Below are positions 1 through 64,000 of a stretch of 64,000 nt of DNA, piece by piece. Made by a program: the position numbers and the translations under genes. Under the pieces are notes generated by a model. That model was not told the DNA's origin and searched no databases. It saw only the letters and a list, made by a program, of their open reading frames with translations. Where the stretch lies: IMG/VR virus record IMGVR_UViG_3300033145_001047, positions 1 to 64,000 of that record. The stretch is one strand, 5' to 3'. The number at the start of each line of letters is the position of its first letter. Within the stretch, counting starts at the first letter, position 1. This DNA is from a virus.

Positions 1-95
1 TCCAGGTACTTGTTGTCGTCGTCGCCACCCACCAGGTTGAACGGCGGCTCGGCCAACTGTTCCCGCGTTATATACACGTCACCCACTTCGTCCAC
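1..95 (-). CDS. Partial CDS running off the window edge, possibly a head-tail connector/adaptor
   Basis: Manual translation (M)DEVGDVYITREQLAEPPFNLVGGDDDNKYL, downstream of a GGAGG RBS. The Y-x-T...DD-x-YL start resembles gp6/gp15-type connectors. Only about 30 codons are visible. Confidence 0.4.
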   Translation of the reverse strand, partial: MDEVGDVYITREQLAEPPFNLVGGDDDNKYL

Positions 96-102
96 CCCCC
101 TC

Positions 103-396
103 CTAGTAGTTCCTTACCTTCACGAAAATCATGCCTTCATATATGTGTCCCGAGCTGACCGTCGTCTTGAACTTCAACTTGTAGTCGTGGCCGTCCAGCC
201 CGGCGCACACCATGACGCTCACCCGGTCGCTCTCGATCACCGGGTTGAACACCGGCTCCAGTCCGCCGCTTTCCTCGGGGTCGACGGAGACCTGACAGCC
301 CTGACACGTCTGTCCCTCTTCGATATCCGGGGCCTCGAATATGAAGCCCAGGGCGTACTTCTCGTCCGGTCGTTTCGTGATTAGCGCCGTGCTCAT
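103..396 (-). CDS. Small virion-associated protein (fibre/tail adaptor-like)
   Basis: 97 aa beta-rich ORF (K-x-P-x-E N-terminus, G-x-x-Y-K-L-K-F-K-T-T-x-S-S-G C-terminus), coupled to the upstream repeat gene by an ATGA overlap. Confidence 0.6.
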   Translation of the reverse strand: MSTALITKRPDEKYALGFIFEAPDIEEGQTCQGCQVSVDPEESGGLEPVFNPVIESDRVSVMVCAGLDGHDYKLKFKTTVSSGHIYEGMIFVKVRNY

Positions 397-3300
397 ATTT
401 CCACCTCGTATATATCGCCCGACTGTCTCTTGTCCACCGTGAACATCCTCTTCCTCGGCGTCGCCCGGAAGAAGATACCATACAGGTCCAGGTACTCGGG
501 CACTATCACCGGGGCCTCGGTCACGCTCACGTCCTCAACGAACAGGGCCTCTATGCCGTAGTATACCGCAAGAGACTCCGTCACCGTTATGTCGTCACCT
601 ATGATGTATTCAATTAGTAGGTCGACCGTCGACGCCTCCGTGACTCCGACCTGTTCGTAAAGCAGCGGCAGCTCTACGATTATGTCGAGCATCTGGACGT
701 ATTCGGTCAACGCGACCGAGTCGAAGACGTCGATGTCCAGGCGTAGTATCAGGACCGCCAGGTACTCCTCGATCTCCACCCAGTCGATTATCGCGCCACC
801 GACCCCGACGTCGTCACCGACGTTGAAGCCGCCCTCGGTTATCACGACGTCCGACGCGACCACGCTCTCCGACACGAACAGCTCTATGACCGGGTCGAAG
901 GTCGTCGCGCTTTCCGTAACCGTCAACGACTCGAACACCGAGACGTTCAAGTCCGGGATGTATACAGCGAGGGCCTCGACGACCGCGACCGCGTCGAAGA
1001 TCGCCAGCTCGACAACGATGTCGTGGATAGTCGCGTACTCCGTGACGCCCACGATGTCGAACGCGAACAGCTCGACGATGATATCGTGGAACACCGCGTA
1101 CTCGGTGACCGTTATCTCGTCGAACACCGACAGGAACAGCTCGTCGATGGATAGAGTCGCGTCCTCCAGGGTCGTCACGGTGTCCACCGCCGGGCCTAGC
1201 TCGATCACCAGGTCGTTCAGTAGAGCGATATCGACAACCCCGACGGCGTCATATACCGAGACGTCCGGGAAGTAGTCTATGACCGAGACCTGGAGGTCCT
1301 CCTCCGCCGTGACGTCGTCAGAGACGGCCAGGTCGAGCGGATAGTCTATGGTCACGTCCTCGACGATAGTCACCGTGTCGCTGACGTCGAATATCAGCAC
1401 GACGTCCGCCGCGACCGTCTCGTCAACGACTATCAGCTCCCCGACGTCGACACCCTTCGCCACAATAACCTCGATGTCCTCCGCGACCGTCAGCTCCTCG
1501 GAGACGTCCACCCTCTTCGGTCCTCTCTGCACGTCTTCCGTTATCGTGATATCGTCGGAGACCGACGTCACGAGGTCCGCGACCACTGTCGCGTCCTCGA
1601 TCACCGTCGCGGTATCGTTGACGTCTATGGTCAGCTCAAGGTCCGGGACGATCACATCCAGGACGGTGACGTCCTCCGCTGCTTCCATATATAGGTGGTC
1701 GACCTGTGCAGCGAATACTTCCAGGATGCTCACGAAGTCGGGGACCACTCCGACCTCGATAATGAGGTCGTTTATCGCCGCGACCTCGGTGACCAGGAGG
1801 TCGTCCGCAGCATCCGCGAAAAGTTCGTCCAGGTACACGCTCACGTTCTCGACGACGGACACATCGTCGAAGGCCAGGGGTCTCCGCTTCGCCAGGAGAA
1901 TCTGGACCTCGTCCAGCTCGATGTCCAGAGAGTCGAGGGCATAGCCTCGGAACATCACCACCGCGTTGTTCACCCGCTTCCTGGTGTCAAGCTGTGCGGT
2001 GACATCGTATCCCATCGTGGTCAGCGTCGTGAAGTAGTTCCCGGAGTCGAAGGTTTCGAGCACGGTCTCCCCGTCGCCGTTGTTCAGAATCAGCTCGACG
2101 TATCCCGAAGTTATCGCGGCGTCGAACCTGAACCGAACGGTGACCGACGCGGAGACTATGAAGTCGTCATTCAGTTCCTCGGTGTCCTGTATCGCGGACC
2201 ACCGGACGTTCCCGTTCGACAGGTCGGTGTGGACTACCGCGACCTGGTCATTGTAGGCCATGTCCTCCGCGTTCTGCTTATCGGTGACCGGCCAGCTTGA
2301 GACGACCGTCGTCCCCCACAGGACCTCCCGCTGGTCGTCGTAGGTGACGGCGTCGATGTCTTCCACCAGAGTCGCTTCGTCGAAAACAGTGAACAACTCG
2401 ACGACGATGTCCAGGAGTTCGACATCCTCGACGACCGTGAGAGATTCCTCGACCGAGAGGTATATGGTGTCGAGCTGCGCGTCGGCCAGCTCGGTGACCG
2501 CCAGATCCTCCTGGGTCTCGACGGAAAGCGTGATATCCGGGACACTTGGAACGATGTCCTCGACAACAGTCACGCTATCATACACATCAGCGAACAGCCC
2601 GGGCAGATATGCCGCGACCCACTCCGCCAGGTATATGTACTCAGCGACCACCCCGACCTCAACAACGAGGTCAATAACGCTCGCTGACTCTGTCACCAGT
2701 ACGTAGTGGTCGTCGAAGCCGAAGACGTGCAGCACGTCGAGGTAGACGTCTATCCACTCTGACACAGCGACGGTGTCGAACTCAGAAACGTACAGGATGT
2801 CAGCAGCGAGAGAGACCCACTCGGCGACGGCTACCGCGTCGAAAACGTCTATGTCATAATCCTCGTACGCTAGTTCCACGTACTCGGCCACCGCAACGGT
2901 ATCGAACACGCTTGTGCTTGTCTCGACGTACAGGAGCACCGCTTCCGCCACCAGCGCCGAATCGAAGGCATCAACCTCCTGCTTTTTCAATATGACGACC
3001 CGCGCCTCGTCGATGTATGCCGTGAAGTCTGGCGCTGCATCCTTCGTCGCTGCTATCTGAACCTGTGCCGCGTTCAGTTTCGTCAGCGTATTCAGGAACG
3101 CCGTGACATCATACGAGACAGTGGCCACCGCCGCCGGTGGCTGATTCCCCGAGTCGAACAGCTCCAGGGATTGCCACCCCGCTCCGTCGTATACCAGCAA
3201 CTCCAGCGTGTCGTTCGTCAGGGGAGCGTCGACATAGAAGCGAACCTCCACGGTGACTTGGTCGACCAGGGCGATATCGACTATCTGAGTGTCCTGCATT

Positions 3301-3515
3301 GCGTCCCATGTCGCGGTCCCGGTCACGCTCGGGAACGAGGCGTACACGTCGTTGAACGCAAGGTCCACCGCGTCGGCGGGATTCGTCAGCACGACGGCCA
3401 CCGCCGTGATGTTCGTACCCCACAAGTGCTCGATACCCTCACGGTCGTAGAGGGCGTCCAGTTCTTGAGCCGCTTCTATAATGGACGCGGTATCAAATAC
3501 ACTCAGGTCAGGCAT
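393..3515 (-). CDS. 1040 aa acidic repeat protein, putative virion surface/fibre protein
   Basis: Roughly 21-23 aa V/D/E-rich repeats (VFD-x-V-x-V-x-E), plus two copies of a ~150 aa globular domain (LWGT...FDSGN...YDVTA). Confidence 0.8.
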   Translation of the reverse strand: MPDLSVFDTASIIEAAQELDALYDREGIEHLWGTNITAVAVVLTNPADAVDLAFNDVYASFPSVTGTATWDAMQDTQIVDIALVDQVTVEVRFYVDAPLTNDTLELLVYDGAGWQSLELFDSGNQPPAAVATVSYDVTAFLNTLTKLNAAQVQIAATKDAAPDFTAYIDEARVVILKKQEVDAFDSALVAEAVLLYVETSTSVFDTVAVAEYVELAYEDYDIDVFDAVAVAEWVSLAADILYVSEFDTVAVSEWIDVYLDVLHVFGFDDHYVLVTESASVIDLVVEVGVVAEYIYLAEWVAAYLPGLFADVYDSVTVVEDIVPSVPDITLSVETQEDLAVTELADAQLDTIYLSVEESLTVVEDVELLDIVVELFTVFDEATLVEDIDAVTYDDQREVLWGTTVVSSWPVTDKQNAEDMAYNDQVAVVHTDLSNGNVRWSAIQDTEELNDDFIVSASVTVRFRFDAAITSGYVELILNNGDGETVLETFDSGNYFTTLTTMGYDVTAQLDTRKRVNNAVVMFRGYALDSLDIELDEVQILLAKRRPLAFDDVSVVENVSVYLDELFADAADDLLVTEVAAINDLIIEVGVVPDFVSILEVFAAQVDHLYMEAAEDVTVLDVIVPDLELTIDVNDTATVIEDATVVADLVTSVSDDITITEDVQRGPKRVDVSEELTVAEDIEVIVAKGVDVGELIVVDETVAADVVLIFDVSDTVTIVEDVTIDYPLDLAVSDDVTAEEDLQVSVIDYFPDVSVYDAVGVVDIALLNDLVIELGPAVDTVTTLEDATLSIDELFLSVFDEITVTEYAVFHDIIVELFAFDIVGVTEYATIHDIVVELAIFDAVAVVEALAVYIPDLNVSVFESLTVTESATTFDPVIELFVSESVVASDVVITEGGFNVGDDVGVGGAIIDWVEIEEYLAVLILRLDIDVFDSVALTEYVQMLDIIVELPLLYEQVGVTEASTVDLLIEYIIGDDITVTESLAVYYGIEALFVEDVSVTEAPVIVPEYLDLYGIFFRATPRKRMFTVDKRQSGDIYEVEI

Positions 3516-3544
3516 CTATCCTCCGATATTAGATTGCTACCGCC

Positions 3545-3784
3545 TCAAAACGTGAGCTGCTTCACCGGACTCCCCTTCTTCACACCGTACGGATTCGCTT
3601 CGTGGTACGTGTCGAGCACAGCCTTCGTGACCGTCGTCGCGTACTCGGCGTCCTCGCCTTCCAGCCGGTCGACCTCGGCTTGCATCATGTCCTCATACTG
3701 CGGCACGTTCCCGAAGAACGCCGCACGAGCCAGCTCGTGCTTGCAGTTCCTATAATGGTCCTGTTCAGCCTTCGTCAGCGACAT
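3545..3784 (-). CDS. Hypothetical protein
   Basis: 79 aa ORF with RBS and phage-like codon usage, within the operon. Confidence 0.65.
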   Translation of the reverse strand: MSLTKAEQDHYRNCKHELARAAFFGNVPQYEDMMQAEVDRLEGEDAEYATTVTKAVLDTYHEANPYGVKKGSPVKQLTF

Positions 3785-3953
3785 GTTCTCCCTCCTTCGA
3801 TAAGTCTATCGTCTTATGGAAGCCGCACTCACACTGAATGCTGACCTTTCCACGATACTGCTCGTCGTCTATGAATCCCCATATCCCGCAGCCGGGACAC
3901 TTGAACTTCTTCCTCGGTTCCCCGTCAAGCGTCACGTCCTTCACTTCGTACAT
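3765..3953 (-). CDS. Small zinc-ribbon protein
   Basis: CPGC...CECG motifs in 62 aa. Confidence 0.65.
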   Translation of the reverse strand: MYEVKDVTLDGEPRKKFKCPGCGIWGFIDDEQYRGKVSIQCECGFHKTIDLSKEGEHVADEG

Positions 3954-3954
3954 G

Positions 3955-6900
3955 TTACCATCCCGAGACCTGGACTATCTGTACACCGCCCGGTCCTTCC
4001 GCCGCCTCGAAGTTCAGCGGCATGTCCGGCTCGAAGGATTCCGAAGTCGCCACGCTATCAGATACATCTATAATCATCTCCCTGTCCATGAATATCCACT
4101 CGACCGTCGTGACGGTTTCGGATACGCTTGGAACAAGAACGTCCGGGTACGCTTCCGCGAACTCCGCCACGAAGTTGTACTCAGCAACGATTCCGACCTC
4201 TATCACCAGGTCGACTACCTGAGCAACCTCGTTTATGACGATCATCATAGGCTGGACGACGAAGAAGTTCAGGACGTCCAGTCTCAGGTCGACCACCACA
4301 TCAGTCACAGCCACGTCGTCGAATACCGGCCCGAGTTCGATGGTGATGTCCACGACCTCGACGTCCTCGGTCACGGTGACGTCTTCCCCGGCCTGGAGGA
4401 ACAACTCGTCGAGCACCAGCCCCACGTTCTCCAGGACCTCCAGCGCCTCGAACGCCTCCAGTTCGACCGTGAGGTCCAGGAGTTCGACGTACTCGGAGAG
4501 GGTCACGACCTCGGTCACTATCCCCAGTTCGATAATCAGGTCGTGCATCACAGCCACGTCGGTCACGGCTATGATCTCGAAGTGCTCCGTGCACAGTTCC
4601 GGCAGCAGGACCGTCAGGTCCTCCACCACGGTGATGTCCTCGCTCAGGACCGGCAGCTCGATAATGATGTCCAGGAGATAGGTCCACTCGGTGACGGTCA
4701 GGGTGTCAGAGACCGATATGAAGAACTCACTCAGGGCCACGTTTGCGTTCTCGACGACCGTGAGGTCCTCGGATACCGACAGCTCCACTATGATGTCGTG
4801 CAACACCACGGCCTCTGTTGCAACGATATCGTCCCCCGCTGCAACGAACAGGGCGTCCAGTGAAACAGTTATGGTCTCCGTTGCAACAGCTTCGTCGGAA
4901 GCGGCAAGCTCCACCGTGATGTCCAACAGGTTCACCCACTCGACCACGGTCGATGTATCGAAGACGAACAGCTCGACGGTAATGTCCAGGAGGTTCGCCC
5001 ACTCCGTAACGGTCAGGGTCTCACTCTCTGAGACGTTCAGGAAGCCCAGGGAGACATCCGCCTGTTCGGTAACCGCGACCAGGTCCACCACCGGCCCGAG
5101 TTCGATCATGATGTCCGTCATGAGAACGACCTCGGCCACCGTCACCGTGTCGAATACGTTCAGGAACAACTCGTCCAGGTAGGCCGTCGCCTGTTCGGTC
5201 ACGGTCACAACATCGAAGACAACAGGGAGGTCGATCACTATATCGAGCAGAGACACCCACTCGACTATATTGAGAGCGTCGCTCACGTCTACGTTGAGCA
5301 CGTCCAGGCCCACCGTCACGTTCTCAGTGAGAGCGACCTCCTCCGTCGCCGGTCCCAGTTCGATCACGATGTCGGTCATTATCGCCACTTCCGCGATACT
5401 CACCTGGTCGCTGAGGGAGAGACTCAGCACGTCGAGGTAGGCTGTGACGTCCTCCGTCGTTGCTACCTCGTCGAATACCAGGGGCATCTCTATGACGATG
5501 TCGAGGAGCTGCACATCCTCGACCACCGCAATTATCTCCGAGACCTCCAAGTCTATGAACAGGTCGAGCAGGAAGACCCACTCGGCCACCGTTATCGTAT
5601 CGCTGACGTCGAGCCCTATCTCCAGGGTCCGCGTGAATACGGTCGAGGCTTCCTCCCAGTATATGAAGCAGCTATGACTCTCGTCCTCCGTCTTGCTGAC
5701 ATCACTCCGGGTCATGGTCGCGGTCGTCTCGGCCATAGCGAGAATCGGACCCAGGATGTGCCCGGTCTTGTGCAGTAGCCTCACGTAGAACTGATTATTG
5801 TCGTCACCGTGTGGCCTGTCCCATGCGAATACCAGGTAGTCTCCGAACGTACCTATGCCGGGATGTTCGCAGTCGGTGTTCGCGTCGAGAACTACCTCGG
5901 CACCCAGTCCGCCCACAGGCTCCCACTCCCTTGAGATACATGTCCCGTCACTCTTCACGTACACCATATCGACGTGACCGTTCACGTCGTCGAAGTTCAG
6001 CTCGAACTGGTGCGCCACCAATGACTGCGGGGATATTTTCAGCACCGCTATGTTCGTCGGCGAAGCGTCCCACGTTCCGTCGAACTCCTTGTACTGTAAC
6101 TGGGTCCCCTCGACATAGGCGCATACCACCTGGAAGTTCGTCGGCGGAGATAGCGGCAGCGAGTGCATGAGAGCGGAGAAGGACTCGCCCTCGTTGTTCG
6201 TGTCTCCGAGCGTCGCCGCCGAGTCCCACGACGTTATGTTCCCAGGGCCGGACCTCTTGACTACCGCGTACTGTTTCGCACCGTCCTTCTCAGTCGCCGA
6301 GGCCCAGTATCGGTTACTCTGTGTCCGGGAAATGTTCGGACGTGAGTACGTCTTCGACACGTCGGTCCATATTGTATTCGCGGCACTCCACGCGAAACTC
6401 GTGCTCGGGTAGCTTGTCGCTTCCCTTATGAGGACGTCGCCGCCTTGCGTGTATACGATCACGAGGGAGGACGCCTTCGCATATATCGAGAAGTCGTTGA
6501 GCACGTTCGAGTCACTGATTCTCGCCCCGGTGTTTTCCGCCCACGCATTGTCCGGGTCTGTCGTGTAGTCGACCTGTATGTATCCGCCGGTTCGGTTGAA
6601 CCACGCTCTCCAGTAGTACGTCCCGTCAAACCACGCGGCACTCTGACAACAGTAGGGTATCTCCCCGGAGTTCGTGGTCACGTCCTCGACCACGTCGGCC
6701 ACGCTGACGGTCTCGGCCACGACACCTATCTCGATCACCAGGTCGACGACGCTCACCGACTCAGTGACCAGGACATCGTCCCCGGCCACGATGTTCAGCG
6801 CCGAGAGGAACGCGGAGGCGCTCTCCGTCGTCGTGATCTCGTCATACACCGCCAGGTCGATCACTAGGTCGAGGAGCTGCACCCACTCCGCCACGCCGAC

Positions 6901-9900
6901 GTTGTCCGAGACCTCGGGCACCAGAACGTCGAGGAGCATGGTGACGTTTTCCGTCACCACCGCCAGGTCGACCGCCGGGCCGAGTTCCACTACGAGGTCA
7001 GTCATGAGAGCGACCTCGGCCACGCTAACGTCTTCACCGGCCTGGAGGTACAGCTCCGGCAGCGTGAGAGTCACGTTTTCGACAGCCGCGACGATATCGT
7101 ATACCACCGGCAGCTCTATAGTTATGTCAAGAAGTTCGACGTATTCGCTGTGAGCGACGTTTTCGGAAACAGCCACTACCAGCTCGGGCAGCAGGACCGT
7201 CGTCGCCTCAGCAGCCAGCACGTCGTCAGAGACAGCCAGAAACAAGGCGTCCGGTAGGAGTCCCACGTTCTCGACCGCGCCGACGACATCGGCCACCACC
7301 CCGAGTTCGATCACCAGGTCGTGAGTGACAACGACCTCGGTGACCAGCAGGTCCTCCCCCACGGAGACGTTCAGGAGGTCCAGGTTGAGGGTCAGCTCCT
7401 CCAGGACAGTGACCTCGTCATAACTCAGGGGCAACTCCAGGATTATGTCAAGCAGTTCCACGTACTCGGCGACAGTGCCCTCGTCGTAGACGGCCAGGTA
7501 CAGCTCGGTGATGGACAGCTCGACCGACTCGACCGCAGCAGCCAGGTCGAAGGCCGACAGCTCCACGGTGATATCGAGGAGATGGACCCACTCTGCAGCA
7601 GCAGCCACGTCGTACACCGACAGGTTCAGCACGTCCAGGCCGACGGTCGCGCTCTCCGTCACGCTGACCGGGTCCATGACCACACCGACCTCCACCACCA
7701 GGTCCACCACGGAAACGGACTCCGTTATCAGGACGTGGAATGGGTCGAGCACCAGGAAGTTCAGGACGTCGAGGTACTGGGTCATGCTCTCCGCAACGGT
7801 CGCCACATCGAAGGCCAGGAAGTTGAGCCCGAGGTCCTCCATTGTGACGTTCTCGACCACGCTGCTCGTGTCGAAGACGCTCGGCACCAGGGCGTCCAAG
7901 AGAGGGGTGACGTCCTCGGTGATCGTCGGTTCGTCGAACACCAAGAGGTTGAGCTGGTCCAGCGAGGACGTCACATCCTCCAGCACAGTCACCAGGTCCA
8001 CAGCCGGACCCACTTCGACCACCAGGTCGGTAAGGAGCGGTACCTCAGCGATAGAGACCGTGTCGAAGATATCGACATTCAACTCACCAAGAGACACGGC
8101 TGCGCTTTCAGTAGTCGTCACGTCGTCGTTGACATTGATATCCATACCCATGTAGGGCTCGATATTCTCTAGAACCGCCACCGCGTCGAAGACGACAGGA
8201 AGGTCTATCACGATGTCATGGAGCTGAACATTCTCTACGACACCGATGCTATCGAAGACGCTGACGCTCATCAAGACGTCGGTGCTTACTGATTCCGTTG
8301 TCGCCACGGCATCAAATACACTAGCGTATAGTTCGTCGAGTGAGACGGTAACCGATTCACTCACCGCTGACGTATCGGCTACAATCCCTATCTCTACCAT
8401 CAGGTCGACCACACTCACGGACTCGGTAATCGTCACCGTGTCGGATGTAGCCACCTGTAGTTCCCCCAGTAGCACCGTCACGCTTTCGGTTGCCGTCGCC
8501 TCGTCGTAGACAGAGAGGTGGATGGAGTCGAGGTATGCTGTGATGTTCTCTGATACAGACGCGAGGTCAACAGCCGGACCCAACTCGACGACCAGGTCGT
8601 TCAGGCCAGGCACGTCTACAACGCCCACCGCGTCGAAGGTGCCGATGTTCAGCACATCGACGGAGACCACGACGTTCTCCGTCACCGTCGCTGTATCGAA
8701 CACGCCGAGAGCCCCTTCCACGGTGAGCACGGTGTTCTCGACCACCACCACGGTATCGAACACCACCGGGAGGTCCACGACGATATCGAGGAGCTGGACG
8801 TTCTCTTCGACGCTTGCAATATCGAAGACGACGACATCCACAAGGACGTCGGCGCTCACGGTTTCCGTGATCGTCAGCTCCTCGCTTTCTTCTATATATA
8901 GGGCGTCGAGGGAAGTGGTCGCGGACTCCGTAACCCCCACGGTCTCGGCGACCACCCCGACCTCGACTACGATATCGACAACGCTGACGGACTCGGTGAT
9001 GGTCACCGTGTCGGAGACGTTGGCGTTCAGCGCGTCGATGGACAGCGTCACGTCTTCCAGGACGCCCGGCTCGTCGAACACGACCGGCACGCCCACCACC
9101 AGGTCGAGCAGCTCGACGTATTCGGTCACCGCTGCCGTGTCGTTCACGTCCAGGTTCAGGACATCGAGCACAGCCGTCAGGTCCTCAGTGACCGCGACCG
9201 CGCCGAACACCAGCGGCATCTCGACCGTGATGTCTACAACCTCCACATCCTCCGTGATGCTGACCGTGTCGCTCACGTCGACGCCGATAGAGAGGTCAAG
9301 GGCTACCGGGGTAGCGTCGTAGGCCTCTGTGGGTGGCGTGAAAGCTGCGGTCCACCTAGCAACCCCTTTAGAGATTCTGAGTTCGTCAACCCATCCGTCA
9401 AGGTAACTCACCGACGTCGCGCCGAATTCAAAACGACCCATGTAAATTCCAAAAGATTCGGCGCGGTTGTAGACTATTCCGGTCGCATCTTGTGTCGTAC
9501 CCACCTGCGTTCCGTCGACCCAGAACTGGACGTCATCCCCGCTGCGAGTAACCGCTACGTGATACCACGTTGCGGTCGATGGGCTAGGTGTCCACGATAC
9601 GCTCAGTGATTGCTGAGAGCCGCCGTCATAATGATCGAGTACTAGATTACCAGCGGTGCGGTCGTATAATAGACTCCATCCTGATTCCCTCGGGCCACTT
9701 CCTCTTACACCTCTACCTTCGCCTACCAGTCTATACTGAGTGGACGAAAACGAATTAAATCTAACGCAACATTCTAGCGTAAAATCATCTGTGCCGAGGT
9801 CCCAGTCAGCGTCGTCAGGACTCGTCAAGTAATCTCCGTTACCGTCAAGTATCAAACTCGACGGCCCAAACTTCTTTTGGGCCGTGTCGAGTTGTGCGTC

Positions 9901-11358
9901 CCCGTCGAAGGTTAGCGCGTGACCGCTCGGGCTGCTATCGTACGAGCTTGTCGCTCCATCTGTCCCGTCGAAGTGCAGGAGCAATTTTGTATACGAATCT
10001 GAATCCACAACGCCGATTTCCTCGCAGACATCCGTGAACAAGGCGTCCAGGTAAGCCCCCAGGTTCTCCGCTATGGACAGAGTGTCCGCAACGACGCCCA
10101 CCTCCACCACCAGGTCGACGACGGACACGCTCTCCGTTATCAGGAAGTCCTCGAACACGCTGGTGTTCATCTCGTCGAGGTACGCTTCCACCGCCGACTC
10201 TGTGATGGTCAGGTTTTCAGCCAGCTCGATGTTAAGGACATCGAGGTCCACGGTCACGTCTTCCAGGATATTCAGGACGTCGCTGGCGTCGACGCCGACG
10301 CCTATAGAGGCGTCGGCTCCCTCCCGCGTCTCGTGAGTCTGGAACACAAAGAACGTGCTCGGGCTGTTCTGATTCGCGTACTCAGTCGCAACCCAATTTG
10401 CAGAATGACCCGTCCCTTTAATTACTCTTACTTCATCAATAATGCCGTCCCAGAAGTTTGTGGTCCCGACTCCTTGACCACCTATTTTCAAGTCAGTAGT
10501 ACCGGCAGGAAACGCCGAGCTATCATCCTCTGTAGCGGTCTGAGCATCGTCTTGATACAATGTGAACGTGTCGCCGACTCTCGTGAGAGTAATCAACTGC
10601 CACGTACCTACTGGAGATTCATCACCAACCAAGTCAACCGAAGGAGTACCGCACCAGAATCTAACCGCCAGTGAAGTAGCGGAAACGCTCTCACCCATGA
10701 ACTCAAAGCTGCCGGTGCTCGAACGATACATGACGAAATTGTTATTTGCGCCTTGTTGCGATTCCTTCTTGATCCACATTGAAAGCGTTATATCTTCACT
10801 TCCAAAGTCCCACTCGGGCGAGTCGGGGGCGGTCAAATAATCATTATCACCGGACTCAAAGTCCTGGCCGTCTGCGATTTTCCCAGCAATGTCAACCGAG
10901 CCGGTATTTGTTAGCGTATGCCCGTTACCTGACGAATCAAGAAGGCTATTATTCAAATGCCATACCGCTGAGAAATCAGACCAGACCCCACTCGCGTTTT
11001 GCTGGTCGGTCGCATCCGGATTCCCGCAATACATCCAGACATATCCGTCCGACGCGCTCGTTGCGCTCGTTAGTTTCACCCAGGCCCACAACTCCCCGGT
11101 GGAGTTGTCGTAGTCCTCAATCTCATGGTCCAGCTTGTTGCCATTCAAGTCGGTGAACAGGATGTCGTACCCGTCAGACCTTGCCTTGTCCCGGAGGTAG
11201 TTGCTCGTGATGTGCACCAGGGCCGGGAAATCGGCGTGCGTTCCCGTTATCTGCTCTTTCGGTATCTTGTACTTCTCTCGGTCGGACCATCCAACACCGT
11301 GCCAACCGTCGGGCATTGCGTAGACTTCGTCGAACACCAGGATATTCAGGTCAGCCAT
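3955..11358 (-). CDS. 2467 aa giant virion surface protein: DUF2341-like domain, two LamG/concanavalin-like domains, long acidic repeats
   Basis: N-terminal DILFTD...LDHEIE...WAWVK...WMYCGNP (DUF2341-like). LamG hallmarks WDGIIDEVRV and LLLHFDG...YLDGWVDELRISKGVARW. Dozens of ~22 aa D/E/V repeats, and a further globular beta domain at about 5640-6660. Confidence 0.85.
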   Translation of the reverse strand: MADLNILVFDEVYAMPDGWHGVGWSDREKYKIPKEQITGTHADFPALVHITSNYLRDKARSDGYDILFTDLNGNKLDHEIEDYDNSTGELWAWVKLTSATSASDGYVWMYCGNPDATDQQNASGVWSDFSAVWHLNNSLLDSSGNGHTLTNTGSVDIAGKIADGQDFESGDNDYLTAPDSPEWDFGSEDITLSMWIKKESQQGANNNFVMYRSSTGSFEFMGESVSATSLAVRFWCGTPSVDLVGDESPVGTWQLITLTRVGDTFTLYQDDAQTATEDDSSAFPAGTTDLKIGGQGVGTTNFWDGIIDEVRVIKGTGHSANWVATEYANQNSPSTFFVFQTHETREGADASIGVGVDASDVLNILEDVTVDLDVLNIELAENLTITESAVEAYLDEMNTSVFEDFLITESVSVVDLVVEVGVVADTLSIAENLGAYLDALFTDVCEEIGVVDSDSYTKLLLHFDGTDGATSSYDSSPSGHALTFDGDAQLDTAQKKFGPSSLILDGNGDYLTSPDDADWDLGTDDFTLECCVRFNSFSSTQYRLVGEGRGVRGSGPRESGWSLLYDRTAGNLVLDHYDGGSQQSLSVSWTPSPSTATWYHVAVTRSGDDVQFWVDGTQVGTTQDATGIVYNRAESFGIYMGRFEFGATSVSYLDGWVDELRISKGVARWTAAFTPPTEAYDATPVALDLSIGVDVSDTVSITEDVEVVDITVEMPLVFGAVAVTEDLTAVLDVLNLDVNDTAAVTEYVELLDLVVGVPVVFDEPGVLEDVTLSIDALNANVSDTVTITESVSVVDIVVEVGVVAETVGVTESATTSLDALYIEESEELTITETVSADVLVDVVVFDIASVEENVQLLDIVVDLPVVFDTVVVVENTVLTVEGALGVFDTATVTENVVVSVDVLNIGTFDAVGVVDVPGLNDLVVELGPAVDLASVSENITAYLDSIHLSVYDEATATESVTVLLGELQVATSDTVTITESVSVVDLMVEIGIVADTSAVSESVTVSLDELYASVFDAVATTESVSTDVLMSVSVFDSIGVVENVQLHDIVIDLPVVFDAVAVLENIEPYMGMDINVNDDVTTTESAAVSLGELNVDIFDTVSIAEVPLLTDLVVEVGPAVDLVTVLEDVTSSLDQLNLLVFDEPTITEDVTPLLDALVPSVFDTSSVVENVTMEDLGLNFLAFDVATVAESMTQYLDVLNFLVLDPFHVLITESVSVVDLVVEVGVVMDPVSVTESATVGLDVLNLSVYDVAAAAEWVHLLDITVELSAFDLAAAVESVELSITELYLAVYDEGTVAEYVELLDIILELPLSYDEVTVLEELTLNLDLLNVSVGEDLLVTEVVVTHDLVIELGVVADVVGAVENVGLLPDALFLAVSDDVLAAEATTVLLPELVVAVSENVAHSEYVELLDITIELPVVYDIVAAVENVTLTLPELYLQAGEDVSVAEVALMTDLVVELGPAVDLAVVTENVTMLLDVLVPEVSDNVGVAEWVQLLDLVIDLAVYDEITTTESASAFLSALNIVAGDDVLVTESVSVVDLVIEIGVVAETVSVADVVEDVTTNSGEIPYCCQSAAWFDGTYYWRAWFNRTGGYIQVDYTTDPDNAWAENTGARISDSNVLNDFSIYAKASSLVIVYTQGGDVLIREATSYPSTSFAWSAANTIWTDVSKTYSRPNISRTQSNRYWASATEKDGAKQYAVVKRSGPGNITSWDSAATLGDTNNEGESFSALMHSLPLSPPTNFQVVCAYVEGTQLQYKEFDGTWDASPTNIAVLKISPQSLVAHQFELNFDDVNGHVDMVYVKSDGTCISREWEPVGGLGAEVVLDANTDCEHPGIGTFGDYLVFAWDRPHGDDNNQFYVRLLHKTGHILGPILAMAETTATMTRSDVSKTEDESHSCFIYWEEASTVFTRTLEIGLDVSDTITVAEWVFLLDLFIDLEVSEIIAVVEDVQLLDIVIEMPLVFDEVATTEDVTAYLDVLSLSLSDQVSIAEVAIMTDIVIELGPATEEVALTENVTVGLDVLNVDVSDALNIVEWVSLLDIVIDLPVVFDVVTVTEQATAYLDELFLNVFDTVTVAEVVLMTDIMIELGPVVDLVAVTEQADVSLGFLNVSESETLTVTEWANLLDITVELFVFDTSTVVEWVNLLDITVELAASDEAVATETITVSLDALFVAAGDDIVATEAVVLHDIIVELSVSEDLTVVENANVALSEFFISVSDTLTVTEWTYLLDIIIELPVLSEDITVVEDLTVLLPELCTEHFEIIAVTDVAVMHDLIIELGIVTEVVTLSEYVELLDLTVELEAFEALEVLENVGLVLDELFLQAGEDVTVTEDVEVVDITIELGPVFDDVAVTDVVVDLRLDVLNFFVVQPMMIVINEVAQVVDLVIEVGIVAEYNFVAEFAEAYPDVLVPSVSETVTTVEWIFMDREMIIDVSDSVATSESFEPDMPLNFEAAEGPGGVQIVQVSGW

Positions 11359-11383
11359 GAATATCTCGCGTGATCTTTAGTGG

Positions 11384-11426
11384 AAAAAAAAGAGGGAGGT
11401 AGAGAACCGTAACTCTCCGACCTCCC
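11384..11426 (-). terminator. Rho-independent terminator immediately upstream of the giant gene
   Basis: Minus strand GGGAGGU-CG-GAGA...UCUC-U-ACCUCCC followed by UCUUUUUUUU. Confidence 0.7.
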
Positions 11427-11587
11427 CGAACAGGAGCGTCCCTGACGACGCTTGTCTTCTTCTTCATGCGGTCCCCCTCAGAATCAGCAAGGACCGCTCG
11501 GCTCGTTTCCTTTCACCAGGGCTTCCTACCGGCATCCTATAGAGTACCGGCGTCGCCTTTCCGCTGGTAGAACTAAACGGTTACGGT
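11384..11587 (-). ncRNA. Putative ~200 nt structured RNA or attenuator leader
   Basis: Bounded by a promoter and a terminator, with no credible ORF. Stems ACCAG/CUGGU, CCGGUA/UGCCGG, GCGGUCC/GGACCGC, AGCGUC/GACGCU. Confidence 0.5.
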
Positions 11588-11590
11588 AGA

Positions 11591-11619
11591 ACTTTACCAC
11601 CACTTTCCCTGTCTGTCAA
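11591..11619 (-). promoter_or_regulatory. sigma70-like promoter
   Basis: TTGACA-17 nt-TAAAGT, with an extended -10 TG. Confidence 0.65.
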
Positions 11620-11643
11620 GGGGAGGGTCAGATTATTTCCCTT

Positions 11644-11859
11644 CTATGTTGCTCTAACCACAATGATAACGGGACGTTTGGAAATCTTGGATAAATTCCA
11701 AGCGGCATCAACGACTTCCGATTTGTTCGCTTCATCTATCAGATGCACAGTCCCGCCAATCCCTTTCAAGTTACGCTCCAACTTTCCGAATGCTTCATTG
11801 GCTTTGACTTTCTCCGCGACGTTTATCCCCAGGTCGGGAACTTTCTCTTCCGTGCTCAC
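11644..11859 (-). CDS. Hypothetical protein
   Basis: 71 aa ORF after a GGAGG RBS. The N-terminal DLGINVAEKVKANE resembles one unit of the giant-protein repeat. Confidence 0.6.
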   Translation of the reverse strand: MSTEEKVPDLGINVAEKVKANEAFGKLERNLKGIGGTVHLIDEANKSEVVDAAWNLSKISKRPVIIVVRAT

Positions 11860-11871
11860 TGGTATATCCTC

Positions 11872-12690
11872 CTACGGGAACATCTGACCGTGCTCATTTA
11901 TATGTCGGCAAAAAATTGACGTGTCCAAAAGGAAGGGCCACTTCTTCTTCTGGAACTTCGGCCACCCGGCCCTCGCCAAGACTTTCTCCTTTATGATCCT
12001 GTCATTCCACCACAGATCCTCCGTCCCTACTTTCGTATTGTAGCGGCCTTGCTCAGGATCATACCATGCTTTCCTCGGGGTCTCGAACACTCGACGGACC
12101 ACGACCGGCCCGGCGATTGTCTGCAGCGTGTAGACCTCCGACTCGTCGTACATCAGCTTGATTATCGAGCCGTGAATGAGACAGCACCCTAGCGGGATTC
12201 CATCGACCCACACCTTGTCCCCCTGTTCCCAGTCCATATAGCATGAGCTACCGCGCCCTCGGAACAACAGAGGCTCCGGGTGCGTTCCCTTGCAGTAGTA
12301 GAGACCGCTCACTATCGGGATATCTCCCTTGAGCATGTAGTCGTTAATCTTCAAGAACGTATCGGGGGGAAGGATAACGTCATGGTCGATAAAAAACAGC
12401 CACTCGAATTCCTGGTCGATGAAGTATTGGACGCACACGTTCCGCGCATCGGCAACAGCCCATCCCATCGGACTATACTGGTCCATGAACTGAAAGATAT
12501 CGCCCTGACTCCAGTTGCAGGGAATCACCTGTCCGAATCGAGCCATCATCCACTCGACGCGGACGAGCCCGGTCGTCGGCACGGCCATACATATACGTTT
12601 CTGCCACCCTTCCCACTCCGACGACTTCGGGACCCCCATATCCGGGATGTGCAGCGTCTTCGAGGACTTCTTAGTTTGTTTCTTCGACAC
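11872..12690 (-). CDS. Glycosyltransferase (GT-A/GT2-like)
   Basis: ARN...WLFFIDHDV (DxD), VSGLY, GCCLI and EDLW motifs. Confidence 0.85.
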   Translation of the reverse strand: MSKKQTKKSSKTLHIPDMGVPKSSEWEGWQKRICMAVPTTGLVRVEWMMARFGQVIPCNWSQGDIFQFMDQYSPMGWAVADARNVCVQYFIDQEFEWLFFIDHDVILPPDTFLKINDYMLKGDIPIVSGLYYCKGTHPEPLLFRGRGSSCYMDWEQGDKVWVDGIPLGCCLIHGSIIKLMYDESEVYTLQTIAGPVVVRRVFETPRKAWYDPEQGRYNTKVGTEDLWWNDRIIKEKVLARAGWPKFQKKKWPFLLDTSIFCRHINEHGQMFP

Positions 12691-13210
12691 GCGGCACCTC
12701 CTTCATCTTTTCCAGAATCACTTCCATGTTGCCGCCGAAGTTGTGAACATTTTTGACAGTCTTCCACGGCCTCGGCTTGTAGACGTTGAACAGCTCTCTA
12801 TTGGGCTGCGCCGTTGGATCGAAGTAAGCGATTGACGCCTCGTTCAGAGCGCAGCAATGGGAAGGGTCCTGCACATATCCGAAGCTGTTCCCATACGGAA
12901 AGCCGAGCCATAGCTGTCCGCCGACTTTCATGAGCCTCCACCACTCATTCATCACGCCCATGATCTTCTTCGGGCAGATATGCTCTATCAGGTGACTCGC
13001 CAGGATGGTGTGACAGCACTCGTCCGGCAGCGGGTAGGGTACGGTCTCGACGTCGTGAACGATGTCAACCCCATCGAGCGCCCTGATATCGAGGCCGACG
13101 AAATTTTCTTGTTTGTTTTCGCCACACCCCACGTCCAGCTTGATACCCTGATTGTGTTTTTTCAACAGGGCCAAGATATTTCTCGGCAGCTTGACCACCT
13201 TCTTTCTCAT
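12671..13210 (-). CDS. Class I SAM-dependent methyltransferase
   Basis: LDVGCG motif I, GLDI, ASHLIEH, EWWRLMKVGG, DPSH. Confidence 0.85.
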   Translation of the reverse strand: MRKKVVKLPRNILALLKKHNQGIKLDVGCGENKQENFVGLDIRALDGVDIVHDVETVPYPLPDECCHTILASHLIEHICPKKIMGVMNEWWRLMKVGGQLWLGFPYGNSFGYVQDPSHCCALNEASIAYFDPTAQPNRELFNVYKPRPWKTVKNVHNFGGNMEVILEKMKEVPRVEETN

Positions 13211-13974
13211 GATCTCCTTTCTTTCTTGGCGCTCATTTCTTTCTCGCCGTAGTCGATTATTCTCCTCAACAGCTCGGATACGGATATCCCCTTCTTGTTC
13301 GCAGTGCTGCGTAGGAATTTGACATTGTTTTCTGTAATGCTAATCATTCTTCTGACCATCTTTTCAGCGGTCTTTTTTAGCGTATATACAAATGACGATC
13401 TTTTTCGTTTGTGTTTTGTCATATCAATTTCACTTGCCTTGACTTCGTGTGTATCTATTCCCGCCAATGTTGGAAAGTTCAGGTTAGCAAACGCACCTCG
13501 CAACTCAATCGCCTTCATGTCTCGTGCTACAGCAGCTTCCTCTGGAGTATCAAATGCACCCAAACGGTGAATCTTGCCACAATGCACAATTTTTGCACGA
13601 TATCTATTGTTACACAGAAGCACACCAATATAACCGCTTTGGGAAGCTTTGTGTGCATGTAAATTGCGGTGATTTTCCAAAGATGTACACACCCTGAGAT
13701 TTATTTTCCGGTTATCTGTTGGGTCTCCATTGATGTGGTCTACCATCGCTGCAGGAAATCCTAATATCTGTTGTTGCATGAAAATTCTTACCGATCCTTT
13801 CCCGTCTTTTTTAAGTCTTCTTCGCCCTGCTCTGCCACAACCGGCATTTCCGTCAGAACAATAGTACCAATTATGCTTCAAAAGTTCTGGTGCCTCCGCA
13901 ATATCAACAAGAGCATATTTCCCTTGCGTTAGCGGAATCTTAGTATATTTGATATCGTTCTGCATTTCACCCAT
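13207..13974 (-). CDS. HNH endonuclease with AP2 DNA-binding domain
   Basis: IPLTQGKYALVD start, VDHINGDPTDNRKINLR (HNH), SGYIGV...LGAFDTPEEAAVARD...ANLNFP (AP2), RHH-like tail. Low GC relative to flanks. Confidence 0.9.
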   Translation of the reverse strand: MGEMQNDIKYTKIPLTQGKYALVDIAEAPELLKHNWYYCSDGNAGCGRAGRRRLKKDGKGSVRIFMQQQILGFPAAMVDHINGDPTDNRKINLRVCTSLENHRNLHAHKASQSGYIGVLLCNNRYRAKIVHCGKIHRLGAFDTPEEAAVARDMKAIELRGAFANLNFPTLAGIDTHEVKASEIDMTKHKRKRSSFVYTLKKTAEKMVRRMISITENNVKFLRSTANKKGISVSELLRRIIDYGEKEMSAKKERRS

Positions 13975-13975
13975 T

Positions 13976-14064
13976 AAAAAGACCCGCCGATCATCGGGAA
14001 GATGAACGCCAATAGGCGTGTTATCGGCGGGCTTTCAAACATGTTATAAGGCATTCATCCTCCC
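13976..14064 (-). promoter_or_regulatory. Attenuator-like leader with interleaved stems upstream of HNH-AP2
   Basis: A (14050-14064) pairs with A' (13996-14010). B (14023-14031) pairs with B' (13983-13991), which is followed by UCUUUUU. Confidence 0.55.
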
Positions 14065-14075
14065 AGTTCACAACA

Positions 14076-14104
14076 ATACTATACCAAGAATATACGTGCG
14101 TCAA
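14076..14104 (-). promoter_or_regulatory. sigma70-like promoter for HNH-AP2
   Basis: TTGACG followed by TATAGT (15 nt spacer) or TAGTAT (17 nt spacer). Confidence 0.5.
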
Positions 14105-14124
14105 GTCTTGAGGAAGGAGATGTG

Positions 14125-14802
14125 CTATTTTTTGCGCTTGGCCAGGAACAGCCGGGCAGCTTCCTTGTGCCCTCTGAGGGGAACTCCCAGTTCTTCGAGA
14201 TACCGCTTGACCTTGTTCTTGTGCCAGCCAAGCTCCTCCGCAATATGCCGGAACGATCTCCTCTCTTTGGTGTATTCCTTCTTTATCCAGACAGCGTCGC
14301 AATCATCGTACAAGTGCTTTCTCGGCTTCTTCGCCCGTGCGCCCTTCTTTCTTGCTTCAAGGGCTGCGGCGGTCATGGTGTATCTTCTTCTTTCGACATC
14401 TATCTTCTTTAGAGCGTAGAGGACAAGAGTGTGGTCGCATCCCAGCTCGGCTGCTATGTCAGTGACGCTTCTCTTCTTCCTGCCATACTCAGTCTTGAGC
14501 CAAGCCTTCTCATATAGCCGTGGATATTTTATCGCGCCATGTCTCCTGTTCAGATGTTCCTGACTTGACGCAAACAGTTCAAGATTCTCAAGTAAATTGT
14601 TCTCCTTGTTTTCGTCACGATGATGGACGACCTCTTTCTTTGTCAGAAGCCTTCCAATTTCCTTCTCCATCACTAGACGATGGTGCATTACCTTTCGCCC
14701 TGGGTGTGGATATCCGGACGGCTTGGTCACCATGATATAGCCGTCCTGCATGAGCTTGTAGCCCGTCAATGAATCGAGGTCGAGTTTCTTGATACCAAAC
14801 AT
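14125..14802 (-). CDS. Free-standing HNH endonuclease with tandem HTH repeats
   Basis: HRLVMEKEIGRLL...EVVHHRDENKENNLLENLEL (HNH_3-like), followed by two WL-x-x-EY...IA-x-ELG units. Confidence 0.9.
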   Translation of the reverse strand: MFGIKKLDLDSLTGYKLMQDGYIMVTKPSGYPHPGRKVMHHRLVMEKEIGRLLTKKEVVHHRDENKENNLLENLELFASSQEHLNRRHGAIKYPRLYEKAWLKTEYGRKKRSVTDIAAELGCDHTLVLYALKKIDVERRRYTMTAAALEARKKGARAKKPRKHLYDDCDAVWIKKEYTKERRSFRHIAEELGWHKNKVKRYLEELGVPLRGHKEAARLFLAKRKK

Positions 14803-14829
14803 GCCGTCCTCCCTTCTTTTCTTGTGGGT

Positions 14830-14858
14830 ATTATATCTAATCGTGAAGGGTGAAGCAA
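14830..14858 (-). promoter_or_regulatory. sigma70-like promoter for the HNH gene
   Basis: TTGCTT-17 nt-TATAAT. Confidence 0.65.
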
Positions 14859-14861
14859 TAG

Positions 14862-14894
14862 AAAAAGGGAAGGCTGTTCTCGGCCTTCCCTTTT
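14862..14894. terminator. Bidirectional rho-independent terminator ending the head operon
   Basis: AAAAGGGAAGGC-8 nt loop-GCCTTCCCTTTT, about 20 nt after the spliced gene's stop. Confidence 0.85.
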
Positions 14895-14913
14895 CAGTCT
14901 CATCTTCTCCGGT

Positions 14914-15861
14914 TCAACTGAACCTGAGCTGATACGTGGCGTTCCATAACTTGTTACTCTCGCTTAACGTACGTTACGCAGCGAGGGCGACATCATCTCT
15001 GTGTCGCTCTGCATGTCGCCATGCAGTTCGGACTGTCCCTTCAACTCCCATCGAGAGTGTCCCCCGTCCAGTCTCTACACCTTCCTCTGCATCCGCAAAG
15101 GCTTGGCTCGGGATTGTCTCCTCTCGGAGGTGTTCCCCGAATTTGAGGGATTTGCTTCTCACCGTCACCGGTGAGTGACGCAAACACTTTACGTTTTGGT
15201 TAGCAAGATTGTTACTCCCACCACGAGTGGTGAGGACGATGTCGTTTCCGCATCGTTCTACGAGTCGCCCCGCAGTTCGGACTGTCCCTTCAACTCCCTT
15301 ACGGAGTGTCCTCCATCCAGTCTCTACGCCTTCCCTGATTACTCTCAGGGCTTGGTTCGGGATTGTCTCCTTGACAGCAAGGAGGTGTTCCCCGACTTTG
15401 AAGGATACTTTGAGCAATGTCACCATTGCCCGGCGCCATAACCATAACGCCCACTGACTTGTGGCATACGTCGTTCCGCACAGAATCGTCCCGCCCGCGC
15501 TGGTGTTAGCCAGTGCCACGTTCTGAATCGTGCATGTTCCGCCCATGTCCGAACCGGCGAACTGGGCCGTGCACTGCAGCGTCTTCGAGGACACCGCTGT
15601 ATTCGTGCTCGTCACACGTGCGCCCGTCTCTCCTTCGAGGGACGTGCCCGCTGCTCCCGGAGCCGTTCCGGTTCCGATAGCCATGTGACTCACCTGTTTG
15701 CTACCGGCGACTGCCCCGAGGGAGCCGACGATGTAATCCTGGAAGCCGAGGTTCACCACGGTGTTCTCCCTCCAGCCAGAATCACCGACGATCTTCCCGG
15801 ACTTCTCGTCTACCATCTGTAGACGCAAGAAACCTTTGACCTTCAACATGTCACTATTCAC
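14914..15861 (-). CDS. Small virion structural protein (152 aa after splicing); exons 15861-15447, 15203-15191, 14944-14914
   Basis: Joining the exons (415+13+31 = 459 nt) gives ...TYATSQW-ASNQNV-NATYQLRFS*. The N-x-VVN-x-G...MAIGTG...TSL-x-x-E pattern is typical of small phage structural beta proteins. Confidence 0.85.
14945..15190 (-). mobile_element. Group I self-splicing intron 2 (246 nt, ORF-less)
   Basis: P AAAUUCGGGGAA, Q AAUCCCGAGCCAAG, R GUAGAGACUG, S GAAGGGACAGUCCG (P7 GACUG/CAGUC). The exon ends in U paired to G in P1, and the intron ends in G. Confidence 0.88.
15204..15446 (-). mobile_element. Group I self-splicing intron 1 (243 nt, ORF-less)
   Basis: Same P/Q/R/S core as intron 2. 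P1 GGCGU|UAU-GGUU-AUGGCGCC with U.G at the splice site. P10 UGGUUA pairs with 3' exon UAACCA. Terminal G. Confidence 0.9.
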
Positions 15862-16610
15862 TTTCTATCACCCCCTTCGGTGTTCATGAGTAGCTCTGTC
15901 TCCTTGACCTTCCGTCTGTTCTCGTACCGGACCAGGGTCCGTTCGAGAAAGGCCGAGCTGTACTTGAACCGGAGACGCTTCTCCGCTTCGCTTTCCAGCT
16001 CTTCATGTACCCGAGCTATACAGCCCTTCTTCGTCCCCCCTCCTACGTGGAGGACATCAGTCGTGTAGCAGTACCCGGTCTTCCACCAGTCCGACCACTC
16101 CAGCCTGGTGAAGAACTCGCGGTCCTCCCCCAGGTAGAACTTCGGGTCGAACGACCCGAGGTCAGCCAAGCATTTCCGGCGGACCATGCAGAAGGAAAGA
16201 CTTCCGAAGGTGGCCACTCCCGACTCGTCATGTACCCTCGCCTCTATGAGGCCGATGTGGTCGTCTATGACATAATTCCACATCTTGTCGACCCATTCCG
16301 GGTCCTGTACTTCGACGTCGCTGTCGATCATGGCCACCCACTCAGCCCGTCCTACCGCCAGGCCGCGCCGTCGTCCTTCGCCGACGCCGACGTTCTTCTG
16401 GCATGTGACCAGGTGCCCTACTACCTCACTGTCAAAGAGCCATTCCTTCGAGCCGTCCTTCGACTTCTGGTCGACGACGACAAGAGTATAGTGTCCCGCC
16501 GTTGTCTCCTGCACTGACCGGATACATCTCTCGACATACCCGGCGTTGTTGCAGTTCAAGATTAGGACGTCAATCGCGTCCGCTATTTTCGCCACTCTTC
16601 CGGCATCCAT
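15858..16610 (-). CDS. Glycosyltransferase family 2
   Basis: VLILNCN...VVVDQKSKDGS...WVAMIDSDV (DxD)...GEDREF...VLHVGG. Lies directly after the major capsid gene. Confidence 0.9.
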   Translation of the reverse strand: MDAGRVAKIADAIDVLILNCNNAGYVERCIRSVQETTAGHYTLVVVDQKSKDGSKEWLFDSEVVGHLVTCQKNVGVGEGRRRGLAVGRAEWVAMIDSDVEVQDPEWVDKMWNYVIDDHIGLIEARVHDESGVATFGSLSFCMVRRKCLADLGSFDPKFYLGEDREFFTRLEWSDWWKTGYCYTTDVLHVGGGTKKGCIARVHEELESEAEKRLRFKYSSAFLERTLVRYENRRKVKETELLMNTEGGDRK

Positions 16611-16643
16611 TCCAGGCCCTACGGCCCGATTATTCCAGGGAGA

Positions 16644-17606
16644 CTATGCTACCTGGAGGCTGTGTTTGATCGCGTCGATCTCTACGGTCGCGTCGGCTTC
16701 TTCCAGCTTGAAGTCGATACGCATGGTTATCGTCACTTCGACGATTCTTTTCCTGGGGACTCGCTCCATTTCCAGCATCACATCTCTGTGAACGCCATAG
16801 ATGAAGTTCTTCGGGTTAATCAGCAAACCCTTCGAGCCGTAGACCGTCGGCGTACCGGCATCCACGTCTTCCGTCAGTATTGCCGGGACCTTCACAACGT
16901 CTATGCCCTGGTACGTGGGCGTCTGTGCTTCGAGCAGGTAGCGGGTGAACGCTTCGGACACGCCCACGTCGGCCAGCTCAGAAATGTAGTCCAGTCTCGC
17001 CAGGTGGGAGACGTAGAATCGGAAGTTGTTTTCGTCGTCGATGTACTTCCCCGGCATCGACTGGTACGCGGTCTTGAGCACGTCCGGGCTCAGAGTCGCT
17101 TCGAGTGCATCGTAGACATTGCCCCCGGCGGTCGTCTGCTTGAACATTCCGTCCAAGACATCCAGGACGGTCCCACCTGTTCCGGCACTGTCTCCGTAGA
17201 GACTGAGCCAGTCCATGTCGAACGCGGCCTTCGCCTGGGTCAAGTTCATGATCGTATCCATGATACGACCGCCTTCGATTGAGTCCTCCAGGGCATCGTA
17301 TCCGATGTCCGTGGCGATTATGACCTCCTCGGCGGACAGGACGACTTTACTCGTCACCGGCTCCGTTATGGTCGTGTGCTCCGTACCCTGGGCCACCGGC
17401 TTCTGCAGCACTCGGGCCGAGTAGGTTATCTTGTCTATCTGTCGCTTGTTCGCGGTCATTGCCTCACGGCGATACTCCGCTATCAGGACAGACTTGTCGA
17501 TGATTCCGCGCACGAATGAGCCAGCTTGTTCGGGGTTCAGGAGTCCCCCGTTCGCCAGGTCGCTCGTATCAAACGCTTTCTCAAGAACTTCGTCTATCGT
17601 CTTCAT
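16644..17606 (-). CDS. Major capsid protein (HK97 fold, PBSX XkdG-like)
   Basis: KAFDTSDLANGGLLNPEQA-x-x-F N-terminus, LEDSIEG, NPKNFIYG, and position after the protease and scaffold. Start reassigned to the ATG at 17606 (GGAGG RBS). Confidence 0.9.
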   Translation of the reverse strand: MKTIDEVLEKAFDTSDLANGGLLNPEQAGSFVRGIIDKSVLIAEYRREAMTANKRQIDKITYSARVLQKPVAQGTEHTTITEPVTSKVVLSAEEVIIATDIGYDALEDSIEGGRIMDTIMNLTQAKAAFDMDWLSLYGDSAGTGGTVLDVLDGMFKQTTAGGNVYDALEATLSPDVLKTAYQSMPGKYIDDENNFRFYVSHLARLDYISELADVGVSEAFTRYLLEAQTPTYQGIDVVKVPAILTEDVDAGTPTVYGSKGLLINPKNFIYGVHRDVMLEMERVPRKRIVEVTITMRIDFKLEEADATVEIDAIKHSLQVA

Positions 17607-17670
17607 TATGTTTCTGTCACCTCCCCTCAGTTTGCGATAGCACTTCCAGCACAACAGTATCCCGGATGGA

Positions 17671-19197
17671 CTACTTCCCCTTCAAGGCATCCTTGAACGG
17701 GTCGGCCCCTCCGCTGGTCTTGTCTTTCTCTTCGACGTCCAGTGACGTCTTGATCGAGAACTTCTCTTCCAACACCTTGAGCGTTTTCTCGAACCTCTTC
17801 CCGAGGGTCTCTATGTCCTGGAGCCGCTTCTCAGCGGCGTCCTTCTTTTCCGTTTCCTTCTTCTCGGCTTCGACCTTCTCGGCGTCCGCCTTCTTCTCGG
17901 CCTCGGTCTTCTCCTCGGCTTCTTTCTTTTCCGCCTCGATCTTCTCGTCGGCTTTCTTCTTCTCGGCTTCGGCTTCCTCGGCTTTCGCCTTCTCCGCCGC
18001 TGCCTTCTCTTCGTCGGTCAGCATGAACCCCGCGCTTTTCAGCTCGGCGACCATTGCCTCGACAGTTTCACCGATTCCCTTGAGGGCCTCGATGGGCTCT
18101 GAAAGTTCTGACTTCAAAGCCTCGAACTCTTCTCTCAGTTTCTCCAGCTCGTCCACTTGTGAACTCACCCCCTTTTCAGTTGAATCCCCCGCCTCGGCGA
18201 CTATGGCCTGTAACGCGGCCTCGATTTTCTCCGCGCTTATTTCCCGGCCCTCCTTCTCGACCTCAGTGAGAGGTTCGAGCTGCTTATCGAACACAGCGTC
18301 CATCATCTGGAACGCGAAGTCCTTGCAATCGTCGATGATCTCGTTAATGGCACCGTCCGGTTCCTCGATTTCGGCGCTCATGAGCACGGTCTCGGTGACC
18401 GCGTACCTCATAGCGTCGAACATCCTCTCAATTGCCACGCCTCTCAGGTGACGCTTGAACCAATCCACCATGACTTCCTTCGGTGTCTTGTCCGCCGCCT
18501 TGATCTTCTTGGCCATTTTCAGCAGCGTGTTTTTTGCCACGCTCTTGAGTTCCTCGAACAGCTCGGTGATCTCCGCCTTCTTCTCGGCGAGACTCAGCTT
18601 GTCGTCGTAGGCCGTCCACCAGAATCCCTCCTGGAGTGTCTCGACCGCCGCCTCGGACATCTTGATTATCAGTTGGGCGTTGAAGTGCACTATGGCCATA
18701 GACTTGATAATCACTTCCGGGAAGTCCATGTCCAGCTTCTTGTAGTATTTCTTCGCGTGGTTCAGGACGCGCTTCTTGTCCTCGGTCGGTATCTTGGCCG
18801 ACCGGATTCTCTGCACCACTGCGAAGATTGCCCTGGGGACGGCCTTGAGCGTCCCGCCGACGATGTCCGCGTACGGCAGCTTGTACCCGCCGAACTCTTT
18901 CGCGTTCTTCGAGTCGTACCACATGAATCCCTTGCGGTACTTCGCCCAGTCGATGTCGTCCTTCTTAGGACCACCGGCCCACTTCGCCAGCCTCTTCTTC
19001 GCTGCACTTGCGTCCCACGCTCTTCCCTTCGCAGCAAGAGGAAGGCCCTGGTACGACGTCGCACCCTTGACCTCGACGACCTTCTCGTCGCGTCTCTTAT
19101 ATAGAAGTATCTGAGCGTCGGGGACGGCGGGGCGGTCTACGATTGCTATTCGATCCACACGAGTAGCTCTCAAATTATACAACGCTTCCGGTGACAT
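17671..19197 (-). CDS. Capsid scaffold/assembly protein
   Basis: N-terminal IAIVDRPA protease-like strand, an inserted WD...YKLPYAD domain, and a long E/K coiled coil ending DPFKDALKGK. Confidence 0.7.
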   Translation of the reverse strand: MSPEALYNLRATRVDRIAIVDRPAVPDAQILLYKRRDEKVVEVKGATSYQGLPLAAKGRAWDASAAKKRLAKWAGGPKKDDIDWAKYRKGFMWYDSKNAKEFGGYKLPYADIVGGTLKAVPRAIFAVVQRIRSAKIPTEDKKRVLNHAKKYYKKLDMDFPEVIIKSMAIVHFNAQLIIKMSEAAVETLQEGFWWTAYDDKLSLAEKKAEITELFEELKSVAKNTLLKMAKKIKAADKTPKEVMVDWFKRHLRGVAIERMFDAMRYAVTETVLMSAEIEEPDGAINEIIDDCKDFAFQMMDAVFDKQLEPLTEVEKEGREISAEKIEAALQAIVAEAGDSTEKGVSSQVDELEKLREEFEALKSELSEPIEALKGIGETVEAMVAELKSAGFMLTDEEKAAAEKAKAEEAEAEKKKADEKIEAEKKEAEEKTEAEKKADAEKVEAEKKETEKKDAAEKRLQDIETLGKRFEKTLKVLEEKFSIKTSLDVEEKDKTSGGADPFKDALKGK

Positions 19198-19210
19198 GCC
19201 CCCTCCTAGA

Positions 19211-20374
19211 TTATTTAATCGGCTCTCGGACTCCTGCGATTCGTACGGAGAATCCCTTGTACTCTCCGCTCAGGACCTTGTTCCACACATCCTTGTCGTG
19301 GATTTTCACGGCCCCGAACCACGTGCCCTTCTTCAACTTCGTGTCGAAGAACTTGATGTCGTCGCGCCACGCGACTGCCGATTCGACGATGTCTGCACGG
19401 ATGATATCCTTGTGCATCTCGTCTATAACCCGATAGTCCACGATGAAACCGTGAGCTACCTTTTCTACGTCCTCGGTGGAGATAACGTCACCGTGATGGT
19501 CCGCCTCCTCCGGGACAAGGAACACGCCGTAGAGGAGCTGCTTCATCTTGTCGACTTTGACAATCTGTTGCTCACCCTCTCCGGACATGACTGATATGTC
19601 GACGATGGTCTCTTCGAGAGACTTGCCTACCATTTGCGTCCCGCACTTCGGGCACTTCTTGTTCGAGCAGGGAATTCCCTTCTCGTGAGCAATCTCGACA
19701 CCACATTCAGGACATACACACTTCGAGGCACCCCCGTCACCTTGACGCGACCCTCCCTGTCCTTGTCCTTGTCCTCGTGCTTTTGAGTCTTCGTCTTCGT
19801 GGTAGGATTTATTGACCGTGTCTTCGGGATTGTCTGCAGGAACGAGGCCAGCCTCTACTTGTTCGCCTACCTGGGTGTTATCCACTGAGCCTTCTCCGTA
19901 GTCCTCGGGTTCCTTTCCTGAAAGTATACCGGCGTCTTCTTCTGTGTCAACTCCTGATTCAGTATTTTCTTCCGTATTTTCGGGCTCCTCTACGTCGATC
20001 ACTTCCTTCGGCTCTGCATCTTCTTCCTCTTTCTTGACTTCCTCCTCGCCGTTCTCCAGGGCGAACGCCTTCCCCTGGGGCCAGAACGCCCTGGGTCCTT
20101 CCTCGAATACGGCGATAATCTTCGTGAAGCCGTCCTCCGCTTTCCCGACCTCGGTGAGGGAGAGAATCTTCGGGTGGCGCTCCTCGACCCAGTTCTTCGC
20201 CGTCTCTTCCGTCCAGCCCTTCGACGTCATGAAGGAATACGTGACGATCTTTCTGTCGTCCAGACAGTACAGCGCCTTGATTCCCTCCTCCTCGCATACC
20301 ATGATCGTCCGGACCTGGTGCCCGTGGTGTCCCCCGTTCTCTTCGGGGACGAGTACTCCTATCTCTTCGCTCAT
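19211..20374 (-). CDS. XkdF-like prohead serine protease
   Basis: C-terminal YGVFLVPEEADHHGD...IDEMH...VES...KGTW...W-x-KV-x-SGEYKGFS. Internal CVCPECG...PC-x-x-x-KCPKCG module. Confidence 0.85.
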   Translation of the reverse strand: MSEEIGVLVPEENGGHHGHQVRTIMVCEEEGIKALYCLDDRKIVTYSFMTSKGWTEETAKNWVEERHPKILSLTEVGKAEDGFTKIIAVFEEGPRAFWPQGKAFALENGEEEVKKEEEDAEPKEVIDVEEPENTEENTESGVDTEEDAGILSGKEPEDYGEGSVDNTQVGEQVEAGLVPADNPEDTVNKSYHEDEDSKARGQGQGQGGSRQGDGGASKCVCPECGVEIAHEKGIPCSNKKCPKCGTQMVGKSLEETIVDISVMSGEGEQQIVKVDKMKQLLYGVFLVPEEADHHGDVISTEDVEKVAHGFIVDYRVIDEMHKDIIRADIVESAVAWRDDIKFFDTKLKKGTWFGAVKIHDKDVWNKVLSGEYKGFSVRIAGVREPIK

Positions 20375-20712
20375 TACAGGCTCCCCTTTCCGAGAGTGTC
20401 CTCGACTATCTTCTTGTCGTGGTCATGCTCTTCCGACTTCGTGACATGTATGTTCAGAACGCCGTCCTTCCGCTGAATAACGTGGAAGGTGTCCCCGCTG
20501 TTCGCCTCTTGCGCCAGGAAGCGGAGGACATCTCCGCTGAACTTCACCGCGCCGACCGTGATGATGTCCGTCGCGTTGTCATATTTGAAGACGAACATCT
20601 CGTCCAGCTTCTTCTGCAGTGCGCCCCTCTTCTTGTCGAGCACCGCCTTCACGATGTCAAGCACCACGATCACCGCCAGCACCACCATCCACACCGCCGT
20701 CCATATCTCCAT
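20374..20712 (-). CDS. Small membrane-anchored hypothetical protein
   Basis: MEIWTAVWMVVLAVIVVLDIV hydrophobic N-terminus. Start reassigned to 20712. Confidence 0.65.
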   Translation of the reverse strand: MEIWTAVWMVVLAVIVVLDIVKAVLDKKRGALQKKLDEMFVFKYDNATDIITVGAVKFSGDVLRFLAQEANSGDTFHVIQRKDGVLNIHVTKSEEHDHDKKIVEDTLGKGSL

Positions 20713-20714
20713 GT

Positions 20715-20975
20715 TTAATACCTCTCGGCCTCCGCCAGGTCTTCCTTGATTCGGTCCTTGATAAACTGCCGGACCTTTGTCGCCTCCGCCTCCGTGATCT
20801 CCACGGCACCGTCGGACTCCCCGGTAATATACCGCGACAGCTCCGGGTCCGCCACCCACTTGTCCGAGTCGTCGATGTGCTCGAACGATATCTCGTCCTC
20901 GGTCTCGGTCATACGGAACAGGCCGCTCGGCAAGTTCACTCCGATTCCCACGATCTTGAAGTACTTCACGCTCAT
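20715..20975 (-). CDS. Small acidic protein, candidate immunity protein
   Basis: 86 aa, coupled by an ATGA overlap to the RelA/SpoT-like gene. YF...W...EITE-x-EA pattern. Confidence 0.6.
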   Translation of the reverse strand: MSVKYFKIVGIGVNLPSGLFRMTETEDEISFEHIDDSDKWVADPELSRYITGESDGAVEITEAEATKVRQFIKDRIKEDLAEAERY

Positions 20976-21646
20976 ATTCCCAGTGCTCCCTCGGGGACCC
21001 GGACGTCTTCCTCCCAGGTTTTCCGGAGTGTCTCGATATATCCCTTCCTCTTCTTGTCGCTCCTCGTCTCCTGCAGCTTCTTATATACCGGGTGAGAGAC
21101 TCGTTCCTTGACGTCCAGGCTCTTCGCCGTGTGGAACTGCAGCTCGAACTTCTTGCCGGTCGGGTCGGTGACGACGGTGTTCACTCCCTTGTACACTCCC
21201 TGTCCGGCCTTCTTCGGGTTCCAGTAGTTCTTCACCTCGTCGACCTTGTAGCCCTTCTTCTTGAGCGTCCCCAGGGTGTTCTTCACCCCCGCCGTGTAGT
21301 TCTTCTCCGGGAACTGCACCGTGTACCTGAGCGAATCGTTCAGGCGGTTGGTCGTGACGTTGTTCACGTTCATGGCGGGGTTCGCTTTCAGCTCCCGCTT
21401 GATCTTCGTCACCATCGAGTCCTTCGTCTTGAACTTGTACTTGAGCCCGACCATCTTCCCTTTGTTCGCTTTCGCCGACGCTTTCATAGCAGCGGTCACC
21501 TGTTTCTCGGCAGCTCTCGCCGTGGCCATGACGGTGTCCGCCGTGACCTCTATCTGCAGATTGAGCGGAGCTGACCCGAAGCCGAGAATCTTCGCGCACG
21601 GATTCAGGATACCGGACCCCGCCCCCTTCAAGTATATCCTCACCAT
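20972..21646 (-). CDS. RelA/SpoT-like nucleotide pyrophosphokinase (SAS, Apk2/Tas1-like)
   Basis: Synthetase-like motifs in the expected order: KFKTKDSMVTKI, NDSLRYT, YKGVN, FELQFHT, SHPVYK. Confidence 0.78.
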   Translation of the reverse strand: MVRIYLKGAGSGILNPCAKILGFGSAPLNLQIEVTADTVMATARAAEKQVTAAMKASAKANKGKMVGLKYKFKTKDSMVTKIKRELKANPAMNVNNVTTNRLNDSLRYTVQFPEKNYTAGVKNTLGTLKKKGYKVDEVKNYWNPKKAGQGVYKGVNTVVTDPTGKKFELQFHTAKSLDVKERVSHPVYKKLQETRSDKKRKGYIETLRKTWEEDVRVPEGALGI

Positions 21647-21903
21647 GCCCGGACCTCGTAGAACTTCGCCCCGATGTCTTCCTTCTTGTCGAACACGTAC
21701 CCCTTCTCCGTGATGTACTTCTCGAACCGCTCGGCCAGCTCGACTTCCTTCTCCCCGTCTATGATGATACCGAGCTGTGCCAGCACGTAGTCCTCGAACG
21801 GTCCCACCATCGTCGCGGGGTAGTCCTCGCTCCTCACCATCTTCAACAGCACGAGGAACGAATCGAACAGCTCGACCTCTTCGGCGAATATGTAGTTAAT
21901 CAT
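21640..21903 (-). CDS. Small acidic hypothetical protein (possible immunity partner of the MuF C-terminus)
   Basis: MINYIFAEEVELFD..., 87 aa. ATG overlaps the MuF stop (ATGA). Confidence 0.6.
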   Translation of the reverse strand: MINYIFAEEVELFDSFLVLLKMVRSEDYPATMVGPFEDYVLAQLGIIIDGEKEVELAERFEKYITEKGYVFDKKEDIGAKFYEVRAW

Positions 21904-23063
21904 ACGGCCAGCCCGTGCATCTTTCTGCACTCGCGGTATTGCCGGGACAGACTGCCGAACTGTTTCTTCGGGACCTTCGCAATCGTCGCCGCCTGTTGGC
22001 CGCTGTACTTCCCGAGGAGCTGGTACGCCTTGTTCACCTGTCCGGCGCGGACCATCTTCTGGAGACGGTTCAACTGTGCCAGGGGCATCTTCATCATTTG
22101 CATGATACCCACGCCGCCCTCGGACATCGGCTTCGCGTAGAGCTTCTGCATTGCCGCGTCCCGACCCTTCGGCTGACTCACCTGTCCGCCGGTCCAGGGG
22201 ATGGTACAGTCCTTCGAGTCTCCTTTCTCCCCCTTGCAGTACGTGACCTCCTCTATGACAGGATACTCCGCACACCGACAGTTAATGACCTCCTCCGCCG
22301 CTCCGCCTGGGTCCAGGGGATGCAGTAGCCCGTTCGAGAATCGCTCTTTGATTCCGATTTCCACCCCGTCCAGGCCCACGTGAGTCGCCCTGGTCGCCCC
22401 GTCTATCAGAGCCCTCCAGCCCTTCTTCGTGACGTCGTTCCGGACATACGTCTCGTGCTGCACCGTCTGACTCGCTATGCCGGTCTCCGTCCGGGCTATC
22501 GTCCAGGCTCTCTTCGGGTACGTCTTGGCGAACATGCCCTTGATATCCTTCCGAACCTGGTACGGGGACAATCCCTCTTTCATGTACCCGGTGTAGAGCG
22601 TGTTCTGGAACTTCTTGAGCGTAGTCGCGGAGATGTCGCCGGTGATCTTGGTCCCCCGTCTCCGCAGCTCGTCCATGACGCCGGGGTCCTTGAGATGGAA
22701 GGCCAGGGAGATACCGAGGTCCTTCAATCCCGCCGCGCCCCCCAGGTTCCCGCCCCTCTCCTCGTAGTGGTGCAGGACGTCCTCCATCTTGTCGTCACCG
22801 ACGCGCTTGTCCCAGTCCTTGAAGAAGTAGTCGATCACTTCCCGGTCGGCGGTCTCCGACTTCTCGATCTCCTCCTCGCTCTTTTGAAGGACTAGGCGCT
22901 TGTCATAGAGTTCGGGGTGTTCCTTGCGGGAGTATGCGGCCAGCTTCTCCCAGGCGTCCTCGTCGCTGAGCATCTTCATCGTACCGGCGAACTGTTCCTC
23001 GAAGACTTTCTTCAAGTCCTTCTGGCAGTCACGGACGGCGACCTCGAAGCCGACCGACTTCAT
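21900..23063 (-). CDS. MuF / SPP1 gp7 minor head protein with C-terminal extension
   Basis: IARTET...KKGW...D-x-x-TR-x-TH...P-x-DP...EVINCRC, then about 110 extra residues. Start uncertain. Confidence 0.88.
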   Translation of the reverse strand: MKSVGFEVAVRDCQKDLKKVFEEQFAGTMKMLSDEDAWEKLAAYSRKEHPELYDKRLVLQKSEEEIEKSETADREVIDYFFKDWDKRVGDDKMEDVLHHYEERGGNLGGAAGLKDLGISLAFHLKDPGVMDELRRRGTKITGDISATTLKKFQNTLYTGYMKEGLSPYQVRKDIKGMFAKTYPKRAWTIARTETGIASQTVQHETYVRNDVTKKGWRALIDGATRATHVGLDGVEIGIKERFSNGLLHPLDPGGAAEEVINCRCAEYPVIEEVTYCKGEKGDSKDCTIPWTGGQVSQPKGRDAAMQKLYAKPMSEGGVGIMQMMKMPLAQLNRLQKMVRAGQVNKAYQLLGKYSGQQAATIAKVPKKQFGSLSRQYRECRKMHGLAV

Positions 23064-23115
23064 GGCCGGTAGCTTCCCCTTCGCCTTCCGTGCGAGTACG
23101 CTGCAGGAACAGGGT

Positions 23116-24597
23116 CTACGCCTCGGGACCGTCCTCGTCGAGGTAGTCCGAGGCGTCCGTGTCGCCAAGTCCCTTTTCGCTACCGAGTTCTCCAGCCTTG
23201 AGGCTAGGGTCTGTATCGGAAACTTTTCCAGTGTCACTTTTCTCCACCTTCTCACCTACCGGCACAAAGTTCGACACGACGTAGTATATGTCACCGCCGT
23301 CATACGGCTCCTCGCCTCGCGCTCTCAGTATATCGTTCGGAGTCTTCACCCCCATCCCGACGTCGATCTCGTCTATCTCAGACTGCAGCTTCTCGTCAGT
23401 GATGTCGATGTCCAGGAACTCAAGTGTGTAGCTGTCGATCTCGAACACGTCCTTGATAATCAGCTCGTTGAATATCCACTGGAATTGATTCTGCCGAGGA
23501 GTGACCACGCTCTCCAGGTATATCTGGTCGACGTCTCGCGCCACGCTGCCGCCGAGCTGCCCCTTAATAACGATTCCGGCCCGGTACGGGGGAACGTGGT
23601 GGGCCGTGAGGATGTCGTCCTTATTGTCTTGCCGGAACATCCGGAAGGACGCTTCCTTCGTCTCGACACTCAGGCGCTCGAAATGCACCTTGCCGCCGCC
23701 CTTGAGCGTGAACACCAGAATCCGGTGGGGGTTCTTCACGAGTTCGGTCTCGAAGTACTTCTGTATCTCTTCCTTGACACCCTTCCCGAGCTTCGCACCC
23801 TCGACGACCACCGCGTACGCCGGGACACCGAAGTGAGTGAAGAACTCCATATTGAACTCTTTCTCTTTCTGTTCCCCGAACATGGTGAATACAGCCGGGA
23901 GCCACTCGGGGGCTCCGTAGTAGTTCGACTTCCAGGTGTACTGGTAGACCTGTATGAGTTCGTGGGCTTGCTTCTCCGGCGGTGTCGATTCCTTGAACTC
24001 GCCGGTCTCCCGGTTCAGTATCCGCTCGTCGCCGAACCGCTTGAAGTACACCTTGTTCATGCCGACCTTCTGAATCCAGCGTTCCTTGTCGGACATGAGG
24101 GCGACCGTCGTCGAGTTCACATGGTAGAGGGTGCACTTCTTCTCCTCGGTGATACCGCGCACGACCTCGAAGTATCCGTTCCCGCATCCCTCGTAGTCTA
24201 TGCCGGTCTTCTTGCACAGCTCGGATACGTCGGAGTTCTCGTTCACTCTCTTGAAGAACTCGTTCAACTGATTGTACTCGGTGTCGGTCGCGTTCTTCCC
24301 CTCGACCTCGACCAGCTTCCAGCCAACACCGAATGAGTCTTGTATCTTCGTCCGGATGCACGAGGCATGTGTGACCGATATGTCCATCCACTGCAGCAGC
24401 TTCTTCTGGTCGTACGGGGGCTTGATAACCTGCTTGCCCCAGTTCTGCTCCTCGACCTGTTGCGTCTGAGGCATCTCGAACCGCTTAAGGTCCCGGTCAG
24501 AGAACAGCCGACCCCTGTCTGTGATGTACAGGGTCTCCAGCAGTCCTTCCTTTTCGTCTCCGCTCTTGTCCTTCTTCGTCGTCTTCTTCTTGGCCAT
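23116..24597 (-). CDS. Portal protein (PBSX family)
   Basis: PPYD, H-x-SCI-x-x-K, GNGYFEV, YYGAPEW, AHHVPPYRAGI, TPNDILR. Position after terminase. Confidence 0.92.
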   Translation of the reverse strand: MAKKKTTKKDKSGDEKEGLLETLYITDRGRLFSDRDLKRFEMPQTQQVEEQNWGKQVIKPPYDQKKLLQWMDISVTHASCIRTKIQDSFGVGWKLVEVEGKNATDTEYNQLNEFFKRVNENSDVSELCKKTGIDYEGCGNGYFEVVRGITEEKKCTLYHVNSTTVALMSDKERWIQKVGMNKVYFKRFGDERILNRETGEFKESTPPEKQAHELIQVYQYTWKSNYYGAPEWLPAVFTMFGEQKEKEFNMEFFTHFGVPAYAVVVEGAKLGKGVKEEIQKYFETELVKNPHRILVFTLKGGGKVHFERLSVETKEASFRMFRQDNKDDILTAHHVPPYRAGIVIKGQLGGSVARDVDQIYLESVVTPRQNQFQWIFNELIIKDVFEIDSYTLEFLDIDITDEKLQSEIDEIDVGMGVKTPNDILRARGEEPYDGGDIYYVVSNFVPVGEKVEKSDTGKVSDTDPSLKAGELGSEKGLGDTDASDYLDEDGPEA

Positions 24598-24598
24598 G

Positions 24599-27268
24599 CT
24601 ACTCGACCTCCATCACGTTCATGATCTCGTTCTCCAGTAAGTGATTGACCACGCCACAGGTCGCGTCCCATACGTCCTTGCTTCCCGTCGTCGGGTGGTC
24701 CACCTTCTTCCCCTTTATCAGTTCCAGGCCACCCATCTCTTTTTCGAGGACGTCGTTCGGATATGTCCTCACGCGGCCCTGGTATATCTGCTCCTTGTAA
24801 TTCTCGCAAGCCTCAAGTGATTCTACACTCTGACGGTCGGCTATGAAATCTTTCTTCCTCAACTCCTGGAGACTACTCGCGGACTGGAACTGGTCGTACG
24901 TCACTATCTCTATATCGAAGCCCCTCTTCCGCAGCTCCACGACCGTGTCCCGGATGTCCGCCAAGTCGATCTCCCCGTCCTCCGGCGCTTCGATGTGGTG
25001 CGCCAGGTCGATGATAATGGTCTGACTCTCGGCGTGTCCCATGCCTATCCCGGCCCGGTCCCTCTTGAGGCCCAGGTCGATGTGGATATAGTAGGACTCG
25101 TCCGGGTCGCCGACAAACCAATCGAAGAAGCGACCGTCCTCGTCCACCGGGTCCCGCATCCTGTCGACGAAGATGTCCTGCACCAGCTTCCACCGCTTGA
25201 GGTATCTCTCCAGCGCCAGGCTCGGACGGGCTCCATAATCTCGCCAGGACTTCTCCGGGTTCTTCTCGAAGTCCTTCTTGTACTTGTTCGGTATCTTGTG
25301 GTCTTTCTCCCCGTCGTTCAGGGTGAAGTAGTCGCCGCGCTCGATATCCTCGATGTCCTCGACCCTGACCTCCCATATCGCCCGGCGCTTGCAGAAGATG
25401 CTGTCGTCTGTCTCCGCTCCCTTCGCTTGCTTCTCGATGAAGTCGTCGACGTACCTGGGCTGCGATATCATGACGAGCAGTCCGTGGAAGTCGAACCGCG
25501 TCTTGATACGCCGGTCCAGGGTGTAGAACATATCGGACGCGACGTCGTGTTCTTTCGTGACAGTGTAGTACGCGGCCTCGTCCATCACCGCCGCTATGAG
25601 GTTATATCCTAGCGGGAAGTTCGAGCCAGAGTGTCCGGGTATCATGCAGATATGATTCTCGAATCGCAGCTCGGACTTAATGTTCGGGTCAGGCTTGTGG
25701 TCCTGAAACCACGGACTGTTGTTAATCCTCGACTGGGTTCCACCGAAGACGACCTTCTTCGCCTGTATCGCGTTCACGCTCATGTTGAGTATTGCTATCA
25801 GGTCGTTCTCGTCTATATGGAAGGACTCGTGCGGGTTCTCCATACATAGGAGATGGTGGATATAGTACGCGAGGATGATCGAGGTCTTGTACGAGTTATG
25901 GGTGACCGTGAAGTCTCCGAGTAGATATAGGTGTCCCCTATCGACGTTGAATCCGTAGTACTTCCCTCTCCCCATCTCCGTGACCGAGAACCCGGTAACG
26001 AGGACGCTCTTCTTCTGTAATCTTGGTTTCGTTTTCTTCCTGGGTATGCGGACAGGAATTTCGCTGACACAACCGGAGATGCTGACCCTGTAACTTCTGA
26101 ATCTCTTCCCATTGCACGTTGTCGTCCTCTCCTTCACGTAGGCCGCGAATCCAAGGGACCGAGCAATGAAGGCAGTGTCTTCACATAGCCGTTTATTCTT
26201 GTTCGAGAACTCATAACACCCGCCAGAAAGATGTCCGTCGGTGTCAATGAGTCCAGCCAGAACATCTAGCCTCACGTTCCGAGAGTTAGTTCGATAAATC
26301 TTAGGAACGTGTTTGTTCTTGATTAGATTGTATGCTTTCAGGGCATCGAGCAGTACGTTCGACTGCCCCCTCACTCCGCTACTTAATATGTATGTCGGGC
26401 ACGTCTTGTCCTTGTTATGATCGACGTTTATGCTCAGGTCGTATTGCTCGGCAATGTCGTAGAGATATTCCTTCATCTCAGGGTCCTTTGTCGTTACCCC
26501 CATGTGGTGGGAACTTCCGTCGCCTAGCCACACACCGAGCAGATACGGCTCCATCGTCACGCTCCCTTCGTTAGGAAAGCGGACGCCTGTCCTCCAGAGC
26601 TTGTGATTGTTCTTGAAGTTCTTGCTCTTTGATAGATAGTCTTTGACCGATATATCTACAATCCCTCCAGCCTGTCCGTCTTGCTTACCGCCGTTCGGTC
26701 TGCCGGTATTGATGATCCCCTTGTTCGTCCTCTTCAAACTCAGAATATGGTCACCGTTCACGACAAACGGTTCTCCCTTGATGGGAACTATCTCATACAT
26801 GTCGTCATATCCACGAGAGAGAGACTGCACCCTCCTTGGTTCGCTGTCTGGACCCATCACCATGTCACCGACTTGAACATCTTCGACCATTTTGATTTCG
26901 CCGTCGTACATCAGAATGGGAGTCCCCTTACCGTGACACTTCCCGCTGCCGACCGCTTCGTCGAACACCGCCTTCTCGTATGGACAGTACGCGAAGGCCG
27001 ACGGGTCACTGAACAGGTCCTTGAGGTCCTGCAGCACGGCGGGTCGGATGCTCTTGGACATGTTCAGGTAATAGTCGGACAGCACGAACTCCTCGATGAT
27101 AGCCGGTGCTTCCTTATACCTGAATCCATTCTCGTCAGCTCGGCACATCGACGCGAAGATGTCCTCGACGTTGTCTCGCTCGTCTGTCTCAGGTAATGAC
27201 GGCGACAGCACTGTCTGAGACGGTGACGTCTTCGACGCTTCCCTCAGCTTCAAGTTCAACGACTGCAT
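24599..27268 (-). CDS. terL: Terminase large subunit (intein-containing)
   Basis: Walker A GSGK|S split by the intein, Walker B AVMDEA, nuclease HIDLGLKRD, YDQFQS, KVDHP-x-x-GSKDVWDA. Confidence 0.93.
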   Translation of the reverse strand: MQSLNLKLREASKTSPSQTVLSPSLPETDERDNVEDIFASMCRADENGFRYKEAPAIIEEFVLSDYYLNMSKSIRPAVLQDLKDLFSDPSAFAYCPYEKAVFDEAVGSGKCHGKGTPILMYDGEIKMVEDVQVGDMVMGPDSEPRRVQSLSRGYDDMYEIVPIKGEPFVVNGDHILSLKRTNKGIINTGRPNGGKQDGQAGGIVDISVKDYLSKSKNFKNNHKLWRTGVRFPNEGSVTMEPYLLGVWLGDGSSHHMGVTTKDPEMKEYLYDIAEQYDLSINVDHNKDKTCPTYILSSGVRGQSNVLLDALKAYNLIKNKHVPKIYRTNSRNVRLDVLAGLIDTDGHLSGGCYEFSNKNKRLCEDTAFIARSLGFAAYVKERTTTCNGKRFRSYRVSISGCVSEIPVRIPRKKTKPRLQKKSVLVTGFSVTEMGRGKYYGFNVDRGHLYLLGDFTVTHNSYKTSIILAYYIHHLLCMENPHESFHIDENDLIAILNMSVNAIQAKKVVFGGTQSRINNSPWFQDHKPDPNIKSELRFENHICMIPGHSGSNFPLGYNLIAAVMDEAAYYTVTKEHDVASDMFYTLDRRIKTRFDFHGLLVMISQPRYVDDFIEKQAKGAETDDSIFCKRRAIWEVRVEDIEDIERGDYFTLNDGEKDHKIPNKYKKDFEKNPEKSWRDYGARPSLALERYLKRWKLVQDIFVDRMRDPVDEDGRFFDWFVGDPDESYYIHIDLGLKRDRAGIGMGHAESQTIIIDLAHHIEAPEDGEIDLADIRDTVVELRKRGFDIEIVTYDQFQSASSLQELRKKDFIADRQSVESLEACENYKEQIYQGRVRTYPNDVLEKEMGGLELIKGKKVDHPTTGSKDVWDATCGVVNHLLENEIMNVMEVE
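25895..26938 (-). mobile_element. Intein (348 aa) with LAGLIDADG homing endonuclease
   Basis: Begins CHGKGTPILMYDG, block B VNGDHIL, LLGVWLGDG and LAGLIDTDG motifs, ends VTHN followed by Ser. Confidence 0.95.
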
Positions 27269-27896
27269 CCTGTATTCCCTGCTCCTGCTTCTTCTTCGCG
27301 TCGTACCATTCCAGGTATTGCCTCTTCTGTTCGGGCTCCAGGTCGTCCACCAGCTCCCGGACTATCTGTTGAGTCGTTCGCTCTGGCGCTTGTATCCCCG
27401 GCTGTCCTCCCTGCAGTATCCCGATGTATTGCTGGACAGCGGCCAGCGTCTTGAGCATGTCCATCCAGCGGTCCATCTCCTGCCCGGCTGGTCTCATGAA
27501 GGCCGGGAGCACTGCACTCGGTGCCATTTTCGTCTCGTAGTCCAGGGCACGAGCGACCCGCTGCTTCTGTATCTCGATAGCGTCGTATATGTCCTGCAGC
27601 ACATCGACCGTCGGGTTCAGGCCCTTGAGGAACACGTCCTTGATCTTTTTCTCCAGCATGAGCTTCGATGGTATGATCTTCTTCAACTTGCGGAAGGTCT
27701 CGTGGCATATGTCCTCGTTGAACTGTTGCTTCGCGTAGGCCGTACATTTCCTTAGAGCCCACCCTTCCCTGAGACACTCTACATAGAATCCAGCGTGAGG
27801 ACTCTGTCGTATCTTTTCCGGGCATAGCCTGAGAATAGATGACAGGCCCTCTAGTTCTTCCAGGTTCGACGGCTGTCCGTCTTCGTTCTCGTCCAT
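27189..27896 (-). CDS. Putative terminase small subunit
   Basis: Helical 235 aa ORF immediately upstream of and overlapping terL. Positional inference only. Confidence 0.55.
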   Translation of the reverse strand: MDENEDGQPSNLEELEGLSSILRLCPEKIRQSPHAGFYVECLREGWALRKCTAYAKQQFNEDICHETFRKLKKIIPSKLMLEKKIKDVFLKGLNPTVDVLQDIYDAIEIQKQRVARALDYETKMAPSAVLPAFMRPAGQEMDRWMDMLKTLAAVQQYIGILQGGQPGIQAPERTTQQIVRELVDDLEPEQKRQYLEWYDAKKKQEQGIQDAVVELEAEGSVEDVTVSDSAVAVIT

Positions 27897-28074
27897 GCTG
27901 TCCCTTCTCCGTCGCCCTACGTGGTCGACATAATGAAACGAGTCGCGGACTACTGCAGCAGCCTCGCAACCCTTGCGTCCTTCTCCACTTTCAGATTGTA
28001 GAGCCCTATCACTTCCCGCCCCTCGGCTTCCTCAGTTCTACGAGAAGGCTCAGGACATCCCCAACTACTGAAAT

Positions 28075-28154
28075 AGTATACGGCGCTGACAAGGGTTGTC
28101 AACTTCTCGGACCTTGTCAACTCGTTCCTAGACACTGCGGAGCCGTCGTGTCAA
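28075..28154 (-). promoter_or_regulatory. Promoter region of the packaging/head operon
   Basis: TTGACA-16 nt-TATACT (28102-28075), two further TTGACA at 28115-28120 and 28149-28154, and an inverted repeat over the -35. Confidence 0.65.
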
Positions 28155-28330
28155 TAGCTGAATCCGCCCACACACCCAGGCCGTCCACTTCCATCGGTGA
28201 CGGTGCCTCCTGTTGGTCTCCGTGTCGTTGCAGCAAGTCCAGCGGAGGCGTAGCTTACGCTTCTTCTTCGGGAGCCCCACAGCCTCGTCGTAGAGCCTCA
28301 GTATCTCGTTCCGCCGGGCTTCGTCCACGA

Positions 28331-28459
28331 TCACTCCCACCGTAGGTGTGAGAACAGCCACACTAGGATGTCGACCAGCTTCCATATGGCTAAGGGTATC
28401 GCAGCAATGCCAACCCACAGGAGGGTGCCTATCCCCCGGAACATGTCCCCGCTGACCAT
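28331..28459 (-). CDS. 42 aa membrane peptide (not in ORF track)
   Basis: Manual translation MVSGDMFRGIGTLLWVGIAAIPLAIWKLVDILVWLFSHLRWE*. Confidence 0.6.
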   Translation of the reverse strand: MVSGDMFRGIGTLLWVGIAAIPLAIWKLVDILVWLFSHLRWE

Positions 28460-28460
28460 G

Positions 28461-28691
28461 TCAGACGTTCTTCATCGTGTGCAGCTCGATATCGACCAGC
28501 TCGTTGTCCGGTCCCTCGGTCACGGATACGAACGTGAGGGGGATAGACTGGTCCGCCACGCCGCCGTTGCAGACTTTCAGCTTCGCGTCGCCGGGGAGTC
28601 CCTTGATAACACAGGTCGAGTCTACTCGGTTCCCCGTCCTGAAAAGCTGCTCTATCAGCTCCACGTCGACCTCGACCCTAATCCTTCTCAC
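28461..28691 (-). CDS. Hypothetical protein
   Basis: In-operon ORF, GTG start after a GGAGG RBS. Confidence 0.5.
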   Translation of the reverse strand: MRRIRVEVDVELIEQLFRTGNRVDSTCVIKGLPGDAKLKVCNGGVADQSIPLTFVSVTEGPDNELVDIELHTMKNV

Positions 28692-29070
28692 TGCTTTCCT
28701 CCTCCGGTTCGACCGGCATCTTGAGTCCCGCACGTTCCGCCGCCTTCTCCAGGCGGTCCTGAACGCGCATAATAATCTCGTTCATGGCCATTGGCATCCG
28801 CCCGGCCTCCAGGCATTGCATCAAGAACATGAAGTCCCGCTCGTCGAGTGTCGTCCACTTGTCAGCGACCTTGAGGTCGTTTGTCATGGACTCGCGCATA
28901 CTCTGCAGCCGACGCTGCTCACGGATAGTCAGGCCACCCGTCACCGTCTCGTACCCCTTCACCGCTTGGATGCACATGTCCCGGAACAACATCCTCGGGG
29001 TGACGCCGTCAGGTGTGTCGACCAAGCCGTCCAGGTCGATGTCCCAGTCGATGGATACTGTCTTACCCAT
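28678..29070 (-). CDS. Hypothetical protein
   Basis: 130 aa ORF overlapping its neighbours, with RBS. Confidence 0.65.
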   Translation of the reverse strand: MGKTVSIDWDIDLDGLVDTPDGVTPRMLFRDMCIQAVKGYETVTGGLTIREQRRLQSMRESMTNDLKVADKWTTLDERDFMFLMQCLEAGRMPMAMNEIIMRVQDRLEKAAERAGLKMPVEPEEESSEKD

Positions 29071-29905
29071 TCGTACTCCTCCTCGGCAGTGCTTTCATGA
29101 CCTCGACCAGCCGGTCCTTGATCTCCGGCATATCGAAGCCGTAATTACTCAGCTTGTCGACGGCCAGGATACAGTTCGATCTCCCGGCCTTTAGCTGCTT
29201 CTGAACCTCCTCGACTTCCCCGACCTTGTACTCCAGCGTCGGGTCCACCAGGGCCTTGTACATCTCCATGACCTCTATCGCCTCGACCGCGCCACGGTTC
29301 ACGACGTTCCAGGTGCCGACGTGTCCGTGCTCGGCCAGGAACTCGATGCTCCGCGCCAGGTCGTCGAGCATGGTCATGGAGTTCTTCATACTGTACAGCG
29401 TCTTCCCCTCACTCGCGTACTTGAGCAGCTTCCCGATATAGCTCCGGGCGTGGAGTCCGGGGTCTATCGGCATCCGTATCCGGAGGACACAGCACTGATA
29501 GAAGTGGGCCAGGATATACTGGGACCATATCTTCGTCCGGGAGTAGTAGCTGTCGAAGAAGTCGGGCTCGTCCGTTTCTCGATACGTCACGTCGTAGCCG
29601 CTGTACACGCATCCGCTGCCGATGTGAAACCACTGACGCTTCATCTCCTCGAACGCTGTACCGAGGACCAGGGGGAGCGTGACATTTCCCTCGAACGTCT
29701 CCTGCTTGTGGTCCTCGCACCAGTCGACGTTCGGACGCCCGGTGCGTCCCGCGCAGTTAATCACGCAATGACTCGGGAAGTGCTCCTGCATCTGGAACTT
29801 GAACGTCTCGACATCTGTGACGCGCCCGTCGAAGAACTCCGCGTTAGGGAGAGCGTTCTTGAGATACGTCCCGACATACCCCTTCCCGATTATCAAGTAC
29901 TTCAT
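29063..29905 (-). CDS. NDP-4-keto-6-deoxyglucose reductase (RmlD-like, NRS/ER-type 3,5-epimerase/4-reductase)
   Basis: IIGKGYVG Rossmann motif, NCAGRTGRPNVDWCEDH, GSGCVY, YSRTK (YxxxK), LRIRMPI, RSNCIL. Confidence 0.85.
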   Translation of the reverse strand: MKYLIIGKGYVGTYLKNALPNAEFFDGRVTDVETFKFQMQEHFPSHCVINCAGRTGRPNVDWCEDHKQETFEGNVTLPLVLGTAFEEMKRQWFHIGSGCVYSGYDVTYRETDEPDFFDSYYSRTKIWSQYILAHFYQCCVLRIRMPIDPGLHARSYIGKLLKYASEGKTLYSMKNSMTMLDDLARSIEFLAEHGHVGTWNVVNRGAVEAIEVMEMYKALVDPTLEYKVGEVEEVQKQLKAGRSNCILAVDKLSNYGFDMPEIKDRLVEVMKALPRRSTNG

Positions 29906-29917
29906 GACGCGGACCCC

Positions 29918-30319
29918 TCAGCTTGCCGGTGCCGGTTCCGTTTCTGTTTCTGCCGGAGCTGCTTCCGGTTCTCCCGGTCCCTCCTCCGGAGCTGCCGGTC
30001 CTTCTCCGCTATCTTCCGACGGCGGGACGACCGCATCTTTCTCGACTTGTTCTTCAACCTTCGGCTCCTCCCCGGCAACCGCTTCCTTCGTCTCGACGTT
30101 GTCCTCGACCGACACGTTCACGGCCTCGCGGGTTTCCAGTGTCTTGAGCAACTGCCGCCGCTTCTTCCGGCGGTCTTTCTTCCGGCCCTTCCGGCAATCC
30201 GGGCAGCGTCGCGGTTCGGCGAACGCTTTCTGGAGGAAGAACTTCTGCTCCCCCACACTGAACACGAAGTCGTTCCCACAGCCTTCACACGCCAGCTTTC
30301 GGTCCTGGAACTGGTCCAT
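29918..30319 (-). CDS. Zinc-ribbon protein (CxxC-x-F-x-F...EQ-x-F...P-x-RCxxC type)
   Basis: DRKLACEGCGNDFVFSVGEQKFF...PRRCPDCR. Start reassigned to 30319. Confidence 0.8.
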   Translation of the reverse strand: MDQFQDRKLACEGCGNDFVFSVGEQKFFLQKAFAEPRRCPDCRKGRKKDRRKKRRQLLKTLETREAVNVSVEDNVETKEAVAGEEPKVEEQVEKDAVVPPSEDSGEGPAAPEEGPGEPEAAPAETETEPAPAS

Positions 30320-30366
30320 CTCCGACCTCCTCATATAGTCTCTGAATTTCGCCACAATACCTCCGT

Positions 30367-30654
30367 CTATCTTTTGGGCCGAGGTCGGCCTTTCAGTTTC
30401 TTGTTCTTCTTGAGTATTATCATCACCGCGAAACGCTCCTGGACGCTGACGGGTTTCGAGTTCAGCATCGGCAGCTTCTCGTCCAGGCCAGCGACGGCGA
30501 CGAAGTTCCCCTGTCCGCACGGCTTCTTGTGCTCGCGGTCGAAGTATATCTTCCAGTCTATCGTCGCCTCGATGTCACAGTCGTCCGGTATCAGGTGCGC
30601 GAACTTAGGCTCCGACTTCTGTGTCTTCCGCTCTATGTTCTTCCTCTTGGCCAT
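30367..30654 (-). CDS. Hypothetical basic protein
   Basis: 95 aa ORF overlapping the rmlA 3' end. Confidence 0.55.
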   Translation of the reverse strand: MAKRKNIERKTQKSEPKFAHLIPDDCDIEATIDWKIYFDREHKKPCGQGNFVAVAGLDEKLPMLNSKPVSVQERFAVMIILKKNKKLKGRPRPKR

Positions 30655-31378
30655 GCTCTTCGTCCTCCCGTATCATTTCCTCAGCAGCGAGGAGTGTCTC
30701 GAACGTACCGCAATCCGTCCAGTGGCCGTTCATCTCAACAACTTCCGCCAGTCCTCTCTTCATGTAGTGACAGTTCACGTCCGTGATCTCTAGCTCTCCC
30801 CGTTCGCTCGGTTGCAGGTCCTTGATAATGCTGAACACTTCGGGACCGTACATATACACTCCGGTGACGATTGAGTTGCTCGGTGGCACTTCCGGCTTCT
30901 CTATGATGTTCGTCGGCCTCCCATCCTCCCCGAACTCCAGGACGCCGAACCGCTCGGGGGTATTGCTATGAATTGAAAATAGTACGGCCTTCTTCTCTTC
31001 GGTGGATATCTCGAACCGTTTCACTTCTTCCGAGAGGTCCATGTCGAACATGTTATCTCCGAGGATCACAAGCATCTTGTCGTTCCCCACGACTCCTTCT
31101 GCCATCCCCAACGCTTCAGCAATTCCGCCCGGTTTATCCTGCACTGAATACGTTACACTGATACCCCATCTACTCCCGCTTTCCAAGTAACGAATTATAG
31201 GTGGGAACGATTCACCACCAACAACTATATGAACATTTCTGACACCGGCTTGCACCATCCTTCTCAACGGATATTCTATCATCGGCAAACGACCGATTCG
31301 GAGTAAATGTTTATTTGTAAACCTGGTCAAGGGCATGAGCCTTGTGCCTTCACCACCAGCCAATATTATTCCTCGCAT
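30605..31378 (-). CDS. rmlA: Glucose-1-phosphate thymidylyltransferase
   Basis: GIILAGGEGTRLMPLT...NKHLL, QDKPGGIAEA, LGDN, EKP, SERGELEITDVN, WTDCGT. Confidence 0.92.
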   Translation of the reverse strand: MRGIILAGGEGTRLMPLTRFTNKHLLRIGRLPMIEYPLRRMVQAGVRNVHIVVGGESFPPIIRYLESGSRWGISVTYSVQDKPGGIAEALGMAEGVVGNDKMLVILGDNMFDMDLSEEVKRFEISTEEKKAVLFSIHSNTPERFGVLEFGEDGRPTNIIEKPEVPPSNSIVTGVYMYGPEVFSIIKDLQPSERGELEITDVNCHYMKRGLAEVVEMNGHWTDCGTFETLLAAEEMIREDEEHGQEEEHRAEDTEVGA

Positions 31379-31491
31379 AAACAAAGCCTCCTTTGTATTT
31401 CTATGTATTTGACATATTTTCTTTTCATGAAAATCTTAGCATCTTCATATAACCATTTCAAAATATTACCAGCTTGAATATTGCCGACATA
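31366..31491 (-). pseudogene. Remnant C-terminus of a LAGLIDADG-type homing endonuclease
   Basis: AT-rich, start-less frame YVGNIQAGNILKWLYEDAKIFMKRKY, resembling the WLY...L-x-RK end of phage LAGLIDADG endonucleases. Confidence 0.5.
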
Positions 31492-31606
31492 TCATGACGA
31501 AGGGGGCCAAGTTCGGAGCTAATGTGGGGACGGACGGTGGTGCTGTATGCACTCGTGTCACGCGCTCCCGTTCTGCTCGTTGCTAACCTGACCCCCATGA
31601 CGTCAA

Positions 31607-32596
31607 TCATCTCAGCCACCACTCACTCTCCACGTACCACATGATCGTCTTCGCCAGCTCGGTGTCGACCTCTCGCTTCGGCTCCCATCCCAGGTCGAGC
31701 AGCTTCCGGCAGTTTATGTCGTACCGCCGGTCGTGGACGGGCCGTATTTTCGAGTCGTCGATGAACTCTATCCTGTCGGTCGGTCGCCCGGTCATGACCA
31801 GGACCTTCTCCGCCAGCTCCAGGTTCGTCAGCTCTTGACGCGCCCCGATGTTGTAGGTCCCCGGCTCCGCCCTGTCCACGAGGAACTTGATAGCCTCGCA
31901 GTGGTCGAAGACGTGCAGCCACATCCGCGTGTGCTGTCCGTCGCCGTAGACCGGCAGCTTCTCGTCGTCGAGGGCCTTCCGGATGAACGTCGGGAGGACC
32001 TTCTGCTTATGCTGCCAGGGGCCGTAGTTGTTCTCGCACCTGGTGATGATTGCCGGGAAGCCGAAGGCATTCGACCAGCCCGTCACGAGCTGTTCCGCCG
32101 CCGCCTTCGTCGCGCTGTACGGGTTCGTAGGATTCAACAGGCACTCCTCGGTGTACCCGTCTACGAAGCGCCTGAACCTTTCCCCTTGCGGTGCTATGGG
32201 ACCATAGACCTCGTCGGTCGAGACATACACGAACACCTTCGGAGGGAAGGCCCGGCACTGCTCCAGGAGGTTCGCCGTCCCCACTATGTTGTTCTGAACG
32301 TGGGACATAGGGCTCCGGAACGAGTGGTCGACGAACGTCTTCGCCGCGAAGTGGACCACCTGGGTCACGCCCTCCAGCAGCTCGGAGATATCGCCGGTCA
32401 GGTCCGCGTCGACGATTCGCAGCCGCGACGGACTGCAGTGGTGTCCCTTCACGAGCCGCTGCAGCCGCATAGCTTCCTTGAAGTCTTCCTTGTTGTCGAA
32501 CGCGACGATAGAGGCGTCTGTCTCCGAGAGCATGATGTCACAGAAGTGGGAGCCAATGAACCCCGACGCGCCGGTTACCAGGATGGTCTCGCTCAT
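31607..32596 (-). CDS. rmlB: dTDP-glucose 4,6-dehydratase
   Basis: VTGASGFIGS, HFAAKTFVD, STDEVYG, PYSATKA, NNYGPWQ, VYGDG, RPVHDRRY. Confidence 0.93.
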   Translation of the reverse strand: MSETILVTGASGFIGSHFCDIMLSETDASIVAFDNKEDFKEAMRLQRLVKGHHCSPSRLRIVDADLTGDISELLEGVTQVVHFAAKTFVDHSFRSPMSHVQNNIVGTANLLEQCRAFPPKVFVYVSTDEVYGPIAPQGERFRRFVDGYTEECLLNPTNPYSATKAAAEQLVTGWSNAFGFPAIITRCENNYGPWQHKQKVLPTFIRKALDDEKLPVYGDGQHTRMWLHVFDHCEAIKFLVDRAEPGTYNIGARQELTNLELAEKVLVMTGRPTDRIEFIDDSKIRPVHDRRYDINCRKLLDLGWEPKREVDTELAKTIMWYVESEWWLR

Positions 32597-32889
32597 GACG
32601 CCTTCCCCTTGAAGAGTTCCGGCGTCCTCACCTGAACATGTACTGGATTACCGTGGCGAATCACGGACCCGAGCCAGCGGTCGCGTTCATCACGATGGTA
32701 CTCGATGTTGTTGAGAAGACATATCACGTGCAGCGGACGTATTTCGTCGTCTTCGACCGTCTCGACCAGTAGCAGTATCGTGTCACCGTCTTCGACCATC
32801 CGGAACTCTACCGGCATTCCTTTCACGTGGAACGTCCGGGCCATTGTGCCGCCGACGACCGGGCTGATATCGTAGCTGAATATCTTCAC
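32593..32889 (-). CDS. Hypothetical protein
   Basis: 98 aa coupled ORF, weakly similar to the upstream neighbour (x-LG-S/T-x-x-x-x-G-x-x-x-H). Confidence 0.6.
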   Translation of the reverse strand: MKIFSYDISPVVGGTMARTFHVKGMPVEFRMVEDGDTILLLVETVEDDEIRPLHVICLLNNIEYHRDERDRWLGSVIRHGNPVHVQVRTPELFKGKAS

Positions 32890-33206
32890 TTGTTCACCTT
32901 CACGAACAGGTGGATGTCGTAGCCGCCTTCGTCCACGAACGTCCCGAGGTACTCGCCCTTCTCTTCCATGTCGAAGTTGAAGCCGTCACCGAGGCACGTG
33001 AACTCGATGGTGTAGTTTTCATAGTCTTCCGGGTTCCGCAACACGATAACCGTCACCATTCCGTTCTCGTTCTGCACGACCTTGAGCACTCGCACGAAAC
33101 CGAAGACATGCTGCCAGGCGTTCGCGCCGAACCCGATAGTGAACGCGGGGGTGCTCTCAATCCTTGACTGCATCATGCCCCTCCTGTGTCGTTCTCTTCG
33201 AGCCAC
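32886..33206 (-). CDS. Hypothetical protein
   Basis: 106 aa coupled ORF ending YLGTF...HLF. Confidence 0.6.
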   Translation of the reverse strand: MARRERHRRGMMQSRIESTPAFTIGFGANAWQHVFGFVRVLKVVQNENGMVTVIVLRNPEDYENYTIEFTCLGDGFNFDMEEKGEYLGTFVDEGGYDIHLFVKVNK

Positions 33207-33955
33207 AGCCCGACCGCTTCCTTGAGATACTCGCCGATGTCGCGCTGTTGCACCTTCGACAGGTTCGTCACCACTTCCATCATTGCGCGAAGGTCGTCGT
33301 CCATCGTGATCGTGAGATGCAGCTCACCGCCGTGGGTGAAGTACATGAAGTTCAGGTCCAGGGTGTCGCCGTAGTCGTCGAACAGCTTCGTAAGAATGCT
33401 CCCGAGTTCCTGGACGGTCTGTGCACCTTTCGCCGCCTTCGTGACCTGGGACTTCAACTCCGGGGGGAGGCCGGTCGTCACCTGTCGAATGACGCCCTTG
33501 AGTTCGTCCTCTTCCTGCATGTGCATCATTTTCAGGACGCGCTCTTGCCCGTACTTTTCCTTGAACTGTTCGTAGTGTTTCGTGAACGTCTCGGGGTCGA
33601 TGTTGCCGCGTATCAGGTTATCGCTGAATGCGTCGAGGACCGCGTGGTCTCGCGTCTCGTACTCGCCTATCACACACGGGACGGTCTCCAGCTCCAGGTA
33701 GAGGGCCGCGTCGCAGCGGTGATTGCCCTTGATTACTTCGTAGACCTGCTCGTCTTCGTTCCAGTAGACCTTGATCTCCTGGTCGAATCCTTTCTCTCGA
33801 ATCTTCTCGACCAGCTCCTCGAACGCCTGCTCGGTCATGACGTTCGGATTCTCTGGCAGCTTGCGTATCTTGGAGAGTTCGATGTCCATGCGTTCCAGCT
33901 TCTCGTCAGTGGTGGATTCGGAAGGGACCGGGTCGGCGTCGACGACGGGGCTCAC
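33173..33955 (-). CDS. ParB/Srx N-terminal domain protein
   Basis: NPNVM...L-x-x-x-I-x-x-x-GF...YEVIKGNHR-x-x-AA...N-x-IRG. Confidence 0.8.
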   Translation of the reverse strand: MSPVVDADPVPSESTTDEKLERMDIELSKIRKLPENPNVMTEQAFEELVEKIREKGFDQEIKVYWNEDEQVYEVIKGNHRCDAALYLELETVPCVIGEYETRDHAVLDAFSDNLIRGNIDPETFTKHYEQFKEKYGQERVLKMMHMQEEDELKGVIRQVTTGLPPELKSQVTKAAKGAQTVQELGSILTKLFDDYGDTLDLNFMYFTHGGELHLTITMDDDLRAMMEVVTNLSKVQQRDIGEYLKEAVGLWLEENDTGGA

Positions 33956-34299
33956 TTCGCTGACTCCTGTCTCATGATGAACTCGTCGACGTTCTTCGGC
34001 CTTCGGCGTCGCGCCTCGCGTTCGATCTTGTCGAACATGGTGTCGATGTCCGGCTCGTCAGGTAGCCGCGCTTTCTCTTCGCATTCGCCGAACTGCAGGA
34101 GATGCTTCAACACGCCGACCTCTATCCGAAGTTCGATCACTTGCTCGTGCACGACCTTGAGACTATTCCACTGGGCCTTCTCTTGTTCCTGCTTCGATGT
34201 GTACAGCCAGCCGAGGGCGGTCAGTAGGATTGCTGTCACGAGTCCGAGGAGATAGGTGGGGGCTTTTTCTTTTGTGTACCACTTGGTCCGCATTTCCAC
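33952..34299 (-). CDS. Single-TM protein with coiled coil (holin-like, function uncertain)
   Basis: YLLGLVTAILLTALGWLY TM segment followed by a heptad region. Confidence 0.55.
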   Translation of the reverse strand: MEMRTKWYTKEKAPTYLLGLVTAILLTALGWLYTSKQEQEKAQWNSLKVVHEQVIELRIEVGVLKHLLQFGECEEKARLPDEPDIDTMFDKIEREARRRRPKNVDEFIMRQESAK

Positions 34300-34452
34300 C
34301 AGCTTTTCCTCTCAATCGCTGTTCGATTCTCGACCCGTTCAGCAGGTCGTGGGGTTCGTGAAGAACTCGCTGGTGATTTTCTAACACACCACCATGTAGT
34401 GGTGCAAGATAATACACACGGCCAGGGAAAGTATTTTTTCGGAGGGGGGTCC

Positions 34453-34692
34453 CTATATCTTGTGGCCGACCTTCTCTATCAGGGCCGTCAGCTCCTCGGG
34501 GTGCTCCCGGACGGCCAGCCCTTCCTTGCTGTCGCGGACGAATATCATGGCCCCCTTGACCAGGACCGTGACCGGAACTCCATGCTGTTTCTCCTCTTCC
34601 TCCCACTGGAACGGGGTGATAACGTCTATCCTGTCCAGCCGGACCAGCGTCGGGTGCCCGGCCTTCTTCGCGGTAACCTTCAAGAACTGCAT
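34453..34692 (-). CDS. Hypothetical protein
   Basis: 79 aa coupled ORF ending VREHPEEL. Confidence 0.55.
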   Translation of the reverse strand: MQFLKVTAKKAGHPTLVRLDRIDVITPFQWEEEEKQHGVPVTVLVKGAMIFVRDSKEGLAVREHPEELTALIEKVGHKI

Positions 34693-35033
34693 AGCTTCCT
34701 CCTGTCTATGTACCTGTATCCCCTGAATCCCTTCATCGGCACCGGCTTGATCTCGTGTATCTCCGGCTTGAGCACAGCCACCAGGCCGGGGAACAGGACC
34801 CTACTGTGGTCGCACCGTCTGTTCTCGTCGAAGCCGAGGATTACGTGATACGCTCTGACCGCTCCCTCCCACACGAAGTACATCCGGTCGCCGTGTCCGG
34901 CGTTCCTCGGCTCGGTGGGGATACTCCAAAAGTACATCCAGTCCTCGCCCTTCTTCATCCCCTCGGCCACACGTGCCTCCTCTTCCTCCACCAGCTTGAG
35001 CCGGGTCTTCGGTATCGTCACGACTATGTCCAT
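34680..35033 (-). CDS. Hypothetical protein (PUA/ASCH-like possible)
   Basis: GDRMYFVWEG...PMKGFRGYRY. Confidence 0.6.
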   Translation of the reverse strand: MDIVVTIPKTRLKLVEEEEARVAEGMKKGEDWMYFWSIPTEPRNAGHGDRMYFVWEGAVRAYHVILGFDENRRCDHSRVLFPGLVAVLKPEIHEIKPVPMKGFRGYRYIDRRKLCSS

Positions 35034-35226
35034 CGTTTTCCCTCCGCCTTCTCTATGACCCGCTTCATGTGCTCGGGAGCCTCGTCATACGCGCACCCTG
35101 GGACCCAGTGCCCCTCGACATATTTGAAGTAACACTTCGTCGCGTCGCCGTACGGCTCCTCCCCGTAGGCGTTCGAGACCGCTGTGTTCGTATCGCCTCC
35201 GCAGCCGGAACACGTCAACGGTGGCA

Positions 35227-35982
35227 TCAGTCTCCACCGGCCAGCAGGAGCCCCATGCTCCCGCTCTTGATTGCCTTGAGTACCTTCTTCTCGTCGGCGA
35301 AGAACTTCTTGACACCGGAGTCCAGCTTGCACAGCGACATCATGGACAGGTAGAAAAACTTCGCCGCCTCTTCCGTGTACGGCATCTCCCGAGAATCGTC
35401 CGGGAGCTGTACCTTCTGGAAGCCGTTGAGCAGAAGACCGAACTCACCGAGCACTTCCTCGCCAGCTCCGAAACACATGAGAATATATTCGACTTTCCTG
35501 TGTATCTTCCCCCTCGTGTGGGTCCGCTTCGTGGACAGCTCGGCCATTAACGAGACGGAGTAGTCGTACTCACTGTTGAAACTGTCGGAATACTTGCGCC
35601 CCATCGTCTTCGCCCAATTGTAATAGCCGACGGCATCTTCCATCACGCTCCCGTTCGGATACACGTTTCCCTTCTTGTCCTCGCAGTAGTGACACGTCGC
35701 TCGGACGTGGTACCGAATGACGATCTCCTCGACCGTCTTGTATGCGAGGTACTGCTCCAGCGCACCATCGACCATTCCTTTCAGCTCTATCAGGGACGTC
35801 GCGCTGAACCGAACCCCGCCCCGGTAGTAGTGCGCACCGTCAACATTTCGTAGCTCCTCACGGTATTCCTTCGGAACCATCATATTGAACATGCCGTCGG
35901 TCGTTACGGTGACGGGGACCGAGAACTTGATCTCCTCCCCGCTCTTCGCCTCGTGCTGGAACAAAACATTCCGGAGCTTCAT
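35227..35982 (-). CDS. Hypothetical protein
   Basis: 251 aa ORF with typical codon usage. Confidence 0.7.
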   Translation of the reverse strand: MKLRNVLFQHEAKSGEEIKFSVPVTVTTDGMFNMMVPKEYREELRNVDGAHYYRGGVRFSATSLIELKGMVDGALEQYLAYKTVEEIVIRYHVRATCHYCEDKKGNVYPNGSVMEDAVGYYNWAKTMGRKYSDSFNSEYDYSVSLMAELSTKRTHTRGKIHRKVEYILMCFGAGEEVLGEFGLLLNGFQKVQLPDDSREMPYTEEAAKFFYLSMMSLCKLDSGVKKFFADEKKVLKAIKSGSMGLLLAGGD

Positions 35983-36971
35983 CGTTTCCCTACACCCTCG
36001 AATCCTATGGCCTTACTTGCCCGGACGTGTTCGTCGTGGCCGACCTCCGTCCGCTTCTTCGTCATGACCTCCCGATAGTACACGCCGGTCTCCCTATCGA
36101 AGAAGGGGGAAGGGCACGGCTCGTTCCTCCACTTCTTCAAGAGCTGCTCGTACGTCGCCTCGTCTATCCACTTCTTGATCTTCGGGTCGATCATTGTGTC
36201 GTGATCTCGAAGGTCGCCTCGCGCTCCCCGGTGAAGAACGGCAGCGCCTCTTTCACGAACTCGTCGACGTCGTGCCTGATATAGTTACAGCCAGTGCCGG
36301 ACATGTCTCTCGGGAAGCAATTGGCGAGAGCCTCTACTGTCTTCGGCTGTTCTCTGTCAATCGCCTCCGCTATCCGTAGCGTCTCCCCCTGATAGTCTCC
36401 GGTTATCAGGTGACACGGTCTCCACAGCAGCATCAGCGTCCGCGCCGTCGGATTCCGCCACACGTCGCTCCACTCGTCGCTGCTCTCGATATCGAACCCA
36501 ATCTTGACCGGCAATGTCGGAAGTATACTCACGTGATCTCCTCGGACCAGGCGTCCGCTTCGTCGACCCCGCGCTTCTTGATCTCCGCCTGGGCCATCTC
36601 CTGAATTTCCTCTACCGTGTCGGCCTCGATCACGACGTTGTCCTGGGTTCGGTCGCCGTACTTCCCAGGGATGTCCCAACATATCCGGACTCTCATGACA
36701 GCCTCCTCCTCAGCTCCTCGACCTCTCTCTTCAATCGCTCGACCTCGTTCGTCAGGGAGAATATCACGTTCGGGTACGACAGCTTGTACGCCTCGCGTAT
36801 CTCGTCCTTCAGCTTCTGCTCCGGGCTCTTCGGTGGCTGGTCGGTTATGATTCCCAGGAAGACCGTGTGTCCGCAGTTCGGACATCCGCCCACCGTTCTG
36901 TACGGCGTAACCGTCACGGTCAGCTCGTCCCCGTCGTACCGTTCATGACATCCCTGACACTCTAGTATCAT
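35979..36971 (-). other. Run of four short coupled hypothetical ORFs (35979-36194, ~36191-36532, ~36529-36696, 36693-36971)
   Basis: ATGA/GTGA-coupled short - strand ORFs, one with CxxC pairs. Confidence 0.55.
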
Positions 36972-37795
36972 TTCTTCCCCCTCAGTATGAGTCGCAACTC
37001 TTCACGCTTGTCCCGGAGCATGTGCTCCGTTTCCATCAGCAGTTCTAGAGTTTCCTCCATGCCGTTCCCGCCGTTCTCGATCTCTTCGAGCCGCGCCTTG
37101 ATAGCATCGTCCATGTTCCAGGAGTGGATGTTCACCCCGAGCGTATCGACGAACGTCTGGACGGCCTTGAGTTTCTCGACCCGCTTCTCCATCTCGTGTA
37201 TCTTCGTGTCCGCCCTGTCGACTCGTTCGCTCACCAGCTCGGCGACCTTCCGGCTCACGTTCCATCCTATCTGTTTCTTCTCGTCCTTGAGCAGGAGCCA
37301 GTCCCGCCAGTAGCCGACGTCCTTGCTCCCGATTCTCCCCTCGTATCCTACCTGTGCCCTGGACATCATGACGTACATGAACAGGGAGAGCGGGACCTCG
37401 ATGTTCCGGTAGGGTGCCTTTTTCTTCGTGTACAGTCTGCAGGAGTTCTTCGACGTGACGACCAGCCCCGCATCCTCCGGTATCTCCTCCGGCTGCAGCA
37501 CTCCCCAGGGAGCCGCGAAGTAGAACTCGTTGCAGTACGGGAGGTACGACATCCACTTCTTGTCCTGTATGAAGTCGCGCCGGTTCGACTTGATCTCGTA
37601 GACACACGTCCTCGGGTTCGAGTATGACCGGGCCATTGTCCACAGGTCCATCCGCTCGTGCTTCCCGTACCAGGTGGGTCCTCCCTTGCACTCGGGGACG
37701 CACACGTCCGGGCTGTGACGGACCAGCAGCAGGTTGAGTATGCTCTTCGTCGTCGCGGTCTTGTTCAGCTTCGGATGTTGCTTCTTTTTCGCCAC
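36968..37795 (-). CDS. MmcB-like PD-(D/E)XK nuclease-fold protein
   Basis: RMDLW...YEIKSNRRDFIQDKKW-x-x-YLPYCNEFYFAAP...EIPEDAGL. Confidence 0.75.
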   Translation of the reverse strand: MAKKKQHPKLNKTATTKSILNLLLVRHSPDVCVPECKGGPTWYGKHERMDLWTMARSYSNPRTCVYEIKSNRRDFIQDKKWMSYLPYCNEFYFAAPWGVLQPEEIPEDAGLVVTSKNSCRLYTKKKAPYRNIEVPLSLFMYVMMSRAQVGYEGRIGSKDVGYWRDWLLLKDEKKQIGWNVSRKVAELVSERVDRADTKIHEMEKRVEKLKAVQTFVDTLGVNIHSWNMDDAIKARLEEIENGGNGMEETLELLMETEHMLRDKREELRLILRGKK

Positions 37796-37992
37796 CTGAG
37801 AATCCCCCATACCGCAAGACAAAAATAGACGGCGAAAAGAGCTGCCTGAGCGTACGAGCCGATATAGAAGTCGTACGCCATCCAGGAAAAGTTGGTCACC
37901 GACCAGATATAGAAACACTCACGGCGCTTGTAGATATTCAGCACCACCCCGACAATGCTTAGACATGCAAGAGTCCATGTTGCTGTTATCAT
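37765..37992 (-). CDS. Small PnuC-like membrane protein
   Basis: WTLACLSIVGVVLNI...FYIWSVTN...QAALFAVYF-x-LAVWG-x-x-x-W. Confidence 0.7.
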   Translation of the reverse strand: MITATWTLACLSIVGVVLNIYKRRECFYIWSVTNFSWMAYDFYIGSYAQAALFAVYFCLAVWGILRWRKRSNIRS

Positions 37993-40235
37993 TCTTCTTC
38001 GCCGTACAGGGTGCGCTGATACTTCTCTGCCCGTTTCAAATTTTTGCAAGCATCCTTCCAGTATGTTTCTTTCAATTCTATCCCGATGAACTCCCTGCCG
38101 AATCTCACAGCCTGATATCCTTCCGACCCTATACCTGCAAAGGGCGAGAATACTACATCGCCAGGTGCGCTCCACAATTTAATGCACCGCTCAATCACTC
38201 CAAGCTGTAACGGGCAGAGATGCTTTTCGTCTTCGATGTCCTTGGCGGGCCTCGATGATAATACATCCGATTCTTTAATGCCGCCCTTGCCGATTCTGTG
38301 CGCTCCGTACCAAACAGCAGACGCCCACTGTATCCAATCCTCTCGCGTAATCCATCCGTCTGCATTTCGTTTTTTCACGTCCGGGTGGTCTATCAGGGCT
38401 CGGATAGGCACCTTATTCTCGCCTCGTTTCTTGAATTGAAGAAGGTAGTCCGGCATCGTTCCTGTCAATACTGACGAATCCTTCGCTGCCGTCTTCATGG
38501 CAAGTCCATGATCTTTTGTTCTCGCGGCTTTGAGTTGCGGGTCTTTGTCAATCGTGCGCTCACTCGCATAGATCCAATCGTGATCCTGCAGTAGCCTGAT
38601 TATCTCGCCTCGGAAATCCCGCATTCCAGAATATCCCTCATGCCGCTTGAATACGGGTTCTTGCGTCAGATGAATACAGCATGAACGGCCCGGCATCGTT
38701 ATCCGGTACAGATCGTCAATAAAGAATGAGAAGTGGGCGATTAGCTGTGCGATGGAATTCACGTTTCCGATGTCTCGGCGGCTGTTCGAGTAGGCGTACA
38801 TTCCAGGGAAGGGGGGAGAGAACACTGTCAGGCCGATTGAGTCATCGGCTATCCCCTTCACGGATTCGATGCAGTCCCCGAGAATCATCTTCCAGCCTTT
38901 TCCCTCTTTGATCTTTTCCACATACGCCCCATCATCCCGCTTCGCTCGGTCGCCCTGAATTGTCCGCATGTGCGATGTTATCTCATCCATCATCTCCATC
39001 GACTGTTTCTCCTTCCTCTCGATATTCCGCCGTACCGCTCCCTCAGTTTCGGCGATAATGATATGCGCGTCCACATCTGACTTCTGCCCGAATCGCCAAC
39101 ATCGTCGTAATGCCTGGTAAAATTGCTCATACGAATCCGACAATCCGAGGAATGCGATGTTTGAGCAATGCTGTAGGTTTAGCCCAAATCCAAAAATAGA
39201 TGGCTTGCTAATCAAACAGCGAATCTTCCCCTCCGTGAAATCAATAATCGCCTGTTCCTTTTTCTCAATACTGTCAGCTCCCTTGATTTCGACTGCGTCC
39301 TTGATTGCTTTCGCGGCATCTTCTGATTCGCGGTTCAGGTTGCACCACACAAGCCACTGGTTCTTATCGCCGTTTATGATACTCGCCAGCTTTCCAACCC
39401 TGTCTCCGATGCTGTTCCTTCGCGCTGCCCTACGTTCGTCCATCGTTCTCGCTTCAATCGAGAACAGCATCCCCTTGTCAGGTGTGCCTGGATTCACAAC
39501 ATGCTCGTGGAGTCGTAGGGCAGGAAGATTGAACTTATTATCATCATATCCGAGGTCGGATGGCATTCTCATTGCGATTGACCACGATGCCATCCATTGC
39601 CAGAACTCCGACATCGCGTGTCCTTTCAACTTCCACTTGTGCGTTGTGTTACCGTCTTGGACGAAAAACATTGCAATGATTTCCTTGTTGCTCATTATGT
39701 CGAGGAATTCAGCATGATTCGACAATTCGATTAGATCATTCGGTGCTGGTGTTGCCGTACACGCAAGACGAAACGGAATATGGGACGCGAACTTAATAAG
39801 GTTCTTACGGTACACACCACCAAATGATTTCAGGATACTCGATTCGTCAAGAACAATCCCCTGATAATGCTTTGAGTCAAACTTATCAAGCATTTCATAA
39901 TTCGTTATCGTAATCTTGCTGTTGACATCATCCTGATTCCGGTGGTAGTCGACATGGATATCGAATTTCTGCCCCTCCCTAACCGTCTGCTGAGATACCG
40001 CAAGAGGCGCACATATAAGAACATTGCCTGGGACATGTTTCGCCCATTCAAGCTGTATAGGCGTCTTGCCAAGACCGCAATCTGCAAATACCGCCGCACG
40101 TCCACGCCGAAGCGCCCACCGAACGATATGCTTCTGAAAATCGAACAGCTTCGGATTGAGGATGACGCGATTCGTAATCCCTACCGGCTCTGCATCTACC
40201 CGTTTTGACTTCAAAAACTCGCCATACTTGTTCAT
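37989..40235 (-). CDS. SNF2-like helicase fused to a beta-class (N4C/N6A) DNA methyltransferase
   Basis: DCGLGKT, LDESS, TATPAPN, GLNLQ, QALRRCWRFGQ, then FSPPF and SPFAGIGSEG. Confidence 0.9.
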   Translation of the reverse strand: MNKYGEFLKSKRVDAEPVGITNRVILNPKLFDFQKHIVRWALRRGRAAVFADCGLGKTPIQLEWAKHVPGNVLICAPLAVSQQTVREGQKFDIHVDYHRNQDDVNSKITITNYEMLDKFDSKHYQGIVLDESSILKSFGGVYRKNLIKFASHIPFRLACTATPAPNDLIELSNHAEFLDIMSNKEIIAMFFVQDGNTTHKWKLKGHAMSEFWQWMASWSIAMRMPSDLGYDDNKFNLPALRLHEHVVNPGTPDKGMLFSIEARTMDERRAARRNSIGDRVGKLASIINGDKNQWLVWCNLNRESEDAAKAIKDAVEIKGADSIEKKEQAIIDFTEGKIRCLISKPSIFGFGLNLQHCSNIAFLGLSDSYEQFYQALRRCWRFGQKSDVDAHIIIAETEGAVRRNIERKEKQSMEMMDEITSHMRTIQGDRAKRDDGAYVEKIKEGKGWKMILGDCIESVKGIADDSIGLTVFSPPFPGMYAYSNSRRDIGNVNSIAQLIAHFSFFIDDLYRITMPGRSCCIHLTQEPVFKRHEGYSGMRDFRGEIIRLLQDHDWIYASERTIDKDPQLKAARTKDHGLAMKTAAKDSSVLTGTMPDYLLQFKKRGENKVPIRALIDHPDVKKRNADGWITREDWIQWASAVWYGAHRIGKGGIKESDVLSSRPAKDIEDEKHLCPLQLGVIERCIKLWSAPGDVVFSPFAGIGSEGYQAVRFGREFIGIELKETYWKDACKNLKRAEKYQRTLYGEEE

Positions 40236-40809
40236 CTCTCGTTCGTCTCCCCGCTATGATTCGGCCAGTCGTCGGGGAACTCGATCTCCAGGACCCGTCC
40301 GTCCGCCAGGATTATGCTGCCCTTGATCTTCTTCCCAGTCTCCGGGTCGACCACTCCGTGTCCGCAGCAGCAAGCGTCCGTGAAGACTCCCTCCTGAACG
40401 AGAGCGGTCACGATATCGGCAACACAGGAGTCCACCGGCTTCACAGACCATCGTTCGTCCCCGGTTCCACTCAGGTGTGCGGGGACAACGACGGAGACTT
40501 TCTTCGTCCCGCACTTGTAGTTCTTCCCCTCGATCACTTTCACGGCCATATGCTCACCGCACCGCATAGTTCGCACGTGCCTTTGCTCATCACTCCCCTC
40601 CCTCCCTCCCCTCTTGGGGTGTGGGGGATCTATGGACGAACTGCACTGGGACCTGTTCTCAGAATCGAGACTATGAAAATGCAGAGGTTTTCCCATTGCC
40701 TGTGCAACAGCGTCGATCAATGCTGCGTGTCCCTTACAACAGAATGACCGTGCCTTCCCATCCCAGACATAACTGAACTCTGCCAGTTCTTCACACCGCG
40801 TTGGTTCGC

Positions 40810-41610
40810 TCATCCCTCACCTCCCTTCCTCTTGGGGGCCTGCTGTTCGTTAGCGGTGGTGGGGGTGGCGTCCTTGTAGTAAAACCCTGCGACGTTTCCA
40901 TGCAAACGGCTGCAGTTTTCGCGCATCTCAAACTTGTTATCTGCTGGTGTACAGCTCTCTTTGTGGTTACATCCATCCGCTTTAGGTTCATACCACTTAC
41001 AATTAGAGCACACCTCTCCATCATCCCCCGCTTCTCCGGCCGGGGCAGCACACTTCTTACACGCAGCTACAGCATGTTCCTTGCATATCCTTGTTTCTGT
41101 GCCTCCGTACTTAACGTCTTTTGCTTCTCCGGTTGGGGTGTCCTGCTTGTCTAGGGTGGCGAGGGCATGCGCTGCTATGCGAGCTGCCACACTTACTTCT
41201 CGATTGTCGATTTCTTCCAGCGCCTTCCTCGCACTCTCCAGCTTCCCCTCCGCAGCAGCCAGCTTGGCCTTGTCGAATTTGTGTTCCTCATGATAGGCAA
41301 TGACTGTATCAACAGACATCATCTCTCCGGTGTATTTTGATACAACTTCTCTGAGTAGATCGTTCTCCGCCTCCATCTTTGAATACCGAACCTGTATCCT
41401 GTCAACCTCACTCCGATACTTTGCCCGAGTCTCCCCGCACTTCTCCCGTAGGCTGGCGTTCTCTGCCTTGAGGGTGATTACCTCTTCATCCTTATCAGCT
41501 ACCAACTTGACGACCTTATTGTGTTTCTTTCTTGCGCCCTCCATCACTCCCCTCCCTTCCCCTGTGTTAGCTTCAACCTCCGGCACGTTCCCCATCGGTT
41601 CATCGTTCAT
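40810..41610 (-). CDS. Coiled-coil hypothetical protein with Cys-rich tail
   Basis: 266 aa ORF, lower GC than flanks. Confidence 0.6.
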   Translation of the reverse strand: MNDEPMGNVPEVEANTGEGRGVMEGARKKHNKVVKLVADKDEEVITLKAENASLREKCGETRAKYRSEVDRIQVRYSKMEAENDLLREVVSKYTGEMMSVDTVIAYHEEHKFDKAKLAAAEGKLESARKALEEIDNREVSVAARIAAHALATLDKQDTPTGEAKDVKYGGTETRICKEHAVAACKKCAAPAGEAGDDGEVCSNCKWYEPKADGCNHKESCTPADNKFEMRENCSRLHGNVAGFYYKDATPTTANEQQAPKRKGGEG

Positions 41611-42310
41611 GGTCGGTCTCCTCCGTCGTGCGGTCTTCGATAAGTATGAACGGAACTTTCCATACCCACGGGTTCAGCTTCGAGGGGAGCTTTTTCCCGT
41701 TAATGATGTCCCACAATTCCATGAAAGCGGTGATAGGATACGGAGTCATTTTGTCTGACCGAGACGACGGAGCATACCAGTCCTTCGTGCCGTCCCATTC
41801 TTTGTACAGGCCCTCGGCTCTCGCGCCTTCATCCGTGATCTCCTGCAGCCGCTCCAGGTCGACGACACCGTTCTCCAGCATGAGCCGACGACACCAGCGA
41901 GGCATGTGGATTGACGGCTTGTATCCCTTGTCCTCGAACGGGTTCCCCGGATACTTGTACTCCGGCGTACATCCCACCACCTGGGGTTCGATCTTCGGCC
42001 ACCCCATCCGTCCTCCGGCCTGGTATTCAACGAAGTCCTTGCCGTCTTCCCGTTCCCAAAATGTCCAGTTCTCTCTGATTCGGAGCCAATCTCCGCGCTC
42101 ACCGTATGGACACTTGACCTCGGCCAGGATGTCTTCCTTCGTCCAGTCGTCCGGGCGCTCGTTATATTTCTTGAGCCCCCTCGTCCGCCTGGTCTCCGTC
42201 TTCTCCCGGCGACGTATCGCACCGACTAGGTCGGGCTTGAACAGGATATCCTTCACCCGGCCCTGTCCGCCCATGACGTCGATCATAGTCTTGTCGAGCT
42301 GCTTGACCAT
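41600..42310 (-). CDS. ASCH-like phage protein
   Basis: KTETRR...CPYG-x-x-GD-x-L-x-x-RE...PSIHMPRW...ERLQEIT-x-EGA-x-AEG...NPWVW. Confidence 0.8.
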   Translation of the reverse strand: MVKQLDKTMIDVMGGQGRVKDILFKPDLVGAIRRREKTETRRTRGLKKYNERPDDWTKEDILAEVKCPYGERGDWLRIRENWTFWEREDGKDFVEYQAGGRMGWPKIEPQVVGCTPEYKYPGNPFEDKGYKPSIHMPRWCRRLMLENGVVDLERLQEITDEGARAEGLYKEWDGTKDWYAPSSRSDKMTPYPITAFMELWDIINGKKLPSKLNPWVWKVPFILIEDRTTEETDHER

Positions 42311-42723
42311 ATCAGCCTCCGGTCTTCTCCGCTTTTTCCTCGTCATGGTTCTTGTGATTCTGGTAGCACGTGTTGCATATGTTGGTCTTCCCACAGTGAC
42401 AGTCGTGCCCGTCGTAGTAGTTCTCGTACTTCTTCCCGCAGTCGGGACACTGGAACGAGCCGTCCCTCTTCTTCGCTCCGTGTATGACCGCCGTCTCGTA
42501 TCCCTCCTCGGGGCCGCCGCACTCAGCGCAGGTTACGACATCGTCCGCCCAGGCGTGTCGCTCCTCTCCCTCGACGACATGCTTCCCGCATCCCTCACAC
42601 ACGGCCTCGACCAGCTTGCCGTCTATGGCCGTGATCTTGTACCCTGGGTGGAGTCGGTTGAACTCCTCGACGCTCTCGAACTCGCCGTCGATTTCCTGTC
42701 TCGCCTCTGCTTCGATTCTCACG

Positions 42724-43167
42724 CTATCCCCCTTTGATTCCGATGGTCGCCGCCGGGTAGTTCTTTCGTGTCTCTTCCTCAGCACTTTCCCAACAGCTCG
42801 GACACAGCGTCGCGTATCCGTGGGCCTCCTCGAACGCTATGCCGCAAGCGAGACACCGACGCCCGTTCTGCATGTCGGCATCCAGCTCGGAGAGTCTCTT
42901 GTCCTTGAGTCGTTGCTCGGACTCGCGGACCTTCTTCCGTATGTTCTGCAGCGCCTTCAACGCCCCGGTCACGATGTCCTTCTTGAACTCGGGGAACTTC
43001 TTAATGATGTCGCGGACGTGCATGTCTGCTTCCGTCGCCGCCTTGTCGAAGTCGTTCGACCGGGCCAGCTCCGCGAAGTACACGGCCTTCACCGACTCCC
43101 GGACCTTCTTCCCGGCCCGTCGTCCCTCAGCTCGTCGCTGCTTCCTGCTCTTGAACTGCAGTTTCAC
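42724..43167 (-). CDS. Hypothetical protein with C-terminal zinc finger
   Basis: CLACG...HGYATLCPSC. Confidence 0.6.
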   Translation of the reverse strand: MKLQFKSRKQRRAEGRRAGKKVRESVKAVYFAELARSNDFDKAATEADMHVRDIIKKFPEFKKDIVTGALKALQNIRKKVRESEQRLKDKRLSELDADMQNGRRCLACGIAFEEAHGYATLCPSCWESAEEETRKNYPAATIGIKGG

Positions 43168-44092
43168 CACCCTGCTCCTCCTCTTTCTTCTCAAGTGCTT
43201 CCTCGATTTCCTTCGCCAGCCGTCGGGCGCTATGAAGGTCGTCGACCGCTCTCGCTCTCGCCACGACGTCTTGCAGCCTGGACCGCAAGGACCCTATCTT
43301 CGAGAGCAACCATGTCCTGTCTGCCGGGCTCACTGGGTCGTTCGTCCGCAGCAGCTCGGACTTCCGGAAGGCTTCGCGCAATGTCTCCAGGTGTTCCTCC
43401 CTCCGCTCCGTGCACTCCTCCAGACTCCCCGCCGAGACTCCACGGAAGTCGGGCTTGTTCTTGTTCCCGGTCCAGGCGTATTTCCCGTTCATCTTGAGGT
43501 ATTCGAGGCCGCTGTGAGTGGGGACGCTCCACCGCTTGCCGAGCGTGTTGTCGTTCAGTGTCTTGTCCTCGACCTGGACGTACCCGAACTCCTGAGCGGC
43601 CTCGCCGACAAGCTGGTAGAGTCTCGGCGTGTACTCGAACAGGGGCTTGACTCCTTTCCCGGCCATGCGGAAGGACTTGATAGATGGGAACGGACTCTCC
43701 GGAAACAGCTCCAGCTCGATCTCGTATGCCTCGCGCTCTTCGTAGTCCTCGTTCACTTCTTTCCACTGTTCGATGAATTTCCGGTACTCGAACTCCTTGT
43801 CCAGGTCGTCCCACTTGTACCCGTACTCGCCGGGCTTGACTCCCTCTGTCAGTTTCGCCTTGAGCGTCTCGTACTGCTCGACGGTCAGGACCACGTCGAC
43901 CTCGGGGTCGTGGTAGCTGACCAGCCGCTTCTTGAACCATACCCCGACGATCATCTTCGGCTCCTCGCACAGGCACAACTTGCCAGGGCTGTATCTCTTG
44001 CCGTCGATCTCCCACGTGTCCGGTCGACTCGGAAGAGTCACCAGGTACGTCTCCCCTATCTGCTTCACCGTCAGCCTGTCAGACATCGGCAT
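43127..44092 (-). CDS. Hypothetical protein
   Basis: About 320 aa ORF from MPMSDRL with typical codon usage. Confidence 0.7.
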   Translation of the reverse strand: MPMSDRLTVKQIGETYLVTLPSRPDTWEIDGKRYSPGKLCLCEEPKMIVGVWFKKRLVSYHDPEVDVVLTVEQYETLKAKLTEGVKPGEYGYKWDDLDKEFEYRKFIEQWKEVNEDYEEREAYEIELELFPESPFPSIKSFRMAGKGVKPLFEYTPRLYQLVGEAAQEFGYVQVEDKTLNDNTLGKRWSVPTHSGLEYLKMNGKYAWTGNKNKPDFRGVSAGSLEECTERREEHLETLREAFRKSELLRTNDPVSPADRTWLLSKIGSLRSRLQDVVARARAVDDLHSARRLAKEIEEALEKKEEEQGGETAVQEQEAATS

Positions 44093-45049
44093 CCCCTCCC
44101 AGTTCTTCCTTGAGTTCCTCGACCTCGCCTTCCAGCTCGACCACCTTTTCCTGCAGGTCGTCGATTTCCTCGGCCTTCTCGTCGATGTCCTCGCGCTTCT
44201 CACAGCATGGACACTCCGAGTCGGCGTAGAGGATGTCGCACTCACTGCAATGAGTGTACGTCTCGCCTATGGACATGCTTTCCTCCTTAATGGGAAACGT
44301 ATGTACTCAACAACTTCATCTCTACCAAACCCGCCGCGCTCCCCTACGGTGTCGAGACTCTGTCTATGTCCGTAACGGTTAGCGTATCCCTCGTACACGA
44401 TCTCCGCAAGCCACACAGGTATAGTGCTCGGGTCGTGTGCTACGTCACCCTGTACCGGGAACGGCTTGCAGTCAGCGCCACGTTCACTCATGGTGTGGCC
44501 TTCTTCACTTTGATAGGCACCAATGGGACCCGCCACCGCATCAGCCTCTTGCTCTTCTTCCGCATCTGATACCGGAGCCCAAAGAATCCCTTCATCCACT
44601 GAAAATCAGAAGAGGCCACGACGATAGGGTGGGCGACACCATCAGGAGCATAACCATAAATATAATACAGACCGTCCGAGTGGCGGTATATCCAGACGTC
44701 ATTTTTTTTCATCTGTTTATTCATTCTACCTTCTCCCGTGAGGCTTCCGACGCCCTCATTCGGTACACATCCTTCCCGTTAATCTCAATGTCCACCACGC
44801 CCGACGGAATGCTGACGTGTCCAGCGAAGATGTACACCGCGCCTCCCTCGGACTTCACGATTGTCTTGGGAAAGTCGCTCCAGCCGCCCTTCATGTATTC
44901 GTGAGATTCGACCGTGATCGTCGTCACATACTCCCAGGTATTCTTTCTCCGATACTCCCGCCTCTCGGTCGAAACAACAACCGCGACGAGAAGGCTAATG
45001 ACAACAACGATAAGGACAATAACGAATGCGACCTTCATGTTCTCTTTCG

Positions 45050-45451
45050 TCATGGCTTTCTCCCGTCCTTGTGAATCCTGTGAGCGACGAACTTCGTCCG
45101 CCAGTCCTGGAACGCCATACCCCATACCTCCGCGCACAACATCTTGAGACCCTTCGCCGTGAGTGGGTTCGGGTCCATGCGGTAGGCCATGATGAACGAG
45201 TCGTCCAGGGTGCAGCTCCATTCCTTCATGAGTTCCTTGATTCGTATGGCGTTCGCGCCGAGGGCTATCCCTTCGAGCACGATGGTCCAGCCGTTCTCCC
45301 GGTTGCTCAGGTCGACCGGCCACACGTGGACGACGAAGGTGCTCTCCCTCTCGGGCTCGAACTTCTTCCATATCATGTCGCCGTTGGTGTGCAGGTAGTA
45401 CCAGCCGTCCCGCGCAAACATTCCACGAGCAGCATCGACAAGGCTCGGCAT
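45050..45451 (-). CDS. Hypothetical protein
   Basis: GWYYLHTNGDMIWK..., 133 aa. Confidence 0.65.
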   Translation of the reverse strand: MPSLVDAARGMFARDGWYYLHTNGDMIWKKFEPERESTFVVHVWPVDLSNRENGWTIVLEGIALGANAIRIKELMKEWSCTLDDSFIMAYRMDPNPLTAKGLKMLCAEVWGMAFQDWRTKFVAHRIHKDGRKP

Positions 45452-45677
45452 TATTCCTCCCCCATCCTGTGGACTGCTCCGGTGTGAGGCCAGTCGACCT
45501 TGTGGAAGTATGGCCGCTTCGTGGGACAGTTTCCTCGTTCTACCTGGAGGTCATAACAGCGTCGAGCTGCTATCTCGTCGTCGAAGAACTCGCGCCCAGT
45601 ACCGACCCAGGTCGAGCTGTCGCTGACGATGTTATAGAGGACTGTCCACTTCGGGGTCTTCATTTTCTACCTCTCGG

Positions 45678-45929
45678 TCAGTGTTCGTCCGCTTCTTCCG
45701 GCTCCTCGCCGGGCTCCCGCTCCACGGACTTCGTCTTCCGTCGCTCTTCCATCTCGACGTATATCATGTGCTTGCACGGTCGATTCCCGAACTCCCACGC
45801 CTTGCAGCTACACGTTCCCTCGGCCAGGTCGATCACGTACGCCTCCTCGATGTGGCTGAAACTCTTGACATGGAATTTTCCATCCTCGGATTGTGTGTAG
45901 TCGGCGCGGTTCGGTTCTAACGGGCTCAT
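45678..45929 (-). CDS. SWIM zinc-finger protein
   Basis: CSC-x-x-W...PCKH motif. Confidence 0.75.
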   Translation of the reverse strand: MSPLEPNRADYTQSEDGKFHVKSFSHIEEAYVIDLAEGTCSCKAWEFGNRPCKHMIYVEMEERRKTKSVEREPGEEPEEADEH

Positions 45930-45970
45930 GGTTCCCCCTTTTTTTCTAGCCTCTTCGGGCTGTATTCTAC

Positions 45971-46816
45971 CTACTCTAGTATATCCTTTGTTTCGCCTTT
46001 GTCAAGGCTTTTTTCTGTATCTTCTTCCTCGGGCTCCGGAAGGGGCTCGGACGCCTCCAGCAGCTCCTCATACCGGCGCTTCGCCATGTTCTGGTCTGGC
46101 ATCTCATGATATACTTCCCCGGCCAGCTTATTTCCACCCCATTCTCCGTCGATCTTCTTGTATCCGCCTATCTGTTTGAAAAAGAATGGGACCCCCGCCG
46201 TTCGGCACTCGTCCCTGACCTTGAGAGCCCACCACTCGTCCATCTTCCGGGCATGGGGACCTGATTCGCCTCCTACAATTACAAGGTCGAGGAGAGTCAG
46301 CATGTTGTCCGGCATGACGACGCCCTTCCGGTGGAAGGTGATGGGTCCGAGCATGGGTTCAATGCTGACGAACTTGACGACCGCCGGGACCGCCGCGAAT
46401 ATTCTCATCCTCGCGTCAAGGTTCACCTGGTCCTCCGCGCTGATTCCGAGCCAGACGTTCGGCAGCGGCCAGTCCTCGGGAAGCCGCCCCGCAATGTTCT
46501 CCGGTCGTTTCGTCAATATCTGGTAAGTTAGGTTCGGCGTCTGTCGGATTATCGCCCAGGCGTCGTCCCTCCACTTGTCAGCTTCTTCGATAAACCAATC
46601 TGACCACGGACACACGAAGACCATCATCTGCTCTTTCCATCCAAGCGGAGCACAGAAGGTCTTATCCGCAGCACGGACCACGACGTCCGGGTCCCTTCCA
46701 TAGCGTTTCTGGTCTCTGAAAGCATAGCAGTTTTTGCATCCGCTTGAGACTTTTGAGCACCCCCTCCAAGCCCCCCAGGAAGCATCCGTCCATGCCACAC
46801 CAGATTTTATCCCCAT
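45971..46816 (-). CDS. Gp37/Gp68 (DUF5131) radical-SAM-like protein
   Basis: WTDASW...GCSKVSSGCKNCYA, ILTKRP, NVWLGISAE, SIEPMLG, IVGGESG, PFFFKQ. Confidence 0.88.
   Translation of the reverse strand: MGIKSGVAWTDASWGAWRGCSKVSSGCKNCYAFRDQKRYGRDPDVVVRAADKTFCAPLGWKEQMMVFVCPWSDWFIEEADKWRDDAWAIIRQTPNLTYQILTKRPENIAGRLPEDWPLPNVWLGISAEDQVNLDARMRIFAAVPAVVKFVSIEPMLGPITFHRKGVVMPDNMLTLLDLVIVGGESGPHARKMDEWWALKVRDECRTAGVPFFFKQIGGYKKIDGEWGGNKLAGEVYHEMPDQNMAKRRYEELLEASEPLPEPEEEDTEKSLDKGETKDILE
45978..46005 (-). promoter_or_regulatory. sigma70-like promoter
   Basis: TTGACA-16 nt-TATACT within the 3' end of the upstream gene. Confidence 0.55.
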
Positions 46817-46833
46817 GAGTCGTCCTCCATTCG

Positions 46834-47346
46834 TCAGCCCGACGTCTTGTTCAGATGAGGGAACTCCACGTCCGGGGAAGGCGCACCCAGGAACGGGCAC
46901 AGCCGCTCCCACCCTTCGCCGCCGCATACGTCCATCACCAGAAAATCTTCGTGTCTGTTCTGGAAGTGTTCCAGCACTTCGTCCTGGTGCTGCAGGAACA
47001 CGCGACGGAACACGTCGCGGTCGAACTCCAGCATCCCGAACAGGTCCATCCTGTAGTCGTCCCAGTTCTGTCCGGGAAGTCCAGCCCGTTTCTCCCAGTG
47101 CCGCTTGCACGACAGCAGCCAGGCATTCATCTCTCGCGGCGTGTATATGAACTTCGAGCCGGGATACTGGACGTCAAGTTCCTTGTACCGTATGGATATC
47201 GGGAGGTCGTTGCAGAAGTCCCACTGGTCCAGCTTCGCGTACTCGTACTCAGCCAGGTAGTGCTTCCCACTGTACCCGAGCATCTCGAACGCCGTGCACA
47301 GCGACCGCGTCCCCGTCTTGCTGAGTCCTATCCCGAAGTATTTCAT
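46834..47346 (-). CDS. Sulfotransferase (Sulfotransfer_4-like)
   Basis: FGIGLSKTGTRSL (5'-PSB loop), YPGSKFIYTPR...W-x-x-S (3'-PB), GWERLCPFLG...FPHLN. Confidence 0.85.
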   Translation of the reverse strand: MKYFGIGLSKTGTRSLCTAFEMLGYSGKHYLAEYEYAKLDQWDFCNDLPISIRYKELDVQYPGSKFIYTPREMNAWLLSCKRHWEKRAGLPGQNWDDYRMDLFGMLEFDRDVFRRVFLQHQDEVLEHFQNRHEDFLVMDVCGGEGWERLCPFLGAPSPDVEFPHLNKTSG

Positions 47347-47616
47347 TTATGCGCGTCTTGCTTGTGGATTGTCTCTTGAAACCGTTTCATCTGTTCCTCC
47401 AAGAAATCAGCTATGACCTTCTTCGTTTTGTCCTTTAGACCAGCAATTACGTCGTCAGGTATTGCTCTGAAAAATCCAGCCGTATTATTGATTCCAATAA
47501 GCACCATTTCTTCGCGCTCTGTATCTTGACGTATCGCCCGAGTGATGTCGTCAAGGCTTACCTCGATTTCAACCTCGACCTCCTTTGATACATCAACCCA
47601 TTTCGTGACTATCATT

Positions 47617-47976
47617 CTATCGACGTTCCCCGAAGGTCTCTATCACCTTCTTACATTCCGCCTCGTTCAACATCCCGATGTGCGCTTCCTCAATCGGCAC
47701 GTGCAGAACATTCGCCAGCTTCGCGTAGCACTGGTCCCTCGACATCTTCGCGTTCCTCCACCACCAGTCCATTGCAGTGTGTGCTTCCTTCCGCAGCGTA
47801 CGGAGTTCGGCGTTCGCCAGGGTCCCGAGGGGTCTCGTCGTTCCCTTGTGGACACCGACGTAGGTATCACAGGCCGGATAGTTCTCGCACAGATAGACCG
47901 ACCCGTACGATCTCCCTCCATATATCACGGCGCTGTCACTGAGCGACGCCTCGCCTCCGCAGTAGGGACACTTCAT
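47617..47976 (-). CDS. Zinc-finger protein (DUF3268-like)
   Basis: CPYCG...YLC...CDTYVGVH...PLGTLANAELR...HIGM. Confidence 0.8.
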   Translation of the reverse strand: MKCPYCGGEASLSDSAVIYGGRSYGSVYLCENYPACDTYVGVHKGTTRPLGTLANAELRTLRKEAHTAMDWWWRNAKMSRDQCYAKLANVLHVPIEEAHIGMLNEAECKKVIETFGERR

Positions 47977-48436
47977 CGTTCCGTATCCTCGTAGACCACG
48001 ACCTTCTTCTTCATGCCGAGCAGTCGTGGAACTTGTGACAGCAACCGCAGTACAGGTGATTGACGTCGTTCTCGTTGTGACTCGTCATGCCGCACACCAG
48101 ACACGTTATCGTCGGCCTCCCATCGACGCTCGATATCCGGTACGTCGGGCTCTGTCCAGTTAATGTTTCGTCGCGCTTCGAGCCACTCGTTGACCTTCCG
48201 AACAATGACAGTAAACTCTGCATAACATTCATCACATACCTTTCCATCACGTACCCTCGAACCGTTCGGGACGAACGACGCCTCCACATCTCTCCCATGC
48301 CCCCACCCTCCGAGGGCTCCGTACATTTCCAGCTTGATCTCGGACGCTCTACGGACTGGGGTCTTGGCGTAGTTGTGACCGTATCCTTTTGACAGCGGTT
48401 TCCCGCACAGGTCACAGCACTGTATCGTGAACGTGC

Positions 48437-48946
48437 TCACTTCTTCCCCTCCCCCTTCTTCTTCCCTCGTGCTCTCCGGATGGAGTTCATGAGCCTGACC
48501 TTGCTCCTCCACTGCAGGGCCATTATGAACGCCTCGGCCTCGTGGTCGTTCAGGTGCACACCGCACTCCGAGAACGCCCACGTCTGTATCGTCCGCTTCG
48601 GCTTGTTCCCCTTCCAGTCGTCGACGCGGACGAACTCGACGGGGAAACCCTGGGCGAGGATTCCGACTATCGCGCCCATCGACATCTCAAGCATTTGAAT
48701 CGGTCCCACGTTCAAGAGTCCTTTCTTCCCTTTTCTCATAAACGTCCCAGGCTGTTCGACGATAACCTGACCGATGTCATGGTCCTCGACCAGGTACTTC
48801 GAGAAGTGCTCCGTGATCTCGGCGAGTCGTATCGGCATCTCCACCTTCGGGCTCGTTCGGAACGTATACGACCATTCGTAGTATCGTTCGTTCACTAACG
48901 CGACTCCGATATTCCCTATACTGGGGTCGACGGAGAGGACCCTCAC
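48437..48946 (-). CDS. RuvC-like Holliday junction resolvase
   Basis: VLSVDPS-x-x-x-x-G, VIVEQP, WKG-x-x-x-K, DHEAEA. Confidence 0.8.
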   Translation of the reverse strand: MRVLSVDPSIGNIGVALVNERYYEWSYTFRTSPKVEMPIRLAEITEHFSKYLVEDHDIGQVIVEQPGTFMRKGKKGLLNVGPIQMLEMSMGAIVGILAQGFPVEFVRVDDWKGNKPKRTIQTWAFSECGVHLNDHEAEAFIMALQWRSKVRLMNSIRRARGKKKGEGKK

Positions 48947-49227
48947 GACTTCTTCGTCGTCTTCTTCTTCGCCAGACCTCTCGTCCGCTTCTTCTTCTCG
49001 GTCCCGTTCACGACCTCGAAGATGTCGTCGAACTCACACTCCAGGGCTTCGAGCAGCTTCCTCCGAACCTGGGGTCCCGGCTTGAACTTGTCCCACTTGC
49101 TATTCTTCACGTTCGACAGATACGTGTCGGTGACGCCGACCATCTTGGCCAGCTCTTTCATCGACAGACTCCGCCGGGCGACCAGCACGTCGAACGCCTT
49201 CTCCCGAATCCTAACCATTAGAGACAT
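48943..49227 (-). CDS. XRE-family HTH regulator
   Basis: LSMKELAKMVGVTDTYLSNV...P...KLLEAL...DDIFE. Confidence 0.8.
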   Translation of the reverse strand: MSLMVRIREKAFDVLVARRSLSMKELAKMVGVTDTYLSNVKNSKWDKFKPGPQVRRKLLEALECEFDDIFEVVNGTEKKKRTRGLAKKKTTKKS

Positions 49228-50404
49228 TCTTGACCTCCTTCGTCTCTTCCTTCTCCTCTTCCTTCTTCGGCTCTACATACTTCTTGTCGCCGAACTTTAT
49301 ACTGACCTTCCTCTTCCCCGTCTCCCTGAGCAGCTCGACCATCAGCGATTCGTTCTCCATCCGTTTCTTGACCGCACTGTTGTCGACCTTGAGACAGTCG
49401 TATATGTCTACGCCCAGTTCGTTCGCCTTCACGATGAACGCCTCCACGTCCTTGACCTCCCAGGAATGGGAGACGGCGAAGTGCCACAACTGTCCGCCCG
49501 AGACGACGTTCCCGAACTTGTCGCAATAGTTCTTGAGGACGCTCTTCGCCACGGAGTTCAGCTTCTTGTACTTCAATACCTCCAGCGCCAGGGACGCCGC
49601 CTTGTCCTTCGTGTCCGGCATCTGGTACACGACATCCTCCGGCTTCATGGCCGGACACCATCTCCAGCAACCGCACCAGGTGCAAGCCTCTGAGATGGTC
49701 GGCTTGTACTTCGTTTCCTTCTCGATCTTCGAGGTTTTTGTCAGTACCTTCCTCTCGATCACAGGGAGGTCCTCCGCGTGTATCTCGAAGTACTTCTGGT
49801 AGTCGAACCGGACGAAGTCCATCTCTATCAGGAAGCGCGTCACCTGGGGGTATATCTTGTTCACCAGCCAGGCGTATATCTCGAACTGCAGCGGGTCGAC
49901 GTCGGTCTTGTACCCGCTCTTGTAGTCCGTGATCTTCGCATAGTCCCCCCATATCTGCAGGTAGTCGAGGACGCCCCGGAACCATACGTCGTCGTCGGTC
50001 CACCCGCACTGGGTCCCGTCGCGCCGTATCGCTATCTCTTCCTCGACACCGACCGCGCTCCCCAGGTCGATCTCGTGGCCGGAGGCGTAGTCCTCCACCA
50101 TCTTCATGACCTCGGGATAGAACTGGGTCGGGAGGCTTTCCTTCTCCAGCGCCAGGTATGCACACTCCTCCCACTTCGGGAAGTCCTGGGACACCGCGTT
50201 CTTCAAGCAGTGCCGCCAGTACAGACGAATCGCGTCATGCACCACGCGCCCCGCTATCAGAATCGGGTGGAGTTCCTGAGCCTTCCGGTCGATGCTCACA
50301 CACTTGAACATGAACGGGCACTGCTCGTACTTCTGAATCTTCGAGAAGCTATGGGAGAGCGGTCGCTGTCCGACAGTCTCGTCCTTCGTCTTTTCTGCAG
50401 CCAC
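49211..50404 (-). CDS. PD-(D/E)XK (RecB-like) exonuclease
   Basis: SFSKI-x-x-YEQCP, G-x-x-VH, GVLD...ITDYKSG, Q-x-x-x-Y, CTWC-x-x-x-x-x-CP. Confidence 0.85.
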   Translation of the reverse strand: MAAEKTKDETVGQRPLSHSFSKIQKYEQCPFMFKCVSIDRKAQELHPILIAGRVVHDAIRLYWRHCLKNAVSQDFPKWEECAYLALEKESLPTQFYPEVMKMVEDYASGHEIDLGSAVGVEEEIAIRRDGTQCGWTDDDVWFRGVLDYLQIWGDYAKITDYKSGYKTDVDPLQFEIYAWLVNKIYPQVTRFLIEMDFVRFDYQKYFEIHAEDLPVIERKVLTKTSKIEKETKYKPTISEACTWCGCWRWCPAMKPEDVVYQMPDTKDKAASLALEVLKYKKLNSVAKSVLKNYCDKFGNVVSGGQLWHFAVSHSWEVKDVEAFIVKANELGVDIYDCLKVDNSAVKKRMENESLMVELLRETGKRKVSIKFGDKKYVEPKKEEEKEETKEVKNVSNG

Positions 50405-50481
50405 TATTATCCTCCGTGTTCTCGAACATGTCGAGCTGCGTGGGTTCCTGTTCCACTAAGCGGAACACCGATACCTTCCTG

Positions 50482-51078
50482 CTACTCTCCGTCATTCGCA
50501 CCTTCGGCGCTTCGATGGTGTGACCGTGGAGCCTCGCCTGTCTCACCGCTTCCGGGACGTTCAGGATGTTGGGATGCTTCTCCCTCAACTGTCGACCCGT
50601 CAATCCGGATGGATACTCTCGCAGCGTTCTCAGCACTTCCGTCCACTGCGGACTCTTTTTCCTCGGCACTTAGTTCACCCCTTTCCTTTCTTTTCCACGC
50701 ACTTCTTTCGTACACTTCCTTCCACTTCGGGTCCTCTGTGAGCCCGAATTTCGTACAGAAGTCCAGAAGCCCGATAACGTGAACCCCCTCCGGGCCGATA
50801 TGGTGCGTCCAGCACAAACTATCGAGGTTTCCGGGTTCGTCGCTTCTGTTCTTTCTGACATCAATATGATGGGGGGTCGGCATAGAAAGTTTCCCGCATA
50901 CCCTGCATCTCGGATTCTCGTCATGATATTCAGCCTGGGCCTTCGTCCGTCGGTACGACTTCGATCTCAGCCGCGACTTCCCCTGCTTCAACGGTGACCG
51001 CTTGAGTTCCTTCGTCCCCCGTTTCAGCTCGGTCCTCTTGAGCTGCTTCGTCCCTCGTTTCAGCGGGGACCGTTTCAC
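50482..51078 (-). CDS. HNH-like protein with basic KRSPLKR repeats
   Basis: CRVCG...HHI...NLDSLCWTHH. Confidence 0.65.
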   Translation of the reverse strand: MKRSPLKRGTKQLKRTELKRGTKELKRSPLKQGKSRLRSKSYRRTKAQAEYHDENPRCRVCGKLSMPTPHHIDVRKNRSDEPGNLDSLCWTHHIGPEGVHVIGLLDFCTKFGLTEDPKWKEVYERSAWKRKERGELSAEEKESAVDGSAENAARVSIRIDGSTVEGEASQHPERPGSGETGEAPRSHHRSAEGANDGE

Positions 51079-51081
51079 TCG

Positions 51082-51570
51082 TTACCTCCAACATAGGAAT
51101 GACTGTCCGACCTGCTCGATGGAGTGAAAGTATCCCTTGAGCATGTCATAGCTGAACACCACCCTCGGATTCTCCGCCGAGCCGTTCATGAAGGGCACCG
51201 TCACGACCAGGTTCGGTATCACCTTGAGCGTGTCGAGCAGTCCGTTCCAGTCCGCGTCCGGGTCAAGGACGTCGCATACGAGAGCCAGGTCGTACCCGGT
51301 CTCCAGGACCTCGTCCCAGTGCTTGTCTTCGTGTACGACGTGCACCTTGTCATAGATACACAGATGGTGCGGCATCAGCTTCGACTCCGCGAACGCTACG
51401 CCGTCGATGGTCGTCGCCCAGGTGCTCCGCCTGAGAGGATTCTCCTCCAGGAACTCGCGGAGCAGGAGCCCGTACCGTCCGAACTCCAGGCCGACATCGA
51501 GAGCCAGGGAGGGACACACCTGTAGCACCCTCCGCATGACAGCCTCAATCGTTTCCAGACTCTTCTTCAC
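51082..51570 (-). CDS. Methyltransferase-like protein
   Basis: LDVGLEFGRYGLLLREFLE...IDGV...YD...YDLALVCDVL. Confidence 0.65.
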   Translation of the reverse strand: MKKSLETIEAVMRRVLQVCPSLALDVGLEFGRYGLLLREFLEENPLRRSTWATTIDGVAFAESKLMPHHLCIYDKVHVVHEDKHWDEVLETGYDLALVCDVLDPDADWNGLLDTLKVIPNLVVTVPFMNGSAENPRVVFSYDMLKGYFHSIEQVGQSFLCWR

Positions 51571-52546
51571 CTTTCTCTTCCCCCGCTTTTTCGTTCAGCC
51601 TATCCGTCAGCACCTTGTTCAGATTTATCACAAGGTCGTCGAGCTTTTCCTGTTTCTCGTACGCCCTGAACATGGCCAGCCGTTTCCCGAGCGGCGTCCC
51701 GAGCATGGAGAACAGCGCGTCGATGTCCTCCGGTATCGGGTTCTCTTTCTCCACGACCACCGCGACCCGCTCCTCCAGCTTGGCCATAATCGAGCGGAAG
51801 TGTCGCCGCTGTATATCGTCCGCCGTCGAGTAGTCGTACAGCTCGTTCGCCACCTTCGCCAGGCCGCTCTGTCCTATCTCGGCCTCCTGTGCCAGGACAT
51901 CCAACCGACGCCGCTGTCCTTCTGATATCAGCCCCTCCGGGTCCTCCGAATCCTCGCGCCGTTTCACCGCGCCGGAGTATACGTCCAGGGCGATACCGAA
52001 CTCCGAGGCGCACTTCTTCACGGAGTCCGAGACCGCGCCCTTGCAGTCGTTGCCGAAGTCCAGCAGGTCGCCCGGTTCCTTCGCAGTGTCGCGCTTGTAC
52101 TTGAGGTCGCAGCTCCCGAACTGTTCCTTCGAGACCTCGCGCCCGTCCGCCGTCAACATCCTGAGACGGAGCCGGACCACGAACTGATTTATCCGGAGAG
52201 CCTCCTCGATGGTCGTGCTCCACAGGACCTCCGAGGACCACGTGTGTCCGGTCAGTATGTTCAACTGCTCGATCACGTACCCGATGTCCACGTAGTCCCA
52301 TATCTTCCCGCCCTTGCCCTTCCGTTTTTTGATCTTGTACTTCGGCGTCTCGTTGAGCAGCAGGTTCCGCTGTGCTTCGCCGAAGAGCTGCGGGACCTTC
52401 TCCTGAATCTGCTCTATCAGTTTGTCCCGCTTTGCGAGTTGTTCCTCGATCTCGGCCCCGGTCGCCTCGGGCTTCGGTTTCTCGACCTGGGGTTCCTTCT
52501 TCTCGGTCGCCTCGGGCTTCTTCTTCGCCGTCTTCTTCGCCACCAT
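51545..52546 (-). CDS. Rad52/Sak-family single-strand annealing protein
   Basis: RKGKGG...YV...VIEQLN...W...KGAVSDSVKKCASEFGIALDVY. Confidence 0.85.
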   Translation of the reverse strand: MVAKKTAKKKPEATEKKEPQVEKPKPEATGAEIEEQLAKRDKLIEQIQEKVPQLFGEAQRNLLLNETPKYKIKKRKGKGGKIWDYVDIGYVIEQLNILTGHTWSSEVLWSTTIEEALRINQFVVRLRLRMLTADGREVSKEQFGSCDLKYKRDTAKEPGDLLDFGNDCKGAVSDSVKKCASEFGIALDVYSGAVKRREDSEDPEGLISEGQRRRLDVLAQEAEIGQSGLAKVANELYDYSTADDIQRRHFRSIMAKLEERVAVVVEKENPIPEDIDALFSMLGTPLGKRLAMFRAYEKQEKLDDLVINLNKVLTDRLNEKAGEEKGEEESGND

Positions 52547-52616
52547 GACCTCCCTTTCTAGAGTGTTCCTCTATCATTCCGCCCGGTATAGTCCAGGCTT
52601 TGCTTCTTCTATATAT

Positions 52617-52645
52617 AGTATACGGTTCGTTTTCGTTCCAGTCAA
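52617..52645 (-). promoter_or_regulatory. sigma70-like promoter of the recombination operon
   Basis: TTGACT-17 nt-TATACT. Confidence 0.7.
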
Positions 52646-52665
52646 GTCCTGTTTTCGTGGTATTT

Positions 52666-53289
52666 TCAGCGCCCCGCTGCGGCCACTAACGTGTTGAGCC
52701 CGCGTTTCTTACGGAGGAGCGTGACCGTCCTTGTCTTTACGCCGTATCTCCGCGCTTCCGCGTAATACCTGAATCGAATGTCTATCTGGTAGCGTCCTCG
52801 TCTCCATGATCTCCGCATGGCCGCGCCAGTGTCGTCGACTTCTCTGATACCGATACCCGGTATGTCGACCAAGGTCCCGTACGGTATCGCCCTCGGGTCG
52901 GTTGCACAGCCGTCCATCTTCCAGGCCGACTTTCCGATTGAGGTCTTCCCGTCCGCAAACTTCCCGCAGCTTCGATAGCCCGGTTCATAGGCTGTCAGCT
53001 TCGCGGTGACCTTCTTCCATATCTCGTACCCTTTGGGTACTCTAGACCGGGGCTTCGGCTTCGGAGGTTTCTTGTCCGGTATGACCAGCTCCAGGCCCGG
53101 CTTGATCCTGTTCGCGTTCCGTATCTTCTTACGGTTCGCCCGGTATATCCACGTCCACCTGTTCCCGTCGCCATACTTCGCCTTCGCTATCTTCCAAAGC
53201 GAATCCCCACCGTTCACGGTGTAGGTTTCCTCCGCGCCGAGCCCGGCACAGAATAGGAGCATCGACAACGCGACCACCAGCTTCTTCAC
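52666..53289 (-). CDS. Secreted LysM + 3D-domain cell-wall-active protein
   Basis: Signal peptide, YTV-x-x-GDSLWKIA...IYRAN...I-x-PG (LysM), TAY...ATDPRAIPYGT...DDTGAA...IDI (3D). Confidence 0.88.
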   Translation of the reverse strand: MKKLVVALSMLLFCAGLGAEETYTVNGGDSLWKIAKAKYGDGNRWTWIYRANRKKIRNANRIKPGLELVIPDKKPPKPKPRSRVPKGYEIWKKVTAKLTAYEPGYRSCGKFADGKTSIGKSAWKMDGCATDPRAIPYGTLVDIPGIGIREVDDTGAAMRRSWRRGRYQIDIRFRYYAEARRYGVKTRTVTLLRKKRGLNTLVAAAGR

Positions 53290-54394
53290 TTCGGGAGTCC
53301 CTCCTGTTTGTTCAACTTATCCGCCCGTCTCTGAGCCTTCGCCTCGGAGTCGTACATGTTCCTATTTTCGAGCCACGTCCCGGCGTAGTAGTCGACCCGC
53401 TGCTTCCCCCTGGTGAGCCGGACCTCTACCTCCGATATCTTCCTCGACCGCTTCACCCGGTACGCGCACACCAGCTTCTTCCTGACCGCTCCCCCGCGTG
53501 TGCAGTTCGGACACGGCCAGGACTTTTTCTGCCCCTCGATCTTGACCTTCCGCGTGTTATCACAAACGCTGCAGTCAATCGGCTCATGCTTCCTGGAACA
53601 TACCACCAGCCACACCTTCTCTCTGAGTCCGTACTTCGTCTGTAGTCTAACGTCCACGCTTCCTCCTCTTCGATTTCTTCGTGGGCTTCGCCACCTTCTC
53701 CGCTACCAGCTTGTCCCACTCGTCACAGATTTTCTCCATAGCCTCTATGTCTCCCTCCCACCCCCCGACCTTCTCCGTCTTCTTGTACAGTTTCATCCCC
53801 GCCGTGATGAACTTCTTCGGGCCGTCGAGGACCTCCTTCGGGTCGCAATCTGCGGGGGTACCCTGCACCAGGGCGTCGGCCTTCGGGTAGTGTTCTTTGT
53901 ACGTGTCCTTCGCAACGTCGATCACGTCGTCCTCCGTATCGAAGCACTCGCTCTCCTCTCCAGGACGATGCGTCAACCCTATCCGACCCCAGTCTCGGTC
54001 CATTTTGTTCATCTGTGCCGCCGTCTTCCGTGTCAGGGTTTTCGTCATGCGTACGTATTTCTCGTCGTCACAGGAGAGCGTTCCGTAGACATGAACGGCT
54101 CCGACGCTTATGCCGCGCCATGTCGTGATGTTGAGATTCACAAGTACCACGGTGACCTCAGAAGATTCCAGGGAACTCGACCTCGGCTCCCTCTACTTCT
54201 TCCAGGTTAGACATGACGTTCTCCAGCTCGTCGATTGCCGCGTTGAGTTCGTCGGCCTTCGTTGAAGCCTGGAGGTTCTCCGGCATGTTGTCGCGCCAGC
54301 TCTCCAGCTCTTCCTTCAACTCCTCGATCTCGCCCTTGCCTTCGCTGATTTTGTCTTGCGCTTCCTGGTAACGCTTCGCCCTCGACTTCGACAT
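53286..54394 (-). other. Three hypothetical ORFs (53286-53657, 53647-54150, 54158-54394)
   Basis: Contiguous - strand ORFs. The last has the MPENLQ-x-x-x-K coiled-coil pattern common in phages. Confidence 0.6.
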
Positions 54395-54588
54395 CAGTCA
54401 AACCCCTCCTCGTAATCTATTACTTCTTCCCCGCACTCAGGGCAGTAAATGAATTTATCGTCTTCTTCTAGCTCGGCGTTGCTGTGCAGTTCGTTGCTCC
54501 ATCCCTGCCACCCACACTCAGGACACTCAACCTCCGGGATATCATTCTCGTCCTCCACGTTCTGATTCACCTGTCCCTCCTCAGTCAA
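54394..54588 (-). CDS. Small acidic zinc-ribbon protein
   Basis: CPECGWQG...CPECGEEV. Paralog of 55035-55406. Confidence 0.7.
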   Translation of the reverse strand: MTEEGQVNQNVEDENDIPEVECPECGWQGWSNELHSNAELEEDDKFIYCPECGEEVIDYEEGFD

Positions 54589-54820
54589 GCCCCTCTTCCA
54601 TTGCCAGCTCTATGAGTTTGTTCCACTGACACACCCACCACTTCCCGCTCTTCATCGACCGGACTATCGGTATCTCGTTCGGCTGTCCCGTCGATATCTC
54701 GTACACGCTCCCGTCGTCAGCCTTCGCGTGGCCGACGACCTTCCTCTGTATCGGAGCGTTCGCGCCGACGATCTCCCCGAACTTGTACTGAGCCTCGCCG
54801 GGGACTACTATCTTTCCCAT
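54581..54820 (-). CDS. Hypothetical protein, paralog of 57298-57570
   Basis: PIVRSMKSGKWW...W-x-x-LI-x-LA-x-x-x-GLD. Confidence 0.7.
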   Translation of the reverse strand: MGKIVVPGEAQYKFGEIVGANAPIQRKVVGHAKADDGSVYEISTGQPNEIPIVRSMKSGKWWVCQWNKLIELAMEEGLD

Positions 54821-54876
54821 CGGTCCTCCTCTTTCATGATGTTACATTCCCGGCGTGTTGAGCCTTGATCCACACC

Positions 54877-55035
54877 TCAGAAATCATATTGCCAGTTCTC
54901 CTCTCTGCCGCAACGCATACACTTATGCTGACCCCATCGTGACCGCCCTCCGGCATCTAAATTGTGCACGTTGAAGAGTTCGATAAAGTCGTGCCCCCGC
55001 AAGAAGCAGAAAATACGGACAAGAAACTTTTTCAT
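54877..55035 (-). CDS. 52 aa Cys/His peptide (DUF1660-like, not in ORF track)
   Basis: Manual translation MKKFLVRIFCFLRGHDF...KCMRCGREE. Confidence 0.6.
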   Translation of the reverse strand: MKKFLVRIFCFLRGHDFIELFNVHNLDAGGRSRWGQHKCMRCGREENWQYDF

Positions 55036-55406
55036 CACTCTTCTCCCTTCTCTCCCGGCGCTTCCAGTCCAACACGATATTCCGGATAATCGTCAAGCCA
55101 TTTTACGTTAGTGTCCTCCTCGTAATCACCGACTTCTTCTCCACAGTCAGGGCAGAAGATGAACTCGACATCGAATTTCAGGCCAGTTTTGCTATGTAAT
55201 TCGTTGCTCGTTCCCTGCCAGCCGCAGCTCGGACACTTTACCTCCGGCCTCTTCGTCTCGTCCTCAGATGTGTGCCGCTCCTTCTTCGGCTCCTCTTCTT
55301 GCTGCGGTTCCTGCTCGTCGTCCAGCGTCTTCGTGCCGGGCTCTTGACTCGTTTCTTCGTTCATCCTCTGCTCCTGTCCTATGTCCTGTTCCACCTTGCC
55401 GCTCAT
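55035..55406 (-). CDS. Acidic zinc-ribbon protein
   Basis: CPSCGWQG...CPDCGEEV. Confidence 0.65.
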   Translation of the reverse strand: MSGKVEQDIGQEQRMNEETSQEPGTKTLDDEQEPQQEEEPKKERHTSEDETKRPEVKCPSCGWQGTSNELHSKTGLKFDVEFIFCPDCGEEVGDYEEDTNVKWLDDYPEYRVGLEAPGEKGEE

Positions 55407-55653
55407 ACTCCTGGACCAGCGCCGTCTTCGCGTCGGCGAATAGTCCCTTGTCCAGTATCCTCACCGCCGAGTAACGGGTGCCGGACTTGAGCGTGACCTC
55501 CGGCAGTCGCAGCTTGATACCCTCCTCCTCCTCCGTTCCCTTCAAGAGACGGACGCCGCATATCTTCACCTTGCCGTGAAGGTCCACGTCCGCCAGCGCC
55601 AGCAGCCGTCCCTTGTCCGCGCCGTATATTACCATTCGGCTAATCGTCACCAT
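55264..55653 (-). CDS. SpoVG-like nucleic-acid-binding protein
   Basis: GRLLALADV...KICGVRLL-x-G...L-x-LP...Y...LVQEY. Confidence 0.65.
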   Translation of the reverse strand: MVTISRMVIYGADKGRLLALADVDLHGKVKICGVRLLKGTEEEEGIKLRLPEVTLKSGTRYSAVRILDKGLFADAKTALVQEYERQGGTGHRTGAEDERRNESRARHEDAGRRAGTAARRGAEEGAAHI

Positions 55654-57038
55654 CTTCTCGTAGCCTTTCCCGGCAGAAGATAACCCGCGCCCCCCGGTCC
55701 TGCAGTCGCTTGACCATGTCCCATCCTTCGATTTTCCCCTCCTCTTCGACGTTCTCGCTCGTCTTGTTCCACTCGGCCCACATAGGGTCCCCTGGCACGG
55801 TCTTCGAGGGGACGACCTCGTTCCCGCAGCCGGGACACTTGTGCAGGTCCGCGACCCATATCCGGTAGACGTCCTTGTCGTCGTGACACAGCTCGATCAC
55901 ATAGACGCCGACGGTCTCGGGCTTGTACTCGATCTCGCACTTCGGGCAGACGGAATATATCATAACTCCGCCAGCTCCGCCTCGACGTCGATCTCACTCC
56001 CCGCGCCCTGCTTCTGGAGGGACTTGGTCTCCTCGTCCTCACACACCAGCTCGTACACCGGCTCCTGAGTGAAGCCCGTCTTGACGAACCGACACTTCGC
56101 GTCGGGCGTTGAGGGGAAGAAGAAGTTGACCCGGATGGTCCGCTTCTTGTCGTCGGCGGTTTTGAGACAGTAGCTCCGGCGTCCGGCGATTCCGTAGTCC
56201 TCGGGCTCCCCTCCGTTCTGAGAGTAGCCGCGCTTCCCGAACCACCGGAGGACCGGCGCTATCTCAGCGACGTCCTTGATATCGCAGTGGAGGAGAATAC
56301 CGTGGAGTGTTCCGACCTCGTAGCCGACGCTCCCGCGCACCTTGCCGAGACATCCGCCCTCGTGTCCGGACACCAGGTCCATGAGTTCGGGGATTGCCTC
56401 CCGAACGACGACGGCCTCGGGTTCCATCTCCTCGACCGTCTTCCGCTTCTTGTCGATCTCCGCTAACGTATCCCGGAAAAAATCCTTCTTCTCTTCCGTC
56501 ATTTCCTGACCTCCTGGGTCAATAGATTACCTGGAACGCTCCATGCTCGACGTCCCGGACCAGTTCCTCCAGCTCGTCCTTGTGTTCCTCGCACACGCGG
56601 AGGACGCTCTGATTATCTTGCGGCGGGTTCACCATCACCGTGTACCGTGCCTCCTCTTGACACTCCTCGGTCGTGATCTCACACCGCATCCTTCTCACCC
56701 CCTTCCCGTTTTCTCTCCGCCAGTTTCAACGCGACCAGCTTCATCACCACGTCCGCCGGTGAGATGTTCGCCTTCACGTTCGGAATGGTCCCGACCGCCT
56801 CGCTCTCGTCGGGCTCGTCTTTCCAGCGGACGTACATGCTGACGATGTTCTGAGCATCCACGTCCGCCGACAGCACCATCTCCCTCGACGCCTGGGCCGT
56901 GTCCTCGCTCACGTCGAAGAACAGCTTCCGGCGCTTGCCCTTCGGCCTGACGAACTGAATGACCTCGACCTCGGTGGGGCCGGGCCGTCGCTTGAGATTG
57001 TCCACGTCGTACTTCTTGCCGTCTGGAGCCAGTGCCAT
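55640..57038 (-). other. Hypothetical ORFs 55640-55963, 55960-56502, ~56519-56689, 56679-57038
   Basis: Contiguous - strand ORFs with RBSs. Confidence 0.6.
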
Positions 57039-57058
57039 GTCGTCCTCCTGTGCGAATT

Positions 57059-57087
57059 ATGGTATCCACTTACTATTCCAGCGTCAA
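57059..57087 (-). promoter_or_regulatory. sigma70-like promoter
   Basis: TTGACG-17 nt-TACCAT. Confidence 0.45.
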
Positions 57088-57297
57088 GTCTTTTCCTCCT
57101 CTTTTCGTTTTCCTTTGGCTGTGATCGCAGCCTCTATTGCCGTATGAGCTGCTCCAGGCCCAGTTCTTCGTTGTGGACCCTGGACCATTTTTTCCCGCAC
57201 TCGCACCGCTTGAAGTCGGTCACCTTCGTCTGTCGGTCGTCTTCGACGAAGTCGTCCCGGACCTCTTGCTCCAGGTCTCTCCCACACTTCGGACACT

Positions 57298-57570
57298 TCA
57301 TCCCGGCACCTTCCCCGGCTTGTCGATACCCGCGCCGACCGCCAGGTTAATGATGTCCGACCAGGCGAGAACGTACCACTTGCCCGTCTTCTCGCTCCGG
57401 ACTATCGGACTCATGTCGTTCATGGCTGCAGTCATTTCGTACGACCCGCCGTTCGACCCCTCCGCTGTTCCGACCTGGTGCCGGAGTATCATCGTGTCCT
57501 TCGGGAGAATCTTCCCGACGATCTCGACCTTCTCAATCTCCGCTTTTTTCGCCACCTTTTTCTTCGCCAC
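57298..57570 (-). CDS. Hypothetical protein, paralog of 54581-54820
   Basis: PIVRSEKTGKWY...WSDIINLAVGAGID. Confidence 0.7.
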   Translation of the reverse strand: MAKKKVAKKAEIEKVEIVGKILPKDTMILRHQVGTAEGSNGGSYEMTAAMNDMSPIVRSEKTGKWYVLAWSDIINLAVGAGIDKPGKVPG

Positions 57571-58490
57571 TGTCCTCCTCCTCTCCTGGTGCCCGGAGTC
57601 TCTCCAGTTCCTTCTCCTGGTCCGCGCACGTCCTCGTCAACTGCTCCATCCTCTCGGCAATCTGTTCCAGCTCGTACGCCGAGAAGTACCGCCCGTACTG
57701 ATTCTTTTTTCGGTCGTATCTGAATCCGCACAGCCTCGATATCTTCTCCGCGTTCCGGAGCCTCGCGCTATTCTTCTCCGCCGACGCCACTGCTATCACC
57801 CCCTTCTAGTCTGAGCCTCAACTCAGAGCGTTGTTTCAGCAAGTTCCTTTTTCCCTAGACAGCCCTCGCAGAAGTAATGACTGTTTCCATAATCAGCCCC
57901 AGGGAATATCGTCCATCTCTTACAGCATTCGCAATAGTATTGCGGTTTTCCTGTTTCGATCAATTCACCGCCGCATATATCACATTCGGTCTCGCCTTTT
58001 CTCCAGAAGCATTCTTCACCGCAATCCTCACAACGCTTTTCAATACGGTAATAAGTCTGTTTCATATTCCCTTCGCTCCCTCGATCTCGTCCGCCGCTGC
58101 CGTCAGTGCTGCAGCTATCTCCCGCGCCTTCTTCGGCGACGCCGCCAGGGTGCACTTGCTCCCGGCCTTCTTGTTCTTCGCCCCGAGCGTGATCGTCCCA
58201 CCTTCTCCGGGACCTATCGCCAGCTTGCCGTCGCCCGTCCGTATCATCAGCACGTCAGTCACCCCCTTCCTCGGGATTCGCCACTATCTCGCCGTCTGCA
58301 TTCAGCACATGCAGCCATTTGATGCTCGCCCTCTGTCCGTTATCGTCACTATAGTGGTCAGCAAGAATTGCCGCCTTTCCTGCAGCGGACGTCCCACAAT
58401 CAGCCCATGCCGACTTGATACACTCGCCGTCCCGAATAACGGATACGTCCCATCCGTTTCCTTCATGCTTGACGTAAACGCCTATGTTCA

Positions 58491-59684
58491 TCACTTCCCC
58501 CCTTCTACCAGCTTCACTCGATTGACAAGCGTTTCTTTCCTTCCCTTGTACTCCTCGTGACTCTTGACGGTCGCTTTCACCAGGTAGGTCTCGCCCTCGA
58601 CCAGGTTCGGACCACTGGAGGCGAACCACTTCACCCGGTTCCCCTCGGAGTCCTGGAAGTTGTGCAGGGCGGTCGTCCCGTAATAACCCTCGATCATAGT
58701 CACGCTCTCCAGGGTCAGCGTGAAGTTCTCGCGCTTCTTCACTTCGCCGACGTAGTTCGACTCGCGCTCCTCGGCCTTCTCCCGAGCTGCCTCGGTCTCG
58801 CGCTTCCAGGCTGCAATGATCGAGCAGCCGAACCCGAACGCCTTCCAGGTCAGGTATCCGCCGTCGGCCAGGACCTTGATGTTCATAAGGTAGCTGCTCC
58901 CGTTCGGCTCCAGGCCCTTCGCCCACTCGATAGCAGCAGCAGCAGCCTCTCGGTCCTCGTCCGTCACCTTCGGGCCGTCTTCCCAGGCCCCATGAGAATC
59001 GTTCAGGTGATTCAGCACACCGTCCGCCGTCGAGCAGCGCCCATCCTCTTCCCGCGCCTTCGTCCGACTCAGCCAGCCGTACTCCCGGACGTGGGCGCTG
59101 GTCAGCGCCAGCACCGACTTCAACTTGTACTCGGCGTCACAGCCGCCGCTTCCGAAATAGTCCTTGAAGGTTTCCTCCAGGTCGGCCAGGTCGCCGTAGA
59201 CCGCGAACCACCCGGCGCTCAGTGCGTGACCCAGGAAATCCTTCAAGCAGGTCGAGCCCACGTGCTTCCACTCGCCGCTCTCGTTCACCACCAGGTAGGT
59301 CTCGTTTCTCCGGCGCTTCGTTCCGCAATGGTCACAGGTCGTGCCGACCTTCCAGTATTTCTCCGGTATCTCCGGCGCACCAGGGTGAGCGTAGAGTAGG
59401 TTCCCGGTCCCCGCGTGATCGACACGGGCCACGAACTCCCACCCGTTCAGCTTCGGCAGCTCTCCGTCCACCAGCACCTTGACCAGGGTGCCGTACAGCG
59501 GGGTGCGCTCAGGAGCGGACTCCAGAGTCACCGGCCCCTCACCGATAACGACCGTGTCCGTCTCATCGGTCACTTCGACCGCCAGCTTCGGGAGCCCGAA
59601 CTTCTTCGCCCGGCGGTTCAGTCGCTCGACCTCGATCTCGAAGCCCTCAACCCTTCCCTTCGGCACCCAGTATTCAGTCTTCAT
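58491..59684 (-). CDS. Conserved phage protein with zinc site and C-terminal OB-like fold
   Basis: CDHC-x-x-x-R-x-R...VGSTCLKDFLG, and ATVKSHEEYKGRKETLVNRVK. Confidence 0.75.
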   Translation of the reverse strand: MKTEYWVPKGRVEGFEIEVERLNRRAKKFGLPKLAVEVTDETDTVVIGEGPVTLESAPERTPLYGTLVKVLVDGELPKLNGWEFVARVDHAGTGNLLYAHPGAPEIPEKYWKVGTTCDHCGTKRRRNETYLVVNESGEWKHVGSTCLKDFLGHALSAGWFAVYGDLADLEETFKDYFGSGGCDAEYKLKSVLALTSAHVREYGWLSRTKAREEDGRCSTADGVLNHLNDSHGAWEDGPKVTDEDREAAAAAIEWAKGLEPNGSSYLMNIKVLADGGYLTWKAFGFGCSIIAAWKRETEAAREKAEERESNYVGEVKKRENFTLTLESVTMIEGYYGTTALHNFQDSEGNRVKWFASSGPNLVEGETYLVKATVKSHEEYKGRKETLVNRVKLVEGGK

Positions 59685-59886
59685 TTGACATCCCCGTGAT
59701 AGACCGAGCACACAACCTCGGCTCCGTATCCTTCTCTGACATCGGCCTTCGCCGACTCCAGGTCACAGGCCACGACGTCGTGGGCCTTCCCGTTCTCGTC
59801 GACCAGGGTCCATTTGCTGTACTTCATGTCTCCCCCCGTCTTTCCCTTTCCTTCCCCGTTGTTTCGTTTCGTACTCATTACACTAT

Positions 59887-59914
59887 AGTATACTATTGGT
59901 TTCCTTTTCGTCAA
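59887..59914 (-). promoter_or_regulatory. sigma70-like early promoter
   Basis: TTGACG-16 nt-TATACT with an AT-rich upstream region. Confidence 0.65.
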
Positions 59915-60350
59915 GGTTTCGTGGGAAAATAATCGGGTTTCGGGGTGGTCGTAAGTGTAGCAGTTACAAGATGATAGCGGTAGCCTTCACTTATTTTCAC
60001 ATTTTTTCACGTCGTCGGGTTGCCATGTCATAAGTCCTTGCGTGACAAGGACCTCGACGCCGGACTCCTCCTGGTCCTGGTCTGGCTCCTGGAGGTTCTC
60101 CTCCTCAATGTCGATCACAGCGTCCAGTCCGGTCATACGCTTGGCTCCAGCCGTTCCTCTATGACCCTCTCGTTCTGTCCGGGAGTCCACTTGTCTGGAT
60201 ATTCCTGGGACGTAAGCCGACATGCTCGACTTGTCGGCACCACATCATAGAATGCTCTCGCCTCCCGGAGCAGCTCGAACCTTTCGCAGTCGTGAAGGTG
60301 CGTTCGGTTCGGGCCGTGCTGCACGAAGTACAGCTTCGTGGGTCTCGTGC

Positions 60351-61196
60351 TCATAGCCACCTTCCCCACCGACGCTCCCAGGCCGAGCTGCCGATGTTGT
60401 GGAAGAACTCCTCGACGTCCTCGCCGTTGTGTCCACGGCGTCCGCGACGGTACGCCCGGAAGGGTGCTATCCCTTCCACCCAGTCGGAGGGGAGCTTGTC
60501 GATGTTCCGGAGGGTCCCCTCTATCTGTGTGAGCATCGTCTCCTCGGCCCAGGCCATGACCCGGCCCCGGCGCTTCCGGACGCCCCAGGCCAGCCGCCTC
60601 AGCGGGAAGACCTCGGTCGTCCAGGTTATCTCCCCGGTTCCGTACCAGATATCGAGGTACACGAAGTCGTACTTCACGCCGCACCGCTTCACGTACCAGT
60701 GGACGTCTCCGCCGACTATGTTCATCTTCGGCGTGGCCACGTGCTCCCACACCAGGTCGATTATCTTCGGCTCGATCTCGACGACCGTCACGCTGGTGAC
60801 GCTCGGCTTGTCGGCTATCATCCGCGCCACGTATCCCAGGCCGAGCCCGGCGACCAGGACGTCGCCCTTCGCCGCCGCTATCGCGTCGCGCATCATGAAC
60901 CGCTCCTGGAAGCTGTCGCTCATGAGGAGACCGTGTCCGCGCTCGACGAGGAACTGAATCACCAGCTCGTGAGGGAGCCGGACCCGCAGCGGGTGGTATC
61001 CCATCATAATCGCGTTCCGCATATTCACGACCTCGACCGGCGTGTCCGGCTTCACGCGCTCGTGCTTGATACTGAACTTCCCGCGCTTGCCCTTCGGTAT
61101 CCGGACGTCCCACCACAACGAGTTGACCAGCTCCTCGGGGTCGAGCCGCTTCTCCATCGGCTTACTCTTCGTACTCATGCCCGTCAAGTCCATCAT
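60351..61196 (-). CDS. SAM-dependent methyltransferase (spermidine-synthase-like fold)
   Basis: LMSDS-x-x-E, GDVLVAGLGLG, VTVVEI, YDFVYLDIW. Confidence 0.8.
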   Translation of the reverse strand: MMDLTGMSTKSKPMEKRLDPEELVNSLWWDVRIPKGKRGKFSIKHERVKPDTPVEVVNMRNAIMMGYHPLRVRLPHELVIQFLVERGHGLLMSDSFQERFMMRDAIAAAKGDVLVAGLGLGYVARMIADKPSVTSVTVVEIEPKIIDLVWEHVATPKMNIVGGDVHWYVKRCGVKYDFVYLDIWYGTGEITWTTEVFPLRRLAWGVRKRRGRVMAWAEETMLTQIEGTLRNIDKLPSDWVEGIAPFRAYRRGRRGHNGEDVEEFFHNIGSSAWERRWGRWL

Positions 61197-63715
61197 CAGC
61201 AGCCTCCTCCCGCACCTTCTTCCGGCGCTCCTCGTGCATCTTGAGCCAGGCGTTGACGATCTTCCAGCTACCCTGACACCTGACCGGCACGTCGTTGTAC
61301 ACATAATTGACGATCTCGAACATGTGGGTCCTGTTCTCGATGTCCGCCCGACCGAAGGCTTCTTTGAGGTCGTTCGACAGCACGGCCCGGAGGAAGCCGC
61401 CCGTCGGTATCCCGTCCTTAACGTATGCGTCTAGTCCAGCCTTCGCGTGGGGTGGTATCTCGCCCGGTCGGTCGATCTCCATAAGCATCACGCCCACCCG
61501 CCTCGCGTATTCCATGAGCCTCTTGGCCATTCCCGGTTCACCAGCCTCCTCCAGGTGTCGAGCTATCTGCCGAAGACCGTACGGCTTGCCAGGGTTCTCG
61601 TTTATCATCTCCACCAGCAGCTCTATGTGTTCGTACTTCATGCGTCTCCCCTCTCGACCTTCTCCCGGAACTCGGTCAGCTCGTTAGTGACCACGTCCAT
61701 GAGCGGCAGTCCCTCTTCTTCGGGCAGTACCGATATCGCCAGCACCCGAGCGAACAGTGCAGCGGCACCGGCGAAGAACGCCCGGCGTGTCTCCTGCATC
61801 TGCACCCCAGGTATCGGGTCGCTACCGTATCCGGCGCGGAAGTAGTCCGCGTACGCTTTGTCCAGTCTTTCTATCGTCATGTCACTCACCAGTTCCTCCT
61901 CTCGTTTCCACCCTGGTCACGTCGACCACAGGCTGTATCTGCAGAACGTCCCCAGTGCCAAGACAACGAACAGGAACACCACGCACCCTATCGCGGTGTA
62001 CTTCTCCCCCGGTCCTACTGCGCCACAGTGGGGACAGGTCTTCGCAGTCCCCGCCACGTCTCCACCACACGTCCCGCACTTCTTCATATTCCCCTCCTTG
62101 CCCTTCTTCTCCTCCACCATCTCGGCCTCCAGTCTTTCCTCAGCGTGAACGCCTCGGCCAAGTCGAAGACGTCCACCAGCTTGATATGCCTCGGCGGTAT
62201 CGCCGCCCCCACGATGTAGGCGTCCTGGGTCCCGTCATGGTACGGGAACTCCCCGATGGTCCCGCTATGGTGTAGCAGCAGCCGGTCCCCACCTGGTCCG
62301 ATGATATGCTTCGGGTCATAGACCACCTTCAACAGCACCACATGGGAGACGCCCTTCGTGGCCACTTGCCACAGGACGCTCCCGGCATGAGCTACTCCCG
62401 TCTGTTGTTCCTTCCACACCCACACCCCCTCGACCGTCGCGTCCGGATACCAGTGCCCGAGGGTCGGCTTCGTGATCTTGTACGGGGTCAGCCCCTCGCG
62501 CTGTATCCGCCCCCAGTTCGCCAGTGATGTGTAGTGCCAGCCTATCATTCTTCTATCCGGGGTCGTACTGACCAGCTCCCTCGTGGGCCGCGTCGAAGTC
62601 CGCCTCGTCCACGATCTCCTGCAGGTCGGCTTCGATCTTCTTCCGGAACTCCTCCGGCAGTTCCTCGTCGAACAGCCGCGCCGTCACGACCTCGCGTTCC
62701 TCTTCCCCTTCCGGGGGATAGCAGTCCTCCGGAGGTCCGTACACTCGACCGGGGTCCTCGTACCCGCTCGACGTGAAGTCTACCTCCAGGATTCCGCCCT
62801 CGGAGGCTGTCCCCGTCACCCCGCTCCAGCTTCTCTTTCCGTCCCTTGTGCTTCGATAGTCAGCCACATTCCCTCCCCTTCAACCGTATCACGTCCGTCC
62901 GTGTCAGCGCCACTTTCTTCCCCTTCTTCCCTTCTGCCGTTCCGTCCTCGCGTTTCATCCGAACGATTTTTTTGTGATTTTCAGCGCCCCACCCTCCGGA
63001 AAAATAGGTCACCGCCGCAAGTTCGGGCTCTACTATCGGATCGCGTTTCCTCCCCGTCTTGTACGTCACCACCAGCTTCTCGTCGACCAGGACCTTCGTC
63101 GCCAGCTCCCGCGCCACCCGGTCCCCGGTCCCCGCTTGCTTCGCCAGCATCACCAGGCGACCGACCACCCGCTCCACTTCCTTCTTGTCTCCCTCGATCA
63201 CCTACGTCTCCGGATACTCGTATATCGGAGTCACGTCCTCGTCCCTCTCCAAGGCCTCCCGGCTTGACTCGGCCATGACTTTCAGCCTCGTGGCAGCAGA
63301 AATCATCATTGAATTCGTCCTCTCCGCCGCCCTCTTCATCTTCCAAATACACCAGGACTGCAGAAGCGACATTATCGCTAGTCCGAAACATATCACCATG
63401 AGCATTGTCGTTATCATGCTATTCCTTTCTCAGGATTCCGTACCCGACTCGATAGGACGTCCCCTTGTCTGTCACCACCGAGACGGTCACCTTATTGACA
63501 CGCCTCACTGTCCCGCGAATCGGCACCCCCTTTCTGTCCATGAACACGACCCGGTCGCCCTTCTGGTACTTGGTCGACTCCAGGGCCGCTTCCTTCCGCT
63601 GAGTCTCCCGGAACTGTTCCTTCACAATGTCGAACGCTTCCTTCAACTCCTCGCGGTTCATCTCTCGGACCAGGACCCGGAGAGTGTCCAGCTTCTCCTG
63701 TGCCACCAGCCTCAC
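61162..63715 (-). other. Cluster of small early hypothetical ORFs (61162-61641, 61638-61889, 61917-62120, 62084-62548, 62553-62867, 62860-63201, 63202-63417, 63419-63715)
   Basis: Contiguous coupled - strand ORFs. 62084-62548 begins WHYT...I-x-x-EGL-x-P, an ART-fold-like motif. Confidence 0.6.
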
Positions 63716-63828
63716 CCCCTTCCATCATAAAGGAACCGGACGCTTTTCAGCCACTCGCCTCCCACCGCCGTGTTGGGTTTCCCCTCATGCGCCACAGCCT
63801 TGTCCGCTGTGCGTCCGGTTGACCTATC

Positions 63829-63999
63829 CTATATCTTCTGTACGTGCTTCTTCCATAGCTCGTGCGCCTCGGCGTCCGTCTGCGGGAGATACGTCCCGAC
63901 ATGGTACGACTCTCTGTCCTTCGCCCCCACGAGGACAACGCACGGACCCGTCATGTGGACGTCCTCGTCCCTGTACCCGAGAGCGTGTACGCCGCTCCC
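63829..63999 (-). CDS. Partial hypothetical CDS entering from the window edge
   Basis: Open frame ...GSGVHALGYRDEDVHM...WKKHVQKI*. Confidence 0.45.
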   Translation of the reverse strand, partial: GSGVHALGYRDEDVHMTGPCVVLVGAKDRESYHVGTYLPQTDAEAHELWKKHVQKI

Positions 64000-64000
64000 T

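What the first reader, a model, noticed from the sequence alone, without database searches (positions are those of the whole stretch)
14914..15861. Virion gene split by two tandem group I introns around a 13-nt micro-exon
Seen in sequence: two ~245 nt near-paralogous blocks (15446-15204 and 15190-14945) share TCGGGGAACACCTCC, GGAGACAATCCCGA, GTAGAGACTGGA, GGGAGTTGAAGGGACAGTCCGAACTGC and GAGTAACAA. Each follows an exon U and ends in G. Removing both joins TGG GCG T|CT AAC CAA AAC GT|G AAC GCC ACG TAT CAG CTC AGG TTC AGT TGA, giving W-A-S-N-Q-N-V-N-A-T-Y-Q-L-R-F-S*, just before a terminator. Established: these match group I P/Q/R/S elements, the U.G 5' splice site and the omega-G. The micro-exon C-UAACCA-AAACGU is almost fully used for pairing, with UAACCA forming P10 of intron 1 and AAACGU forming P1 of intron 2. 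Inference: the last 15 residues of a structural protein depend on two consecutive self-splicing events, which ORF callers miss. Multi-intron phage genes are known, but this spacing in a small virion gene is unusual.
Basis: partly seen in the sequence, partly recalled or inferred. Interest (0 to 1): 0.92.

Follow-up and report, generated by a model that had tools for sequence, protein, structure and literature searches.

The report
Two tandem self-splicing introns, phage gene
A small gene next to the capsid gene of an uncultured phage is interrupted near its end by two sister self-splicing (group I) introns only 13 bases apart, a real but not unprecedented arrangement that gene callers miss.

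Summary
Both blocks (15446-15204 and 15190-14945, minus strand) match the Rfam group I intron model (55.3 and 47.7 bits). Both keep all ten core helices, with 16 compensatory pair changes between them. Each has a guide sequence complementary to its own 5' exon and a 6-bp P10.

Removing both gives a 152-aa protein. Its last 15 residues are identical to the C-terminus of 84 of 120 listed intron-less homologs.

No RNA data could be obtained, so splicing itself is inferred.

Three corrections apply:
- P1 of intron 2 uses 4 exon bases, not 6.
- "Virion gene" rests on gene context only.
- The spacing is not unprecedented. Twort orf142 has a 23-nt exon, and mitochondria have exons down to 1 nt. Earlier notes of this scan report 3-13-nt exons in other phages.

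New context from related loci:
- The gene's last ~50 nt hold at least five intron insertion sites across related phages.
- The two window introns are sisters, which points to local duplication.
- Intron-bearing loci nearly always carry a free-standing endonuclease gene just downstream. The window has two, which suggests trans or collaborative homing.

The parts
15447..15861 (-). Exon 1 (GTG start; 138 codons plus the first base of the Ser codon). It ends in the U of the U.G pair of intron 1's P1.
   Evidence: Translation. 693 homologs at E<=1e-3. Junction 15447 is top-ranked of 19,990 combinations.
15204..15446 (-). Intron 1: ORF-less group I intron, 243 nt, at insertion site A (inside the Ser codon after ...SQWA). 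It is in frame and free of stop codons.
   Evidence: RF00028 47.7 bits, E 9.7e-11. All 10 helices paired. R1 core hit 192 bits. P1 is 5 exon bp + 3 intron bp and P10 is 6 bp. In-frame read-through shown.
15432..15439 (-). Internal guide sequence of intron 1 (intron nt 8-15). It pairs with the last 5 nt of exon 1. The P10 guide lies just 5' of it (intron nt 3-8).
15191..15203 (-). 13-nt micro-exon. It supplies codon positions 2-3 of Ser, then Asn, Gln, Asn, then positions 1-2 of Val. Bases 2-7 form P10 of intron 1 and bases 10-13 form the exon strand of P1 of intron 2.
   Evidence: Colinear with intron-less alleles at DNA level.
14945..15190 (-). Intron 2: ORF-less group I intron, 246 nt, at insertion site B (inside the Val codon).
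   Evidence: RF00028 55.3 bits, above gathering. R1 core hit 181.3 bits. P1 is 4 exon bp + 3 intron bp and P10 is 6 contiguous bp.
15178..15184 (-). Internal guide sequence of intron 2 (intron nt 7-13).
   Evidence: It can also pair 5 bp with the end of exon 1.
14914..14944 (-). Exon 3: last base of the Val codon, 9 codons, and the TGA stop.
14862..14895 (-). Intrinsic-terminator-like hairpin (13-bp stem followed by a T run), 19 nt after the stop codon.
14125..14802 (-). Free-standing HNH endonuclease gene 1 (HNH_3 plus HTH repeats). Candidate trans-acting homing enzyme.
   Evidence: PF13392 E 3.1e-09. phrog_7545 E 1.5e-25. Homologs occupy the same position in related loci.
13207..13974 (-). 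Free-standing HNH endonuclease gene 2 (HNH_3, phrog_99 type).
   Evidence: PF13392 E 1.5e-07. phrog_99 E 1.9e-33.

Best explanation
The gene at 15861-14914 (minus strand) encodes a conserved 152-aa protein of the capsid-proximal module of an uncultured tailed phage. Two ORF-less group I introns, 13 nt apart, interrupt its last 15 codons. Each intron folds into its own ribozyme and recognises its own 5' splice site through a U.G-containing P1 with its internal guide. Each aligns its 3' exon by a 6-bp P10 and is removed by the usual two transesterifications started by a free guanosine. The two P1/P10 contacts use different parts of the micro-exon (bases 2-7 and 10-13), so either intron can go first. 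Removing both restores the family's invariant C-terminus. These steps are inferred from sequence and comparison, not observed. The two introns are sister copies, so one most likely arose from the other by insertion at a nearby site with a similar ...CGU end (inference). The pair is probably kept and spread at the DNA level with the two free-standing HNH endonuclease genes that start about 110 nt downstream, by trans or collaborative homing. I give that last part roughly 0.45.
For: Covariance-model hits to RF00028 for both copies.

Under the canonical group I topology, with P3 and P7 crossing, 116 of 116 cells pair in 58 pairs across 10 helices, and 16 pairs changed on both sides between the two copies. 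With partners slid 1-3 columns, only 39-49% of cells pair and 0-2 pairs show double changes.

Across 56 related introns aligned to my core model, 95.1% of 1442 cells pair, 32 of 34 pairs show compensatory changes, and slid controls pair 37-49%. That alignment was fitted to the model.

The guide sequence covaries with the 5' exon across sites and loci: GGCGU with GCGCC, ACGU with GCGU, GUCCGU with GCGGAC, and CGACCU with GGGGUCG.

The spliced product's last 15 residues equal those of 84 of 120 listed homologs, including P0002 at 93% identity. Exons are colinear with intron-less alleles, with no extra bases.

The two introns are sisters with support 0.999 among the 24 best-scoring cores.

Under one uniform rule that excludes the window, an endonuclease gene lies downstream in 5 of 6 intron-bearing locus clusters against 15 of 58 intron-less ones (one-sided Fisher p 0.0096). 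The sixth, L111, has an EndoVII-like ORF by PHROGs.

Passages in PMC3984707 and PMC2790892 describe collaborative and trans homing of ORF-less or defunct introns by adjacent free-standing endonucleases.
Against: No RNA or in vitro evidence exists for any splicing step.

Intron 1 scores 2.3 bits under Rfam's gathering score.

Intron 1 has no in-frame stop codon. Ribosomes could therefore run from exon 1 through it, whereas the review describes an early in-frame stop as the common pattern, so splicing efficiency in vivo is uncertain.

The exon part of intron 2's P1 is only 4 bp, and its guide pairs 5 bp (two of them G.U) with the end of exon 1. Mis-splicing or exon skipping is therefore possible.

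For the homing part, 15-16 of 58 intron-less clusters also carry the endonuclease gene. No sequence difference in the target region separates endonuclease-carrying from endonuclease-free intron-less alleles. Counts are small and loci are related by descent. No cleavage site is known.
Confidence: 0.85

Rival explanations
1. Alternative splicing is part of the design. Besides the 152-aa protein, the pair yields a 138-aa form ending ...SQWA by exon skipping (exon 1 joined to exon 3 creates an immediate stop). Retaining intron 1 yields a 233-aa form with the normal tail. This does not exclude the main reading.
For: Computed products are 138 aa (exon-skipped), 233 aa with the correct tail (only intron 2 removed, because intron 1 is 243 nt, in frame and stop-free), 214 aa (only intron 1 removed) and 295 aa (unspliced). 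Intron 2's guide pairs 5 bp with the end of exon 1 against 4 bp with its own site. Exon skipping is reported for the similar Twort introns 2 and 3 around a 23-nt exon, and for a Bastillevirinae phage (SIOphi) gene (passages in PMC10136302, and PMC11878797). P0048 is another homolog in which a whole site-B intron is read through in frame to the normal tail.
Against: 104 of 120 homologs have the plain contiguous tail and no long or short isoform signal. An open frame in one 243-nt intron is expected by chance now and then in a family with dozens of introns. No RNA or protein data exist.
Confidence: 0.15
2. One or both introns are dead relics and the gene is a pseudogene, or it makes only a C-terminally altered protein.
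For: There is no direct evidence of splicing. Intron 1 is under Rfam's gathering score. At least one related intron (the second in L072) lacks a terminal G at the expected place, so decay does occur in this family.
Against: Every helix is intact in both copies, and differences between the copies are concentrated in compensatory pairs. P1, P10, the U before the 5' splice site and the terminal G are all in place. The 13-nt and 31-nt downstream exons still encode the family tail 15 of 15 residues, in frame, ending at a stop followed by a terminator. That would not be maintained if they were no longer expressed.
Confidence: 0.05
3. The tandem repeat is an assembly artefact, for example a collapsed or duplicated intron from mixed strains.
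For: The source is a metagenome-assembled virus genome.
Against: The copies are only 82% identical and have different guide sequences, each fitted to its own exon. The 13 nt between them are exactly the missing codons. Both insertion sites are independently occupied in other contigs and proteins: site A in 2 and site B in 8 of 120 listed homologs. The genome is complete with terminal repeats.
Confidence: 0.02

Closest known systems
Staphylococcus phage Twort orf142 (three group I introns; introns 2 and 3 highly similar, flanking a 23-nt exon; exon skipping)
   Same: A small late or structural-module phage gene with several ORF-less group I introns. Two paralogous introns flank a very short exon. 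Exon skipping is mechanistically possible. [quoted passage not shown]
   Different: The host gene is unrelated: tblastn of P0002 against 50,697 phage records found no match. The window has two introns rather than three and a 13-nt exon rather than 23. Twort's are stated to be subgroup IA2. The window introns have a single unpaired base between P3 and P8 in my hand-drawn structure, so by my recollection of the IA definition (extra P7.1/P7.2 helices there) they do not look IA. I did not test the subgroup. The original paper (PMC22036) is not held.
Collaborative homing (an ORF-less intron plus a free-standing endonuclease that cuts at the intron insertion site; two phage systems, including cyanophage psbA/F-CphI)
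   Same: ORF-less introns with free-standing endonuclease genes immediately adjacent, and co-occurrence across related genomes. The concept is taken from passages of PMC3984707, and the F-CphI paper was seen only in a search listing (PMC6083498).
   Different: Here there are two introns, two HNH genes and at least five insertion sites. The cleavage specificity is unknown. F-CphI is an Endo VII-type enzyme according to the title of that listing, whereas these are HNH_3 proteins.
T4 mobE / nrdB intron trans homing
   Same: An adjacent free-standing HNH enzyme can carry a non-mobile intron along by co-conversion without cutting at the insertion site, provided the two lie within recombination distance (passages of PMC2790892). 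In the window the nearer HNH gene starts about 110 nt after the stop codon.
   Different: Not tested here. The T4 intron carries a defunct endonuclease ORF, whereas the window introns have none.
Mitochondrial mini-exons and the placozoan cox1 1-nt exon between two group IB introns; Coxiella 23S rRNA 34-nt exon
   Same: [quoted passage not shown] Exons under about 4 codons 'occur regularly' in mitochondrial genes (PMC10352661 passages). A 1-nt exon is documented in placozoan cox1 (PMC5436844 passages). The Coxiella 34-nt exon is cited in PMC10136302.
   Different: Those are organellar or bacterial rRNA settings rather than a phage protein gene, and the introns are not sister copies of each other.

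Membership tests
Group I intron (Rfam RF00028) | Covariance-model match at or above the curated gathering score | tested here: met
   Intron 2 scores 55.3 bits against a gathering score of 50. Intron 1 scores 47.7 bits, just under gathering, with E 9.7e-11. So the feature is strictly met for intron 2 and nearly met for intron 1.
Group I intron (Rfam RF00028) | Conserved core P3-P9, with P3 and P7 crossing, kept by compensatory change | tested here: met
   58 pairs in 10 helices, 116 of 116 cells paired, and 16 pairs changed on both sides. Slid controls pair 39-49%. Family-wide, 95.1% of cells pair and 32 of 34 pairs are compensatory (that alignment was fitted to the model).
Group I intron (Rfam RF00028) | 5' splice site after a U in a U.G pair of P1 formed with an internal guide sequence | tested here: met
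   Intron 1 has 5 exon bp + 3 intron bp and intron 2 has 4 + 3. The guide covaries with the exon across sites and loci.
Group I intron (Rfam RF00028) | Terminal G at the 3' end and P10 with the 3' exon | tested here: met
   Both introns end in G. P10 is 6 bp for each.
Group I intron (Rfam RF00028) | Exon ligation restores the uninterrupted gene | tested here: met
   The spliced tail equals the C-terminus of 84 of 120 listed homologs. The junction set ranks first of 19,990.
Group I intron (Rfam RF00028) | Guanosine-initiated self-splicing activity | not testable with these tools
   No sequencing run was listed. This needs in vitro transcription with GTP and Mg2+.
Collaborative / trans homing system | The intron lacks its own endonuclease ORF, and a free-standing endonuclease gene lies within recombination distance | tested here: met
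   The introns are 243 and 246 nt and have no ORF of their own. HNH_3 genes lie at 14125-14802 and 13207-13974.
Collaborative / trans homing system | The endonuclease cuts or nicks intron-less alleles at or near the intron insertion site | not testable with these tools
   Needs a cleavage assay. Comparing the target-region DNA of endonuclease-carrying and endonuclease-free intron-less alleles showed no discriminating pattern.
Collaborative / trans homing system | Intron and endonuclease gene co-occur across genomes | tested here: inconclusive
   5 of 6 intron-bearing against 15 of 58 intron-less clusters (p 0.0096). Counting L090, which dropped out at clustering, as a further positive intron-less locus gives 16 of 58 (p 0.012). 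Also counting L111's EndoVII-like ORF gives 6 of 6 (p 0.001). Numbers are small, loci are related by descent, and many intron-less loci have the gene too.
Twort orf142-type multi-intron virion gene | Host gene homologous to Twort orf142 (tail tube) | tested here: not met
   tblastn of P0002 against the phage collection found no match at E<=1e-3. The family is phrog_5417, of unknown function. The resemblance is in arrangement, not in the gene.
Virion structural protein | Homology to a known structural family, or detection in virions | tested here: inconclusive
   No Pfam family. The best PDB profile hit is a phage decoration protein at E 0.17. Fibre-family hints are faint: PF12604 in 4 of 20 members at E>=0.031 and phrog_4176 in 3 of 20. 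Atlas neighbours are uncharacterised phage clusters.

The most novel reading that the evidence does not exclude
The invariant 3' end of this gene is a contested target. Free-standing HNH/EndoVII-type homing endonucleases that settle just downstream recognise it. ORF-less introns of one lineage then multiply locally by guide-directed (reverse-splicing-like) insertion at nearby ...CGU or ...CCU sites. They are retained because each insertion both rides along with the endonuclease gene by co-conversion and breaks a recognition site, which protects the carrier genome. On this reading the window, with two sister introns and two different HNH genes, is a doubled collaborative-homing unit, and the five insertion sites within about 50 nt record repeated rounds of this conflict.
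Probability: 0.25. Interest if true: 0.7.

Novelty: new member of a known kind. Interest (0 to 1): 0.45.

Why it matters
In practice, ORF callers mis-annotate this gene. The window's own ORF runs 295 aa through both introns, and 16 of 120 listed database homologs are intron read-through artefacts. Phage protein catalogues therefore contain false "long forms" of this family.

Biologically, the locus offers a compact natural test bed. Two near-identical ribozymes must each pick their own splice sites on a 13-nt exon. An exon-skipping outcome is easy to score because it creates an immediate stop. A comparative series of related phages has 0, 1 or 2 introns at five sites, with and without adjacent free-standing endonucleases. 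That makes local intron duplication, guide re-targeting and trans or collaborative homing directly testable with synthetic constructs. It does not establish a new class of element.

Tried and rejected
**RNA evidence.** The look-up of sequencing runs on 14850-15900 listed no run and no RNA holder.

**Closest alleles at DNA level.** I therefore could not see whether the two other site-A proteins also carry a site-B intron. I used intron-less loci from the search for related loci instead.

**Protein fold.** The PDB profile search gave only E 0.17 to a phage decoration protein. I rejected that as evidence and kept it as a lead.

**GenBank phages.** No DNA match and no protein match.

**Window intron core.** An exact 23-nt stretch of it has no match elsewhere in IMG/VR.

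**Immunity substitutions.** I looked for substitutions in endonuclease-carrying intron-less alleles. Synonymous sites vary freely in both groups and there is no pattern.

**RNAalifold on the two copies.** It mispaired the guide sequence with a distant segment and missed P3. I replaced that structure with the canonical topology.

**First association counts.** Searches used unequal criteria and incomplete de-duplication. The uniform rule supersedes them.

**Junctions in other loci.**
- L072's second intron has no terminal G where the protein alignment needs one, so it may be decayed or mis-mapped by me.
- L101's second intron fits a junction 2 nt upstream of site B.
- L066's junction fell outside my automatic search range and was mapped by hand.
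- The roughly 10-nt and 25-nt exons in L126 are hand-mapped and not validated against intron-less homologs.

**Intron subgroup.** IA, IC3 and so on were not tested because no subgroup models were available.

**Literature.** Searches listed nothing on this gene family or hotspot, but I read only listings plus the passages cited. Supplementary files were not opened. The size of the phiNIT1 'small exon' (PMC11878797) may be in them.
Full report
**1. What is in the sequence**

The minus strand holds a GTG-initiated frame from 15861. It encodes 138 residues with strong homologs, then runs on for 295 aa in total without a stop. Two blocks follow the 138th codon: 243 nt (15446-15204) and 246 nt (15190-14945).

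Rfam's group I intron model matches both blocks. The match at 15009-15200 scores 55.3 bits, above the gathering score of 50, and is the only gathering-level hit in the 64-kb window. The match at 15258-15456 scores 47.7 bits with E 9.7e-11.

The window is part of a complete 86,167-bp IMG/VR virus genome with direct terminal repeats. These are its only two RF00028 matches. A terminator-like hairpin (13-bp stem followed by a T run) lies at 14895-14862, just after the proposed stop.

**2. Are the proposed exons right?**

Searching with exon 1 alone returned 693 proteins at E<=1e-3 among 723 candidates. Most are 150-156 aa long.

The spliced CDS, computed from coordinates, is 459 nt and 152 aa. Its last 15 residues are identical to the C-terminus of 84 of the 120 listed homologs. 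After correcting my regular expression by eye, 104 of 120 have an intact tail of this type.

As an unbiased test I enumerated every combination of a 5' junction after T and a 3' junction after G around both blocks, 19,990 combinations in all. I scored each spliced translation against an HMM of intron-less homologs.

Within +-3 nt, intron 1's junctions are the only ones that give the family tail. Intron 2 has four synonymous options. By reading the sequence, only the proposed one has a U before the 5' site and a terminal G.

At DNA level the three exon pieces are colinear with intron-less alleles and have no extra bases.

**3. Are they working ribozymes?**

I wrote the canonical topology by hand: P2, P3, P4, P5, P6, P7 crossing P3, P8, P9, P9.1 and P9.2.

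- Between the two copies, 116 of 116 cells pair in 58 pairs, and 16 pairs changed on both sides. With partners slid by 1-3 columns, only 39-49% of cells pair and 0-2 pairs show double changes.
- By reading the alignment and structure, P2 and P9 are both capped by GNRA-type tetraloops.
- A covariance model of the 156-nt core finds only these two copies in the window (192 and 181 bits). It finds 54 further matches in the 25 fetched loci that I gave it.
- On that alignment, which was fitted to the model, 95.1% of 1442 cells pair and 32 of 34 pairs show compensatory changes. Slid controls pair 37-49%.

Splice-site recognition is also in place:

| Feature | Intron 1 | Intron 2 |
|---|---|---|
| P1, exon part | 5 bp | 4 bp |
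| P1, intron part | 3 bp | 3 bp |
| P10 | micro-exon bases 2-7, 6 bp | 6 contiguous bp with exon 3 |

About 10 of the 13 micro-exon bases take part in P10 or P1, in two segments that do not overlap, so neither intron has to wait for the other.

Across related introns the guide changes with the exon. This is the strongest comparative sign that these splice sites are used:

| Intron | 5' exon end | Guide |
|---|---|---|
| window intron 1 (site A) | GGCGU | GCGCC |
| window intron 2, L059 (site B) | ACGU | GCGU |
| L098, L045 (site B, diverged host gene) | GUCCGU | GCGGAC |
| L017 (site C) | CGACCU | GGGGUCG |

No RNA data were obtainable, so catalysis itself remains inferred.

**4. Wider picture from related loci**

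I fetched 22 and 30 loci from IMG/VR (largely overlapping sets) and 72 from metagenomes. Introns of the same lineage interrupt the same gene in L017/L029 (one contig), L045, L056, L059, L066, L072 (two introns), L098, L101 (two introns) and L111.

Mapping junctions by hand and by the HMM scan places them at five or more sites within about 50 nt of the 3' end:

| Site | Position | Where seen |
|---|---|---|
| D | Tyr/Cys codon after GTT | L072, L101 |
| A | Ser codon | window intron 1 |
| B | Val codon | window intron 2, L059, L066, L098, L045; L101 is shifted by 2 nt |
| C' | one codon before site C | L111 |
| C | Tyr codon | L017, L056, L072 |

Among the 120 listed proteins, 16 are read-through into an intron: 8 at site B, 5 at C, 2 at A and 1 at D. 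The internal exons in the other double-intron loci are 42 nt (L072) and about 32-34 nt (L101, depending on the junction), so the window's 13 nt is the shortest in this gene.

In a tree of the 24 best-scoring cores the two window introns are sisters (support 0.999). The same holds for L072's pair (0.929) and L128's three (1.0). Introns in this lineage therefore tend to multiply locally. Sites A, B and D all end in ...CGU, which fits guide-directed ectopic insertion; that is an inference. The window introns' GC content (0.54) is close to the window's (0.566).

**5. The endonuclease link**

Gene order is conserved: capsid-like gene (phrog_1623), GT2 glycosyltransferase, this gene, methyltransferase, second glycosyltransferase. 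In most intron-less loci this gene is followed directly by the methyltransferase. The window has two free-standing HNH_3 genes inserted there.

All 8 intron-bearing loci with readable downstream sequence have an endonuclease-type ORF in that position. These are HNH_3, HNH/EndoVII-like, or partial N-termini of an HNH PHROG. L056 and L072 had too little downstream sequence to judge.

I then applied one uniform rule: clusters at >=97% identity, at least 300 nt downstream, tblastn with a panel of endonucleases, self-queries excluded and the window excluded.

- 5 of 6 intron-bearing clusters have an endonuclease hit, against 15 of 58 intron-less clusters (one-sided Fisher p 0.0096).
- Counting L090, which dropped out at the clustering step, as a further positive intron-less locus gives 16 of 58 and p 0.012.
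- Also counting L111's EndoVII-like ORF gives 6 of 6 and p 0.001.

This fits trans or collaborative homing as described in PMC3984707 and PMC2790892 (passages). It is not proof. The endonuclease gene also occurs without introns, and I found no immunity-type substitutions in the target region.

**6. Possible alternative products**

- Joining exon 1 directly to exon 3 creates an immediate stop and a 138-aa protein.
- Removing only intron 2 gives 233 aa with the right tail, because intron 1 is 81 in-frame, stop-free codons.
- The unspliced RNA reads 295 aa.
- Intron 2's guide pairs 5 bp with the end of exon 1, so Twort-like exon skipping is conceivable.

**7. What the protein is**

Its function is unknown.

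- phrog_5417 (unknown function) matches 18 of 20 family members, and there is no Pfam family.
- There are only faint fibre or decoration hints.
- GenBank phages hold no homolog.

"Virion gene" is a reasonable guess from gene context and nothing more.

**8. Comparison with what is known**

- Twort orf142 has three group I introns. Two similar ones flank a 23-nt exon, and exon skipping is reported there. It was later assigned as a tail tube gene (passages).
- Coxiella 23S rRNA has a 34-nt exon between two introns.
- Bastillevirinae genes carry two or three introns, including a "small exon".
- Mitochondrial exons under about 4 codons are routine, and a 1-nt exon lies between two group IB introns in placozoan cox1.
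- In my own data, a major-head-protein gene in L126 carries 9 core hits of this lineage in about 4 kb. By hand-mapping, two of its exons are about 10 and 25 nt.
- Earlier notes of this scan, which I did not check, report 3-, 4-, 9-, 12- and 13-nt exons between tandem group I introns in other phages.

The arrangement is therefore a new, well-supported member of a known kind. The added value lies in the comparative series, the sister relationship of the two introns and the endonuclease association, not in the 13-nt spacing itself.

**9. Verdict**

My confidence that both introns splice to give the 152-aa protein is 0.85, and that they are mobilised with the downstream HNH genes about 0.45. Interest is 0.45.

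Noticed in passing
L126:1100-5400 (minus strand; IMG/VR contig of 19,018 nt): A major-head-protein gene (phrog_617/752 fragments) carries 9 core hits of the same intron lineage in about 4 kb, and some of the introns hold endonuclease ORFs (phrog_13076, HNH). A glycosyltransferase follows it, as in the window's module. By hand-mapping, two adjacent intron pairs leave exons of only about 10 and 25 nt.
   Followed up: partly
window 13207-14802 (minus strand): Two different free-standing HNH_3 endonuclease genes sit between the intron-split gene and the methyltransferase. Most related intron-less loci have nothing there. Homologs of the first occur at the same spot in related phages. A homolog of the second was seen only in L136, in another context.
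   Followed up: partly
window 15204-15446 (minus strand); also protein P0048: Intron 1 is exactly 81 codons long, in frame and stop-free, so retaining it would give a 233-aa protein with the normal tail. P0048 (231 aa) is a second family member in which a whole site-B intron is read through in frame to the normal tail.
   Followed up: partly
window 11872-17654 and about 60 related loci: The block capsid-like gene, GT2 glycosyltransferase, 152-aa protein, SAM-methyltransferase, second glycosyltransferase-like gene is conserved across phages whose 152-aa protein is only 45-85% identical. The small protein may be tied functionally to the sugar-modifying genes around it.
   Followed up: no
L128:7017-9580, L135:2372-5430, L125:220-3695: Other uncultured-phage loci with 3-5 group I intron cores of this lineage in one stretch. 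L128 has near-identical copies whose cores lie 105 nt apart.
   Followed up: no
L072:1703-1942: The second intron of this double-intron allele has no G where the protein alignment requires the 3' splice site. It may be a decaying intron or may use an unusual 3' end.
   Followed up: no
L045:1010-1201: A second group I intron core (52.8 bits with my model) lies about 5 kb upstream of the target gene in this contig, in another gene that I did not identify.
   Followed up: no
protein P0070 (223 aa, site-A read-through): The start of its intron read-through contains a peptide (KNQNA) that resembles the exon peptide normally found just downstream of the insertion site. This may be a copy of target-site sequence inside the intron's P1 region.
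   Followed up: no

What the first reader, a model, noticed from the sequence alone, without database searches (positions are those of the whole stretch)
20715..23063. MuF followed by a stand-alone RelA/SpoT-like (Apk2-like) synthetase and two candidate immunity genes inside the head operon
Seen: portal, then MuF with a ~110 aa basic extension, an 87 aa acidic ORF, a 224 aa basic protein with all four synthetase-like motifs, and an 86 aa acidic ORF, all overlapping end to start. Established: MuF polymorphic toxins carry C-terminal toxins, including the (p)ppApp synthetase Apk2, with downstream immunity genes. Here the synthetase is not fused to MuF and has its own short N-terminus (YLKGAGSG, reminiscent of Gly-rich leaders of head-packaged proteins). 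Inference: a two-tier toxin-immunity array in which a virion-delivered alarmone synthetase is loaded independently of MuF, and the MuF tail may be an undescribed toxin.
Basis: partly seen in the sequence, partly recalled or inferred. Interest (0 to 1): 0.75.

Follow-up and report, generated by a model that had tools for sequence, protein, structure and literature searches.

The report
Split phage MuF alarmone-synthetase cargo module
An uncultured 86-kb phage carries, between its MuF head protein and its head protease, a free-standing toxin-type alarmone synthetase with its own predicted inhibitor, apparently one of several interchangeable cargo genes, which gives a handle on how phages load enzymes into their heads.

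Summary
On the minus strand, portal, MuF (387 aa, basic 112-aa tail), ORF87 (acidic), ORF224 (basic) and ORF86 (acidic) follow each other with overlapping stop and start codons.

ORF224 is a RelA/SpoT-type synthetase of the Apk1/Apk2/SaEAS toxin clade. It matches PDB 8VX3 at E 1.2e-19, has all five syn motifs, and its model (pLDDT 90) matches 8VX3 at TM 0.73-0.81.

ORF86 is conserved, is fused beside this synthetase domain in two large proteins, and is predicted to bind over the catalytic cleft (score 0.83, best control 0.01).

ORF87 is probably not a synthetase immunity protein. In related phages the MuF tail, ORF87 and a following cargo gene occur together in 3 of 3 lineages. None of the three is present in 13 other lineages. 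The cargo differs between lineages: synthetase, Zeta-toxin protein, and an unknown protein. All cargo proteins share a short Cys-containing N-terminal motif.

I read the locus as a split MuF effector module. Packaging, ejection and the enzyme's product are inferred, not shown. The genome has no detectable integrase and no HD hydrolase. Novelty: a new variant of a known kind.

The parts
23116..24597 (-). Portal protein (upstream context)
   Evidence: PF04860 E 1.5e-15; phrog_12 E 3.5e-38
22239..23063 (-). MuF core (aa 1-275)
   Evidence: PF04233 at aa 160-265, E 7.8e-12. phrog_2468 'head morphogenesis' E 6.2e-33. Relatives without a tail align only up to query residues 269-281.
21903..22238 (-). 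MuF C-terminal tail (aa 276-387). Basic (pI 10.1), with a conserved YRxC near its end. Proposed docking region for cargo.
   Evidence: Homologous tails occur only in L022 (E 5.9e-26) and L009-type phages (E 3.5e-8); alignment A6. No Pfam or PHROG match beyond about aa 285. AF2 model pLDDT 48.5. pI.
21640..21903 (-). ORF87: small acidic protein that travels with the MuF tail. Proposed adaptor or chaperone for cargo.
   Evidence: ATGA overlap with the MuF stop and ATGGTGA overlap with the ORF224 start. Homologues at 38-39% identity sit in the same position in L009-type, L015 and L022. No family match. No likeness to ORF86.
21545..21646 (-). ORF224 N-terminal leader (aa 1-34). Disordered; holds the protein's only Cys in the motif C-A-K-I-L-G-F-G-S-A-P.
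   Evidence: pLDDT 44-50 over residues 1-20. Outside the region shared with other synthetases. 33 of 38 residues identical to P0002 against 66% overall. Motif shared with the cargo proteins of L009, L015 and L022. Absent from the 157 other stored proteins, 151 of them synthetase relatives.
20972..21544 (-). ORF224 catalytic domain (aa 35-224): RelA/SpoT-type pyrophosphokinase of the Apk1/Apk2/SaEAS clade
   Evidence: 8VX3 E 1.2e-19; profile search 8VX3 5.5e-47 and Tas1 2.3e-8. AF2 pLDDT 90.1. Foldseek 8VX3 TM 0.73-0.81, then Tas1, RelP, RelQ, Rel, CapRel. Invariant K73, D104, R107, Y108, T109, Y152, E168, Q170, H172, K180.
20715..20975 (-). ORF86: small acidic protein, predicted cognate inhibitor of the synthetase
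   Evidence: ATGA overlap with ORF224. Three full-length homologues at 64-78% identity. An ORF86-like domain is fused next to the synthetase domain in P0060 and P0055. Complex model score 0.83 against a best control of 0.01.
20374..20712 (-). ORF112: N-terminal membrane helix. Its membership in the module is uncertain.
   Evidence: Sequence. No homologue in any related locus. Only a weak TIGR02609 match, E 0.024.
19211..20374 (-). XkdF-type head protease fusion (downstream boundary of the variable slot)
   Evidence: PF14550 E 9.6e-25. Conserved in all related loci directly after MuF or after the inserted genes.

Best explanation
The locus is a split version of a MuF effector (polymorphic toxin) module in the head operon of a complete, probably virulent, 86-kb phage.

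ORF224 is an active-looking RelA/SpoT-type pyrophosphokinase of the toxic Apk1/Apk2/SaEAS clade. It is made late together with the head proteins.

ORF86 binds over its catalytic cleft and keeps it silent in the producing cell. In this it is an analogue of IapK and Tis1, though unrelated to them in sequence.

The enzyme is not fused to MuF. Instead it carries a roughly 30-residue disordered N-terminal leader with a conserved Cys motif. I propose that this leader is recognised, directly or through the small acidic ORF87, by the basic C-terminal tail of MuF. The enzyme would then be taken into the procapsid and ejected with the DNA into the next host. There it would pyrophosphorylate adenine and/or guanine nucleotides, draining ATP and shutting down host metabolism.

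Shown here by computation: homology, fold, intact motifs, a predicted ORF224-ORF86 complex, and the co-occurrence of tail, ORF87 and leader-bearing cargo with cargo swapping.

Inferred: packaging, ejection, the role of ORF87, the product, and the effect on the host.
For: Synthetase:
- phmmer to 8VX3 (SaEAS) E 1.2e-19; profile search 8VX3 5.5e-47 and Tas1 2.3e-8.
- XopAD C-terminal domain E 6e-32.
- tblastn to the MuF::Apk2 genes of S. pneumoniae phages, about 33% identity, E 3e-16.
- AF2 model pLDDT 90.1; 37 PDB chains at E<=1e-3, and every one of the rows printed is an RSH enzyme.
- Five syn motifs and ten invariant residues are present.

Link to MuF delivery:
- phrog_7625 'head morphogenesis' matches ORF224 at profile positions 322-485 of 504.
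- 6 of 16 scanned relatives carry a MuF domain in the same polypeptide.

ORF86:
- Three homologues of the same length.
- An ORF86 profile hits only P0055 and P0060 among 153 stored proteins (E 5.8e-6 and 8.6e-6), in each case beside the synthetase domain.
- Complex prediction scored 0.83 (runs 0.83, 0.82, 0.85); the best of 3 controls was 0.01. This mark was reached by 58 of 80 solved complexes and 2 of 110 mismatched pairs. Runs agree in at least 81% of contacts and partner pLDDT is at least 87.
- The interface includes Y152, N156, Y188 and R192.

Loading module:
- Among 16 related lineages where the MuF end and the protease are both visible, the MuF tail, ORF87 and a following cargo gene occur together in 3 (window, L009-type, L022). 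All three are absent in 13.
- L015 adds a fourth ORF87+cargo pair, with MuF cut off by the contig end.
- The cargo differs: synthetase here; a 292/303-aa unknown protein in L009/L015; a 623-aa protein with Zeta_toxin (E 4.3e-15) plus an HExxH motif in L022.
- All cargo proteins share C-A-[KS]-x-[LF]-G-x-x-x-[AS]-P within residues 11-27. Shuffle tests (shuffles scoring at least as high as the real pair): L009 vs L022 4 of 5000; L015 vs L022 1 of 5000; window vs L022 120 of 5000; window vs L009 169 of 5000; window vs L015 177 of 5000.
- The motif occurs 3 times outside cargo N-termini in 1.04 million six-frame residues. Among the 159 stored proteins it occurs only in ORF224 (stored as P0001) and P0002, i.e. 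in none of the other 157.
- The stop/start overlaps MuF->ORF87->cargo are kept in all lineages.
Against: No experiment or proteome shows that ORF224 is in the virion.

The window's own leader resembles the other leaders only marginally (p about 0.02-0.035 per pair). A leader profile built without the window did not find ORF224 among the top 8 of 880 window frames. The motif was defined after seeing the sequences.

The three lineages with the module may be one clade. The 3-versus-13 pattern may therefore be a single evolutionary event.

The tail model is poor (pLDDT 48.5).

In relatives the same slot also holds homing endonucleases. It is therefore also simply a place where DNA gets inserted.

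In P0060 and P0055 the ORF86-like domain sits in the same polypeptide as the synthetase. That fits a regulator as well as a plain inhibitor.

That P0002 and P0156 lie on one contig is inferred only from equal contig length and source.
Confidence: 0.55

Rival explanations
1. The MuF tail is itself an undescribed toxin neutralised by ORF87. The synthetase is a second toxin neutralised by ORF86 and is loaded into the head independently of MuF.
For: Tail and ORF87 always occur together, as a toxin-immunity pair would. The tail is basic and ORF87 is acidic. Jamet et al. [quoted passage not shown] The ORF86 tier is supported.
Against: The tail has no family match. It models as a long disordered stretch plus short helices, pLDDT 48.5. 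Its conserved residues (W, GG, KM, KYSG, YRxC) do not look like a catalytic set, which is my judgement only. This reading gives no reason for three unrelated cargo proteins to keep a common N-terminal motif directly after ORF87. It also gives no reason for free-standing cargo to be absent wherever the tail and ORF87 are absent (0 of 13 lineages).
Confidence: 0.15
2. ORF224 and ORF86 form an intracellular module that is never packaged. It would be a moron-like toxin-antitoxin or host-manipulation pair that landed in an insertion hot spot of the head operon. It would act in the infected cell, for example in late metabolic shutdown, superinfection exclusion or counter-defence.
For: The slot between MuF and the protease also holds unrelated mobile genes in relatives: a Vsr/DUF559-type endonuclease in L005, a similar one by sequence inspection in L034, and by sequence inspection an HNH endonuclease in L021. 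Toxic small alarmone synthetases also exist as toxin-antitoxin modules (PMC12691689, introduction passages). Nothing here shows packaging.
Against: The cassette has no promoter-like or terminator-like sites of its own and is coupled by overlapping codons to MuF. The nearest relatives of the domain beyond P0002 are fused to delivery domains: MuF, WXG100 and large multidomain phage proteins. The conserved disordered leader and its association with the tail and ORF87 have no role in this reading.
Confidence: 0.2
3. The enzyme is not an alarmone synthetase but a tRNA 3'-CCA pyrophosphokinase, like CapRel, FaRel2 and PhRel2. This concerns only the product. It is compatible with any of the delivery readings.
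For: CapRel (7ZTB, 9ERV) and FaRel (8PU1) appear among the fold matches. The protein is very basic, pI 10.0.
Against: They rank far below the nucleotide-using enzymes. 8VX3 has TM 0.73-0.81 and E 1.5e-12; Tas1 has E 1.2e-5. CapRel has TMq 0.44-0.48 and FaRel 0.36. Sequence searches find only SaEAS and Tas1. The characterised relatives SaEAS, Apk1 and Apk2 make (p)ppApp and/or (p)ppGpp (PMC12691689 abstract; PMC12226406 abstract and section 3).
Confidence: 0.1

Closest known systems
[quoted passage not shown]
   Same: Same place in the genome: terminase, portal, MuF, then the effector before the scaffold and capsid genes. Same synthetase clade (about 33% identity, E 3e-16). A small gene directly downstream is predicted or known to block the enzyme by binding.
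   Different: In Apk2 the synthetase is the C-terminal domain of MuF (527 aa in phiARI0462). Here it is a separate gene, two genes downstream. No HD-type (p)ppApp hydrolase is found in the whole 86-kb genome. ORF86 shows no sequence likeness to the 69-aa ORF at the IapK position of phiARI0462. There are an extra MuF tail, ORF87 and a leader. No integrase was detected, whereas MuF toxins were reported for temperate phages (PMC5576092).
SaEAS, the exported alarmone synthetase of Streptomyces albidoflavus (PDB 8VX3), and the EAS family (PMC12691689; abstract, section 9 and passages read)
   Same: The closest solved structure and sequence. The same syn3 'YKG-N' and syn4 'E-QFHT' motif variants are visible in the alignment. 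The family is described as modular, joined to Sec signals and to WXG/LXG, XopAD, MuF, DUF4157 and Rhs/PAAR domains.
   Different: SaEAS is exported by a Sec signal peptide and has no immunity gene. ORF224 has a short non-signal leader, a partner gene, and sits in a phage head operon.
Tas1/Apk1 with Tis1 (type VI secretion effector, PDB 6OX6)
   Same: Same superfamily (profile E 2.3e-8; Foldseek E 1.2e-5, TM 0.55/0.62). A toxin neutralised by a bound immunity protein.
   Different: Delivered by PAAR/T6SS. ORF86 has no detectable sequence relation to Tis1. The Atlas lead to PF24154 scored only 0.78, which is chance level.
Phage polyvalent proteins (Iyer, Burroughs, Anand, de Souza and Aravind 2017; PMC5512222, passages read)
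   Same: The same repertoire: MuF with RelA/SpoT, ADP-ribosyltransferase and 2H phosphoesterase domains, thought to be packaged and injected. The nearest relatives of ORF224 have just such architectures. The paper notes that solo versions of such domains exist.
   Different: There the domains are joined in one polypeptide. Here they are separate, translationally coupled genes with a shared leader and a small accessory protein.
Capsid-targeting leaders of phage T4 internal proteins, and adaptor or chaperone proteins of T6SS/T7SS effectors
   Same: By analogy only: a short N-terminal peptide, or a small accessory protein, that brings interchangeable effectors to a delivery machine.
   Different: No sequence relation was tested. 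The mechanism here is not shown.

Membership tests
RelA/SpoT homologue (RSH) synthetase superfamily | Nucleotidyltransferase-type synthetase fold | tested here: met
   AF2 model pLDDT 90.1, pTM 0.86. Foldseek gives 37 PDB chains at E<=1e-3, and every row printed is an RSH enzyme; 8VX3 has TM 0.73-0.81.
RelA/SpoT homologue (RSH) synthetase superfamily | Syn1-syn5 motifs with the conserved acidic and basic residues | tested here: met
   KFKTKDSMVTK 71-81, DSLRYT 104-109, YKGVN 152-156, ELQFHT 168-173, HPVY 185-188. K73, D104, R107, Y152, E168, Q170, H172 and K180 are invariant in 53 sequences. D104 aligns with the position mutated (D121A) in the 8VX3 crystal; this is my reading of the alignment together. 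Pfam PF04607 itself does not match.
RelA/SpoT homologue (RSH) synthetase superfamily | Pyrophosphate transfer from ATP to the 3'-OH of a nucleotide (or of tRNA) | not testable with these tools
   Needs an enzyme assay. The product, (p)ppApp, (p)ppGpp or both, cannot be read from the sequence.
[quoted passage not shown] | Synthetase fused to MuF in one protein | tested here: not met
   MuF ends with TGA at 21900-21902. ORF87 lies between MuF and ORF224, and the frames differ.
[quoted passage not shown] | iapK-type and aph1-type immunity genes downstream | tested here: not met
   No likeness between ORF86 and the 69-aa ORF at the iapK position of phiARI0462. No HD_4 or HD domain anywhere in the genome. 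A functional analogue of IapK is predicted.
Exported alarmone synthetase (EAS) family (PMC12691689) | SYNTH domain homologous to Apk1/SaEAS | tested here: met
Exported alarmone synthetase (EAS) family (PMC12691689) | A signal peptide or a recognised export or delivery domain on the same protein | tested here: inconclusive
   There is only a roughly 34-aa disordered leader. Its link to MuF is by gene neighbourhood and a shared motif, not by a known domain.
MuF polymorphic toxin (PMC5576092) | MuF domain encoded directly after the portal gene | tested here: met
MuF polymorphic toxin (PMC5576092) | C-terminal extension carrying a toxin domain | tested here: not met
   The tail, aa 276-387, has no Pfam, PHROG, NCBIfam or PADLOC match, and its model is poor.
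Toxin-immunity pair (ORF224-ORF86) | Adjacent, co-conserved genes whose products bind | tested here: met
   Overlapping codons. Homologues of both genes exist. Domain fusion in P0060 and P0055. Complex model score 0.83 against a best control of 0.01; this is a model, not a measurement.
Toxin-immunity pair (ORF224-ORF86) | Toxicity of the enzyme and rescue by the partner | not testable with these tools
   Needs co-expression assays.

The most novel reading that the evidence does not exclude
The MuF tail and ORF87 form a trans-acting capsid-loading device. It recognises a short Cys-containing N-terminal leader (C-A-x-x-[LF]-G-x-x-x-[AS]-P) on interchangeable, separately encoded effectors: here an alarmone synthetase, elsewhere a Zeta-toxin/metallopeptidase protein and an unknown protein.

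The tether might be a disulfide between the leader's invariant Cys (the only Cys in ORF224) and the invariant Cys of the tail's YRxC motif. Such a bond would be broken in the reducing cytoplasm of the next host.

If so, probably virulent phages could swap injected effectors gene by gene without rebuilding MuF.
Probability: 0.35. Interest if true: 0.8.

Novelty: new variant of a known kind. Interest (0 to 1): 0.6.

Why it matters
MuF-linked toxins and polyvalent proteins are thought to ride in the phage head and enter the host with the DNA. How they are loaded, and whether they are delivered, is still a hypothesis in the papers I read (PMC5576092; PMC11699363).

All characterised members (Apk2, Bxa) are fusions to MuF, so the targeting part and the toxic part cannot easily be separated. 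Here the parts are separate genes: a MuF tail, a small accessory protein, a short leader, an enzyme and an inhibitor. Each step (binding, loading, silencing, release) could be tested with small constructs.

The locus also adds three things:
- a new, unnamed inhibitor family for Apk/EAS-type synthetases;
- an example without a product hydrolase;
- a case in a phage without a detectable integrase, which argues for a role in host take-over rather than in competition between lysogens.

Tried and rejected
1. Pfam RelA_SpoT does not match ORF224. This was overruled by PDB, NCBIfam, PHROG and fold evidence.

2. PADLOC gave no match for any of the five proteins.

3. ORF87 and ORF86 are not paralogues.

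4. My guess that the L009/L015 cargo is an ADP-ribosyltransferase rested on motifs seen by eye. It found no support: no Pfam hit, no PDB hit, no PHROG hit below E 0.03, and no hit of its profile to the ART-bearing relatives. I dropped it, and its function is unknown.

5. Leader profiles in leave-one-out tests were weak. The window's ORF224 was not in the top 8 of 880 frames. The L022 cargo ranked 1 of 92 (E 0.079). The L009/L015 cargo ranked 2 and 3 of 242.

6. Scans that found no relatives: viral contigs with ORF224 and with MuF; metagenome contigs with A1; genome contigs with the capsid alignment.

7. The genome-contig hit L038 (a Bosea MAG) is spurious. It lies in a wrong frame opposite a thioredoxin-like gene.

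8. The 84 Ralstonia 'phage' records are unannotated prophage records matched near their ends at about 27% identity. I did not pursue them.

9. ESM Atlas. ORF86's nearest clusters are unnamed 85-94-aa proteins (score 0.88-0.89, TM up to 0.80). The Tis1_ImmP lead scored only 0.78. ORF87 gave nothing usable.

10. The MuF tail model was too poor (pLDDT 48.5) to search by fold, so I did not.

11. Earlier notes of this scan held nothing on this locus.

12. Literature. Searches found no paper describing a separately encoded, MuF-linked cargo with a shared leader. This holds only for the library searched. Supplementary files of PMC5576092 (Ct_MAD profile, tables) and PMC12691689 (sequence lists) were not seen and might contain such cases.

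13. No complex of ORF87 with the MuF tail or the leader was modelled, because only one job was allowed.

Full report
**What is there**

The window is the first 64 kb of an 86,167-bp virus record with direct terminal repeats, rated 100% complete. All genes around the finding are on the minus strand. In transcription order they are:
- large terminase, 24599-27268;
- portal, 23116-24597 (PF04860);
- MuF, 21900-23063 (PF04233 at aa 160-265);
- ORF87, 21640-21903;
- ORF224, 20972-21646;
- ORF86, 20715-20975;
- a 112-aa ORF with an N-terminal membrane helix, 20374-20712;
- an XkdF-type head protease fusion, 19211-20374;
- a 508-aa scaffold-like protein;
- the major capsid protein, 16644-17654.

The junctions are ATGA (MuF/ORF87), ATGGTGA (ORF87/ORF224) and ATGA (ORF224/ORF86). 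GC at codon position 3 is 0.83-0.86 in the named frames. No promoter-like or terminator-like site lies on the coding strand inside the cassette.

**The synthetase**

Sequence evidence:
- ORF224 residues 34-221 match the exported alarmone synthetase SaEAS of Streptomyces albidoflavus (PDB 8VX3, deposited as 'SaSAS') at E 1.2e-19. The identity of that entry comes from PMC12691689.
- A profile of 53 relatives scores 8VX3 at 5.5e-47 and the type VI effector Tas1 (6OX6) at 2.3e-8.
- NCBIfam matches only the C-terminal 190 positions of the XopAD/skwp effector model (E 6e-32).
- PHROG 7625 'head morphogenesis' matches at profile positions 322-485 of 504. In other phages, then, this domain is the C-terminus of a MuF protein.
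- tblastn against 50,697 phage records finds 128 records. Of these, 35 are Streptococcus, 3 Pasteurella, 2 Haemophilus, 2 Aggregatibacter, 2 Mannheimia and 84 Ralstonia. In most rows printed for the first five groups the match lies in a 'minor head' or 'head morphogenesis' gene; the remaining rows are labelled only 'hypothetical protein'. Identity is about 29-34%.
- In phiARI0462 the order is terminase, portal, a 527-aa MuF protein, a 69-aa ORF and a 137-aa phosphohydrolase. This is the apk2-iapK-aph1 layout described in PMC12226406.

Structure evidence:
- The AlphaFold2 model has pLDDT 90.1 and pTM 0.86.
- Residues 1-11 are below 50, and the block covering residues 11-20 averages 50.
- Foldseek against the PDB gives 8VX3 first (E 1.5e-12, TM 0.73-0.81), then Tas1, RelP, RelQ, Rel, CapRel, RelA and FaRel.

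All five syn motifs are present. K73, D104, R107, Y108, T109, Y152, E168, Q170, H172 and K180 are invariant in the 53-sequence alignment.

ORF224 is therefore a RelA/SpoT-fold pyrophosphokinase of the toxic Apk1/Apk2/EAS clade and looks active. Characterised relatives differ in product: Apk1 and Apk2 make (p)ppApp, SaEAS makes both, and VpEAS and AaEAS make (p)ppGpp (PMC12691689 abstract; PMC12226406 abstract). I cannot tell the product here.

**How it is related to other members**

The exhaustive search found 3316 representatives at E<=1e-3 and 1917 at E<=1e-10. The shared region is query residues about 35-221.

Only one protein is close: P0002, 224 aa, 66% identical. The next-best hits are domains inside large proteins. 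Of 16 that I scanned with Pfam:
- 6 carry a MuF domain (P0006, P0008, P0019, P0036, P0042, P0131);
- 2 of those also carry an ADP-ribosyltransferase, and 3 a 2H phosphoesterase;
- one has a WXG100-like domain.

These are the 'polyvalent protein' architectures of PMC5512222, which lists RelA/SpoT fused to MuF and notes that solo versions of such domains exist. What is unusual here is that the enzyme stands alone next to MuF.

**ORF86**

- It has three homologues of exactly 86 aa at 64-78% identity. Their last 26 residues are nearly invariant (21 of 26 identical in all four sequences).
- One homologue, P0156, comes from the same source and a contig of the same length (8173 bp) as P0002. This suggests, but does not prove, that the pair is syntenic there too.
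- A profile of the four sequences, searched against the 153 stored proteins (151 of them relatives of the synthetase), hits only two. One is P0060 (E 8.6e-6, residues 940-1000, directly after its synthetase domain at 739-921). The other is P0055 (E 5.8e-6, residues 1399-1461, before its synthetase domain at 1524-1711).
- The complex model of ORF224 with ORF86 scored 0.83 (three runs: 0.83, 0.82, 0.85), against 0.01 for the best of three controls. That mark was reached by 58 of 80 solved complexes and 2 of 110 mismatched pairs. The runs agree in at least 81% of contacts and the partner's pLDDT is at least 87. My own alignments were used, so the calibration holds only roughly.
- The interface covers Y152, N156, Y188 and R192 and the residue next to D104. 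It therefore lies over the conserved cleft.
- ORF86 has no sequence likeness to the ORF at the IapK position of phiARI0462 and no family match.

I read ORF86 as a new, analogous inhibitor. Because it is fused to the enzyme in two proteins, a switch-like regulator is also possible. The genome holds no HD_4 or HD domain, so there is no Aph1-type second immunity.

**ORF87, the MuF tail and the leader**

Using the capsid and portal proteins I fetched related phage contigs and mapped the window's proteins on them.

Identical contigs are counted once. On that basis, the end of MuF and the protease gene are both visible in 16 lineages, including the window.

In 13 lineages MuF ends about where the window's residue 269-281 aligns. 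There is no tail, no ORF87 homologue and no free-standing cargo. These are L003, L005, L006, L011, L012, L016, L018, L020, L021, the L024 group, L028, L034 and L035. The protease follows at once in most. In the others a homing endonuclease or a small ORF intervenes. Examples are Vsr/DUF559 in L005, a similar Vsr-type ORF by sequence inspection in L034, by sequence inspection an HNH endonuclease in L021, and an 82-aa ORF in L006. Two have an intein in MuF: L028 by Pfam and L034 by sequence inspection.

In 3 lineages (window, L009 group, L022) MuF has a homologous tail: E 3.5e-8 for L009 and 5.9e-26 for L022. It is followed by an ORF87 homologue (E 3.5e-18 and 2.1e-13; 38-39% identity). That in turn is followed, with overlapping stop and start codons, by a cargo gene. 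A fourth case, L015, has ORF87 and cargo, but MuF is cut off by the contig end.

The cargo differs between lineages:
- the synthetase in the window;
- proteins of 292 aa (L009) and 303 aa (L015), 36% identical to each other, with no family or PDB match;
- a 623-aa protein in L022 with a Zeta_toxin domain (E 4.3e-15) and an HExxH motif.

No ORF86 or ORF224 homologue occurs in any of these relatives. So ORF86 goes with the synthetase, while ORF87 goes with the tail whatever the cargo.

**The shared leader**

Each cargo family has an N-terminus that is far better conserved than the rest of the protein. For ORF224 against P0002, 33 of the first 38 residues are identical, against 66% overall. For L009 against L015, 18 of the first 24 are identical by my count, against 36% overall.

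All cargo proteins contain C-A-[KS]-x-[LF]-G-x-x-x-[AS]-P within residues 11-27.

Shuffle tests on the first 41 residues gave the following (number of shuffles scoring at least as high as the real pair):

| Pair | Shuffles at or above the real score |
|---|---|
| L009 vs L022 | 4 of 5000 |
| L015 vs L022 | 1 of 5000 |
| window vs L022 | 120 of 5000 |
| window vs L009 | 169 of 5000 |
| window vs L015 | 177 of 5000 |

An earlier run gave 79 and 52 of 2000.

The motif, chosen after the fact, occurs 15 times in 1.04 million six-frame residues of the window and loci. Twelve of these are in cargo N-termini of overlapping loci, and 3 are elsewhere. Among the 159 stored proteins it occurs only in ORF224 (stored as P0001) and P0002, i.e. 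in none of the other 157 (99,104 residues in all).

Leave-one-out profiles were weak, and the one built without the window failed to find ORF224. The link between the L009 and L022 leaders is therefore solid. The window's membership is suggestive only.

The leader is predicted to be disordered. Its Cys is the only Cys in ORF224. The MuF tails share a YRxC near their end in 3 of 3 sequences. The tail alone models poorly: pLDDT 48.5, with about 59 disordered residues and then short helices.

**Mechanism proposed**

1. The head operon makes MuF, ORF87, the synthetase and ORF86 together.
2. ORF86 occludes the enzyme so that the producing cell keeps its ATP until assembly.
3. The leader, with or without ORF87, docks on the basic MuF tail, and the enzyme enters the procapsid.
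4. At the next infection the enzyme is ejected with the DNA and pyrophosphorylates nucleotides, which shuts down the host.

Shown by computation: the enzyme's family, fold and motifs; a predicted complex with ORF86; and the co-occurrence and cargo swapping. Not shown: packaging, ejection, the role of ORF87, the product, and whether ORF86 is left behind.

No tyrosine integrase or serine recombinase was detected in the complete genome. No capsid relative was found in 185,579 prokaryote genomes by a pattern-limited scan. The phage is therefore probably virulent. This fits an injected take-over enzyme better than competition between lysogens. It also differs from the reported link of MuF toxins with temperate phages (PMC5576092).

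**Rivals**

It does not explain the shared leader or the absence of free cargo where the tail is absent.
- A non-packaged intracellular module is possible, because the slot is also an insertion site for endonucleases.
- A tRNA-modifying activity is less likely, given the ranking of fold and sequence matches.

**Limits**

- The three lineages with the module may be one clade.
- The module is rare in the collections searched: the window, four viral contigs in two lineages (L009 group and L022) and one metagenome contig.
- Supplementary files of the papers were not available.

**Verdict**

This is a real, well-supported stand-alone Apk2/EAS-type synthetase with a predicted cognate inhibitor. It sits in what looks like a split, modular form of the MuF effector system. 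That makes it a new variant of a known kind. Interest 0.6.

Noticed in passing
window 24599-27268 (- strand): The large terminase is 889 aa. Relatives' terminases of 561-601 aa align only to its residues ~27-111 and 459-881. The roughly 347 residues between them look like an intein with a LAGLIDADG-type endonuclease (the sequence shows LAGLIDTDGH). I ran no Pfam scan on it.
   Followed up: partly
L028 3414-5426; L034 2298-4310: In two related phages MuF itself is 670 aa because an intein is inserted at the conserved VINCRC motif. For L028 this rests on Pfam Intein_splicing and LAGLIDADG_3 matches. For L034 it rests on sequence inspection only.
   Followed up: partly
L005 5773-6492; L034 4552-5310; L021 4942-5277: In relatives the slot between MuF and the head protease holds free-standing endonuclease genes. 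They are Vsr/DUF559-like in L005 (Pfam), Vsr-like by sequence inspection in L034, and an HNH type in L021 (sequence inspection only). The slot is therefore an insertion hot spot.
   Followed up: partly
window 20374-20712 (- strand): A 112-aa ORF with an N-terminal membrane helix sits between ORF86 and the protease. It has no homologue in any related locus. Its only match is weak (TIGR02609 'doc_partner', E 0.024). Whether it belongs to the cassette is unknown.
   Followed up: partly
window 19211-20374 (- strand): The XkdF-type protease domain (aa 270-378) is the C-terminus of a 387-aa protein. That protein has a conserved N-terminal region and a variable middle part with Cys-rich zinc-ribbon-like motifs. 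Relatives have versions of 252-417 aa that lack or keep the middle part.
   Followed up: no
window 17671-19197 (- strand) and related loci: In the 508-aa scaffold-like protein the first ~40 residues are conserved in all relatives, while the middle is very variable. The homologues are 386-922 aa long.
   Followed up: no
L022 5033-5815: After the Zeta-toxin-type cargo of L022 come small ORFs of 73, 91 and 143 aa with no Pfam match. They are possible cargo-specific partners, analogous to ORF86 and ORF112.
   Followed up: no
L038 5776-6153: The only genome-contig hit for ORF87 (a Bosea MAG) lies in a non-coding frame opposite a thioredoxin-like gene. It is a false positive of the pattern scan.
   Followed up: yes
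Phage records ON170028.1 and similar: 84 unannotated Ralstonia 'phage' records match ORF224 at about 27% identity, and 8 of the 9 rows shown match near a record end. These might be skwp/XopAD-type effector genes at prophage borders. I did not examine them.
   Followed up: no
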